From contig NC_047077.1 in NCBI RefSeq assembly GCF_902459465.1, positions 13,764,001 to 13,828,000 of the forward strand: a stretch of 64,000 nucleotides of DNA, given 5' to 3'. Positions 1 through 64,000 of the stretch are shown in pieces (position 1 is the stretch's first letter; each line of letters begins with the position of its first letter). The notes beneath the pieces are model-generated. The model worked only from the letters and a program-made list of their open reading frames with translations, did no database searches and was not told the origin of the DNA. The DNA comes from Asterias rubens (Eukaryota). A program made the translations under genes and the position numbers.

Positions 1-131
1 GTTGTTTTAAAGGCAACATATTTAACAACGTTTAACAAAAATTCCGAAAACCTGTAGAGAATCAAATTATGATTCTTTGAAAGAAATTTGACAAACCAAA
101 CAATGATTATACTACAAAAATAAAACATTTA

Positions 132-485
132 TTAAAGACACTGGACACTATTGGTAATTGTCAAAAAACAGTCTTCTCCACTATTAAACATACAATAACA
201 AACCTGTGAAAATTTGAGCTCAATTGGTCATCGAAGTTGCGAGATATGAATGAAATAAAAAACACCCTTGTCACACGAAGTTGTGTGCTTTCAGATGCTT
301 GATTTCGAGACCTCAAAAATCAAAATTCGTGGAAAATTACCTCTGTCTCGAAAACTACGTCACTTCAGAGGGAGTCGTTTCTAACAATGGTTTATACTAT
401 CAACCTCTCCCCATTACTCGTTAACAAGTGACGTTTTATGCTGATCATTTTTTGAGTAATTACCAATAGTGTCCACTGCCTTTAA
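132..485 (+). mobile_element. Kolobok/T2-type MITE (main family), full length
   Basis: TTAA-AGACACTGGACACTATTGGTAATT...AATTACCAATAGTGTCCACTGCCT-TTAA. The body is shared with more than 10 other copies. Strand is relative orientation only. Confidence 0.88.
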
Positions 486-962
486 TTGTTGCATGGTTTT
501 TAAATGTAGCAAGTATTTGACAATATTATTACAAGAGACCTTGGTCAGTACCGTAACAGTTGTCCTTTCACAAGTGATTCATTCATTTGTAAAAGTTTAG
601 AACCATGATCATAATATATAGCAATGGACTCTTGCTTAATGGCTCTCGTGTGAAAGGGACTTTAAAATAGACGTTGCCTGAATCTGATTACCTGTAAGTT
701 ATTTTGTGTGACATGACCTTTGAGTCTACAAAGCTCACCCAAATAGCACTTGCTTGGAAGACTAAAGTTTCGCTCACGAGCAACGCCTTCAAAACGTCTT
801 TACAAGTGAAATATTCAGGGAGACTTTTATCAGCCAGGAAACGGCCCCTTATGAATCATACAAGGCCAAACAAAACCTAGCCTGTCACAGACCCTGTCAA
901 CCTAGCCTGTCAAAGATCCTCTCTCCAGTGCATTAGCACATCCTTGCAAGAAGCACAACCCT

Positions 963-1279
963 TTAAAGGCACTGGACACCTTTGGTATTGTCAGAGAACA
1001 GTCAAATCTTTGAAAATATTGATTTAATTGGTCATTTAAGTTGCAAGTGAATAATGCAAGAAAAACACCCTTGTTGCACATATTATGTTGCGCTTTTCAG
1101 ATGCCTAAATAGAGGCTTTTATTCCTTTAGTGACTAATTACCTCTTTCTTATTTTACTACGTTACTTCAGAGGGAGACAATGTTTTATACTATTAACAGC
1201 TCTCCATTGCTCGTTACCAAATAAGTTTGTATTTTAACATTTATTTTGATTAAGTACCAATAGTGTCAAGTGCCTTTAA
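963..1279 (+). mobile_element. Kolobok/T2-type MITE, diverged copy
   Basis: TTAA-AGGCACTGGACACC...TAGTGTCAAGTGCCT-TTAA with internal family motifs. Confidence 0.8.
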
Positions 1280-4200
1280 AGACCAGGCTAGTTTTAAACA
1301 TGTGGGCGGGGAGAAAGTCGAGAGTGAATGTGCGAAAGGTTGAGTCGATTTGACCCAGGCCCTCTGCAGTGCTGGCGTAACTTCCTGTTCTCGTGACGAA
1401 TTGTGTGTAAAACATTATCCCAAAAGGATATTTTGGGATAGAAATAATTAGTCACTACTGGTCTAGGTCAGTTTCAATTTAAAAAGGGGGTCTTCGCAAT
1501 GACACCACAAAATGGTATTAGTCAATAATCCTTAGGTGTGGTTTATTTGTTTGATTGGGTTTGTTTGCTGTTTGTGAACAGAGAAACTACTTCAGTTCTT
1601 AAGGAAAAGTTCCCCTGAGAGTCTTATGTCAAATGAATCACCTTACGATGAATGTGTGTATCTAAATAGACAAAAATCAATTATGTCAAAATACTAAGTG
1701 TGACAAAGAACATTGTGCGAAGGATTGAAAATAGAATGGTAATTAGAAAACGAATACTTCGGAAAAATCTGTGTCATATTTGAGATTAAACCATTAAGGA
1801 ATTAAAATAGAAAGCCATAAATATAAGTGATTATTTTTAAATGTCATATCGGCCCTATTAACTTCATATTATTCTCACATGCAGTAAGGGTGTCACACTG
1901 GGTTAGAGCCCAACAAACTAATGTCGATATCTGATTTATTCCCAAACTCTTGGCACCTCCCATGTCTAAAATCCATTTTGAAATAAGGGAAATGTTGATT
2001 GATAATTTAACCGGAAACTATTCCAAGGGCGACGGACAATGTTTTTGTTTTCTCAACTTACTATTTTGGTAAATTCTTGGCTAAGGTTACTGTTTTAAAT
2101 GTGATACAGGCTTAAGCTATTATCGTTCAAACTAAAGATAAACTGTTGACATTTGAGTTAAAATCAAGCCTGTAAGAAATTGCTTGCATTTTATTTATTG
2201 TTGCTTTACTCAATGTTTAGAGTCTTTCTCGAAGGTCAAACGAGACTGTTTTTTCCTTCGAGGAAGACTCTGCTATGATCAAAACGTCAGGGCATTAATA
2301 ATGTCATTATACCATAAGTCCATTTGGTTGGCAAGTTGCTTGCAATAGCTAATTCTATTTTCTCAATTTATAAGTGTCCCCTTCGTTGACTGGTTCAACT
2401 TAAATGTGTGACATTTCGACACAAGTTTTAGGCTTGGGAAAGTTTGAACTATGCACTTTTTACAGTGAAATAAAATGATATCATGCCCTACCTTTGTTTA
2501 CTTTCTTCTTCGTGCGATCCCACAGCGAATTGAAGTTCTGTTGAAGTGAAGCTAAGTTGATGCTAGGGGGTCGATTGTGGTCCACCCTCCCAGCGTAGTG
2601 ATCACGGTATCGTTGTCCACGCCCAAGAGACGATGTCTGGCCAGCAGCGACGGCACGGGCTTCTCCTGAAACGAAGTTAGCCCCTCTGTAAGGCACCACA
2701 TGCATCCGGGATTCTGACCAGTTGCCTGACCCGAATCTATCTTGCCGAAGTCGGTGCCTCTGAACAGCGCCAGACGAGCTGTCCGCGACAACTTACACGG
2801 CAGTCAATCCCCTGGTCAAATCAGTTTAGTCTTTCTACCAATGATTTATACAGACTCGACTTAACGAACAAGAGCCCACATAGGAAAACTATGTTAGTGA
2901 CGGGAGGGGGAACGAAGGAATACTAGTTGACGCACGACGCAAGCCAGAGAGGAAGGGTAAATTAAGGACTGGAATTAATAGAGGGGAGTGGGGACGTTCC
3001 ATTTTTGCAAAGGGGTGGACAGTAAGTAAAGGGGTTATGAACTATGACGTTTCAATATTAGTATTGTAATACTCTGCATTCTTGGTAGACTTGTGGACAA
3101 GTCGTTAATATTTGTCGCGGTGATAGTCGAGTCGTGGTGGTGGCGTTAAGTATTCAGGTCTCAACGATCGAATACTGCTCTCGCAATGAGAAGAAGTGAT
3201 TTCAAAAACAGAATATTTTGTATGTTCATCGTGAACTGCGATTTTTATTTCGTAACGGTTAAATGTACAATGAACATTAATCATTAAAATAATGTAATAC
3301 AATTTTAATACTCAACTTAATTGTGTACATATCATAGAGTTCTGTAACAATTACAAATCTCTCTAGCCTCTTAGTTAAAGTAACCTGGAAGTGGTATTTT
3401 GTCAAAATAAAGCTTTTGTCACTAAAATATGTGTTTTGATGATTAGAATATGAATAAACAATTAACTAAGGTTTTGAAAAATTAGTTTCCATGTTATTTA
3501 CAAATTTAAAAATAATCCCGACCCGAGAGGGCGCTGTTCGTGACGTCCATCGAGGCGCGATGAATCGGATGCAGTGCAAGAACAAGATAGTGACCCTTGG
3601 CGCAAGCTAAAAACATGCCCTCAAAGTTGAAACAATCCCTGATTTTTTTCACGTTAGGCAAATGCTCCTTTAGGTTCGTTACGTCTTTCAGGTACCTTCT
3701 TCGAATTCCACACTAGCTGGAAAAATTGTAAAGATGACGTCATGTTTTAGAAAAGAACTTTTCTCTTCATGTCAAAATGTGTAGTGTACTCCGGATTCTC
3801 TAAGTACGACGGATCGAAGTGTTTGCTGCACAGCGCTGGAAAAGACGTCGGACCGGACCACTTTGCAAACTGACCCGATCGTTAGTTGTTTTGCTGCATC
3901 CACCTGGTCGACATTGCCGGGAAAATGCAAGATAAAAACTTTATCGAAACGTACAACTCACGACTAGGACTTGAATGTACTTGAAAGTACGTGTGTTCGA
4001 TGTTAGATCGAGGCAAAGTCTTCCTCGATTGACGTCAAAAAAAAGGGTAGGCGGAGTCATCCCCCACACAACTTTATTTATTTTTTTAAACACTACGCCA
4101 CATTTAAAGTCACCTGGAAATATAATTTTTTTTCTTCAAACAGTAGAGTATATGTTTCTGAACAATAAAATAATTTCTTGAGTAATTGTTTTTAACGATT

Positions 4201-4992
4201 TATATATCGGGGGAGAGACTTCCTATTGTTTTATTTTGTGTGGTTTCCCCCTCCCGTTGTCCAAGCTTCCTTGGACACTCTAAGGTCACAAAAACGCCAG
4301 AGCTGCGTACACACCTCTCTTCCTCTTTGAGTTCCGCCGTCTCTCAATTTCTCACCAGGGGGGTAACGTGCCGTAAAGTAATGGCGTGATGGCGTACTTC
4401 AGATTGAGAGAGGTCACTGGAATACAGCGTGCCGGTAACCGTTTTTGCCATGTTATGAAACGAAACTAATGTTTTTTCTAGTTTATCAAGCTCTGGTGGT
4501 TTTGTTTTTGCTGAATAGTTTTTTATTGCTAATTAAAAAAAAAAAATGTTTACAAAGGGGCAACAAAAGCAACGTTCAAGTTCACCACGACACGCCCAAT
4601 TTGGCCCCATCTTGAAATGGCAATAAAGCAAAATAATTAATCTTTTCAAGGGCTGCAACTACGCTTTGTATTGCTGCAATGCAAGAGCAGAAAACCGTGG
4701 GCACGGTAATTAGGCTGAAACACTTTGTTATTGCTATAATAAAATAAAAAAATCAATTTTCAGCGAAAGACCAATGAAGCAACGGTCACTGCTACACCGT
4801 CTGCATGCTAACAGTGTACCTAAACAAAGAAGAATAAATACACGAATAAAACAACAGAGCATAAATAAAATGCAGCAACAGCCAGTCAACACTCCCACTC
4901 AGAATTTTGACCAAACCTTGCAACTTCACAGGGAGCAAACATCTCTCGACTGATATAATTATTGCGACTGGGGGTTAAGACTATCCTACATC

Positions 4993-7900
4993 ATGGCGGG
5001 CTTTATGAACCTTAGTTTCTGTATTGCTGGCAGGTAAGTCAAGCTTCAATGTCTGTCCTTGTATAAACCACTGACGTGTGTTAATAATGCCCCCATCACA
5101 CCGCTCTATACGCTCTGAAAAATGTATAGTCTTGTTGCAAGAAGATAGTAAATTTGTACGGCGACGAGGAGGGAGCGGGGGTGCACAAATTTGACCCAAC
5201 GCGATAAAGGCAAAGATTTACATGCTCCCATTGGCTGGTGTCTGTGATGTTTATACTTTCTTAATAATATAATAATAAGATGATAAGTGTTTATAACATA
5301 TGGCAAACGTATCTACCAAATAAGCCAAGTATGAATTCGGAGACCCCCAAGTAGCACTTAATAAGGGTTTACAGGGTGCTACGGCACATTCATCAGCCAC
5401 AGCCAGGAACAATGGGATGAATAAGGGTTTACAGGGTGCAGCTACGGCACATTCATCAGCCACAGCCAGGAACAATGGGATGAATAAGAGTTTACAGGGT
5501 GCAGCTACGGCACATTCATCAGCCACAGCCAGGAATAATGGGATAAATAAGGGTTTACAGGGTGCTACGGCACATACATCAGCCACAGCCAGGAACAATG
5601 GGATGAATAAGGGTTTACAGGGTGCAGCTACGGCACATTCATCAGCCACAGCCAGGAACAATGGGATGAATCCCTTCTTTGATGAATGCACTGGGTTCTT
5701 TTATACGTGAGTTACAAAAAACACGGGGGCCAATGGCTTTACGTCCCCTCTGAAGGAAGAAGCAATGGTTTAGGTGTCTTGATTAAGGACACAAAATGTC
5801 ATTACTGGGATTCGAACCCACACTGATCAGAAACACCATACGCTCTTTACCGCTCGGTGCTCTTAACCGCCCGGCCACGACACTTAAAAATTTAGGGAAA
5901 ATGTTTGGTTGAGGAGTTATGACTTTTTCGAATGTTAAACATCACCTTTTGGTTTTAACCGGAAGTCAAGATCAAATTGGTTCCACCTGTTTTATTAAAA
6001 TTAGTTGTAAAGGTTCAATGAGTGGTTATAGGGTTATAGAGTTATAGTTTTTCATTACTAACTTAAAATTAGACTTGGAAGTCACGGTAGATCACAATTT
6101 GTGTAGCGTCGTTGAGGTTTTTAAAGACATAAGATTGTAAACACTTAGATTGAGAAACAGGATTAAAATACTCAACTTCAAATTCAAGTTTGAACCGGAA
6201 GTCTGGGTCAAATGGGGTCATGTTTTTGTAGCATTAGATACGTATTTGGACAACTTTCTGATGATGAATAACTAGCTAAGGCGGTTTTTTGTTTAACTCT
6301 TATAAGAGTTCAACTTCAGTTTAACTTGTAGTCAAGTTCCAATGATGTCACACTTTGTGTAGCGTCCGCTTAATTTTTAACCGGTAAATTTCCCAATGAT
6401 AATGGAACATAATGTATGGTTCTAGAGTTATAAATAGTGTTATAAATCTGCAGAAGCAAATGGGTTTATTCATAATAATTGGCATTCAATATCGATTTGA
6501 ACCGGACTTAAAGGTCCAATTTAATGTTACTTAGTTTTTAAAGACCTTTCTGATGATGTAAAGATGATATAAATCTATTGTACGGTTCAGCATTGATGAT
6601 TTTTTTTTTCAAATATAAAATTTTAACCTCCGGTTTGAACCGGAATTGAAGGTTCAACGGGGTCACATTTTGTGCATCGTTTTGTCAAATTGTCACAAAT
6701 TATTCAAGTATGTAAATAAGTAAAAAATCTTGTTAAGCGATGATTTTTTTCATTTTTTTTTTTTTCATTAAATTTCATCTTCTGGTTTGAACAGGAAGTC
6801 AGGGTCAAATGGGGTCACTGGAACGGTTGGTAAGGGTGTATAGATCGTGCAATCCCAATTAGTCTAGGAATTAAGAAGTTTAGAAACATGAATAGTTAAT
6901 CTCCGGTTTGAACCGAAACCAAGGTCATACCGGGTCAGATAGTTTGTTGCATTTTTATGGTTTGTAAAGTCCTTTCAGATGATGTATAGATTGTAAACAT
7001 AAAATAGTGTGGGTAATGTGTCAAAATGTCAAACATAACATTGATGTAACAGCTATTAATGCTGAGTTCCACCAAATAAAAATAATTAAAAATCTTGTCA
7101 TTTTCGTTTGCAAAGGTTTCAGCAAGCTCAACGATCTGCAACGTGATGCAAAAATTAATGCTGAAAATGGCGATCTAGGATGGAAACTGTCAAGTGGGTA
7201 CGGGTTAAACCCATTTTTGCAAATTTCTCTTAAATACTACTATCATTTTTTTTTTTTTTTTTTTTGCAGATTGATTGTCTGTACTCTGATATTCATAGAC
7301 GTGGTACAAGTCGTTTCTGGTGAAGGCTGTCGAAATTGCTCCGCAGCATCACGGGAGCACAAGCTGTTTAAAAAGGGCAAGTGGTATCAACCGAGAGAAT
7401 TTGCTCTTACCGGAGGCGCATACCGTAATCAATCGTCATCCGCAGTCACGAGATGTGCGTCTTCTTGTCTGCAAATTGATAACTGCACGTCGTTTAAGTA
7501 CTGTGAAGATGACAAGCTCTGCCAGCTCAACTCATTGCAACCCGAAAACGACACTGCACTGCAGACACCAGGTCATTGCGTTAACTTTGAGGACAAATTG
7601 CTAAACGGTAAGATTAAAAAAACCAAAAAAAAACATTGTTAATGTTCGTTCAGTAACATACAATAATTTAAAAAAAAACATGAGAATTGCAGGACTTAGT
7701 CTTTGGCAGGTCGAGTTTAGAATGACGTTACTCACGGGAATTGTATGTGTACACGGTAACAATCAACAAATTGAAAAAACTAATAATGGGGAAACTCAAT
7801 TAATCTAAAGGTTTTAATAGAGCAAAGACGCAAGCAATGCAAAAATTACAAACGTGGAGAACCATCTTGAGTTACAGTGTGTTTTCTACCTCTGTCACAT

Positions 7901-8685
7901 GGTTGTTAGTTTGTTTTGGTTTATCTTGTTTTTCAGCGTGGAAAAATCCCCCGCACAAGGTTGCCGGAGCTCTGAAGCACGTTTCTGTTGGCGAGGCAGG
8001 AGTTTGGGGCGTCGATGTTCGGTCAAATCTTTACTATAAGGCGTTGTGTGGATCATCCTGGACTCATCATAAAGACGCATCGAATCTGGGACTGGTACAG
8101 GTTGATGTCGGCAAGAACGTGATTTGGGCCATTAACAAATTTAATTATGTTTACTTAAGTGAAATTTCTACTAGTCGCCCCGATACCCTTGTGTTCAGCA
8201 AAGCCAGTGATTGGGCGCAACATATTAGTGTTAGCCAAAAGGGGCATGTATGGGGCTGCATTTCCCTTAATGTTATTCACCGTACGGGAGTGACCATTGA
8301 TAAACCTGGGGGCGATGCGTGGAGGTATGTAGGGCACGGCTATGCTCAGATCTCAGTCGGTTCTGGTGGTGTCTGGGGAGTCACTCATACTAAGAAGATT
8401 TCCTACCGAGTGGGAACTTATGGTGACCCAGACTCAGATACGGATGGCTCAGATTGGGAAAACGTAGAGTCCTTAGGCATTTCACCGCAGTATGTCAGTT
8501 CGGGTGACGTCATTTACATAACTGATACTAAAGGTGTTATCTACTACCGCGTTGGAACGTCGGCTGAAAAACCAACTGGCACAGCTTGGCAAAAGATTGG
8601 CGGGAATCTGAAACAAGTTGAGGCACTTTCGGGCACATTCTGGGGCGTTGACGCTGAAAATAATGTTTATACAAATGAAGCTTGA
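4993..8685 (+). CDS. Secreted PAN/apple-like + tectonin (TECPR-type) beta-propeller lectin, paralogue 1, 375 aa, 3 coding exons
   Basis: Exons 4993-5033 (MAGFMNLSFCIAG, AG|gtaagt), 7270-7607 (ttgcag|, G|gtaaga) and 7937-8685 (tttcag|, stop TGA) join in frame (1128 nt). Hydrophobic N-terminus (LIVCTLIFIDVVQVVSG). PAN-like Cys motif CASSCLQIDNCTSFKYCEDDKLCQLN. Repeated L/I-x-Q/H-V/I-S-V-G-x(3-4)-V-W-G-V blades as in tectonin/fish-egg-lectin/tachylectin-1 propellers. Confidence 0.88.
5325..5883 (-). mobile_element. tRNA-derived SINE whose 3' body carries a 5-unit tandem expansion
   Basis: Minus strand reads GTGTCGTGGCCGGGCGGTTAAGAGC (A box) ... GGGTTCGAATCCC (B box) ... GTGTCCTTAATCAAGACAC, and the body runs straight into the 60/63-bp repeat. 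Confidence 0.75.
5361..5669. repeat. Minisatellite, 5 units of 60/63/63/60/63 bp
   Basis: Unit ATAAGGGTTTACAGGGTGC(AGC)TACGGCACATTCATCAGCCACAGCCAGGAACAATGGGATGA; units start at 5361, 5421, 5484, 5547 and 5607. Confidence 0.95.
5950..6940. repeat. Decayed ~120-165-bp tandem array with recurring GAACCGGAAGTC...GGTCA motifs in intron 1 of lectin 1
   Basis: Motif copies near 5955, 6192, 6498, 6637, 6788 and 6910, with weaker copies near 6075 and 6325. Confidence 0.6.
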
Positions 8686-9164
8686 GTTTTGGCAGTTTGA
8701 TATTGGCATGTTCGAAACTGGTTTTAAATTAATTGTAAAAAAAAATGTTGTTAATATCTAATTCCCGAGTCAATTTTGCCCGGGAGTTTTTTAGAACGGA
8801 TAGAATTAGTAATCCAAACTTAATAAATTCATCACTGCTTACATAGTCATAAAGTTGCAAGCCAACGACCGACTGCACTCGACATGGTATCATTATGACA
8901 AACCATTCACTTTTATTATAGTGCGCCACCACTCGGGTAACGAGCATCAAACTTGCCTCGTGACTTAATTTCAATAACGCGGTTAATTCTCTGCGTCAGC
9001 AACGCAAAACTTCCACTATAACATTAGTTTTCACACTCTCTCACGCAGGATTTGTTTACTTACTCACAGCTGAAATTTGCATAACTACGCTGGCCAATCA
9101 GGAGACCACACAACTGTTGGTCGCGTCTATTACCAACAGGTTAGAATCAAAAGATTTACAGACA

Positions 9165-9290
9165 CTGAATCGCAAAGGTCGTTGGTTCAAATCCCACCCG
9201 AGTAGTATGCATGATTTTGTTCACAGCGCTCGGGAAAGTACTGAGTATATCAATGTTAACACTCATTGTGTGTATGGGTGAAAAAAACGA
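9165..9290 (+). mobile_element. 5'-truncated tRNA-derived SINE
   Basis: AAAGGTCGTTGGTTCAAATCCCACCCGAGT (B box) followed by a short body. Confidence 0.45.
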
Positions 9291-10393
9291 AAATGAAAGG
9301 TAGCATTTTATGTTTAATACCATCCCCTTATTTCTAGCTTAAAATGATACAAGCATCATAAAATATTAAAAAGTATGCATAATAAAACATATGTTTCTTA
9401 CTAGACGAAATTTTCTCTTACGGGTTTTAATTTAATTAAGAACTCGAGTCGATTTGTTTTAGGTCTTAAATAAATTGCAACTTGAATTATTGAGCAGCAG
9501 CAGCATTTATTAACATCAATGTTGTATTTTTGTACTTTATCCCGTAGTATAAGACGGTTACTTTTGATTTTCCGTCCACTTTTGGACTAATTTTAAGGGA
9601 GGTAAACGTTTGGTAATCGCTCTTGAAATTCAAGGCAAAAACAACTTGTGGTAAAGAAGACTACATCAGTTTTCGATAGTATAAAACCTTTTCAGAAACA
9701 TCTCACTTTGAAGTAGTATGGTTAAGTATAGTATAAAATAGTATAAAACCCTTTTCAGAAACATCTCACTTTGAAGTAGTATGGTTAAGTAAAACGATAT
9801 CAGCTTTGATGTCCCAAAATTTAAACATGGGAAGCGTTACTGCGGTAACGCTTCTGAAATTGTGTATTCGAATTGGGATGATATTATTCTTACGAAAGTG
9901 GATATTGTCCCTTTCAGATTTTTGGCGGCATTCTCTTACAAACACGACCACTTTTTTAAGTGAAATGAAACTTGTATTATTTATCTACGGTTTGTATACA
10001 TTTAAAAGGTTAAAAAAAAAACAGAAGTATGCTTTACCATTATCCCTCCATACGAGTAGACAATGTGGACACTTTTATTTTGTTCCAGAGTGCCTTTGTC
10101 AAATGTTTTGAGTTTATCACTAATTTCTTATTATATTGATTTGATTTACTTCTCTTCGATTCGGTGATTGGTTAATAAATGCATAATATGTGCGTGTCAT
10201 TCATGTTTAATGATTGAGTGTTATGTGCTTTTGTAACCAGGGACCTCGTAATTACTGTTTCTGTGTTGCTTTTCAAGATGTAGCATTATAAGATACCAAA
10301 CGGAAAAACAAGCTTTACATGTTTTTTTTTTCTTTTTCTTTTTTAGGGGGGACAACAATACAAGTGAAACATGAAACATTTGTTTTCCAAGAC

Positions 10394-10550
10394 CAGGGGT
10401 GGATTTCACAAATAGTTAAAAAGAATAGTCTTATCTTGAGTTAAGACGCGTTACTCCTCCTATCTTATGACTAGCCATCGTTTTTTGTATCTCCTATAGG
10501 ACTAGTCCTAAGTTGGGACTAGTCCTAAATCTTTGTGAAATCGTCCCCTG
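10394..10550. mobile_element. Harbinger-like MITE
   Basis: TIR CAGGGGTGGATTTCACAAA / TTTGTGAAATCGTCCCCTG (17/19 match). Confidence 0.68.
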
Positions 10551-11028
10551 TATTTTTTTCCTAGCGCGGTCAAAGACAGGAGGGGGCTACAAAAACCGTT
10601 GCAGTTTTACTTTAGTCGAAATGTGGCGCTATTTATTCCTCAAGTTAACTTCTGTTATGGTACGCGTCCATATAATATCCTTGCTGTGCCGCTCTTGGTA
10701 TTGATCGTTCTTCGATCTCATTCGCACCTCACCCGTCGATGATTGCTCCTCCGTGCTTGTTTTACGTTACGGTGGTTGGAGAAAATGGTGGACTGACCCA
10801 AACCGCCACCCTTCCGTTGCTGTACGCCACGGTGCTCTTGAAATCAGAGTGAGATACTTCTATTGTCTGGTGTCGTGTGGTTTCCCCTCCAACTCTCCAA
10901 ACTTCCTGGAACAGACTCTAGGTCACAAGAATGTCAGAGCTGCGTACGTATATTTTTTCCGCTTTGAGTTCCGTCTTCTTTCATTTTCTAACCAAGAGTA
11001 TAATGTGTCGTATACGTACAGTATGTAT

Positions 11029-11580
11029 CATCATACCATTCTAGTTTGTCGTCAGGCCAGGACTGTCCTAGTACAGTCGGCATATCTTCCTCCATGGTAT
11101 CATCATACCATTATGGTCTGCCTTTACAGGGCCGGCACTGGCCCAGTACAGGCTGTATCATCATACCATTATGACTTGAATTTACCAGGCCGGCACTGGC
11201 CCAGTACAGTCTGTATTGTCATACCATTATGGTTTGCCTTTATCAGGCCGGCACTGGCCCAGTACAGTCTGTATCATCATACCATTATGGTTTGCTTTTA
11301 CCGGGCCGGCACTGGCCCAGTACAGTCTGTATCAACATACCATTATGGTTTGCCTTTACCGGGCCGGCACTGGCCCAGTACAGGCTGTATCATCATACCA
11401 TTATGGTTTGCCTTTATCAGGCCGCGCTGGCCCAGTACAGGCTGTATCATCATACCATTATGACTTGAATTTACCAGGCCGGCACTGGCCCAGTACAGTC
11501 TGTATTGTCATACCATTATGGTTTGCCTTTACCGGGCCGGCATTGGCCCAGCACAGTCTATATTGTCATACCATTATGAG
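11029..11580. repeat. 58-bp minisatellite, about 9 units
   Basis: Unit CATCATACCATTATGGTTTGCCTTTACCGGGCCGGCACTGGCCCAGTACAGTCTGTAT; starts at 11101, 11159, 11217, 11275, 11333, 11391, 11448, 11506 and 11564, plus a degenerate unit at 11029. Confidence 0.95.
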
Positions 11581-12799
11581 CTGGATGAAGAAGATCATAC
11601 ACGATGCTATAATAAAAGCAGTTTTTCTATGGAAAAAAAAAACCGCGAAGTCCAAAGTAATTTTTATTTTATTTTTAAATGGTAACATTGTTCTGCGTGA
11701 AATGATCACCCGAACCCAACCATCCATGTGTGGTATTTGATTCGCTTGTGTTTTTCCCACCTGTTGACTGATGCATCGGGTTTCTTTCCACTGCACGACC
11801 CACGAAATTCACTCCTCTTGGACCTTAGGTTGTCCTTGCACAAGACAATTATTTCCTCTGTAAGAACTTAAAATTAAAATGTAACTCTTAAATAAAAACA
11901 CACTACCGTAATATACTTTTGTGATACGCAGAGGTCAAGGATTTCTAGGTACGATACTGTATTAATAAACAATAACATAGTATTATAAGTGTTTGAAACA
12001 TAACAGTGGGATCAAACCTAAGAAAAATATCAAACCTAAACAAACGATCGAACCTAAAAGATGACATTTTGTGAAGCTGTGATGTTTAGGCTAAAACATG
12101 TATTGCTATTTAAAACAATAAGGGGTCCAAGAAACATATTACACCATCTCTACGTTCTTTTCCACCCCTGTCATTTGCATATTTTTTGGCATGCCATTCT
12201 TGATGACAAGTTGTTAGGCCTAAAAATCTACATTTATTGATATCATGAAAAGGGACCAAAGGCAATTGTCAAGGTTACACCATCTATACGTTCAATTTAA
12301 ATCGTGTGCTTAACTCTTTTGACATGGCAATAAAGCAAAACTAATTATTTTCAAAACTCTGGCCTTTAGACTACAATGCTTTTTATTACTGTACTACAAA
12401 AATAAATCATCAGCTAACTACCGGCGATCAATTATCTACACGCTAAATTTACTCCATCTACCTTTTTTGTGACCAGGCAATAAGGCAAATTAATTATAGC
12501 TCGTCAGTTTCGGCTGAAACGCTTTTTTTTCTATAATTGTTTTGTTTCGGGGGAATATAAAAAAAATTAGCGAAGGACCAACCAAGCAATGATGACAGTA
12601 TCACCATCTGCACGCTCGAATCTTGTTTAGTGAACCTAAAATTAATTATGAAGAAATTAAATATTATGAAAAAACAGCGCATGTAAAAGGCGGCAACATC
12701 CAGACGGCCACCTCACTCAGACTTTGATTCAAATCCTGTTACTTCACCGAGAATAAAGCTATCGACTGTTTTTGCGACTGAGGTTAAGACTACAACATC

Positions 12800-15700
12800 A
12801 TGTCAGCTTTAATGAATCTTAGTTTTTATAATGCCGGAAGGTAAGTCCAACTCAAATACTTCTTCATTCAAACAACTGTTGTGAGAAGCTTCTTTCTCCT
12901 CGGGCCCATGCTGCTCAAATGCTATCCCTCCATTAGTAGGCACACTGAAGGGCAGTGTCGGTGGCCTCAGCCAGGTCATCAGTAGTGGTTGCTGGTGGCA
13001 GTAGGGGGCAGGTAAGGAGATGATCCTTAGTCTGCCGCTCCCCGCAGTCACAGGTTGTGAGAAGCTAATGTTCTAGAAGGTAGTATTTTCTATCAATTAT
13101 GGCTTTTATCAACACATTGCTGATTTTTAGGGCCTTTTCTCCATAAACATTCAACCGTGGAACACCGGGTATAGACCCAACCGCGTCTATATGGCTGCAG
13201 CATTTGCGAACAACCCTAAGAAGTCTTTCTGTGACACGACGCTTCATTTCATGGACATTTATTTTCCCATCAACAGTTGCAGTGCTTCTCTCAGATTACG
13301 TTTACGATCATTTATTTTGTTTAGTGTTTTATAAATCTAGTGTTAAGCTAAAATTAAAGTTCAATCCAAAACCGAGCTGCTGTGCAGACTTACTCCAGTT
13401 GAAGGCAGGATGAGCTATATTCAAGTTAGTTCACTGTCTGACTTTCAAAATATGCTGGTAAAATTTAGTGGAACCTATTTAAACCAGCTTTAAAAAGGCG
13501 ACTTCCTTTTAAAGCCATTGAAACAGTTAACCTGAAAATTAAGTATAACTGTGCTTTAATAGTTCCATTTTAATTCCATGCAGTCTTGTCAAATGTTTCC
13601 GTACTCGTAGACGAAAATACCCTTCTCCGTACGATCTCACAGACCTGAAACGTATCGCACATTGCCCTAAAATACCTCGTACACATACAATTGTTGCGAG
13701 TCAGTGTCAACAATATTGACTGAGTGGCGACATTTGGCAAAAAGGGGGGGGAAACTGTTTTAAACGTTTTTACTGGCTAAAACTATTTTCTGGCAGATTT
13801 CTCCTTATATAATATCTTTGGTTTTTTTTCAGATTTATTGTCTGTACTCTGATATTCATCGACGTGGTACAAGTCGCTTGTGGTGAAGGATCTTCCCCGA
13901 TAACAAATGAGCACAATATCACCACTAAAGCCTCAAAACGCAAGTGGTATCAACCGAGAGAGTTTGATCTTACCGGAGGCGAATACCGAAATCAGTCGTC
14001 ATCTGCAGTCACGAAATGCGCATCTTCGTGCCTGCAAAATGATAACTGCACGTCGTTTAAATACTGCGAAGATGACAAGCTCTGTCAGCTCAACTCATTA
14101 CAACCCGACAACTACACTGCACTGCAGACACCAAGTCATTGCGTTTACTTTGAGGACAAATCAAACAATGGTAAGCTATCAAAACAAGTTAATGGGAAGA
14201 CCTGATATAATTCATTTTATCGCGTAAGCGATAAAATGAATTATACTCTGCATATTGCTCCCTGTTGGTGTTAGCTCGCATGAGTCATGGCGAGACTTGT
14301 TTTCCAGTCTAGGTTTTTGCCCTATGGCTTGCATTAACACGATGGCATATCGTGTGTGTGGTATTATGAATGGTAGTGTTGGGTATTCAGCAACCATGAT
14401 GGGAGCGTGGCTTACATAAGTTTGTGTTGGTTTGGTTTACATGGTTGACCAATTAGGATTGGTCTTGCAATTGAGTGGCTGAAAGTTTGGCGGGAGCATA
14501 ATTATTGTCACTTTGTCACAGCTTAATTTTGGAGTAACTTTTCAACATTTAATACAAGGCCGTTACACGTTTCCAGCACGCGGCTAAAGTAAAATAAATG
14601 CGCAAAAACAATAACGCACATAAGGTTGTAGACGGGGGGATAAGAGCACCGAACTAAGGCCCTGGTGATTTGTACTCGGCTGAGTGTGGGTCATAGAGCA
14701 TTGTATAGCTCTATGGTGTGGGTTCGAGTCCCGGTCGTGACACTTCTTGTGTCCCTGAGCAAGACACTTACTATAATTGCCTCTCTCCAGCCAGAATGGG
14801 TATCTGTGAAGGCAGAGAGGGTTCTTGTGATTGATTTAAGTTAGTTGAGTTATATCGTAAATTTGTTGCACAGGCTGTGGGCCTACTCGAGCTGAGATGG
14901 TTTGAGGAACTAATTAAATGGCCCAGTGACCAGGGGAACCATTGTTGGTAGTGCTTTGATGAGACGCCCTTCTTTCTTGTTCTTTCTTGAAAAGCACTAT
15001 ATAAAAACTGCTAATTACAATTATACATGAGGGACCTACTGGATTTCATCCGTCGCAGGTTTAAGTTTGGTTACAATACCCGCGTAGGAGATGTACAATT
15101 GATTTTTGTTAAGTGCTCATAACTTGTTTAATTTCAGCATGGAATAATCCCCCGCACAAGGTTCCGGGAGCTCTGAAGCACGTGTCGATCGGCGAGGCAG
15201 GAGTCTATGGCCTAGGTGTTGCGACCACTGGTCTTTATTATAGGGGATGGTGTGGTTCCACCTGGACACATGTTCCAGGCACAGAGGTACTCAGACTTAC
15301 ACAATTTGATGTGGGTAAGAACGTGATTATGGGCACCAACGGGGGTGGGGCTATTTGGTATAGTACGGTTTCTGCTAGTCAACCCGATGTAACCTCGTGG
15401 AGCAAAACGGGCGGTGGTTTACACCATGTTAGTGTCAGTCAAAAGGGCCATGCATGGGGTTGTATTGCCGGTGCAGTTTACCACCTCAGGGGAGCCAGCC
15501 TCGACAACCCTGGTGGATACGGGTGGCAAGTTGTGTCGGGTGGGGGCTATGTTCAGGTCTCAATTGGTACCGGGGGTCTCTGGGGTGTCACATCTACTAA
15601 GAAGATTTCCTACCGAGTGGGAACTTACGGTGACCCTGACTCGGATACGCATGGATCTGATTGGGAAAACGTAGAGTCCTTAGGCACTTCACCGCAGTAT

Positions 15701-15892
15701 GTCAGTTCGGGTGACGTCATTTACATGACTGATACTAATGGTGTTATCTACTACCGCGTGGGAACGTCGGCTGAAACACCAACTGGCACAGCCTGGCAAA
15801 AGATTGGCGGGAATCTGAAACAAGTTGAGGCACTTTCGGGCACATTCTGGGGCGTTGACGCTGAAAATAATGTATATACAAATGAAGCTTGA
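12800..15892 (+). CDS. Secreted PAN/apple-like + tectonin beta-propeller lectin, paralogue 2, 377 aa, 3 coding exons
   Basis: Exons 12800-12840 (MSALMNLSFYNAG, AG|gtaagt), 13833-14170 and 15138-15892 join in frame (1134 nt). Same intron phases and same exon 1 and 2 lengths (41, 338 nt) as paralogue 1. Upstream flanks are also homologous (about 4220-4350 vs 10860-10995; about 4800-5045 vs 12600-12855). Confidence 0.88.
14636..14990 (+). mobile_element. tRNA-derived SINE (same head family, different body)
   Basis: TAAGAGCACCGAAC...GTGTGGGTTCGAGTCCCGGTCGTGACACT...GTGTCCCTGAGCAAGACACTTA. Confidence 0.7.
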
Positions 15893-16079
15893 AATTGGTA
15901 AATAAAAAAAATAAAAAACTGGAATCTATGTTATAACCCAGCCCCCTCAGTGCCTAAGTATAGATTGTGGATACTTTTATTTTGCTCTTAGTGCGTATAT
16001 CCATTTCTAGGCAATCCCATATTATATTCATTTGATATAGGCCCCCCCCCCCAATACTTCTTTCAAACTGATGTGTATT

Positions 16080-16880
16080 TGATAAATGCGTTGTTTATGT
16101 GCGTGTTTGTATCTTACAAATACAGTGAAGATTATATTCAGTTTGTAAGACCTGCAGTCACCACGGTCTTTGTATAGACCTTTATTATTTTATCTGATGT
16201 ACCCTTTTTTCAGGCAGTGGGCACTATTGGTAACAGTTATAAGCATAAAATGGAAGAGGTTTATAGTATAAAACATTGTGAGAAAGAAGTAATTTTCCAA
16301 CCATCTAAAAGTACACAACTTCGTGTGACAAGGTTTTTTATTTCTTTCATTATAATCTCGCAACTCCGACGACCAATTGAGCTCAAATTTTCACAGGTTT
16401 GTTATTTAATGCATATGTTGAGATACACTAAGCTAGAAGACTGGTCTTTGACAATTATTACTAATAGTGTCCAGTGTCTTTAATAAATGCATATTTTATG
16501 TGCGTGTCATTCAAGTTCCTGAAAGATTGCATATTATTTTGTAAGAGTTTCACTCAGACTGGTATTTTAGACCTACATTTATCTTCCTTTAGACCGTTGT
16601 GTTGGATAATTATGCAAACATGTGTGTCTTTCAAGTTAATTGAAGATTATATTCATTTTGTAAGACTTCATTTACACTGGGTTTTGTATAGACCTACTGA
16701 ATAATGTACTTTTTGTGGTCTTTAATAAATGCATATTTTATGTGCGTTTTCTTCAAGTTCATGTGAGATCGCATAAATTTTGTAAGACTTTAGTCGCACT
16801 GGTCTTTCAGACATAGTATCTGATATAACTTTGTTTATGTATATCATTATAAACTCATATATTATGTGCGTGTCATACAT
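16080..16880. repeat. Degenerate ~120-bp tandem repeat downstream of lectin 2, interrupted by a MITE
   Basis: ATAAATGCATATTTTATGTGCGTGTC...TTTTGTAAGAC...GGTCTTT..AGAC recurs near 16080, 16483, 16605 and 16722; a homologous fragment lies at about 10175 behind lectin 1. Confidence 0.65.
16212..16483 (-). mobile_element. Kolobok/T2-type MITE, internally deleted, inserted in a ~120-bp degenerate satellite
   Basis: AGGCAGTGGGCACTATTGGTAA...TAATAGTGTCCAGTGTCT-TTAA. Confidence 0.8.
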
Positions 16881-19800
16881 TAGTTCACTGTAGATTAAAC
16901 TGGCTTTCGAATTACCGCCAGTGAGAAAAAATCGTTGTATAAAATATAAAAAATAACTGTTCACCAAAGCCATCGATAATGTTATGCAACAACAGTTTTG
17001 TAACAAAATGTTTATGCAACAGTCACGTTGTAAGCGTGCGTGCGCACCTGAACATTATTATTACGCGTTTCAGGTCAAGCTTAAAATGTAGCCTTTCGTC
17101 ACAAGTTCTTCGTGGTTTGGACAGCTTCGTAAAGCCGCAATCCATAGCCACTGGAACCGTATACCACGCAAGGGCAAGGGGGCTTCACCATTCGGTGCGT
17201 GGTTTCCCCTTTCAGCCTTGACACAAGGCTATCTGAATGTAAACAGCTGGCGCTATCTGACAACAGATACCAGATTTAGTTCGGTGGCTTTCAGAGAACG
17301 TCGAAAATCACAAACTTGTTCAGTCGTACATTATGTCTTAACATATTCTGCTCTTAATAATGTTTGATGCGACATAGAGAATTGCAGTGTTTTTACGACC
17401 GCTTATTACGCAAAAGAAAATCACTGTCAAGAAGATTATTGAGAGTTCCGCAATTTTGTGAATGTCATTTCAGGGCCACCGTATACGTTGAATGTCACAC
17501 GCCGTGCTCTACACGATCATGTCATTGCATAGTGCGTGTACAGCTGGGATGGTACCACACGAAGTCTAGTGAACTTTGCACGCGAGAGAAGATGCTTGTT
17601 TAATTAAGTCAACTAAATAAAATGCCAAGTCAAAACCTACCAGCTATGTGTTAAATGTTTCACGTAGTTACTAGTTAGTATAGGGAGCACAACTTTAGAT
17701 TAGTTTTGTTTCCAATTAGTGATTTCGAACTGCGCACAGTGGGTCACAACACACTGACGGACATTGTCAGACAGATGACATTACCGACTCAAGGCTGTGA
17801 GATCTGTACGGGCCGGTGGACGATTTCTTCCCGGGACAGCGTCTCGCAACCGTCTCGGTGCGAGACCTCCGTGTATGATCGATCGTCCCTGGAAGAGTGG
17901 TATGTATGAAATGTAGCTTGGTGCGGTCATGTTTACGTCTGTTTTAAAGCAATGTGTTGTTGTAATGGTGGCACATTTAAAGGGACTTCGAACATTGACG
18001 TAAATGTTTGCGATTGGGGCTCATATATTTACGTAAATAATAGTACCATGGCCCGGAGCCATTTTTGTTGGACCACTGACCATGTTACTATGTGTCCTTG
18101 CCTAATGCTCTGTTAAAATTGTTGTAATTCAGCCTTTGTGCTGCGAGGACAGTTTTTTAATAAACCATTTGATCTATCAAAAAAAGAAAATTATTCTCGG
18201 TGTACATAAACAATGTGAGTCCTTGTAGTTAATTAGTTCATCGTCGGAAAATATTGTATTTATTGTGGCTAAATTTGTGCAGACCTTATTTATTTATTTT
18301 TTATTTTTTTTTAATCGGGATTCAAAATATTTAAACACAGTGTTTCAAACTCTTCTGGATTGTAACTGTATAATCAGAAGGTATTTAGAAAGATAGAACA
18401 ATTAAATAGTTTTTATTCGATAACTATACATCAATGTACTTCACCATGTGCGGTGTGTAGGTCTGCTCCCTATCGACGGCACTGTATGCGAATTATAAAG
18501 GTCTCAACCAAAGCCTGTACACCGCAAGCACATCGTGACCCTTTTCTAAAACGCCCATGGCAACATTTTATGTTTCTGTCCGATGTCAAAGACCAGTGTC
18601 CCCCAACCCAAAACAAATTGGGTCATCGAAGTTGCAAGAAAATAGCGAGGAAAAAAATAATTTCCAAATGAAGCTACAATCAACAACACACTAAAAAAAA
18701 ACAAATTTTACACTTTCAGTTTGCAGAGTGAGTAGCCAAAGGGCAAGTTTGGTATAGTGGTGTTTATTATCGCCTTTCCATGCTGTTACTTGACAGTGTA
18801 CACCGGGTTAAGTAAAGGGTAAGCCTTAACCAGTCGGGTAGACCCACATTTTTTTTCTTCTAACACTTAACTTTTCTAAAGTCGCGCAGCCCGTGGGTAT
18901 ACAGCGCATGTTGTTGTCAACAATTTCACAGGTGGCATTCAATCACCCAAATAATGGATTTCAATGTCAAGGGTTAAATGTCTTTGGGGGAATACTCGAA
19001 TTCACTTTGCTCCGAGGAGTATAGCCCTACTGGTGTAAAGGAATTGCGCAAACTTATTTTGTTGGTGGGACACACATGGTTCTTCATTTTAACATAAAAT
19101 TATAGCATATAAGCTTACCCTATAATGGCAGAAGTCGTTGATTCGAATCTCACTCAAGTAAAATATGCCAGGCCAAACTAAGATAGTACCCCAGCATCCC
19201 TTACAAGAAACTATGTACTTACAGGTGGTGGGCACTGGCCTGTCTTTTCGGCAGTTTATTTTACCATAGTTTTTGAACAAAAGTATCACTGCAAACAGAA
19301 CTTAAACTATAATGTCCAGCGGAACACGAACTTAAACGTATAATCTCTTTACGTAAATTCTTTTTATACCATAACTTACGAGAAGCGGTGAGAATTGTGA
19401 TTGGACTACTAAAATCGGGCTGTGCTTAATTATTTGCGCCTGTGCTATCTTGCGCAAAATGGTAGTAAGGGCTATTTTCAAAGATTACGCCTAAAAAATG
19501 TGTATTGACTCTCCCGCCGTGCTAAGAAGATGCAAGCACTGTACCGATAGGCCTACTGTATCACCCAAAATGATAAATGATGCATGCTACCAGAAAATTA
19601 TGACACTGATATATATGATTGTACAGGTAATGATATTAAATTTGGTAAATAAAATATTATGTAATACAAAACGGACTATTATGCACAAGTATACGCTACA
19701 TGCAGAGTCTGGCGGTCGAAAGTGCAAGCTTACTAACACTTTATCAATTCGGACCAATCATAACACAGATAAGCATATACGTCATTTCACGCTTATCCAA

Positions 19801-20088
19801 TGAAATCATTGGGTATATAAGACCAGTGTCTGTATTTATCCTTGCAAATAAAGACAAGGACCAATGTCTGGGCGTGTCAATATGCAACCGAGTGATTGAG
19901 GGGCAACACGAACAACAAGTCGTCATAAAAGACTTGGGACTTTTAAATTAAAAAAAAGTTCCCTTCAAAACAAACAAAATGACTCAAACCCGCTTTTGCT
20001 ATCTTCCGCGGCTTATTCGTACCCTTTGTTTAGTTTGTGTACACTTAGTGACTGAAGTCCTACTCATTTCTGCTGAGCAGACAGTTGT

Positions 20089-20457
20089 TTAAGGCAGTGG
20101 ACACTATTGGTAATTACTCAAAATAATTATCAGCATAAAACCTCATTTGGTAACGAGTAATGGGGAGCTGTTGATAGTATAAAACATTGTGAGAAACGGC
20201 TCCCTCTGAAGTGACGTAGTTTTCGAGAAAGAATTTTTTTTCCACGAATTTGATTTCGAGAGCTCAAGTTTAGAACTTGAGCTCTCGAAATCAAGCATCT
20301 AAAGCACACAACTTCTTGTGACAATGGTGTGTTTTTCTTTCATAGTTATCTCGCAATTCCGACAACCAATTGAACTCAAATTTTCACAGGTTTGTTATTT
20401 TATGCATATGTTGAGATGCACCAAGTGAGAAGACTGGTCTTTAATAATTACCAATAG
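20089..20457 (-). mobile_element. Kolobok/T2-type MITE, right TIR truncated
   Basis: TTAAGGCAGTGGACACTATTGGTAATTACTCAAAA start, full body, ends ...AATTACCAATAG. Confidence 0.85.
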
Positions 20458-21084
20458 CTTCGCTAGTTTGTTGTGCTAAGGCAGGTCTATGAAATTAGAC
20501 CCTGGTTTTAACATCTGGAACGACGATTGTAAACACCAACGTTTATTACAGGTCATGTTTACACACATCCAGGGAGGACTTTGCCGCCGTGACACTGGCG
20601 GGGTTACGCCGGGGGCTCAGTCAGTGTACACGAACAGCGTTTGACGCTAACAATACAGATTGTATTCTAAATAGGGCAACGGTATAAAGCTGTCGGCAGG
20701 TCGACTCGGCCCCACTGCAAGTTCACTTTGTTGTTCACCACAGGGATCATTTAGGATTAATTTGAAGTGAGATTTCAACATATACTTTGAAATAATACCT
20801 GTTGGGATTGTGTGGAAGAGGAAACTGGCTCACTACGAGTGACGAGCATCTATTGGCATCCAGTCTTTTTGGAGGAAGTTGAGGTTTTTGAGAGTTGTCT
20901 CGACGGTTCGCACAGTAAACTTCTTCAGGTCAGACCTCTCTGGTAATATTCTCTGCACATTTTTTATTTAATAAGAAAACATGTGTGTATTCAACCACCC
21001 TGCCGTTGTTGTATATAAATTATAGTTGTAATTAGTTTTTTTTATGCAGTTTGTCTGGTTTCACTCCCAACATCTGTTGGACTG

Positions 21085-21469
21085 TTAAAAGCAGTGGACA
21101 CTATTGGTAATTTCTCAAAATAATTGTTATCATAAAAATGTAGTTGGTAACAAGCAATGGGGAGCTTTTGATAGTTTAAGGCGTTGTGAGAAACGGCTCA
21201 CTCTGAAGTATTGTAGTTTTCGAGAAATCAGTAATTTTCCACATAACTATTTGAAATTGACTTCGATACCCCAGAATTAGATTTTTAGGTCCCGAAATCA
21301 AGCATCTAAAAGCACACAACTTCGTGTGACAAGGTTTTTTTTCCCCATAATTATCTCGCAACTTCGACGACCAATTGAGTTAAAATTTTAACATGTTTGT
21401 TATTTTGTGCATATGATGAGATACGAGAGACTGGTCTTGACATTTACCAAAGGTGTTCAATGTCTTTAA
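21085..21469 (-). mobile_element. Kolobok/T2-type MITE
   Basis: TTAA at both ends, degenerate TIRs, family body. Confidence 0.85.
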
Positions 21470-22559
21470 CACTTGTTGTGTGACTGGTTTGCAGTGATTC
21501 CCAATGATATAGTTGTCACATCTATGTTGTTGCTGTTTTTGTTTTTTGTTTTTTTTTGTTTTTTTACGATGCTTTTTGAACTCTCTGTAGTTTCACTGCA
21601 TTTGACTATTGCTTTGTTTGACTGCCGAGTATGATTACGGATTTTGACAATTTTTAACAAAATGAAATTATTTGTTTTTAATATATACCCTTGTTTCGTA
21701 TGTTGGAGCAGAACATTATGCACAATAATGTCCATGATATGTAACATTCTCAATTGTGTATAATAAATATAAAATGAATTGGTTATTTAGTTTCCACATC
21801 ACTATTACCAAACGGGAATTTCTATAAAATTATGTTATAAACCCAAGTAATCTGCATATGTAATTAACGCATTCTTTCACAAAACCGTTTGTAGTACATA
21901 CGCGTTCTTTATCTTATCACGTAAAAGACAAGAATGGTTTTGTGGTCGTTTAGTTTTTATTATCACCAAAAGTAATTAATAAACTACAGAAACACAAATG
22001 AAACACCAATGGACAAGATGATGTTCTACTGGGGTTGTGTGTGAGTCATTCTACCTTTGGACTCTGGTAATGTTTACCCGTACAGGTAGGATTCCATGGT
22101 TTACCGTGGTGACTGTGCGTCACAATAATGCATACAATCACAGGTCATAGAAAGAAATGTTGCAATAGAGGTTTTAACCTTTATTGCGCTTTACCGTCAC
22201 TCAAAGGGTACTTCGAGGCTACTGGCTTACACTTTGGGCTTAGTCTTGTTGAAGCCCAATACGTTCTTATTTATTATACCATCGCATTTTTGTAAAAAAA
22301 AAGGGGGCCTTTAAAAGTCAAATCCATTTTCGAAATCGTGTTTCAGCTTGGGTTTAGGCTTCAGGCTTTATCTGCAAGTTAAAAGCTCCGTAAAGAAAGC
22401 GCACATTTCCAACATAAATTTCAGAGGCTGAGCCTGAATCCAGACCAAACGCCGTATGTGATCCTTGGCTACATGGCAGTTAACAGTTGCATGGTCTGTG
22501 ACTGGCAACGTGATCAAGACAATTATTGACAAATTATTATTGAGGGGAACTGGCAACAT

Positions 22560-22670
22560 CGGGCATAATAACTCAGTTGGTAGAGTGATGGCACGTTACC
22601 CCGAAAGTCGTTGGTTCCAATCCCGCTCTAGTAAAAATGTGTCTTTGTTCAAACCCAAATCAAAAAGATG
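22560..22670 (+). mobile_element. tRNA-derived SINE head
   Basis: A-box-like AACTCAGTTGGTAGAG and B-box-like GGTTCCAATCCC, without a complete cloverleaf. Confidence 0.55.
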
Positions 22671-23208
22671 CATTCTATGAAGTCGACACATCTGGTATTA
22701 TTATACTCGGGACCGTCTATCGTAAGGTGTTAAGTTATACCCCTCATACTTTTTCGTACGTTCCAGCTGTTCATCACTCAAACGTAAACGCAGGTCACAC
22801 ATTATTATTTCCATCTTTACGATTCCTGCAAAATGCAGTATCCCTAGACTTGGTTCAAGTCCAGTTCTCGTGTGAGAGGTCCCTCACCATATCTTGCCAC
22901 AAGCCGCACAGTGCGAGCTCGCCGTCAAAATGTGGAACGGGTTGGGGGAATGCAGATCATCACAAAACAATAGTTTTCTGGCGATGGCACGGAATTGGGA
23001 CTTGAGTCAGGTCTACAGTTTCCCTAGCTATCTTGTTCTCCACGCATTGCAACTATTTAGAAATGTATCTTCGGCTTTAGGAGAGACGAGTCTTATCTTC
23101 GGCTTAATGTCGTTGTATTTTGCAAGGGGGACAAGAATATTTTAAAGACTTGTTTTTGTCATGCCTTTTCTTTCTTCCCTTCTCTCAACAAATTGACAGA
23201 GATTCACA

Positions 23209-26200
23209 ATGACAGAATTTGCGACACCACCACGCTCCCCATATCTGCAGCTCGAGTTCACAGCAGAAGAGGACATCGCACTGTCGAGTGATGCCGAGCA
23301 GAAGTCCGACGGCCCCGACCAGCGGAGGGCCTCAGAGTCAAACACAACGCCGAGCAGGGGCGAGTCACGACGGGGAGCAGGCCGCGAGGTAGACGCCCGC
23401 GGCCGCCCTCTCGTCTCTTCGGTCTCCACACGGACTTTCTTCATCGCACTCGTCCTCTTGATGTTCGTCACGAGTTTTGCATGCCGTGGTGTGGTCCACG
23501 GTATCCTGAGGATCTTACAAGAAGACGTGGATCTGAGCGGCGGGGAGACCATCACTCTTGCTTTGTCCTTTGACTTTGGCTTCGTCATCTTTGTTGTCAT
23601 CATGGCACTGCAGGACCGGAAGATACACCGCCCGAAGAGCATTGGCTTCGGCGGGTTCATAATCGGTGTGGGACTCCTAGTAGTGTGTATTCCGTATGTT
23701 ATAACCCGGTCGGAACTTCAACACGGACCGTGGTACGTTGGGAAGTACGACCTGTGTGATAGAGAGACGGCATCCCGTCACCAGTCGGGGAATTCGTCAA
23801 CGCCTGGTGGTGGTGATGGCCCCGCACCCAAGGCGAGTTGGAATAGTATAGCTTGGATGGTGATCGGTTTGATACTAGCTGGTACCGGAGCAGTCCCACA
23901 GTTCCCGCTCGGTCTTACTTACCTTGAAGATAGATTAAGGGGATTCGGAACGCCGTTTTATGTAGGTAAGAACCTTAAAGGTCGTTGACACAATGCGGGG
24001 ATTCAGAATATAGGGCGCCATCATGAGTTTGCCCTTAAATGATGTTTTCAAAGAAGTTTTGGATACAGTATATTGATATTATTGAATATTATAGAACTTG
24101 ATATTTCAGGTATATGGAAAGCTTTAGGTCACTGCATGTTTGTCCAATGAAACCAATGAATCAAATGAAATCCTCTTTCAGCAATTCTCTTGTGCTCTTA
24201 TCTACTCGGCATTTGGTTTGGTGACCTCATCAGTTTCTTCATGTGGCACCACGTGGGCAACGCAGACAATACCACCGTGGCCCTCTGGTGGTTGGGGTTC
24301 TTCTGCTCGGCGTTGGTGGCGCTCGTCCTGGGCGTCTTTATATTCATGGCAAAAGATCGATACAAACGGCTGGTGAGTGAGACTAGGGGTCTCATTCCAG
24401 GAGGGGCGAACCGAACTGAGAATGGTGCACAATACAGGCGACTTGTTAGTGCAGAGGAGACCCCACATAGAGGTAAATACATCCATCGACAACAAAATGA
24501 GTTGTACTAGAAAGCATCCTTGGTTGATAACTTGGCCATCCACTTTGTCTTCCAAGGCAAAGTGTATCTTGGGGTTTTGTATTCGTTCGATTGTTATCCT
24601 ATGAATATAGATAATGTACAATAAAACTAAGAAGTTTGATTTCAAAAGATGGTCGCGTTTTTAAGATATCGCCGACAATCCGGGGCATGTCCACGCCGGG
24701 AGAATAATCCTTATTATTATACACAATATAAGGAGCGTTAATGACAGTATTACGCTTACCAGATTCAAATTGTTGGGCATAACCACATTAAATTCGAAGA
24801 AAACTATTTCTCAAATGCTATATACTATCGAAAGCTGATGCGGCCTTCTAATTAACAGGTTTTATTGCCTTTGATTTTAAGAGTGATTAGTAAACGAGAA
24901 ATGTATACCTTCCGTTTTAAAGGGTCTATGTAACTTTTGTAGGACAAAGAAAGCTGATGTGGCCTTCTAATTAACAGTTTTTATTGGCATTAATTTTAAG
25001 AGTGATTAGTAAACGAGAAATTTACACCTTCCCTTTTAAACGAAATGAAGATTACAAATCTTTGCTTACGCTCTAAAAACATCCGGTCAGAATTGCCGAT
25101 AAAGACAAGGGACCTCTGTTTAACACTTACATGGCTCACAAAGCGTTTTTTTTTTTTAATCAAGATGGCAAGGTGACACCAAGATGGCGACGTATTCTGA
25201 CCAACAGTCAGCTGCTTTGCTACGGGCTCGGTGGCAGCTGTGACGTGGCTCTGATGACTGGTTTCCTTATATTCCTACCGAGATACATCGGAACAGTTAC
25301 TGCTGCTGGACGGGGACCAGCCAAGTTTTATATCGGTACGTACTTAGGATAATTAAATAAAAACTACATGTATACAACAGCATTGCTCTTGCAACTAAAT
25401 TAGTTTTTATATTAATACATCGAATGTGCTTTTCGTTAGAGCCCTATTTATTAGACCAATAACATTCATGTAATCTTTCTCAGCCCCCCCCCCCCCCCCC
25501 CCACAGCAGCTGCCGTGACGCTCCGGGGGCTTTTTCAGCACGGCTTAAGCCAAACTTCACTTTAATCTTGTCATTTAAATGTTCATCGATGGATCATGTT
25601 TAATGATGTCTCAATAGCTTTTTAAAGACCCCATTCACCCAATGATTCGGTTGTGATATTATTCGACGTTTCAATCTGTATCATCTGGTAGTCTTCAAGC
25701 GAAGGTAATAACCTGCTCTGGCTCGCTGATTGACGGGTTATGTATTGAAAAACGTCAACTCAATCACATAGTTTGGATTTCCCACATCAATCTTGTGAAA
25801 GAAAAGTCATCTGAAATGTTGTTTTTTGTTCTTTTATTTTGACAGGCACGGCTGTCATCACCGGTCTCTGCTTTGGTATCCTGACGTCAGCAGGGCTTAC
25901 ACTGAGCCGAAAAATAAAGATGAAAGGGCTCAGTCTCATGGCGCTGATTGGGTGCGTGGTGGCGCTGTTGTTCATGTGGCTTCTTCCAATATTTCAATGT
26001 TCGGACGCACCAATCGCTGGGGACATAGTGAAAGACGGTCGACATTCACCATCGGAAGGGTAAGCTGGTTGTTTCACGCTGAGACGAACTCGACAAAAAT
26101 GGCTGACACGGTTGCCACCCCCATTGGTTACACTTGCTGACGGAATGGCCTCGGCAGTGCTCTGTACGACATGTTGTCACTCGATTCATGACATTTTTAC

Positions 26201-28849
26201 AACAACATTTACGACTTAGAGCTTGTCGATTCACGACTTGGAGATATTGCCGTCACTTTACGGTTTAGGGGCACAATTCTTGAATATTTACGTGAATATG
26301 TCGATCTCGATGCGAAAAAAAGCTTTTGAAATTTCCTAAACTCTTATTATTTATTGTGTGAGGGTCTAAACGATATTTTGAAACCCTTTAAACACTACAT
26401 TATTTTTGTTTCATGTTCGAAATTTCAAGCAAATGAAATGTTCACGACAAGGTTTTTGATAGGTTTTTTTTCATTCGCCATTTTGTGTTTTCTAACCACA
26501 GCACTTTCAATGGTTTCTGGACCAATTTGAATGCCACATGTAACGTGGACTGTATCTGCCCTAAGACATTTAAACCCGTGTGTGGATCCAATGGCCAGAC
26601 ATATCTCTCGCCGTGTCTTGCCGGGTGCCACGTGGAACAGCCGTGGGATAAGATCGACTCGCAAGGATTGAAACTCACGGTAAAGTAGTGACAGTAAAGT
26701 TTAGTTTGACAATGGACATTGGACATTCACATGGGTCTGTAAAGCGAATACATAATGTCCAATATTGATGTCCAATGTTGATGTGCAATATCCCAGTCGA
26801 TGTATAACTTAGAAATTCACTGTACAAACCTAAGGGGAAAACCCAATGTCGAAAAAGCAACATCGATATTCACTGAACAAATCTATGTGAATATCCAATA
26901 TCGATGTGCAAGGTGGACACTCACTGTACAAAATGTGAATGTCCAACGTCCAATATAAAAGAAAACATTGATTTTTACTGAACAAACCATTTCCAATGCC
27001 TAATGATAAATATCAAACTAAGTATTACAATTCATTATACGGAAAGAAGTTGATATTAAAATTTGAAAACTTTGAAACGCAGTTGGACATTTTGAGGTTC
27101 CTTATGAAACGAAAGAGGAGTTTGTGACCAAGTTAGGGATAATGGTCCTATAATGATATAGTTTGTTGGTTGAAGAGTGTTAACGTTAACCAAGTGTTAC
27201 TAAAGATGACTATTATATGTAGATAACTGTTAAGAGAGTGAACGTTTACCCATTGCTTGAAGGAAGACTAAATCATTTATCGCTAGGTATGCCGTTTCAT
27301 TCTGTTTATTTGCATTCAAACAAAAATCGGCCATTTGCAAACTGTATTTTAAAACCTTACACCAACACGTACAGCGTTTCAGTTCAGTTTTATCTTTATT
27401 TTTAATATTATTCTCTTGTAGAATTTCAGCGAGTGTTCTTGTGTTCCGGGCCCAGACAGTAACAGTCCCGAGGAAAGCCTAGGCCAGGGCTATGCGTTGT
27501 CTGGGCCGTGCCCAAGTGCTTGCAGCAATACGTGGCTATTCTTCGCTGTTGTCTTTATCGTGTTCTTTATGACGGGATTTCAATTTGTACCCATGATTTT
27601 AATATCAATGAGGTGAGTTAAATGCACTGGACACCTTTGGTAATTGTCAAAGACCAGTGTCCTCACTTGGTGTATCCCAACATACGCATACATTTAAAAA
27701 GAAACGGTGAAAATGTGAGCTCAATTGGCCATCGAACTCGTAAGAGAATAGTGAAAAGAAAAATTACCTTGTTGCATGTGTGCTTTCAGATGCATTATAA
27801 AAGGCTTCAGCTGGGGTTTTCCTTTCACGTCTAAAACTTCAATGTCCTTATTGTATTTTTGTTTTACCAACAGTTTGTGTGTTGTTTCCATTAGGATGCT
27901 TTGCCGACTATAAAACTCAGATTTAGATGCAGGTTGGCCCAATCAATGTATATTCAGGTTGCAGTAATATCCACTGTATGCTATAGATACGAACAGTGGC
28001 AGATTCTGTTTAGTGGGGTTTACACACCCCTATTAGCCTAATTAAAGCTCGCCTGGTTATCGTAACCATGCACAATATAAAACTAAGTTTGTTTTCCTTA
28101 TCTAAAGGTGTGTTGTCCGAGCTGACAGAGTAGCTGCCCTCAGCTTCCACGTTTCTTTATGGCATTTACTTGGTAAGTATATAATGCTATTATTTATTTT
28201 GGTGTGGGCGTTTTGGTGACCCTGACTTAAAACCAGTTCAGTGTTTGGCGAAAACTGGTTGTTAATCAGAAACATTTTGTGACGTAGTACAACCCCTTGG
28301 ATGTTCTCCAAAATGTACAATCATTTGTCACAAAACGTAACAAAAGTATTCAAGTTCCAAACATATTGTCTAATAAAACAGTAGCAATTTAGTCCCCAAA
28401 CAATACGGGACGCTTTGCATTTCTTTTTTGTAAACAAATTAAATAGGCCAATGTGTAAATCTGTAAACATTTAAAACTTCAAATCTTGCAAGTTTATGCT
28501 TTGTAAAAATACCCTAATAATGTAAAAGTTGTTTACTTTTATTGCAGGTTATGTACCAGCGATAGCCTACTTCAGCGCCATCCTAAACCAATCATGTGTC
28601 CTCTGGAGTTCACCCGATGCCCAGTACTACCACGAGTGCGCCCTCTACGATTCGTTCAAACACCAAGTGTACTTCCTCTCGACAGTGTTGGTCCTCAAGG
28701 TTCTATCTGTGGTCCTCCACGCCGCAGCGTTTATATCTATCAGGAGAGACAGATGCGTGGCGGGTATGGACTGGGCGGACTATGACGCCATTGAAATGGA
28801 ATCTGCAGATAGTGTTAGATCACCAAGTAGGACTCCAGCCCATCTCTAG
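23209..28849 (+). CDS. SLCO: Divergent organic anion transporting polypeptide (SLCO/OATP family), 722 aa, 8 coding exons
   Basis: Exons 23209-23965, 24182-24472, 25165-25335, 25846-26059, 26502-26679, 27422-27612, 28108-28172 and 28548-28849; all GT-AG and phase-consistent (2169 nt). OATP hallmarks: [22 protein letters not shown], Kazal-like loop [33 protein letters not shown] exon of 65 nt, C-terminal SCVLW...CALYD. Confidence 0.9.
24832..25040. repeat. 119-bp tandem duplication in a SLCO intron
   Basis: AAGCTGATG.GGCCTTCTAATTAACAG...GAGTGATTAGTAAACGAGAAAT occurs twice. Confidence 0.85.
26713..26952. mobile_element. Foldback/MITE with 20-bp TIR and internal GTCCAAT-type repeats
   Basis: TGGACATTGGACATTCACAT / ATGTGAATGTCCAACGTCCA (19/20 match). 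Confidence 0.6.
27618..27815 (+). mobile_element. Kolobok/T2-type MITE, 5' partial, 5 nt downstream of a SLCO donor site
   Basis: TTAA-ATGCACTGGACACCTTTGGTAATTGTCAAAGACCAG begins right after AG|gtgag. Confidence 0.75.
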
Positions 28850-28909
28850 CCAATCCTTATAAGTGTTTCAAATGCTGCATGTCAAATAAGTCTCTCAGTA
28901 CTCTACTAA

Positions 28910-29152
28910 GGCTGAGTTCGGGCGGTGTGTTCCTGTCCCGAGGGCGCTCACTCACGCCCGAACGATGAGAACACGACCTGAGAACAACACACTTGGAACA
29001 AGATCACAGACCACCTTTCCGCAGGAGTCAGCTGAAAACAAGAAAACAACACTGTACAGAATGGCGCCTACACCATCATTGGGTGGAACAGCGATCCTTG
29101 TGTTCTGGAGCATCCAAGAACACACCGCCCGAACTCGATCAAAGGCATAGCC
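28910..29152. mobile_element. Harbinger-like MITE in the probable 3' UTR of the + strand SLCO
   Basis: Perfect 19-bp inverted repeat GAGTTCGGGCGGTGTGTTC (28914-28932 / 29118-29136); outer GGCT...AGCC flanked by TAA/TTA. Confidence 0.68.
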
Positions 29153-30206
29153 TTAACAACGCAAGAGAGTTGCCTTGAGCATAGGTCAATCCAAGTCCAC
29201 AGTCACCTTTGACTTTGTATTATTCATGTCACAGGGAAATTCGCAGTCAAATCCTACGTACATGTACACTGTATAGAACAATGCTGCACACAGACGACCT
29301 AAAGTGCAGCTGCCAAACGTCGCCCGGACCAATCACGACACAAAATGTAGAAAGCCGCGTAAAACCAATACCTGTCTTTGGGGACAAGTCTATCTTTGGT
29401 ACACCTCAATGTCAATCACCGTCCTGAATATTAATTCGTATACCACTTGTTAAAATCTGGTTATACCTTGATAAAGTATGTAAAAGAGGTTCAGGTAGCC
29501 TTTGAAAATTAGTGGGGGCGAGAGTTGGACTTTATCATTTTACACAATCTTGATCAGACATGTTCCCTGTGTGTGCAACAGCAACTGAAAATCCTGATTC
29601 TTATTATATATACCAACAAGGAGTCGGCCGGACCATTATTTTTACCCTCACAGCCTCGATTTGTTAATAATGAACATTTGTTTTTTCTGCATTGCTTGCT
29701 TTTCGTAAAAAAAAAAAATTATTCACCATTTTATTTGCAAATAACAGTCCAAAAGAGCGTTCTATTGACCCAAAACATAAATCACAAAGAGTTATAAGCT
29801 TTGGGGTTTTATACAATTGGTAAATTTATTTCATAATTATAACTGGTTAACAACAGTCTATCATAATATACAAATTTCACGAAATATACACTATTATAGA
29901 TTGTACCTTTTAGAAAATATATCTCAAAACTCTATTAATATAACACAAATCACCGTAATCTTAAATTAATACAAATTAAAGTGTAAAGTATATACATGTA
30001 TGTTATCGGGGGGCCCTTCACAATCATAACGTTTGAAATAATAAAATACACAACACATTGAAGTCATTATTTATAATTATGTTTGATATGCACACGCGTA
30101 GAGATGTTTCGTCATGGTTTTGTGTGCATGTCTTTAAATAATTATTGCGTCCCTTCGCGCATCTATTGTGTGACGTAATTGTGTTTTTAAAGCCACTTCA
30201 ACTTGA

Positions 30207-30337
30207 AGCCGTGTCATAGGCGGCTACAGCTACGTCTACATTTTTGCGTCATCATGCGTTGAAATATAGGACGTCCTTATCAACACCCTTAGCAACAGCC
30301 GTAGCCGTAGCTGTAGCCACCAATTAGGATACAGCCT
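30207..30337. mobile_element. Small Harbinger-like MITE
   Basis: GGCGGCTACAGCTACG ... CGTAGCTGTAGCCACC inverted subterminal repeats. Confidence 0.5.
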
Positions 30338-30894
30338 TGCACTGCCTGGCGCTAACGGAAACACCATAGGAATTGCATTGAGCTAGTTCTTGTGTGCAAA
30401 TTTAAATGAGAAAAGTAATATTTATACATTTTGTGATATGACATTTCTTGGCCATTCAAAACGATGACGCAATAAAAGGAATTTCTAAAATGTTTTATTT
30501 GGTAAAAACTATTAATTTTTACAAATTATTCCCAGTTAATTTCCATTTCTGTTTTGCTCATTTGCATTTTTATTTGCCTTTTTTTTAAACAGTACTTTGT
30601 GTTGTGATACCCGTGGTCATTGTTTTGTTTGGTGCTTGATACACCAGGGAAAATCGCTTAGCTGGCTGAAGAAATAAAATGGAACACGAAAGAGCCCAAT
30701 TTCAATTTCATGTTATGCTTACCAGAATAAGGTTACCATGCAGGCATAAAAAGTATCATGTCGCATGCACGTATGTCTATGACTGGTATTCTGCTAAAGT
30801 GTTAAGCAAAATAAAATTGACAGCTCTCTCTGAAATTCGACCCAAATGTAAACTCTGTGACTTGCCTATCAAAGGCAGGGTGTTAATTTAGCTT

Positions 30895-31195
30895 CGTGTG
30901 GTGTATCCCAACATGCATACAATAACAAACCTGTGAAAATTTCGGCCCAGTTGGTCATCGAAGTTTCAAGAAAATAAAGACAAAAATATCATTGTTGCAT
31001 AGACTCGTGTGCCCAGTCAAAATAATTTGAAGGGGAAAGTTATCTCTTTATCTAAAGCTAAAGCAACATCACGTGAAAGGATGTTGTCTATGAAACTGTT
31101 TTATAATAGCAACAGCTTTCCATTGCTCTTTATTGTTGTTAAAAGTTTTATGGTAATTAACTTTTGAAATTGATTACCAGTAAGGTCCTCCCTTT
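30895..31195 (+). mobile_element. Decayed Kolobok/T2-type MITE
   Basis: Internal motifs GGTGTATCCCAACATGCAT, AACAAACCTGTGAAAATTT and GGTCATCGAAGTT; TIRs eroded. Confidence 0.6.
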
Positions 31196-31296
31196 AGACT
31201 GATTGCATGGTACTGAACCTAGTATTAACACATTCCCTTATTCAATGATAAACAAGATACAAAACCTAAAATGAAAAAAAAAAGTATTGGCTGAAT

Positions 31297-34200
31297 CTAC
31301 ATTTCTGTATTTAGCGTCGACACCGTGCTGACTTCCTGCTTCTTGTTGTACGACGGCGTTTTCACTTGCACGTCGTCGACGCTTGGTGGCGGTCTATATG
31401 ACAACGCACACGCTACGTAGAATAAGATGGAGCCCAGTTTGAGTGACGCTAGTAGGATGAACACATTGATGCTCATGGATGTATTGTCGTACAACCAGCA
31501 CTGTCGGGAATCACCGCAGGAATTCTCCCATAGGACGCAGGATCTGTCGATGATGGAACCGAAGATGATCGGGCCTGGTACGGTCCCTAGTGAAAATAGT
31601 AGCAAGAGGAGAATTTCAAAATGGCGGTTTTACCAATTTTTTTTTTTTTTTTTTGCACAGCATTAAATAAAAGACAGTAAATCACAACATAACGTTAGGC
31701 CTATGTTTGTGAAATTATAGAGATGGAAATAATTATGGTTAAAATGTTGTTTCGTGAAATAAACACGAGATTTTCAAATTGTCGGTTTGACTTTAACATT
31801 TTTATTAACCAAGGGACATGTCTATGAGTCAACAGTCCTATATAGGATACTGCAAGTTTTTTTTAGGTTTCGGACGGTTTTTTTTACAGTATAAACCCAA
31901 GGGAAAAAAATCACCAACATAACTTCTACAAAATTATAGAGATGTAGGCCTAAGTAAAGTTAAAACGTTATTGTAAAAACGAGCAGTATTGGCGTCATGC
32001 ATAGACAAGCAACCATTATTTATAGCACAACTACTGTGTGTGGCCTTATTCAAGAGAACAGTTTCTTAATAAACAATGGAAATGTTTTGAGTCCAAAATT
32101 TCTAGAATATCATAAGTTAAGTTATTACACAGTATAATACCAGTATAATACCAAAGAAAGTAAATCAACAGCGAAACATATGAAAATAGAAGTGGGAATA
32201 AAGTTTAAAATGTGTGTTTATGAACAGTACAGAAGTGTAATTGTGTCAATATTATTTGGTTGCACATAGATGAGCAACTATTGTCAATATCAGAACAAGT
32301 GTGTGATGTCATTCAAAAGAAGATCAACTAGTCTTTATAAGAATCACACACTCGGTATTTAAAACACCTAGAACAAACATGGTCCCTATAGAGGGCGCCA
32401 TTAAACTCGTTTAAGTCCCCTACTCAACACATGTGATACTGCAATGGTATCCACTATCCATTAAGAAGCAAAGCTTGCAGAAAATTTTCACACTTTGTTC
32501 TTTGTTCTATTCAGAGTATCCTAAGGGAAACTGCCAAGTGGAACACTTTTTTTAAAAGGTACCCATCAGCAATTACAAATTATTAGTGAACAGAACAATT
32601 GTATAACACAATGGATATGAAATGATTTTGGTAGATGGCCTTAGCTTTCGATCCGAACCGGACCTTCTTCAGAGGCATGAAACAAGTACAAACAAATACA
32701 TTATGAGGCAAGGTTGATAATCAATACAATAATTAGAATAAAACACACGCCCGATTAACAAATCAGGAACACGAGATTATATAGACAACATTGCAGCTTG
32801 CTTTTGCAGTATTCATCAACAACAACAACAACAACAAAACAACAATGCAATACCTTCGACCATACACTAAAAAACAATATCCAGGTTATGAAACTGTGGT
32901 CATTAAATGAAACTGACTCCCCTCCACCACCAGCAGCAACTTTACGTTTTTTCCCGATTTGGACTTGGACAAATAGGGTGAAACAGATCTGGTGCTGTAT
33001 GAGTTGGTGTGGTAGCAACGTATTTATAACAGTTTATTTGGCAGTCAAAGTATAGGCATGGCAATATCTGATAAATATAATTGTCTTTTACCTGCGGCGC
33101 GGTACATCAGGGACTGAACACCAAGAGCGAGGGCACGTTGTGAATGCGAAACACACCTGCAAAATTAAGTTAGAGACAAAAAGTAGTCTAACTTTAAAAG
33201 GAATCATTTATTTTCAACGACGACTGTTTCGATATACACGAAGAGAGGGAGGGATCATTATCTACTGCATAATTAAAGCACGTCCAAACCCCATAATGGT
33301 CAATGCTGGAGAGGACTGACTCGCGGAGTATTCAAACTAACCTGAAACTATAATGTCAAACTTAGGTCAGAGTCAAAATCCCAAATTGTTAACTAATTTC
33401 GGGGTCATCCAGACCATAGAAATGGGGATTCCGGGTCAAAAGAACTCGCATTCTGTCATCTCCCTAGTGATCTGGATTACGGGACAACACTGAGCTATGC
33501 ACGTTATGAGTAACAATAATAAGAAGAGGTGAAGAACACTTAGTGCGCCGGTATCCACCACAAAAAAAGTGATGCTCATGGCGCAAAGAAGAAACAAAAC
33601 AAATTAATTAATGAAAAGCAGCTGTGAATAACAGTTTCAACATAGTTATACAGTCAAAAAGGAGTAAACAAATCAATAATAGGCCTTATAGCAGAGTAAA
33701 GACTAACCTTATTGTGGCTGTAATTGTTGGCACCACAGCAATGAATGTAAAAAGCGCCATGGAGAATACGAGACCGACGAATACCCACATGGTGGAGCAG
33801 TCATCCTCACACTTGCCTCCCACTGCAAAACTGGTGACGTCAGAACCAGGCGGCGAAATGCAGGCACAATCTGTATAATTCTGATGATTGCAAAAAAGTT
33901 TGTAAAATAGAGTTAAAAAACCTTTAGAGACCATTCATCTATGTATAATCATCACAAAATGCTGACACATCGTTACGGTTTTTTTTTTTTTTTTTTTGTA
34001 GAATCACTTTGTCTTCAGTAAAAATGTCAACAAAAACATAATGAAACAGAAATTGGGTGAAATACCTTTTCATAATTACTGACGAGGCCAAAGCCAGCGA
34101 TTTTGAAAATGGCTTACGTTGCTTTGACCGACAACTTTGTAAGATATAACGTCTGGGAGCCGCACACTAGCTGCAACTTTTGGGCACCCTCTGACTGACA

Positions 34201-36924
34201 ACAAATTAATTGTAGAAAAACAGATCTGACCATTGGTGTTCATTTCACTGGAACACGTCACTGCTCTTCAGCTTACCTGGTATCCCTCCGCGTTCTTGCC
34301 GGCATTTACGGCACACCCAGCGTGGCAAGATGAGTAATACATGACGTTATTCGAACCGCAAACCGGGTTGTATGAAGTGTCACAAACACAGCCATCGTTA
34401 CATTCAGCGGTAAGGTTGAATGCTCCTTCGTATGGTAATGATCTATGACAAGAATGGTAGAACTTTAAACGAGCACATTGCCTTAAATTTTCTTAAAATG
34501 TTGCTCTTTGGAATTGCTCCTTAATACCTTCTTCAGGAATTTGTCATACCCGTGTTGTAGGTAATTAATAAGTTGTGATTAAAAAAATAAAATAAGAGTC
34601 AGCAGAACCCGCACCAAAGAGCTGTGGTCGTTCCAAAACGACTCGTCGGTGCGGCACCATAATGTAGCCCGAGCAATAAATGTAGCCTGAGATTTGGACC
34701 AGTATGTTCGCTATCGTCTTCCTGCAAAATGGTTTGCTATTCTTTTTAAAATATTCTGCATGTATTAAAATAATCAAAAATTTCGTCAGATTTAGAAGGT
34801 AGTTACTCACGTATTTTGATATAACGTATTGACACCAGCGAATTTAAGACTAGAGCAGTTGAAGATAAAGCCAACCATGAGGAAGAGCGAGATACAGAGC
34901 GTGGCGCAACACAACCGGATCTGACCCAGGAACTTTAGCTGGTATTTCTTGACGATGTACCCGCCGATCAGAGCTCCTAGAAGACCCGATGGGATCGTGA
35001 TGGCGCCTGCAACGATGGACGGAAAATTAATTGTGCAATATGTAAGTAAATTTTCCCCAGAGATTTTCCAGTAAATGTTGACTAAGGATTGTAAAAACAC
35101 AAACTTTGGTCCCGTTCATTTGAACTTTTTTGTTTGTTTTATGAGCGAAACCTATTGCGAGTTTGGGCGTGTGGTCGCCAATCTGTTGTGGCGTTTTGCG
35201 CGGATGATGCAGAAATTTAACCTCGATCTCAGACTTGAAATCGAGTCTAGTGGCTTATAGCCAGTCAGTGACACCAGGGGCGGATTGCAATAAAACGATC
35301 TAAGTCAGCGGTCTAAGACCAGTCAGTTATAGCCGGCTATCTGCCTTAGACGGTCTTAGCTTAGTCAGTCATTAAGCCTGTTGCAATAAGCCGGTCTTAG
35401 ATAAGTCGCTGAAAAGTAATGAAATACGAACAAGTGTCCCATAATACTTAGCACTCTGCAGGCACTGGTGGTACGGCATTGTTGTTATTGCTTTGGTTTA
35501 AATCATCGGATATCAAATCTGAGAGTTGTATCATTTTTACTCTTGGGAACATATATTTATGATATAATTTATCATAATCATATGCCTCTAATGGGTGTAA
35601 TCTATCTCTAAATATCATCTCGTCGTTGAGCCATTTGCATCAAATCGTCTACAACTAACAAAAGCAGCGCCATCTTTAAAAACCAAAACAAAGACCGATT
35701 AAAGCCAGCTCTGAGCAGGCTTAAGATTTAAGACTGGCTATAATTATAGACCGCGCTATTGCAATCGGTCTATAATTAATCCGCCCCAGAACTTGACCTT
35801 AATAACGACACGCCAGTGATATTGCTGTGTGCATAGAGCAAGGCATGTGTGGATGCAAAACATGATTTTGATTAGCATGACAAGATAGTAGTTGTTGTTT
35901 TTAATTTTAAAAAATAATGAAACTCCAAGGTGTCAAATTTACCAGCTATTATCGCTGAGAAACCCGATGTCAGATTGAACTGTGACTCTAAAAACTTGGG
36001 TCCGAATGCAGCTATACTGGATAGAATCATCCACTCTGTGATGAGACCCAAGTTGATGAACATAAAGGGAAGATTCTTGAACAGTGTCCAGATGGCCATG
36101 GGAAAATCCTTCATACTACCAATCATTCCTGTGGGTGAGAAGAAAAACGTTGATTAAAGACCGGTCAAAGACATGCATTTTACGTGAATGGATGGCGATG
36201 TTTACACGAGGGCACCAATAAGTGATGGTTTTTAGATTTCCACTTCGTATGGTCCAGCAGATATTATGGCAGGCTCATAAGATGGGTTCAAGGGTCTCCA
36301 AATTTAAAGTGCTGCAAACAAAATATTCCATTTTTGTTTCATATTTCTTTCTTCAGCGGTCATGGCTGATCGGTTTTACATAAGTCGAGTTTAAAGAGTT
36401 TTTATATAGGCTATTTATTGTACACCAGTTTATGTTTCATCTATACCTGAATCACTCCGGGCTTCGAAGTCTGTCCCTTTCTGATTCTCAGCCACTTTTG
36501 CAGCAAGCACTTTCTTATGATCTGAAGCAAAAAAAATAACCATTAATGAGTAAATGACACACAATTAACAATATATTAAACCAAGAAAGATAAACAAAGG
36601 TTTATTCTTGGTCAAAATTGACGACTCCAGTTGATATTCTGTGGGGAATTGTGTCGTAGATTTGTGCTAATTACATTCAAATGGTAATCGTTATTACATT
36701 CAAATGATAAGCGTTAACGCGATCAACTCATCACATGTTATTTAAAGGTATTTTACACAAAAAATCGAGGGTTAAAAGAACATCGTTTAGTTCCATAATG
36801 GAACAGTTTTTATTTTAGTGAAATATCCCCACTGAAATGAATTCATATTCGAGAAAAAACACCACTAAACCCACCCCTTCCCAACCCCAACCCCAACCCC
36901 CCCCCCCCAAAAGAAAAACCCACC

Positions 36925-36997
<73 letters not shown>

Positions 36998-39900
36998 GCA
37001 GCAGCAGCAACACAACAAAACAAACGCGACAACAACAAACGCAAAGCTGATTTGGAATGTTACAACCATTAGGGCTGTGAATTTCACATCCTAAACATTA
37101 TGCATGGGTCATCACCCTCTCTTTATTTCCTGACTCGCACAAAAACGGATAACGCAACAACATTTTCACAAGTTTGTTGTTATTTCATGTATATACTTGA
37201 TCACATAAAACCTGAACACTTTCTGCAAACATTTTGTCAGCTCTAGCAATCTTGAAAAAATCAATTGAATGACATGTATACAAAAACACACTCGCCCAAC
37301 AAGCTCATTCATTCAACGATGTGGAAAGGTGTTAGAAAGGCCATTATTACATGGTTGTATTCACTCTGTTGAGCAATCATGTATGTATTAAATATGCACC
37401 AAGGTAGATCAATATCCATATTATATTTTAATACTGTATGCTTATCCCGTCGCCAAACGTGCCGGCAGATCGATTTTATTATTGAAATTTCTGGTCGTGT
37501 GTTTACAGTTTATCCATAATACTGGCCTTGCTCGTGAGGTTCGTGTTTAAGTAGTTCAAATCAACGCTTTGTCATTGAAGGCTCAGTTCTATTGCCCGGT
37601 GTTGACGCTCTATATTAATACCAAAAATATGCAGTTCGTGACAAAACGTACATTGGTGTGTATATTATTTGCTCATCAAATAGATGACCAAAAGAGATTT
37701 CTGTTATACACTAAAAGGAACATTACAGAATTGTTTTTTGCTAAGAAAACAGTTGCTGGCAGTGTAAGCACTTTGTGTAATCCACCATATACATAAACTG
37801 ACAAACCTGTAGAAGCTTGAGATCGATCGGCCATCTGTGTCACATGAGAATAGTGAAAAACCGATTACAAATTTTGCATTACATCGATGTCAAAATAAAA
37901 ATGAAGAAAACGAGCACTGAACGAAAAACTCCAAACGCGAAGTTAGATTATTTTTTTTCTCATCAAACATGACATTTCAGACAGAAATATTCCAAGGGAT
38001 GTTTTCAACTATCATCATCATTAGTTAGACCGTGGAAGTTTTATGTTAATCTGTGAGCTTCACGATTTTTGTTTCTTACCAATTCTGTAACATTCCTTTA
38101 AACTATGAGGTACCTCAACATGTTCAATTATCAATTGAATATCCATATTGAGGTTTCGTGTAGTGTTCGTTCTCTTGCAAAGCTATCATATAATATTATT
38201 TTGCTACGAGTATTTTAGTGCGTTGTAAGCAAGTTGGGCATGATGACGTTAGGTAATGTGGATGTTTCCAACTGCATTTGCATAGCCAGTGGCAGATGTG
38301 GTGGACACAATATTGTACTATTAGTAGATTATCCACCACATCCTAAAAGGGCTAATAATTGGTGGGGGAAAAACCTCTGTTCATTTATAAATAGTCCATT
38401 CCCGTGAAATATTTTAATTATATTATTTTTTTGTTTATGTCACCAGCTACGGGTATCGTAATAGAATGCATGTAGTTTGGTTATCCCCTCTTTAATCATG
38501 GCAATAACTACTGACTTGAAATGTAGTACTAGGCCTATAGGCCTACATCAGATTTCGAAAGCATTTTGAGAATCATTTCCTCTTTGAAGTAATATGGAAA
38601 ATAGAAAAAGTATATCAGCTTTTATAGCCGAGATCTGAGAAGCGTTACTGACAGTAACGGCTCTCAGATTATGTATTCTAATTACGGGTTATTCTTCCTT
38701 CATGGATATAATCGCTCCGAAATTTTAGCATATCTCAAAAACGCGACAGTGCCTTTTGAAATGATTTTTTTCACAGGTTAGTTTCATTGTATATTTCTAT
38801 ACAGGAATAATAATCAAACGGTTCAAGAACCACATGGATTGTATACTTTCTCTTTAGTAAGCCTCAAAAAGCCAGCGTTCTAAGATGTTTTTTTCACAGG
38901 TTTGTTTCATTGTATATTTTTATATTTATACAGGAATAAAACAATCAAGTGGTTTAAAAAACCACATGGGTTATGTACGTTCTGTTTGGTAAGCGTCTAA
39001 AAGCTGTTCAAAATAGAAACAGCAAAACTGTACAGTGATTAAAAAAAATGCACTGGTTGCACTCGGGTCAAACCTACAACAATGGATTATAAAATACGTT
39101 TGTATGTAAATACTTGTTTAAAAGGAAGGTACACGTTTGGTAATTACTCAAAAAAATATTAACTTAAAAACTGACTTGGTAAAGAGCATTGGAGAGCTGT
39201 CGATAGTATACAACATTGTGAGAAACGGCTCCCTCTGAAGTAGCATAGATTTTGAAATAGAGGTAATTTCTCACTAAAATAATAAAAGACTTCTAGCTAG
39301 AAGTCTTTTTTTCCTATGTGAAAGCACACAAATTCGTCCAATAGGGGTGTTTTTTCTTTCATCATTTTCTCCAAACTCAGATGACCAATTGAGCTCAAAT
39401 TTTTACAGGTTTGTTATTTTATGCATAATGTTGAGATACACCAAGAGAGGAGACTGGTCTTTGACAATTACTAATAGCGTACCTTCCCTTTAATGCTCTC
39501 TTCGACTTTACACTTCATAACTTACGCTCTAGCTATTCCCATTAAGGGAACGCTGAAGTGGATGTAACAAAGCAAATCGTGTTTTTGCGGCATTATAAAT
39601 GGAATCCAAGTGTGTTAAGGGTCAGTTTTGTGTACCTACACGTTGCATGCTGTGTGTTTTTGTACAGGTTTGTCATCTTAGGTCTTGCGTATTTGAGTAT
39701 TTGTGTCGGCATGCAGTGTTCACAGTTGAAACCAGTTTGGGGCTCAATGTGTGGAATGGTGCACTTCCCCCACTGTGTGTCTCCATTGTGTATACCTAGA
39801 ATCTTGGGAATTCCTTTGAGGAATTTAGGGAGAATACTTCTGTACACAAGGAAAACAGTCAGTGTTGACCTTTCTCTATGGTTAATTTATGAGAATATTT

Positions 39901-42900
39901 GGGGATACACACTGCACCATATCGGGCATTTTATTTTATGCAAGTTGAGCTCAAAAATTTAAACAAGCTCAAATGATTGACAAACTTCACTTGGAATGGG
40001 CCTTCATTTTCAAAACATTCCCAGCTACAGTCTGTAGTAACAGAGGGATTTTAAAGAAACTTGTGTCAAGTGAACAACTGCTTTGCTGTGCTATGACCCT
40101 ATTCGGACATTCATTTAAATTGCTAACTTTCAATTGTTGTCCCTATATTTATGGGACGCACCATCAGAAAATGACCTCTCACCTTTCAAGTATCTTGGGA
40201 ATCCATATAAGGGCATGACGACGAGTATTCCCAAACAGGCTGGCATGACGAGACCCAGCCACCACGCACCGATCCATAGTGGATGATCTGCATTTATTCC
40301 TCTGCAAAGAGCAGCAAAAAACATTACACATTAACGCAGTTGCACTTTGCCAAATTGTATTTGCGTTTTGCTACAAGTTTATCCGTCTCGTCCAGCAATT
40401 CCACCCAGTGACAATCTCAATGGTTGATTGACACAATCTCCAAAATGGTGGGATCGTATAAATTGTTTAAAACGTTGTCCAAAAATGTTAAGTACATTTT
40501 TGTGAAGTGCCTTATAGAACATTATTACGAGGTGAAATTTGGACGAGTGAAATGGAATTCAGATTTAAAAAAAGTTATTATATTCTGCGACAATGCTTAT
40601 ACCAAATGCATTCATTTTTTCTTTATATAATTCACTAATATTCCACACATTGTTTGTTGAACATTTTTCACAAAAAAATCACAGTCCAGATACGGAAACT
40701 CGTTCACCCCGGTCTCTAAAACGTTGTGTAAACCCCCAATGTGACAATACCTTGAAAGTCGATTATACAAACGGGCGGGGAATGAATATTTTGGAAACGA
40801 CGCTACGAACCGTCCTATAATTATCCATATGGGACTCCTATATTAAATTTTGGAGCGTGGATGACACGTGGCGCGATTTCACCAATCTTTAATATGACAT
40901 ACATCATGTTCGTGTTCTTTAGGAATTGTGGTGATTCAGAACAGAACAAGTGGTTTGAAAACTCGACATTTCGATCAAGCTGCTCTCCTCTGACCGTCTT
41001 CATGAGAATGTATCCATCACTAATGTTTCCCACCGTGCAAGTTTAAAAAAAAAAAACATTTAAAATGAAATGTTCAGAAGCTAAATCGAAACAGACGACA
41101 AGAGGATTTACTTACTCGTTAGGCTCCTTGGGGAAGTCTGTATATATTCCTAGGAACAGACCACCGACAAGATATCCAATTGCTGGACCCAGAGTAGTAA
41201 CTGCCTGGAAAACACCTGTTACATGTACCAACAATAATAGAGATTTGTACAACTATTATCTTCTATGAAAATCTGTAATGTTCATTTTGTTCATATTCAT
41301 GAAAAATTGATTATGACGGGAGTTCGTCAAAATAATTTAAAAATGCAATAGAGTTGAAAAACATGGACAAGAAAAGTTTTATTTCTTTTCCGTTATGGTT
41401 TTCCGGATATCTGAATATTATTAGTATATTGGATTATTCAAATCTGCTTGTAGCAGTGGACACTATTGGTAATTGTCAAAGACTAGCCTTTACAGCTGGT
41501 GTATCTCAACATAAGCATTAAATAACAAACCTGTGAAAATTTCAGCTCAATCGGTCATCGAACTTGCGAGATAATAATGAAAAAAAAAACACCCTAGTCA
41601 CACGAAGTTGTGTGCGTTTAGATGGTTGATTTCGAGACCTCAAGTTCTACATCTGAGGTCTCGAAATTAAATTCGTGGAAAATAACTTCTTTCTCGAAAA
41701 CTATGTCACTTCAGAGGGAGCCGTCTCTCACAATGTGTTATGCCATCAACCTCGTTACCAAGAAAGGTTACTCGTTACCAAGAAAGGTTTTATGCTAACA
41801 AATATTTTGAGTAATTACCAATAGTGTCCACTGCCTTTAACAGGCTGAACAAGCAGATGAACAAGGAGCAAAAGTCCAAACATCAAGATAAAACTAGTAG
41901 ATAGCATTAAATATACACAATAACAGCGGATTATACCCAAAAGAGAAAAAATCATCCAAGAGTCAAGGCAATGTCAAAATCACCGACATTTGTTTGTAGG
42001 TGATCTTCCCAAACATTGAGTTTAAGTCATATGATTTCAAATTGTGCAAATCAAGAAATTGAGATACAGTAACTAGACTACAATATTCCAGTCATTGTAA
42101 AATCAGCGTTTAGCTTTGGTAGGATTCGAACCCACAACCTTGTGATTGCAAGTCCTGCAGTCTAATCACTAAAGTGACCATGTTTACTCACCTACATAAA
42201 GTGACACGCTCACCGGATTGACGTTTTCATCAAGATACGTCACACCAAGTGTGTACAAAGGTGAGGCACCTATTCCATGCAGCGCCTGCGCCGCCACAAA
42301 CATCCAGAAATAGTTACTTAAACTAGTATCCCCCGCATTGCAACCCGGAACCTCGGCCCGGTTCGGATCGCACGTGTCGACATCAGACGGCATGACGTCA
42401 TAGTCTGGTGTCAGGAAGTGCGGCAGCATGAATATGATGGAGCCTAGAACAAAGATCAGGGAACCAGTTCCGAGCCACTTGGGCTTGTGGCTTTTCTCAC
42501 CAATGTACGTGACGAAGACGATGATGACCATGACGGAGAAGTCGTAACAGCTGCTGATGGATCCGCTCTGGACGCTCGGCAGGGAGAACCGTTTCTCCAG
42601 CGTGGACGTGATGACGTAGATGAAACCGTTCACCGTCATGCCCTGCACGAGGGCGAACCAACTCAGAAACACCAGGTACCCCTTGGGGTTGTTCAGGAAC
42701 TGGAGACACCCTGGCCGGAACCCGAGCCACCCGTACCTCACGTAGTCATCCGGATCGTCCGAAGATGAACTCATTCTCCGGGTTTTTCCTCCGTTGAGAT
42801 TCCGGATCTCCACTTCGCCCCGCCCATGGGTGGTATCCCCATTCTGATAGTTTGATGTCTCCATCTCGTTGTTGTAACTTGGGTTGTTAAAACCGTTTTC

Positions 42901-42948
42901 GACTTCCCCGCCCCCAGACGATAACACGGCGGTACTTTCTTTATCCAT
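31297..42948 (-). CDS. SLCO4: SLCO4-like organic anion transporting polypeptide (OATP4A1/4C1-like), 708 aa, 10 coding exons
   Basis: Exons (transcript order) 42948-42192, 41215-41116, 40301-40183, 36521-36447, 36128-35943, 35006-34811, 34442-34277, 33880-33708, 33156-33092 and 31586-31297; all GT-AG and phase-consistent (2127 nt). Motifs: YGWLGFRPGCLQFLNNPK, STLEKRF, GASPLYTLGVTYLDEN, LWIGAWWLG, Kazal loop PVCGSNNVMYYSSCHAGC, GTVPGPIIFGSIIDRSCVLW. An acceptor at 43029 implies an upstream non-coding exon. The subfamily call is from motif recall, not a phylogeny. Confidence 0.93.
32638..32676 (-). ncRNA. Minimal type I hammerhead ribozyme motif (Penelope-associated type)
   Basis: Minus strand GCCU-CUGAAGA-A-GGUCC(GGUUC)GGAUC-GAAA-GC-UA-AGGC: 4-bp stem I, core CUGANGA/GAAA, 5-bp stem II, palindromic AGCU stem III, predicted UA cleavage site. 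Confidence 0.6.
35278..35786. mobile_element. PIF/Harbinger-like MITE with 3-bp CAG TSD
   Basis: CAG-GGGCGGATT...AATCCGCCC-CAG with internal TAAGAC/TAAGTC and GCTATAA repeats. Confidence 0.7.
36860..37040. repeat. (CAA)n microsatellite preceded by CCCCAA repeats
   Basis: More than 20 consecutive CAA units from about 36924, then CAG units. Confidence 0.97.
39118..39493 (-). mobile_element. Kolobok/T2-type MITE, subfamily with AGG(G)AAGGTAC TIR
   Basis: TTAA-AAGGAAGGTACACGTTTGGTAATT...TAATAGCGTACCTTCCCT-TTAA with the same body as the main family. Confidence 0.82.
41452..41840 (+). mobile_element. Kolobok/T2-type MITE
   Basis: GCAGTGGACACTATTGGTAATTGTCAAAG...GTGTCCACTGCCT-TTAA; left TTAA lost. 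Confidence 0.88.
42112..42180 (-). mobile_element. tRNA-derived SINE head fragment
   Basis: Minus strand TAGTGATTAGACTGCAGGACTTGCAATCACAAGGTTGTGGGTTCGAATCCTACC. Confidence 0.55.
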
Positions 42949-44015
42949 TGGCTACCTCTCTGCCATTATTTTCTCATAGATAGATAAATAAACTATTGAG
43001 CTTGTGGTTTATGTTCGGCTAAAGTTACCTGCAAGTAAGCATAAACAAAATGACTCGTTAAAATAACATAGCTCAAGTGTATTGAAGCCCTGAGGAAAGG
43101 GTACCCTACTCCGCCATAATGTTACACGCTAAAAACTCCCGAGTCAGAATTGACGCGGATTCTGGGGTCACTATACAGATCCAGAAATGGGTCAGGCAGC
43201 ACAGAACGAAGATCGGACGAAGAACACAAGACGAAGATTATGACCCGTAAGTTTTGTGCGTTTTGTGTGTGTGTTTTTAATGAGTGACCGCCTTGTTCGT
43301 CCGGCCTTCCTCAGGCAAACCCAGGGGTAATTTTTTGTTTCGTACCACACGCTGGCCACGGGGTCAACAGTGAAGGGATCTGGGAAAGCGCCCATACCTT
43401 ATGCGTGTATGCGATGGCCAGCGTCTGGTACGAACAAAAACTTTGCACCCAGGGGCACAGCCACAACTGCAAATGTGGCTGAAATAGGGCTACCTACAAA
43501 ACCCTTCGCAGTCAATATTATGATGCATGCTTTGCTATCATCCACCAAGAGCCTGGCTGGTAGAGGTATAGCAGAATGCACCTATGGTATTGAGAAGTTG
43601 GTCAACAATTGAATGAACAACGTTTTACGGGGTGCTCTAAATATAACAACTCGAACTTTATCGAAGACAATGTGACGACGCCCTTCCAGCAATGAGGTCA
43701 CCTTCCGTATGACATTTGCCTTTGGGGTCAACAAACTTTCTGAGGCACATTAAACTCGGAATACAATAACTACTACTCAGACTTAATCATGTATTTACAG
43801 GTCTTTGATTTTTGGAACCAACAAGGTCAGACATTAACAAGCTAACACAAATCCTGATACCACAAACCGAAACAACAATGGCTTCCATGTTCCTTGTGCA
43901 AATTAAATCAAAGCCGAGGTAAACAAAACAAACAGAATGTGTTGTTAGGATTATAATGTCTAAGTCTCGCGAGTCTCGCAAAAGTATCGCGCGTATTCGA
44001 ACATTGGGGCCCGTT

Positions 44016-44310
44016 TCAAGGCTCCGACTGGTATTTACTCAAAATCATTTGTTGTAGTATAAAACATTGTGAGAAACGGCTCCCTCTGAAGTAACGTAGT
44101 TTGTGAAAAAGAGGTAATTTCACACTCAAATATTAAGAAGCATTTTTAATATGCATCTGTCAAAGTAATGTAACAGGGTGTTTTTCTATTATTCTCTTGC
44201 AACTTCGAAGGCCAAACTTTCATAGGTTTGTTATTTCATGCATATCTTGAGATACACCAAGTGAGAAGACTGGTCTTTTGACAATTACCAAATGTGTCCA
44301 GTGCCTTTAA
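44016..44310 (-). mobile_element. Kolobok/T2-type MITE, internally deleted
   Basis: Family body; ends AAATGTGTCCAGTGCCT-TTAA. Confidence 0.78.
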
Positions 44311-45442
44311 AGGTGCATAATATTGTTCCCTTCGTCGTGAAGCAAGGAACCCTTCCTCCGGACCCATTGATCTATATTATATTGATGGAGGTCAAAAGTT
44401 GGACCTAAGTGGTCACAACAAATTCTAAACCGTTATTTTTCCGAACAATGTATGAAACAACAAGAGAAACTTATGGGTACATTTTGAAGCGATTTAGTTA
44501 GGGTTAACAATGTACATACTTACATAAACAATACATCAAGGAATAAACCACAAGAGACATTAACCCACAGATGTCGCTGGTTCAAGTCCCGCTCCAGGCA
44601 GACAAACTGTCTTTTTTAAACCCAAACAACAAATTACATACACAGCATGCAACTTCAATGAGGCAAACTGTGGATAATATCCCACCAATGTTGTATGACC
44701 TGCAATGTGTCTCTAACTCCAGGTGGGTTTGGTTCCACCCTGAAAAAATCAGCCCATATTCATGTTGACTTAGTTTATCACGTTGCGGTGTGCAGCATGA
44801 TTGTAATCGCTGATAATATAAAAACCTTCATTACACCGTGTTAGGTCTATAAAAAAAAACATGTACTGCGTCCCGCCGGCTTCCCTTTTTAGAGTCCGCT
44901 TCCTTTTTCGTATAGGATTATAAACAAAATTCAAAAGATGATATAATATTTTAACGATAATAACATAAATGTAAGCCAAGCCTGTTGTCTAAAAAGAAAA
45001 ACAATTTCCTTTTTCCTTTTTCAAAAAGGCAGGACGCTAAACACGTTTTTATTTGCTGTTGGCCTTACTCATCGTTGCACAGTTGGATCATGGAGGAATA
45101 AATTTATTCCTCCATGGTTGGATGTAGTATTTCCACTTGTTATCAAATCGCTAATCATTAACTATAATCATATAACTGTAACGATAAGGCATTCATTTTT
45201 ATAACCACGAGGGTTTAATGTTTATTTTCTACTGTGTTGGTTTTGAGTTTATGGTGCAACCATAATAACATGCATTATAAAGTCACGTGCGGTCAATTTG
45301 TTGGAGCAAATAAAACCTCCATGAACTAGGTTCCCACTACGTCAGGTTTGAAAACTCTTATTCTCTTATAAATTCTCAAATGTTGGGTTTTCTCGCCAAC
45401 AGGCCCTTTAATCGATTCAGTAATAATTAAAAACAAAAAGTA

Positions 45443-45771
45443 TATAGGAGAGTTTGCGGTAACACCATGTAATAACAATCTCTAAATGAGTTGGGGTGGT
45501 TCTGAAAAGAACCGTTGGATTAACTCGACGTTTCGATCAGTATGCTCTGATCAAAAGAACCGTTGGATTAACTCGACGTTTCGATCAGTATGCTCTGATC
45601 AAGACGATCAGAGCATACTGATCGAAACGTTGAGTTAATTCAACGGTTCTTTTCAGAAGACGATCAGAGCATACTGATCGAAACGTCGAGTTAATCCAAC
45701 GGTTCTTTTCAGAACCACCACAACTCATTTAGAGATTGTTATTACATGGTGTTACCGCAAACTCTCCTATA
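45443..45771. repeat. 329-bp near-perfect palindrome of Penelope-type terminal-repeat sequence with an internal 48-bp duplication on each arm
   Basis: TATAGGAGAGTTTGCGGTAACACC...GGTGTTACCGCAAACTCTCCTATA. 48-bp blocks at 45505-45552 and 45553-45600, inverted at 45606-45653 and 45662-45709. Each block carries GATCAG-AGCATA-CTGATC-GAAAC. Confidence 0.85.
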
Positions 45772-46424
45772 TCTTATTTCCACCATGCAAAGTTTCAAAT
45801 CCTACTTAACAAAAGTATGCCATGTTTTTCGGCCGGATTTTCGCCATAAACAAAACACAGACACAACATTCAGTTGCCGATATAATGGCAGAGGGTGTCC
45901 TCCTGCAAATCAACCAATTTATTGGACTTCAAAGAACCGAACGAGAAAACGAGGGAGACAATTAAACACAAGATGGATAGATGAATTAAGATCGTGTGGG
46001 CATATCTTGTCAATGAACAGCTCATGATAGAGAAGAGGGTTTTTTCTCCTGCTGCTGAGTGAAGTAGGCCATAAATCAACCAATTATTGGACCCCTAACA
46101 TGAAAAAGGGGGACAAAACACAAGATGGCGGAGGATGAATGAACTAAGAATTAGGGGCATTGATTGTCAACAACAAAACTCAGGATGAAGTGAAATGTTG
46201 AATTGATGGAGAGGCTTTCCTCTTGCAGCTTTTAGTTATTAGTATTAATTATTCGGCATTCACACATACAATAAGGAGCACGACAAAACTCAAAATGACA
46301 AGGGAACATAGAGAAAAAAAAACTAGCAACACATGCCAGGGAAAAGAGGCCAAGTGAAGTAGGCCAGATAGGATAGAAAAGAAAGAGTTACCAGGTGAAA
46401 TGCAGTATCATCTTTTCTATGAGA

Positions 46425-47771
46425 TTAAAGACAGTGTACACTATTGGTATTTGTCAAAAACCAGTCTTCTCTCTTGGTGTATCTCAACAAAATGCATAAA
46501 ATAACAAACCTGTGAAAATTTGAGCTCGATCGGTCGCACAGTGGGCCAGAATTGAATCAAAGTGTGCCAAATTATATCTCAACATATTTTTGGTGAAAAT
46601 TATATTTAAACATATTTATGATGGAAAGTTGGTTGTAAGGGGTTTTCCTTCTGATACGTAGAATTTGATGGTCATGGTTTTAAAGGTCTATGACGTCATC
46701 ATAGTCCTGAATCGTGATTGGTCGGCAAGAGTTAATAACTACTAATATCGTTTTGTTCATTTTTTCCCCTAGGCATATCAAAGAAACAGTTTGTGAACAA
46801 TTAATGTTTTGCGATGCAAAGTGTGTTTTCATAAGGGTTTCTAAAAGCGTTACTCATAAAGGGTGGTCTTTCTTTGATGCTAAACAGAGAAATATGACCG
46901 CTGACACACGCACTGTCGTTACAGGTGGTTGAGTCAAAACAGGGTATACAACTTCAAAATTGAATAATTTCCAAAGTCGCAAAATGTCGCAACCAAATTT
47001 GGTTTTAGACTGTTCCTGAAGGTTCAGGCTACTGAAAAAAGTTAGAATTAAAGCGGCAATCGGCGGCATTTTATATTTCCTATGTCTCTGATTGAAATAA
47101 ATGAAAACTAGGAGGCATTTTATGGGATTTATCAGATTTTTTCAAACAGTAAACAGAAATTAAACTGATTATTAATTTAATTTTCATGAAATATGGACTA
47201 TAAACAACCATCGACACGGTTTTCATGGCATTATCTTTTATGAGCGTTCAGGGTCGCAAGTTAAAATACCCATTAAGTTCAACGGTTTTGCCGCACTTTG
47301 TTACGATTTTTTGTCTAAATAAAGTCATAACCCTAATTTTAAAGAGTTTTGTTTCATTAATTCTTTCTTTTAACATACCCCTGGACTATTAAGAACAATA
47401 ACAAAATGGAAGTACTGATTTTTGAAACAATCACCAGTTGCCTATTTTTTTTTGGCGCAGTTTGACCTTGACCTGGCCCACTGTGGGTCGTCGGAGTTGC
47501 AAGATAACTATGAAAGAAAAAAAACACCCTTGTCACACGAAGTTGTGTGCGTGTATATAGATGCTTGATTTCGAGACCTCAAGTTCTAAACTTGAGGTCT
47601 CGAAATCAAATTCGTGGAAAATTACTCCCTTCTCCAAAACTAGGTCACTTCAGTGGGAGCTGTTTCTCACAATGTTTTATACCATCAACCTCTCCCCATT
47701 ACTCGTTACAAAGTAAGGTTTTATGCCAATAATTATTTTGAGTAATTACCAATAGTGTCCACTGCCTTTAA
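46425..47771 (+). mobile_element. Kolobok/T2-type MITE split by the Transib-like insertion
   Basis: The 5' part (46425-46536) and 3' part (47486-47771) rejoin into a complete element flanked by TTAA. Confidence 0.9.
46537..47485. mobile_element. Non-autonomous Transib/RAG-like DNA transposon (949 bp) with CACAGTG termini and 5-bp TSD, nested in a Kolobok-type MITE
   Basis: Perfect 13-bp TIR CACAGTGGGCCAG at 46537-46549 and CTGGCCCACTGTG at 47473-47485. GGTCG is duplicated at 46532-46536 and 47486-47490. The host MITE sequence resumes seamlessly on both sides. No long ORF inside. Confidence 0.85.
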
Positions 47772-48670
47772 GCCAATTATTCATTGCCTATATGCCCGCA
47801 ATTTTGACTGTTGCATAACTAACCTAACAAAATACAACTCGCTTTGTTGTGTCATCGACCACCAAATGCATGGGGCAAGTCAGATGAGGTATGTAGCTTT
47901 ACCATTGCCTGCAGAATTGTTCCTTTTGTAATCCCCAAATGTATCTCAATCAATGATGGGAAATTTCAGTGGATGAATGGAACACGAGGATTTGAGGCTC
48001 AGTCCCATAGTCTCCGAACAACTTCAGAGGCCAGGGTTAAAACCACATGAAACCAATGTAAAGTTACGCCAATTGGTCTGTGTATCTGGAGATATCATGA
48101 AGACATCAACCAGACGGTGTTCCTAGTCCATGGCGCATTATTATCTTTAGTAGTAGTACATTTCTATTATGTAAATTTAAACTCAAGGTCAGAGTCAATG
48201 TGGTGCAGTGTACCATGGTATTACTGTACAACTGTATACGTCTGTTGTTAAGGCCTATACTATTCCTCGCTCTATGGTTGTGTAGTGCAATTACACCTGT
48301 ATGAGTGGACAGCATAAACTTTCGCTTTACAGTTTGTTTATAGTCAAAATAAACATCTATATCTAGCTGCTAGAGTGGGAGCATCAATATTGCCAGGGAA
48401 ATCACAAACTCTGAAACAAATCTATTCTTATTATGATTTGTCTGATTCATACACATTCATTTTCCTTGCCCCCCCCCCCCTTCCCCCCCCCCATCCACAC
48501 AGAACTGAGATTTTAAAAATCTAGTTGTTAGAAATGTTGTTCTCATCTTTAAACAGTTATTATGGCCTATTCATCACCTTTTTAATTTTTTAACTATCTA
48601 TTAATTTTTGTTATATTTACTACAACATTTTGTTCTATACTCTATTGTTTTCAAAATCAGTCTGGCAGTC

Positions 48671-48915
48671 ACTCTCTTAATGTAAAAGAGTGAAAAAGCA
48701 CTCTTTGAAGAGCCATATGAAGGACAACTCTTTTTCGAGTGGTCTTCCACACTTTTAGATTGAAGTTTGCATCTTTTGGAGTGATGTTTCACTCTGACCT
48801 GGAGTGAAACCCCTCTAAAAGAGTGAAATAACCACCACTCTTTTTGAAGCGCCGTATGGAGGACAGCTCGAAATGTAAAGAGTGGTGTTTTTTTACTCTT
48901 TTACATTTAGAGAGT
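48671..48915. mobile_element. Foldback MITE built of AGAGTG/CACTCT repeats
   Basis: About 35-bp imperfect TIR ACTCTCTTAATGTAAAAGAGTGAAAAAGCACTCTTT with repeated internal AAGAGTG...CACTCT hairpins. Confidence 0.6.
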
Positions 48916-50973
48916 AACGACTTGAATACATTTTGAAATCGTGAATTCGAAGTCTCCAACTATTTCTCACTTGTCATGGAAATTTGCTTAGCATGAATTT
49001 CTTCCTTGATAAAAACACGATTACCAACCAAATTTCCATTTTGTTGCATAAATTGCTTGTTGCTGATTCAGCTGTTGTTTGCTTATCCTGAAAATCACGT
49101 GGAAATTTGGCTGGTATTCCTGTTTCTATCAATGAAGACATTTCTAAGCAAATTTGTGTGCTTAGAAGCTCTATGAAATTGGGCCCAGGCCGGACTGATA
49201 CAACCGGTGCGATACAACAGCCAGGTGCAGCTGTGAAGTGTAGCTACACATTGGCAACGAGTATGCTGGGTAATGGAAACAACAAATTGTGGTATGACAG
49301 AATTGTATTGCTGCAACCCTGACACGTTATCTTTTACAAGGATAATGAAGGTTTAAATGGTCAGTTTATACAGTGAACCATTGAGGTGACAAATGCACTG
49401 TGGCAGTGAGTGTCTATGCCTTTATGGTGGCAAGGGGGAGGGCGCGGTGCCCCTGTTCATATTATTTCGGTGGCCGGGAAATACAATTCTCAAACTCTGC
49501 TACAAAGAAGCGTAGCCTACTACTATTTGTCTGCTTATAAATATAATTATGTCCTACCTGAAGTTGATGAAAGTCCAGATTATCTTGTCTCTGCTACAGG
49601 TACAGATGAAAGAAAAAGGCAATTCACGGTTCACGTGAAAAGCAACGGTTCAGCGAATAAAATATAAGAGCCGACCCTCTGGCTTCAACCATCAACCCCA
49701 TAATACTACCTTCACAAAAGAGTTCATGACTCACACAACGGCTGATGTATGTCTAAAACCTGCACATTGATCTCTACAATAGTGACCGTAAACATTATTG
49801 AATAGGTGCATGACAAAGCCGTTGAATAAGGGAATCAATACGCCTGCTAAGTGACCTTTAAACGTTGTACTATGAACGCGCGGCTTATTCAAGATTTACA
49901 TAATACCAGTTGGCCTATGGTCGTCGATATTGAATGAACCTTTTATGGTTGAATTGGGTTCCTGTTTAGGACAAAAAAATTGGTCATGCCTTGCGAAGCA
50001 TGAAGAATGCTTTTGCTGTGACATTGATCAATTTTGTTGGATGTCCGACATTCGGGTTTCTTTTCTACTCTTGCGTATCACCGCCTTTTGACGCAGGGAC
50101 GAATAAACCAGTGTATGTGTCAACGGGGCGGGGTAAAAAAACAGTCAACACATTGAAAGTAGACACTTTGCTCTGTCAAGAAAAATTTCGTCGAAAATAC
50201 AATAGTTTTTTTTATTAATTATCTTCGTTTTATTTTTCTTCTCTTATTAATTAGGTTTTCTCGGCCAATTTCAGCAAAAAATCCATTCATTTTAAAACCC
50301 GACTCGTCCAAGTTGGTTTATGAAATTAATGTTCCGTTGAATCAGCATTCAACTGTCCAATTATTCAATTTCACCAATTATTATTTTTAGCATTCACATA
50401 GCAAAAACCTGTGAAAATTAATGTTTGCGTTCAATTAATTTTGTCATCGTAATATAACTGAAAAACACCTTTGGAAAAAAAAAAAAAAAACTCTTTCTCT
50501 AAAATCTACACTTTCATGGTTCAAAGGTGGTCGTTTCTAACAATGTTGTATAGTAATAATTATTTCGAAATGCTCTTTACAAAGTACGATTGTCATTCAT
50601 TTTGGAAGTAGACCTACCGAAGGTCAAAGATGTTACTAAACGAAACTTCAGCTTAATGTCACGGAATAATAATTACCAGTCAGTTTCCCTTGTGGAAAAA
50701 AATAATAACTGATTTATGGGCGTAAAATATTAGTAAGCATTTTGTTTTAATATGATTCCCATTGATGGATTATTTTCTTTTAATAATTAAAATCTTTTAA
50801 TTTATGGCCGGAAGATTAGACATGATAACTTTTTTTCGACTCTATAGGTTGTTTACGTTTTATATTTATATTTTGGGTCAGATCGGCCAAATTTGGACCT
50901 AGTAGTAGTGGCCACAAGCGGCTGGTACGAAAACACCCATAGTGGCCAGACCAACGGCCTCAGGATTTTACCT

Positions 50974-51338
50974 TTAAAGGCAGAGGACACTATTGGTAAT
51001 TGCTCAAAATAATTATTAGCATAAAACCTTACTTGGTAACGATTAATTTGGAGAGGTTGATGGTATAAAACGCTGTGAGAAACGGCTCCCTCTGAAGTGA
51101 CATACTTTTCGAGAGAGAAGTAATTTTTCACGAATTTGATTTCGAGACCTCAGATTCAGAATTTGAGGTCTCGAAATCAACCATCTGAAAGCACACAACT
51201 TCGTAGGACAAGGGTATTTTTTCTTTCATTATTATCTCGCAACTTCGACGACCGATTGAGCTCATTCACAGGTTTGTTATTTCATGCATAATGATGAGAT
51301 ACAGCAAGTGAGTAGACTGGTCTTTGACAATTCCAAAT
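50974..51338 (-). mobile_element. Kolobok/T2-type MITE, right end truncated
   Basis: TTAA-AGGCAGAGGACACTATTGGTAAT followed by a near-consensus body. Confidence 0.87.
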
Positions 51339-51490
51339 GAACTGGGGAGTGTGCTAAATCCTGACAAGACTTTGTGGGATAGAATCGCCGATGAATCTTT
51401 TGACAAAGAAGTTTGTTATAACCGATTATCACCGATAACCGCTATAGAGCCAGAAATGAAGAAAACAAAATTACACGTACACGCGGCCGG

Positions 51491-51983
51491 TGTCGCATGC
51501 AATTACGTCCTCTATGCAATACTATCCGGAGGACACTATTGCATATGCAATAATGTCCGCCGGACGGTTTTGCATATGAAATCGTGTCCGCCCGGACGCT
51601 GCTGCATAATGCAATTGTGTCCGCCCGGACCCATTTGCATATGCAGTTGTGTCCGCCCCCGTGCAAAACCGTCCTTGCAGTAAATTAAACGCCCTTGGTC
51701 GACGGAACACGATCGCCATATTTTTTTTACAAGCTAAGTGCATCAGTGTCATGAATGACATGGGAAATGTTCGGCCGTTGGGTATTCGCTGCAATCATAA
51801 AATACGTGAATATTCATGCTGCATTTATATTGGTTCAGTGCATGCACGCTCGCTTACGCGCGCACATACATGTACAGCCATGTACATGTCCGCCGGACGG
51901 TTGTTGCATAGCCCCGGACACGATTGCATGTAAAAATGTCCGGAGCGGACAGCATTGCATGGCGGACACAATTGCATCTGACA
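51491..51983. mobile_element. Non-autonomous Ginger1-like element (493 bp), TGT...ACA ends, CCGG TSD
   Basis: CCGG at 51487-51490 and 51984-51987 flanks TGTCGCATGCAATT...AATTGCATCTGACA. Many subterminal GTCCGCC(C)GGAC and TGCAT repeats occur in inverted orientation at both ends. Confidence 0.7.
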
Positions 51984-52329
51984 CCGGATCAAGCACTAGA
52001 GGAAGACGACAAGGAGGGATGAGGAACGGTGTAAAATGCACAAAAGTTTTAAAACTACTTGTTTAAAATGTCGAATTGTCATGAAATAGGGGCAACTGCC
52101 ATGAAGCGCCTCAATGGTATTAATGTGGTTTCCCTTCCGATGAGTTGAAACGTCTTGTGTCAGGCAGTGTGTGCAAAAGCATTATCTTTGGCTAGGCCTA
52201 CTATAAAAATGCAGCGGTGCAACGCCCTCTCGTGAGACGAATCAACACGTCTACTTATCCGACGGCTGTTTTGCAATTTAACGCTGCACAAGTTTACAAT
52301 GATTTTTGAAAATAGCCAAACCAATTAAA

Positions 52330-52620
52330 ATATCTTGGTACTCTCAACCCTCTGGTCCAATACTTCCCCGGAAATGTTGCTCGTGACAATGATAATGGTT
52401 ATTATGACAATTATGGCAGATTAAATTAACGTTTATCAGTGACGTTTTATGGTCAGTTTGTTTGCAACCATTTTCATTCATACAACAGTCGTATATAACT
52501 AGTTGTCGCTATGCAACGAATGGGGTACACGCTGTGTTTGGAGGGGTGTTTTGCTACACGAAAAGAAACAAGTCCGTCGGCCCGTGTGTAACGTGTGTCC
52601 TATCCTGATCCTAGTCACAA
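52330..52620 (+). promoter_or_regulatory. Probable promoter of the 282-aa gene with ETS-like and RFX X-box-like sites
   Basis: CCGGAAAT near 52368, GTTGCTCGTGACAAT at 52376-52390 and GTCGCTATGCAAC at 52505-52517, in a CpG-containing stretch upstream of exon 1. Both X-box matches are imperfect. Confidence 0.35.
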
Positions 52621-52946
52621 ACCACTGACTGAGTGATTGTGATACATAATAATAAGACACAGGTTAACGTTGCGTTTTGTTGATCCCACAGCGAGCAAGA
52701 ATAGATCCGAGTTTCCTGCTTTTTAACAATAATATTATAATAAATGTAAGTTTTGGTCGCTCTACGTGTCTTCGCAAGTAAACTACACGTTACATGATTG
52801 GTTTTCGAAATAACAGCACAGCTTTGAAAACTCCGGAAACAGTAAAAAATACCATTCGGTGGTGGTGGTGGTGGTCTGTGCGCGTGTGGGGAGGAAAAAG
52901 ATAGTGCCAGGAAAACAGCGACCAGCAGAAAGGTCACAAGATAAAG

Positions 52947-55900
52947 ATGTCAGAACAAGGGACTGAGGATCGTGAGCCTCACGGTGAGGTGAGTGTTATC
53001 ACTTGATTTCTAGTTGAAATTGAACTGTACCCTTTATTATTTAATAGTGAAATATTCCTGTGTATTTTACCACTCAACATCATACAATACATGCTCAATC
53101 AAAACAATATTATTGTCAGCTTTCACTTTTCTTTTTTTAGTTTTTTTAATGTGCACAAAACATGGCATGTTCAGTCTTAATATTTGCTATGCACATTTTT
53201 CTTTTTTGGTTTTACATTGTACTGATTATCAGAGTCAGACACAGGGCTTAATACATTAGGTAGGAAAGGGTTTCCTGTATCCATAAATACTGCCACCACT
53301 TGTCTCATCTTTACCTAAAAGAAGGGAAAATCTGTAGTCTACATAATACAGTGTAAAGAATAAGTTAGAGGAATGCTTCGCTTTAGTTGGATGCTTTTCC
53401 GTGCGGCGCCACCACTTTTTCACTAATTTTTACAAAAAGGGATTTCATTGAGGTAAACTAGATATCGAATGAAAAAGTGGTGGTCATAACATAATGAAAA
53501 AGTGCTGTCATTTTTCCTTCATTTGTTAGTATTGTTTTTATAATACCATTTTTCATAATGTTATTGTTTGGTATGATGTGGCCCAAGTTTTTACATTCAC
53601 AGGTATAATCAAATGCAGTCTGCATACATTTAATATAATTTCAAAATGGCACACACTCACATACCTTTTTTTTCGTTTGTTTTTTTACAAAGGAAACTTC
53701 TTTGAAGAAAATGTAATAATAATTGAAGTGAATCATTGGAACAACGCATAATCACAGGTCACCACAACAATTGCTGCAATTGACATGGGTTAATCATTTC
53801 AGAACATGTTTGGTGCTGTATGTTTTGGGGGTATTTTTTAGCTATATTAGTTTAAAGCCATTATACACTTTCGGTACCGGAAAAAAAAAAAAAAGTTCAC
53901 ACATTTACAAATAATTTACAGGGTTTACAGAAGGTAATGGTGAAAGACTTCTCTTGAAATATTGTTCCATGAAATGCTTTACTTTTCGAGAAAACATTAA
54001 AACAATACCAATTCTCGATAGCGAGAATTACGGATTTTTTTTTTTTAAACACATGTCATGACATGGCGAAACTTGCGGAAACAAGAGTGGCTTTTCCCGT
54101 TATTTTCTCCCGACTCCAATGACCGATTGAGCCTAAATTTTCACAGGTTTGTTGTTTTATATATAAGTTGTGATACACGAAGTGTGGGACTTGGACAATA
54201 CTGTTTACCAAAAGTGTATTTAATGGCTTTAAGAAATACTTAATTTTTTGCTTACACTTTACAATATTTCTAACAGGAGCAGCAACCCGCATCTGGAGAA
54301 CAAGATGAAAAACCTGCCACAGAAGAAAACAATGAAGACAAGCAAAAACAACAAGAAGAGGCTGTCGATGGTGAAAACACAGACAAGAAAAATGAATCAA
54401 ATGAAGGTAGAGAGAGGGGGACGGAGAGGGGACAGCCAAAGGGGACCAAAGTAGGAACAGGTATTAGCCATGGAAGAACATTATACAGTCATCGTATTGT
54501 CACCTGGCTTCTATCATATTCCATCGCATAAACCATTTCTCCATTTGCCATCATTGGCTTAATTTCATATTGCTGTTAGTTAAGCAGAAACTACTGAGTA
54601 GACAAACTTCTTTGCTAAGCAAAAGTCAAGTTGGGCACCAGCCACAACCATGCAAACTTAAAGTAATTTTGGCTGGTTACCTGTTTCTGCTAAGCAAAGC
54701 TATACTGTGCTCCTGTTTCCTGTCAAACTGATACTGTGCAACGACCCCTTTGAAAATTGTATGAAAGTTCAATTGCAAGGTTTTTAAGACAAACAAACAA
54801 ATTGTAAATTTTGTTGTTTATTTTGTCCTGGGTCTTCAAATAGCTGCATCCTATAACCCTCCATCCTCATAGGGGGCTTCACTTTTCAGTGGTTTGGGGT
54901 CACTGGTTTGTTTTGGGAAGTTTTTTCTTACTATACATGTAGTGTGAGACGGCGTACACAATTCAAATTGACTGCATGACTTGTTTGGTTGTGGGGTTAT
55001 TTGCCCAGGCAGTGCCTGAATAACTAGTCGTAGTCTAGCGGTCAAAGATGCAGATAGCTCTGGCATTAGAGACAGTGTTGAGTTAAAGACACTGGACACT
55101 ATTGGTAATTGTCAAAGACTAGCCTTCACAGTTGATGTATCTCAACACATGCATAAAATAACAAACCTGTGAAAATTTTAGCTCAATCGGTCATCGAACT
55201 TGCAACATAATAATGAAAGAAAAAAACACCCTTGCCAAGCAAAGTTGTGTGCGTTTAGTTGGTTGATTTCGAGACCTCAAGTTCTAAATCTGAGGTCTCG
55301 AAATCAAATTCGTGGAAAATTACGTCTTTCTCTAAAACTATGGCACTTCAGAGGGAGCCGTTTCTCGCAATGTTTTATACCATCGACCTCTCCCCATTAC
55401 TCGTCACCAAGTAAGGTTTTATGCCAATAATTATTTTGAGTAATTACCAATAGTGTCCGTTGCCTTTAAGGATGAACTGTCCCTCTAAAAAATGAAATCA
55501 GAATAAATTGTAATTACTCAAGGGCTGACACAAACCAAACATCACAGACAAATAACGAAATAACCCACAGTTCAAAGTCGACTCCTCGTTCAGTTCCACC
55601 TGACGCTTATCATCAATTTCCACCAATCATCCATTTATTCCACTGACATTCAAAGAGTGGTACATTCTATTGTCACTAACAATGACTGCATGCTCAATTT
55701 ATGTTCCTGCGTATAATGCCTTGTTTGATTAAATCACATTGCAAACAAGGAGGGTCACCAGTTTCATGCTTAGTTTCCAACAAGTGGTGCATTCTTCCAT
55801 ACTGTACTTTCAACCCACTCTCAGTCATTCATCATTTTTAGTTTTAAAGTGGCTATCATGTTGCAGTTCTCGGTGGAAATAAATTGTAATAACAATACGG

Positions 55901-58900
55901 TTATTAAAGGCAGTGGACACTATTGGTAATTGTCAAAGAATAGCCTTCACAGTTGGTGTATCTCAACATATGCATAAAATAACCAACCTGTGAAAATTTT
56001 AGCTCAATCGGTCATCAAAATTGCGAGATAATAATGAAAGAAGAAAACACCCTTGTCACACGAAGTTGTGTGCGTTCATGGTTGATTTCGAGACCTCAAA
56101 TTCTAAACTTGAGGTCTCGAAATCAAATTCGTGGAAAACTACATCTTTCTCGAAAACAATGGCACTTCAGAGGGAGCTGTTTCTCACAATGTTTTATACC
56201 AACAACCTCTCCCCATTACTCGTCACCAAGAAAGGTTTTATGATGATAATTACCAATAGTGTCCACTGCCTTTAAATGGACACTAGTGGTAATTACTCAA
56301 AATAAATGACAGTGTAAACACCTACTTGGTAAATAGAGCAAGGGAGAGCTGTTGATAGTACAAAACATTGTGAGAAACAGCTCCCTCTGAAGAATCATAG
56401 TTTTTTAAAAATAATTTCTCACTCAAATATAAATCAGGCTTTTTTTAGGCATCTGCACAAATTTGTGCAACAAGGGTGTTTTTTCTGTCATTATTCTCTT
56501 GCAACTTTGATGACCAAACATGAGTCCCAATTATAAACGAAAAACATACAAACAAATTCTCACACCGATTGCGACACCAATGCACAAAATACATGTAACT
56601 GCAAAACTGTTTGATTATAAAAGTTGATGTTATTATTACAATTCATTTATTTGTAATCTTTGTTTTAGTGAACTCAACAGCAGAAGAATCGAAACATCAA
56701 AAGCAGTTTGTTGCGGAATTCAACCGGTTAAAGGACAGCCTGGAAAAGGAAGCTACAAAAATTATCAAACCGGAATTGTAAGTACAGTTTGGGGCTCTAA
56801 TTCAACATTGTGGGTTTATTTATTTGTAGGGTGTATGTGGTCCCTATAGGGTACGTTTGATTAGTTTCCCTGTGTCGACCCTGCGGTACTCACTCGGGTG
56901 ACCCCTGACACGAGCTAGTCGAAGGATCACATCTCGTGGTGACGTCAAGCACCTGGGGCCAGCCCAAAGTGACCCATTCCGGGTGAGCCCCTAGAATGAT
57001 GTCAAAGCTATTCTAACGTACCGGGGCAGACCGGGGTCAACCCAGGGAAGCTAATCGAACGCACTCCTTATTAGTCAGTAAAATCAGTCAATAAATCAAT
57101 ACTTGTTGAGAAGGCACTGCATAATTTTTCCCTTGACTCTCAGATTTGATTTTGTTTTGTTTTTATTAGACACCTTATCACAGGGCCCTCCCCAGGATTG
57201 TTCAAACTGTAGGACATTTTGGACCCAACTGTTTAGATGTTTGGTCGAAGCACACTCAGTTGACAAACTCATTCACCAATGCTCCTGAATGTCTTTTTGA
57301 TACGTTCATTGTGTATACACACTAAAGTATCAAACCATGAGACAACCCCCCCCCCTAGCTTTAGTAGACCTGTTTTCATTCAATAAATAACTAACATTTA
57401 ATTTAAACATGTTTTTTACTTGACAGCCAACCACACACACCATATATTCACACCAGTCTAGCACCATATTACAACACGTACACAGTACAATACCTTTTGG
57501 ATCTGGTAAGTGTACAGATTTTTTTTTTTTAATAATTAGCTTGGAAGTTAGGGTTACAACAAACAACTTTTTTAAAGCAAATCACATGCCCTTCAAGCGA
57601 TTTGCCTTAACAAAAATGTGTGTTTATTTTTCAATCCCTTGTATTGTTCAGAATTGACTTTTGTAAGACCGTGACCTAATCAAGTGACTTCGACGGGGGT
57701 CCTTATATCTTACGCAAAAATTAAATTTCAAGAACAGTCCAATTTTATAAACTTGGTTTTTATAAAATTTGAGTCAAAGGTGCAAAGTTTTGATCTGAGT
57801 AGGGCACAATTTCTTCTAAAAAAATTGAGGAGAGCAGTACTTCTTGTATTTTTCAAAATGAAAATACAGGTAAGGCCTGTATTTATGCTTTGTTTTTGAA
57901 AGGGCAAGGGCATCGTGGACATTTTCTTCTTGAATGGCACCCTATGAGGAAATTTTAACTTTCTACTGGGAGCATTTCATGGGCACCAAGGCAATGAGGG
58001 GCATCGAGGCAATCGCATTCGTTGCCTCCAATGCCTTTGTAAAGTATCAGGCCTGCATGTAACAAAATTATAAAGAACAACTCTTTTGCACTTTAAGCAA
58101 TTCCCCGCTCTCTATAAAGTAATTTTGGTAATTTTTCTGCGTTTTTGAATTGCACACAATTATTTTTTGAATGATTCTTATTTTTCAGCCGCCTCATGTC
58201 CGACACGGATACATCACTCGAAAAACAGCCATTGGTCTTGTAGATCCAGAAGTCTCACATACCATGGATGTGTAAGTAGCTAAAGAATTGTACTTGAAAT
58301 CTTGGCTTGATTTAGGAAATCACTAATAAGAGTCATCTTAAAGGCAGGGTATACTTTTGGTATTTTGTTTGGTGTGCCCAAAATAAACAACCTGTGTAAA
58401 TTTAGGCTTAGTCATCAAAGTTGCAAGAAAATCGTGCAAGTAAAAAACACTCTCTCTTGTGAAAAATTACATCTTTCTCTAAAAGTACATTACAGAACCA
58501 CAGACTAATTGTTGTTGATATTCTATAATGATCGTTTTGAAATTCACTTTAAAAAGATTGTGACTTACAATTTTCATGAGGACTTATTTATTTATTGGAA
58601 AATGAATGCACCACAAAACTGGAGCCCCTCCTTAAGTTACGATTAGTTTAACGTCACACACTTGGCTTTAGCACTATTCAAATTCACTAGCCAAAGATGA
58701 ATCTAATTTAATCTGTAGTAGGGTTAAAGAAAAGTGTTTATTTCGTGAAAATGAAATATCTTGTGAAAATGAGTAAATTAATTGTATTTGTCTCTTTTGA
58801 TTCATTGTACAGGAGTCTTGATTCCGTCCCAGATTCAGTTGAAATACCAGTAACCTCAATGACAGGAGATCTCTCGTAAGTAACCATCTCAAATGGAGAT

Positions 58901-60520
58901 TCTTTAAAAGGATTCGGGTACTTTTACAAATTGTCCACAGATTTACATTAAACTTACACGGTTTGAAGATGGTGATAGAGGAAAGCTTCCCTTCAAATAT
59001 TACTTATTGAGGTGTTGTAGTTTTCTACTATTATTATCCTAAAAGTGTGTAAGTTTGATGTAAATCTGTGGACACTGTGTTTTGTAAATAGACCCATATG
59101 ACACAGTTGTACTTTTTTGAACAAAAAATTCACTCTGATCGGATTCCATTTTGTCATCACTTGCAGAGCTGCCTACCTGATTCAGAAAGTTCCCTGAATA
59201 TACAATCGGCCTTTTCATCTAAATTCCCTATTCCCTATTATGTTGAATGTAATTTTAACTGATTGCTGCACAACATTTCCCTAAAAGATGTTTATGTAGC
59301 AAGCTCTGTACATATATGTGATGAACTCGCCAAATTCCATAACTTGTCAGGTCGTGAGTTCACTAAAACCACTGGCTCTGCCGTCGATTTAGTCGAACTC
59401 TTCCCAACTTAGGATTCATCTTAGGACCTAGGACGAGTTCAATTCTGTATCTAATATAGCTGTTAGGACGCATTGAACCCATCCAAGTTAGGACGAGCTC
59501 TTCCTTACTCGAGATAGGATTAATCCTTGCGTTTCGTGAAATCGGCTGCAGGACCTGGAGTCCATTGTCAAAGTTGCGCCCTGTATAATGTTGTTATCCC
59601 TTTGTAGCAACTTATTAGGAAACGACCTTCTATATGTACTCTTATTAGTCCTTTCTTTGGACTTTAGGCCAAGAAGTCAGGCTGTCAAAAACAGAGAAGG
59701 AAGCACCAGACTACCAAAGTGGCCGGTTGTCAAATTCCAGAAGAGAGAGGACCCTAATAAGATGCTCAACTGGAGTGATGTGCCAAAACTAAGGTCAGTA
59801 TTTTATTTGTCAAATCTTTTCTGAGAAAACAGAAAAAAAGCTTTTGCAAACTGCTTACCAACCAAAAGGACCCGTATGGTGTAATGGCCTGACATTTCGA
59901 CCCAGGCAGAGTCTTTAGACTTCCAGAAAGACTCTGCTGAAGTTGAAACATCGGGCCATGAACTATTTTTTGCAAATATTTTGTGATTGAATCACACATA
60001 CTTGTGTGCTGCACTCAATTTCCAATGGGTAGAATCCTCATGAAAATGGGGAATAAGACTCTATATCCTCACATCAAAAAGGTGTAAATTGCCATTATCC
60101 TGTATACTCTGTCAGAGCAAAATTTGAAACATGATGTACTCGGACATAAACAAAAATTAACCCTCTCGAATCTTTGATAAATTGTTTCAACTCGTAGTTT
60201 CAATCAGTATGGTATGAGTCGTCTTCAGAAGACTGCTTTGATGATCAGAGCATTATAGACATCAGTCTTCATTAACCGCTCCGCTATGTTTCATTCATCT
60301 CAGGGAATCACTCAAGACACAATACAGCAGCAACGCCCAGGATAGAATCAAGAGAGATTACCAACGCACCCAGCAGGACTGGACCCGCATGGAGCTTGAG
60401 AAACTACGTGAAATCCATGAGGTCAATCGCAGCCATATGCGCATCACATGCGGAACGTATCTCGGCACGTCCAAAGGGTCTCGTCAGGCTGTCAAATCAC
60501 TCACCAAGGTCCTAGAGTAG
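52947..60520 (+). CDS. Uncharacterised 282-aa protein with acidic low-complexity N-terminus and helical C-terminus, 8 exons
   Basis: Exons 52947-52988, 54277-54406, 56669-56777, 57427-57505, 58189-58271, 58813-58875, 59668-59793 and 60304-60520 join in one frame (849 nt), all GT-AG. Runs MSEQGTEDREPHGEEQQPASGEQDEK...FQPHTPYIHTSLAPYYNTYTVQYLLDLPPHVRHGY...RDYQRTQQDWTRMELEKLREIHEVNRSHMRITCGTYLGTSKGSRQAVKSLTKVLE*. Family not recognised. An alternative exon-2 donor is possible near 54460. Confidence 0.75.
53852..54232 (-). mobile_element. Related Kolobok-type MITE family (AGCCATT TIR)
   Basis: TTAA-AGCCATTATACACTTTCGGTA...TACCAAAAGTGTATTTAATGGCT-TTAA. Shares the CCGATTGAGC.AAATTTTCACAGGTTTGTT motif with the main family. 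Confidence 0.82.
55083..55469 (+). mobile_element. Kolobok/T2-type MITE, full length
   Basis: TTAA-flanked with near-perfect TIRs. Confidence 0.9.
55904..56275 (+). mobile_element. Kolobok/T2-type MITE, full length
   Basis: TTAA-AGGCAGTGGACACTATTGGTAATT...AATTACCAATAGTGTCCACTGCCT-TTAA. Confidence 0.9.
56276..56520 (-). mobile_element. Older partial Kolobok/T2-type MITE abutting the previous copy tail-to-tail
   Basis: TGGACACTAGTGGTAATTACTCAAAATAA... follows the shared TTAA directly. Confidence 0.75.
56849..57067. mobile_element. Harbinger-like MITE
   Basis: GGGTACGTTTGATTAGTTTCCCTG vs CAGGGAAGCTAATCGAACGCACTC, an imperfect TIR. Confidence 0.6.
58338..58492 (+). mobile_element. Decayed partial Kolobok/T2-type MITE
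   Basis: TTAA-AGGCAGGGTATACTTTTGGTA plus AACAACCTGTGTAAATTT and CATCAAAGTTGCAAG motifs. Confidence 0.6.
58904..59095. mobile_element. Internally deleted TTAA-type MITE with 27-bp subterminal inverted repeat
   Basis: GTCCACAGATTTACATTAAACTTACAC and its reverse complement (1 mismatch) about 90 bp apart; starts TTAA-AAGGATTCGGGTAC. Confidence 0.6.
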
Positions 60521-63007
60521 CAAGGTCGTCAGGTTTTTCAACTGTTTTTTTAACTTTTAATTTTCAAGCATCAAAGTCCTCATTACTTCAATGGCAAGGG
60601 TTAGTTTTGGTTGAACAAAAACACTCAATGATGTTTTTTTTTTTGCTGATGGCACAAAACCTGCTCTGCGAATATAAGGGTTTGTCACAGAAGGCAATTT
60701 ATACAAACATCTTGAACACACTTAGTCTTGGCCAAATATGCCAATGGTAAGCAGTTGATTGTGTAAGTACCTGTAAGTAACCTGTAACACCGTGCTTTCA
60801 CATGGCATGACTTAATTCTTTCATTTGCCGACCGGTCACTACCGACTAGTTCAAGTCCCTTCACAAAAATAGTTGTAAAACAATAAATACATTTTTCAGA
60901 AAAGGAAAGAGATCTCTGAAATGTGCAATGGTGACCTGTTTTTTGGGAGTCTCCATTTAAAAAAAAATGTTTACCTTTAATATAAATTATACTGACCCAG
61001 AAATTATTATGTGACCCAGGGTAACTTTTGTTAGTCACACAACCATTTATGTGAATTTATTCATGTGATCTTGCGCTGGTTTGTTCACTAAAAAAGGCTG
61101 GGGACAAAAGCTACCCCAATGCTGCAGGATTTCCAAGATGTTAGTGAGAGCTTGGAAGTTGGTTAAGTCATAAAAAAAAAACAAGAGTTACTACGATCAC
61201 TTACAATCCACTTTCTATCAATGACATCTTGGCCAAGACTAAACTCTACTGTATTCAAAACACATAGACATCTGTTCTTATTTTCTTTTACTTCTGTTAT
61301 TTAGTTAATGTGAGCCCTTCAACAAAAATTCCAGGCACAGTTCCTGTTAAAATATATATTCTTCTCTTGTAGATAACAAAACATCTTCAGCTGTCTAAAG
61401 GCGTAGAGCTTGTTTTTGAATGGGTGCAAGTTTTTATTAACGGTTTCGCGCAATAAAAGGTTGCATATAAACAAAACATTCCGATTTTTACACAGTTTTA
61501 TTTTTTACTACAAACAAATTGTTGAACGCATTCCATTTTGTATATTATGTGCTTGCCATAGTTAAAAACTGTACTGTGTGTGTTGACTTTTAAAAAAAAC
61601 AAGATTATTTTGTGTGTTTTTTTTTTAAGTTTCTACCCCACCTCTAAAATGGAATGGAAAAGGATCGATGTAGCTTGTTGTTTTAAACTTCAGTTGCATT
61701 CATTAAAATTGTAAATAAGCAATAAATGATGTATATAAAATAATTAAGTACTGCACCAAAAATTTAGTGTTGTTTGCCTTTACCAGCGTAAAAGGTATGG
61801 GATGTTTTATTATTGTGAAAATTTATACCATACATAAAAGAAAGGACAGACTTTTCACTTTCCATTCATAATTCAAGAAGTAAATTTAGGTCTGGAATTT
61901 TAAACTTTGAGAGGGCAATTAGGCCATTTTCATATTAAAAAGGGCACTTCCATTCAAATCATTGTTCATGTATACTTATTGTTTAGTAGAAAAGTATTAT
62001 TTTTTTGTTAGCCATTCATTCATGGCTTGAAAAAAAATGTGGCATCATGTTATTTTAAATTAATTAAATAAGTAATTTAAACGGTGGAATTCATGTTTTG
62101 TGGAGAATAACACATTAACAAAGTAAAGTACACTTTATATTTTATTTTGGTCAATTAATTTTGAATACATTTCTGCTGCCAATATTTCAGGCTCTTTAAT
62201 CACAAATTTCTATAATTTTCTCAACGCAGAAAATACAAAAAAAATATAGACTTAAGTGGTAAGACAACCATGCATGTTTATAACGGTGCTCTTAAAAAAC
62301 GAGAGTTGGTTATGAGTTTTTACTGACTGTTTAATGGCATCAAACTGTGTACATTCCACTGTTACTGACACCGAATGAAGAGCTCAACCATGTCATTGAT
62401 AAATTTATATGCAAACAATTTTGTACTTTGGGCGGACTAGTAGTCAAAGGTAGTACAAAAGTGAGGAGTTTGTGATTGGTTAGTATAATTTAATCAAGTG
62501 AGGTTTACGGATACACCATGTACATAAACTCTCTCTATGATAAAGTTTAAAATCAACGTTTCGATCAGCTGCTCTGAGTTGTCTTTAGGAGACTCAAGAT
62601 CAAAGGTGTTCTGTCATCCTTAAACTTCGGGGAAAACATAGGGGGTAATTTTGGCACAGGAGAAGCAATAATACAGTTGACCCGCCCAGTGATCTTTGTG
62701 AAAAAAAAATTGACATTTTCATTTGGAAGTTATTTTTATTCATTTGTGTCGAATGTCATACCTAATGATTGATTTGATTGCGTTTTGTCTTTAAAATGTA
62801 TGTGTAAATTGTAAATAAAGTGTTTGGTTGTTTTGGATGATATTGTATACAAATTTTTGTTTGATGTTTTCAGTCTCAGCATTTTAAGATAAAACAGAAG
62901 AGATGAGAAAGTGAATTAAAGATTGTGAACAAGGCGCATTATTTTTGTTTACATCGTGTACCGAGTGTAATGCTGCTACAAAATAATGTTGTTTGTTGGA
63001 GTGTTTG

Positions 63008-63090
63008 CTTGTTTTGTTTGTTTTGGTTTGTTGGTTGGTTGGTTGTTTGTTTGTTTGTTTGTTTGTTTGTTTGTTTGTTTGTTTGTTTTG
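63008..63090. repeat. (TTTG)n/(TTGG)n microsatellite
   Basis: Directly visible tetranucleotide array. Confidence 0.95.
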
Positions 63091-64000
63091 CTTGGCATTG
63101 ATTTTGGGGTTGTATTTTTAAAGTTCAATGTTTCAATGAAAAAAGCAAGGCAGGACGGGGCAGAGATGATCATTAGTACTTGTTTTCGAAATCACATATA
63201 TAATTTTATGGATGTAACATTTCATTTTATGACTACAATTAAAGCGCTTTCGATTATCCGCAAAAATGTGTTGCGCCCTCTGTTGTCATACGCTGGCCTT
63301 GCAAACCAGCTGCTTCACCATAAAGAAGGGAGACCAGACTAAATTGTTATTATTTCAAACGCAATTACAGAGCTCCAGCTGGACGTCTCTCGTGGTGAAA
63401 CTCTTATTGCACCACCTTGTGAAAAAGTGTTTTCTTTCGGATGTGGAAACACAAGCTGACGAATGGTTCTATATTTATAATTTTGTCGAAAAAACCAGTG
63501 CTTTGTGTGTAGGAAAAGGTGAGTATATATGCAATAGATTTAGTAATTTACATTTAAATTATATACAGATTTAGTGTGGCAAGATCTGGAACAAATCAAG
63601 TAGATTCGGTTTTACTTCCACGTTTTTTACCGTTCTGCCCGTCAGCTGCCCTGTGTTAGTGTAATTTGCTGGCCATGTTATTGTTTTGTTAATTAATTTA
63701 ATAATAGGCCTAATGTCAGTTTAAATGGTTTGTTTTGTGTTGCTTAAACTAGTAATTGTGTATTAGTTTTGCCCATTCTTTTTGTCAAGATGGTTGAGTG
63801 TAGCTTCTTCTGATCTTGTGTATAAATGTGTAGTCAAACTCAAAGTCAGTGAATGAGTATGTAGTTTAAGATTTGTTTGTGGTGACATCATCTACATCAT
63901 GATATGTAGGTAGTCCGTCAGCATTGACTGCTCTAATTCTAGTCTAGGCCCTCGCTGCAACCTGGTTACCTGGATTCATCACACACACACACCATTGTCA

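What the first reader, a model, noticed from the sequence alone, without database searches (positions are those of the whole stretch)
46532..47490. Transib/RAG-like element with RSS-heptamer termini, bipartite TIRs and a perfect 5-bp TSD
Seen in sequence: a 949-bp insert splits a Kolobok MITE, begins CACAGTG and ends CACTGTG, and is flanked by duplicated GGTCG. The TIR is bipartite: 13 bp perfect, 7 bp unmatched, then 15 bp at 13/15 (TCAAA.TG.GCCAAA). At both ends CCAAA starts exactly 23 nt after the heptamer; the right end reads CCAAAAAAA, a 6/9 match to the RSS nonamer ACAAAAACC. Established: CACAGTG is the V(D)J RSS heptamer, and CAC termini with 5-bp TSDs characterise Transib and RAG-like (ProtoRAG) transposons, the relatives of RAG1. 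Inference: this is a relatively young non-autonomous member, so a Transib or RAG1L/RAG2L transposase was active in this lineage after the host MITE spread.
Basis: partly seen in the sequence, partly recalled or inferred. Interest (0 to 1): 0.8.

Follow-up and report, generated by a model that had tools for sequence, protein, structure and literature searches.

The report
Gene-less Transib transposon copy in starfish
This is a young 949-bp gene-less copy of a Transib jumping gene, the family from which the antibody recombinase RAG1 and its signal sequences arose; its signal-like ends are real but typical of the family, so it is a well-documented ordinary element.

Summary
Window 46537-47485 is a 949-bp insert with 13-bp perfect termini (CACAGTGGGCCAG), a second matching box, and a GGTCG duplication. 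Eight uninterrupted copies of the host MITE carry that pentamer only once.

It belongs to a family of at least 19 end-to-end copies; 14 have perfect 5-bp duplications. The window copy shows 4 substitutions in 937 sites against the family majority.

It is a canonical Transib, not a RAG-like (RAG1L/RAG2L) element:
- A 3,380-bp element on contig 3 has the same termini. Its ORF matches the solved Helicoverpa Transib transposase at E=2e-97.
- A second MITE family (~1,070 bp) is a deletion derivative of that element.
- The window family is closer to a related Transib known only from metagenome contigs (TIR 36/37; 67% over ~600 bp). No such parent is in this assembly.
- Nine ends from five lineages share the 13-mer, a variable 7 bp, then a conserved box ending in CCAAAA 23 nt after the heptamer.

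The genome's RAG1L/RAG2L transposon (contig 12) has different, A-rich TIRs.

The scan has already followed up a sister copy (s1-175468) and judged it ordinary. I class this as a new member of a known kind, of low to moderate interest.

The parts
46425..46531 (.). Left part of the host MITE (TTAA at 46425-46428, then 5'-AG terminus); Kolobok-type by signature only
   Evidence: Inverted repeat I1 with 47744-47771. It aligns with 8 uninterrupted paralogues. TTAA plus RR..YY termini match the Kolobok definition in PMC9587614.
46532..46536 (.). Left copy of the 5-bp target-site duplication, GGTCG
   Evidence: The pentamer is single in the paralogous empty sites.
46537..47485 (-). 949-bp non-autonomous Transib element (family 1). 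The minus strand is given because its right end matches the 5' (transposase-upstream) end of the related autonomous element
   Evidence: At least 50 genomic matches, 19 of them end to end. No ORF of 90 aa or more. Its termini are shared with autonomous Transibs.
46537..46549 (+). Left terminal 13-mer CACAGTGGGCCAG (exact RSS-type heptamer plus 6 bp)
   Evidence: I13. Identical in 8 of 9 ends from 5 lineages; the ninth has one mismatch.
46557..46571 (+). Left distal TIR box TCAAAGTGTGCCAAA. This copy has lost one A of the family's CCAAAA tract
46904..47485 (-). Part homologous to the 5' subterminal ~590 bp of a related autonomous Transib (L060, from a metagenome)
   Evidence: blastn: element 368-949 against L060 element 590-1, 67% identity, E=1.4e-45. 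TIR 36/37. A similar match to L062.
47451..47465 (-). Right distal TIR box (reads TCAAACTGCGCCAAA on the minus strand), followed by a private 5-bp A/T-tract expansion at about 47445-47449
47473..47485 (-). Right terminal 13-mer, the exact complement of the left one
   Evidence: I13
47486..47490 (.). Right copy of the target-site duplication, GGTCG
47491..47771 (.). Right part of the host MITE (ends CT-3' then TTAA at 47768-47771)
   Evidence: (2,770 first-look candidates in the genome)

Best explanation
The insert is a non-autonomous (MITE-like) member of the canonical Transib superfamily. It encodes nothing, and it moved by cut-and-paste using a Transib transposase supplied from elsewhere.

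Inferred mechanism, from what is established for Helicoverpa Transib and RAG: the enzyme binds each end through two contacts, the terminal 13-mer that starts with the CAC cleavage signal and a distal box at positions 21-36. It nicks at the CAC border, makes a hairpin on the flanking DNA, and inserts the freed element with a 5-bp stagger into a GC-rich, palindromic CRNYG target.

Here the target was GGTCG inside an older TTAA-flanked MITE.

The enzyme source is one of two. It may be the single resident autonomous Transib on contig 3, whose ends share both boxes and whose own deletion derivatives were moving over the same period. Or it may be a closer relative of the metagenome type that is missing from this assembly.

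Shown: the structure, the family, the duplications, the target bias, the relative age and the homology to autonomous Transibs. Inferred: the chemistry, the two-contact recognition, and which enzyme acted.
For: - Termini, boxes and duplication are at the stated coordinates.
- Paralogous empty sites are present.
- Family 1 has 19 end-to-end copies: 14 with perfect 5-bp duplications and 3 with 4/5. Family 2 has 14/15 perfect.
- The 13-mer occurs 93 times against 0/1 for the control.
- Targets follow CRNYG and are 72% G+C, in a window that is mostly 34-41% G+C.
- The contig 3 element (3,380 bp, duplication TGGCG) has the same termini. Its 606-aa ORF matches the Helicoverpa Transib transposase (6pqn_A) at E=2.3e-97 over residues 8-468 of 497. 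The WGFDG, TMVDQK and SEEAQEARNK motifs are kept.
- Family 2 is 96-97.5% identical to that element's two ends.
- The window element's right 580 bp is 67% identical to the 5' region of the autonomous Transib L060, with TIR 36/37.
- Nine ends from five lineages have majority fractions of 0.99 (positions 1-13), 0.56 (14-20), 0.94 (21-36) and 0.50 (37-60).
- Ages: the window copy has K2P 0.004 to the family majority, and 11 copies are at 0.017 or less. Family 2 is at 0.004-0.026.
- Published Transib traits match: 5-bp duplications, CAC heptamer, about 23 bp, an A-rich block, GC-rich targets, and non-autonomous families that include a sea urchin one (PMC1131882). The nick-hairpin chemistry is as cited in PMC4840297.
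Against: - No autonomous parent of this particular family exists in the assembly. The only Transib transposase locus is on contig 3, and it shares with the window family only about 35 bp of TIR (80-88%) plus a weak 75-bp stretch.
- Relative to a colinear 713-aa homologue, the contig 3 reading frame switches inside a run of six G. The resident copy may therefore be defective, or the assembly may be wrong there.
- No presence/absence polymorphism could be shown.
- The 'spacer' is not free. Positions 21-30 are conserved, so the heptamer-23-nonamer reading is only an analogy.
- Nothing here tests binding or cleavage.
Confidence: 0.92

Rival explanations
1. It is a non-autonomous RAG-like (ProtoRAG/RAGL) element moved by the RAG1L/RAG2L pair encoded in this genome.
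For: - 5-bp duplications and CAC termini are shared by RAGL and Transib.
- The genome carries a RAGL-B element on contig 12 with TIRs and a 5-bp duplication. Its RAG1L core ORF is open (E=3e-145 to amphioxus RAG1L, 6b40_A) and it has a convergent Kelch+PHD ORF.
- Its heptamer, CACAGCG, differs from CACAGTG at one position.
Against: - RAGL TIRs are defined by CAC plus an A-rich stretch at positions 8-10 (PMC7204232). The contig 12 element has AAAAATC there, while the MITE has GGCCAG.
- Beyond position 7 the two TIRs are unrelated.
- The MITE's TIR and about 580 bp of its body are homologous to canonical Transibs that carry only a transposase.
- No blastn similarity to the three RAG1-like loci was better than chance.
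Confidence: 0.03
2. It belongs to another superfamily with CAC-type ends (CACTA/EnSpm, Chapaev, Mirage).
For: The CAC start alone is shared. Earlier scan notes report Chapaev-like transposases elsewhere in this genome (unchecked).
Against: - Here 28 of 34 family-1 and family-2 copies examined show perfect 5-bp duplications and the rest are near-perfect or degraded.
- The autonomous relatives encode Transib transposase.
Confidence: 0.01
3. The family is a dead relic. Its own parent, a Transib of the metagenome type, has been lost, and the contig 3 enzyme cannot move it.
For: - No parent is in the assembly.
- The nearest autonomous relatives lie in other organisms: their flanks do not match this genome.
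- The contig 3 copy has a frame switch.
- The window copy carries private indels in both A-tracts.
Against: - Both conserved TIR boxes are shared with the contig 3 element.
- The two MITE families have the same target motif and overlapping divergence ranges, as expected if one enzyme pool moved both.
- One assembly of one individual cannot show that a low-copy element is absent from the species.
Confidence: 0.35

Closest known systems
Non-autonomous Transib families (TransibN1_AG, TransibN1_DP, and TransibN1_SP of the purple sea urchin; Kapitonov & Jurka 2005, PMC1131882)
   Same: - No coding capacity.
- 5'-CAC...GTG-3' ends with an RSS-like heptamer.
- An A-rich block about 23 bp further in.
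- 5-bp duplications.
- GC-rich and partly palindromic targets. The paper reports CASTG and CAWTG for two mosquito families; here the motif is CRNYG.
   Different: - The heptamer is exactly CACAGTG (the RSS consensus), not the Transib consensus CACAATG.
- The conserved terminal block is 13 bp.
- The second conserved block covers positions 21-36, so it runs into what is a free spacer in the published 38-bp consensus.
- The host is a starfish.
- No comparison with Repbase or Dfam was possible.
Helicoverpa zea Transib (Hztransib; PDB 6pqn and related entries)
   Same: The transposase of the resident autonomous element aligns over nearly the whole solved protein at E=2.3e-97, with the three acidic motifs kept. 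It makes 5-bp duplications by cut-and-paste with a hairpin on the flank (literature).
   Different: - Relatives of the starfish enzyme are about 700 aa, with an extra N-terminal region of about 160 aa.
- Hztransib TIRs are said to have little nonamer similarity (PMC4840297).
- Activity of the starfish enzyme is untested.
RAGL/ProtoRAG (TransibSU) transposons of amphioxus, acorn worm and bat star
   Same: CAC ends, 5-bp GC-rich duplications and a RAG1-related DDE enzyme. Non-autonomous RAGL elements are known (PMC7204232).
   Different: RAGL TIRs have an A-rich stretch right after the heptamer and go with a RAG1L-RAG2L pair. The window element lacks that stretch and instead matches elements that encode a lone Transib transposase.
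V(D)J 23-RSS
   Same: An exact CACAGTG heptamer and an A-tract that begins 23 nt later at both ends.
   Different: - Both ends are of the 23 type, with no 12/23 asymmetry.
- The family 'nonamer' CCAAAATWG matches ACAAAAACC at only 5/9.
- Part of the 'spacer' is conserved.
- It is a mobile element end, not a recombination signal beside a gene segment.

Membership tests
Transib superfamily (non-autonomous member) | 5-bp target-site duplication | tested here: met
   GGTCG on both sides. The pentamer is single in 8 paralogous empty sites. 14/19 copies perfect in family 1 and 14/15 in family 2.
Transib superfamily (non-autonomous member) | Termini 5'-CAC...GTG-3' with an RSS-like heptamer | tested here: met
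   CACAGTG / CACTGTG, conserved across the family and in related autonomous elements.
Transib superfamily (non-autonomous member) | ~38-bp TIR: heptamer, ~23-bp spacer, A-rich nonamer-like block (PMC1131882) | tested here: met
   CCAAAA starts at position 31 in all 9 ends. Qualification: positions 8-13 and 21-30 are also conserved, so the spacer is only partly variable.
Transib superfamily (non-autonomous member) | Preference for GC-rich targets | tested here: met
   29 duplications are 72% G+C with consensus CRNYG. The window is mostly 34-41% G+C in 2-kb steps.
Transib superfamily (non-autonomous member) | Ends shared with an autonomous element that encodes a Transib (RAG1-core-like DDE) transposase | tested here: met
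   The contig 3 element has the same 13-mer and distal box, and its ORF hits 6pqn_A at E=2.3e-97. L060 has TIR 36/37 plus 67% identity over ~600 bp, and L064 has TIR 91%. The direct parent was not found.
Transib superfamily (non-autonomous member) | Mobilised by Transib transposase (excision and integration) | not testable with these tools
   Needs an excision or transposition assay, or allelic empty sites. The read-laying attempt was uninformative.
RAGL / ProtoRAG transposons (non-autonomous derivative) | TIR with CAC plus a conserved A-rich stretch at positions 8-10 (PMC7204232, PMC10629977) | tested here: not met
   Positions 8-10 are GGC in all copies. The resident RAGL has AAA there.
RAGL / ProtoRAG transposons (non-autonomous derivative) | Ends shared with an element carrying convergent RAG1L and RAG2L genes | tested here: not met
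   The contig 12 RAGL-B TIR, CACAGCGAAAAATC(A/C)CCCA, is unrelated after position 7. There is no blastn similarity to the three RAG1-like loci.
CACTA/EnSpm, Chapaev, Mirage | 2-4-bp target-site duplication | tested here: not met
   5 bp throughout.
Kolobok (the host MITE only) | TTAA duplication with 5'-RR...YY-3' termini (PMC9587614) | tested here: met
   TTAA|AG...CT|TTAA in the window copy and in paralogues.
Kolobok (the host MITE only) | Ends shared with an element encoding a Kolobok transposase | not tested

The most novel reading that the evidence does not exclude
The starfish holds a live or very recently live canonical Transib system: one autonomous copy and two MITE families less than about 1.5% diverged. 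In this reading the ends combine the exact RSS heptamer with a conserved distal box placed where the 23-RSS nonamer sits, and the box is read by the ~160-aa N-terminal extension that the solved 500-aa Helicoverpa enzyme lacks. The same genome also carries a complete RAGL-B transposon with its own A-rich TIRs. It would then be a natural pair for testing how heptamer-plus-distal-element recognition, the forerunner of RSS recognition, diverged between Transib and RAG-like enzymes.
Probability: 0.2. Interest if true: 0.55.

Novelty: new member of a known kind. Interest (0 to 1): 0.3.

Why it matters
Transib ends and transposase are the accepted ancestors of the V(D)J signal sequences and the RAG1 core. 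Well-resolved families outside insects are therefore useful comparative material.

This family adds three things:
- a clean deuterostome example with the exact RSS heptamer;
- a two-box end whose conservation pattern is visible across five lineages;
- evidence of recent movement.

It does not change the picture. Non-autonomous Transibs with these hallmarks, including one in a sea urchin, have been described since 2005.

The practical gains are correct repeat annotation of this genome, and a warning that the Pfam RAG1 model misses canonical Transib transposases.

Tried and rejected
1. **Pfam RAG1 (PF12940) six-frame scan.** It found only the three RAG1L loci and missed the Transib transposase. 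Pfam also gives no hit on that ORF. So this scan cannot be used to rule Transib in or out.

2. **The 6-kb element at C24:243066-249091 as a candidate autonomous copy.** It is a family-1 copy split by a nested insertion that encodes gag zinc-knuckle and aspartyl protease domains and has its own 5-bp duplication. Rejected.

3. **Empty-allele test.** All runs are short contigs that break at the repeats. The 'joints' that skip about 950-990 bp have sides under 31 letters and come from paralogous host MITEs. No verdict on polymorphism.

5. **Flanks of the metagenome Transib contigs searched in this genome.** No match. Those elements sit in other organisms and are not a polymorphic parent in this species.

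6. **Looking for the N-terminal RAG2L exons of the contig 12 element by ORF, Pfam and PDB search.** Nothing found.

7. **Majority consensuses of the two non-coding MITE families.** They were computed inside scripts only to measure divergence and were not printed.

Full report
**1. The observation**

The sequence is as described. GGTCG lies at 46532-46536 and 47486-47490. CACAGTGGGCCAG lies at 46537-46549, and its perfect complement at 47473-47485 (pair I13).

After seven unmatched bases comes a 15-bp box matching 13/15. CCAAA begins 23 nt after the heptamer at both ends.

The exact 13-mer occurs 93 times in the 417.6-Mb genome, against 0 and 1 for the reversed control.

The insert splits a TTAA-flanked MITE whose outer arms are 46425-46452 and 47744-47771 (I1). 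I removed the insert and one GGTCG. The rebuilt 393-bp host then aligns end to end with eight uninterrupted paralogues, five in the window and three in fetched loci. Each has one GGTC(G/A) or GGTTG at the site. These are paralogous empty sites, so the duplication is real.

**2. The family**

The 949 bp has at least 50 matches in its own genome. Nineteen copies could be delimited end to end. Fourteen have perfect 5-bp duplications, three have 4/5 and two are degraded.

Against the family majority, the window copy shows 4 substitutions in 937 aligned sites (K2P 0.004) plus a few indels. Eleven copies lie at 0.017 or below. The host MITE copy is 8.5% from the majority of its paralogues. The insertion is therefore much younger than its host.

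Two of the window copy's private indels hit the A-tracts: one A is lost at 46568 and five T are gained at about 47445-47449. The family reads CCAAAATAG and CCAAAATTA.

**3. Which transposase**

A six-frame scan with Pfam RAG1 found three loci, all RAG1L-type. Section 5 describes them.

Pairing the 13-mer hits revealed two further things:
- a second MITE family of about 1,060-1,085 bp, with 14 of 15 fetched copies showing perfect 5-bp duplications;
- one 3,380-bp element at C3:11901224-11904603, flanked by TGGCG.

Family 2 is an internal-deletion derivative of that element, 97.5% and 96% identical to its two ends.

The element's 606-aa ORF matches the solved Helicoverpa zea Transib transposase (6pqn_A) at E=2.3e-97. 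The match covers residues 8-468 of 497 and keeps the WGFDG, TMVDQK and SEEAQEARNK motifs. By alignment with RAG1, and from my own knowledge, these motifs hold the DDE residues.

Pfam RAG1 does not hit this ORF, so the first scan was blind to Transib.

Six-frame searches with this protein and with its closest homologue find no other transposase locus in the assembly. Published work notes that autonomous Transibs are usually single- or few-copy (PMC4411706).

A 713-aa homologue (P0001, 70% identical) is colinear with a 176-aa upstream ORF plus the main ORF. In the contig 3 copy the frame switches inside a run of six G (L043:3246-3251). This may be a real defect or a homopolymer assembly error. 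An in-frame ATG at L043:3299 still precedes everything homologous to the solved enzyme.

**4. Where the window family comes from**

The window element shares with the contig 3 element only its TIRs (about 35 bp, 80-88%) and a weak 75-bp stretch.

It is closer to the element that encodes P0001, which is known from two metagenome contigs (L060, L061). The TIR matches 36/37, and element positions 368-949 align to the first 590 bp of that 3,950-bp element at 67% (E=1.4e-45).

The flanks of those contigs do not match this genome, so they lie in other organisms.

Two more relatives carry the same ends: L064/L065 from a Tara metagenome (transposase 61% identical) and L062 from a GenBank assembly (71% identical).

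Across nine ends from five lineages, the majority fraction by position is:

| Positions | Majority fraction |
|---|---|
| 1-13 | 0.99 |
| 14-20 | 0.56 |
| 21-36 | 0.94 |
| 37-60 | 0.50 |

The two-box end is therefore a conserved feature of this Transib clade and not a quirk of one copy. Both ends of every element have the same spacing, so there is no 12/23 asymmetry.

The 29 perfect duplications give a palindromic CRNYG motif at 72% G+C. The motif is shared by both MITE families, and their divergence ranges overlap. This is what one enzyme pool moving both families would produce.

**5. Why not RAG-like**

The genome does hold a RAG-like transposon. C12:11101081-11112742 (11,662 bp) has these features:
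- ends CACAGCGAAAAATCACCCAT and CACAGCGAAAAATCCCCCAC (18/20) and a CTCAG duplication;
- a 617-aa open RAG1L core ORF, E=3e-145 to amphioxus RAG1L against about 1e-70 to mouse RAG1, ending in a Cx2Cx3GHx4C motif;
- an upstream RAG1L exon;
- a convergent Kelch+PHD ORF that matches amphioxus RAG2L.

Its TIR has the A-rich stretch after the heptamer that defines RAGL ends (PMC7204232, PMC10629977). The MITE has GGCCAG there. The two are unrelated beyond position 7, and the MITE has no similarity to any of the three RAG1L loci.

**6. Mechanism**

By homology, the element was excised and inserted by a Transib transposase acting in trans. For this enzyme family the literature establishes nicking at the CAC border, a hairpin on the flanking DNA and 5-bp staggered integration (Hencken et al. 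2012, as cited in PMC4840297; PMC1131882).

The conservation pattern suggests two protein contacts per end. Which enzyme acted is open. I put it at roughly even odds between the contig 3 copy and a lost or unsampled closer relative.

**7. Known or new**

The following all fit the published definition of Transib (PMC1131882), which already includes a sea urchin non-autonomous family:
- 5-bp duplications;
- the CAC heptamer;
- an A-rich block about 23 bp in;
- GC-rich targets;
- gene-less derivatives;
- rare autonomous copies.

I found no paper in the searchable library that describes canonical Transib in a starfish. Repbase and Dfam could not be consulted.

Earlier notes of this scan call the organism the common starfish. 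I did not test this, though it fits the assembly size. The scan has also followed up a 1,070-bp sister copy and judged it ordinary (s1-175468). I agree: this is a new member of a known kind.

**8. Limits**

- Polymorphism could not be assessed.
- No biochemical claim is tested.
- The Kolobok label for the host rests on signature only.

Noticed in passing
G000:C12:11101081-11112742 (L036:3082 to L040:9443): An apparently complete RAG-like (RAGL-B) transposon.
- 5-bp duplication CTCAG and TIRs CACAGCGAAAAATC(A/C)CCCA (18/20).
- An open 617-aa RAG1L core ORF (E=3e-145 to amphioxus RAG1L) with a Cx2Cx3GHx4C tail, plus an upstream exon.
- A convergent Kelch+PHD RAG2L ORF.
- The exact TIR 19-mer occurs only at these two ends plus one solo end at C21:10998980.

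A 2023 paper (PMC10629977) states that no intact RAGL with TIRs was known in echinoderms; fossil ones are known in the bat star (PMC4411706). The N-terminal RAG2L exons were not found. This deserves its own follow-up.
   Followed up: partly
G000:C8:17069577-17070847 (L041) and C8:17166325-17167343 (L042): Two further RAG1L-like loci. The first shares 4.3 kb at 92-95% with the RAG1L side of the contig 12 element but lacks its TIRs and RAG2L. The second is a pseudogene with several stops.
   Followed up: partly
G000:C3:11901224-11904603 (L043:2001-5380): The only autonomous canonical Transib in the assembly (3,380 bp, duplication TGGCG). Compared with a colinear 713-aa homologue, its reading frame switches inside a run of six G at L043:3246-3251. 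This is either a real defect or a homopolymer assembly error. An earlier scan note about a 'reader gene upstream of a Transib-like transposase' (s1-150153) may refer to this locus. If so, the upstream ORF is the N-terminal part of the transposase and not a separate gene.
   Followed up: partly
G000:C24:243066-249091 (L039:1067-7092): A family-1 Transib MITE copy (duplication CACTG) split at about position 76-80 by a ~5.1-kb nested element. The nested element encodes gag zinc-knuckle and aspartyl protease domains and has its own 5-bp duplication; it is probably an LTR retrotransposon.
   Followed up: partly
window 45696-45742 (+): An Rfam histone 3' stem-loop hit (35.6 bits, just above the gathering score) with no histone ORF nearby. 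The surrounding 45486-45728 holds repeated copies of the same stem-loop-like sequence on both strands.
   Followed up: no
window 132-485, 20088-20473, 21085-21469, 39121-39493, 41447-41840, 50974-51356, 55083-55469, 55904-56275 and fragments: The TTAA-flanked host MITE (~390 bp, with an internal perfect 21-bp hairpin at 47565-47609 in this copy) is very abundant. The window holds at least 8 near-full copies, and the genome has 2,770 first-look candidates.
   Followed up: partly
L064 (ENA ERZ28654519, Tara metagenome scaffold), L060/L061 (ENA ERZ17095334, ERZ27290468), L062 (GCA_014845345.1): Autonomous Transibs with 61-71% identical transposases and the identical terminal 13-mer and distal box occur in marine metagenome assemblies and in another GenBank genome. 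The clade is therefore widespread in marine organisms, and its ends are far more conserved than its proteins.
   Followed up: partly
method: Pfam PF12940 (RAG1) does not detect this Transib transposase, nor its 70% and 64% identical homologues. It barely detects another relative, P0015 (43% identical to the query; 32.7 bits). Scans that rely on it will miss canonical Transibs.
   Followed up: yes
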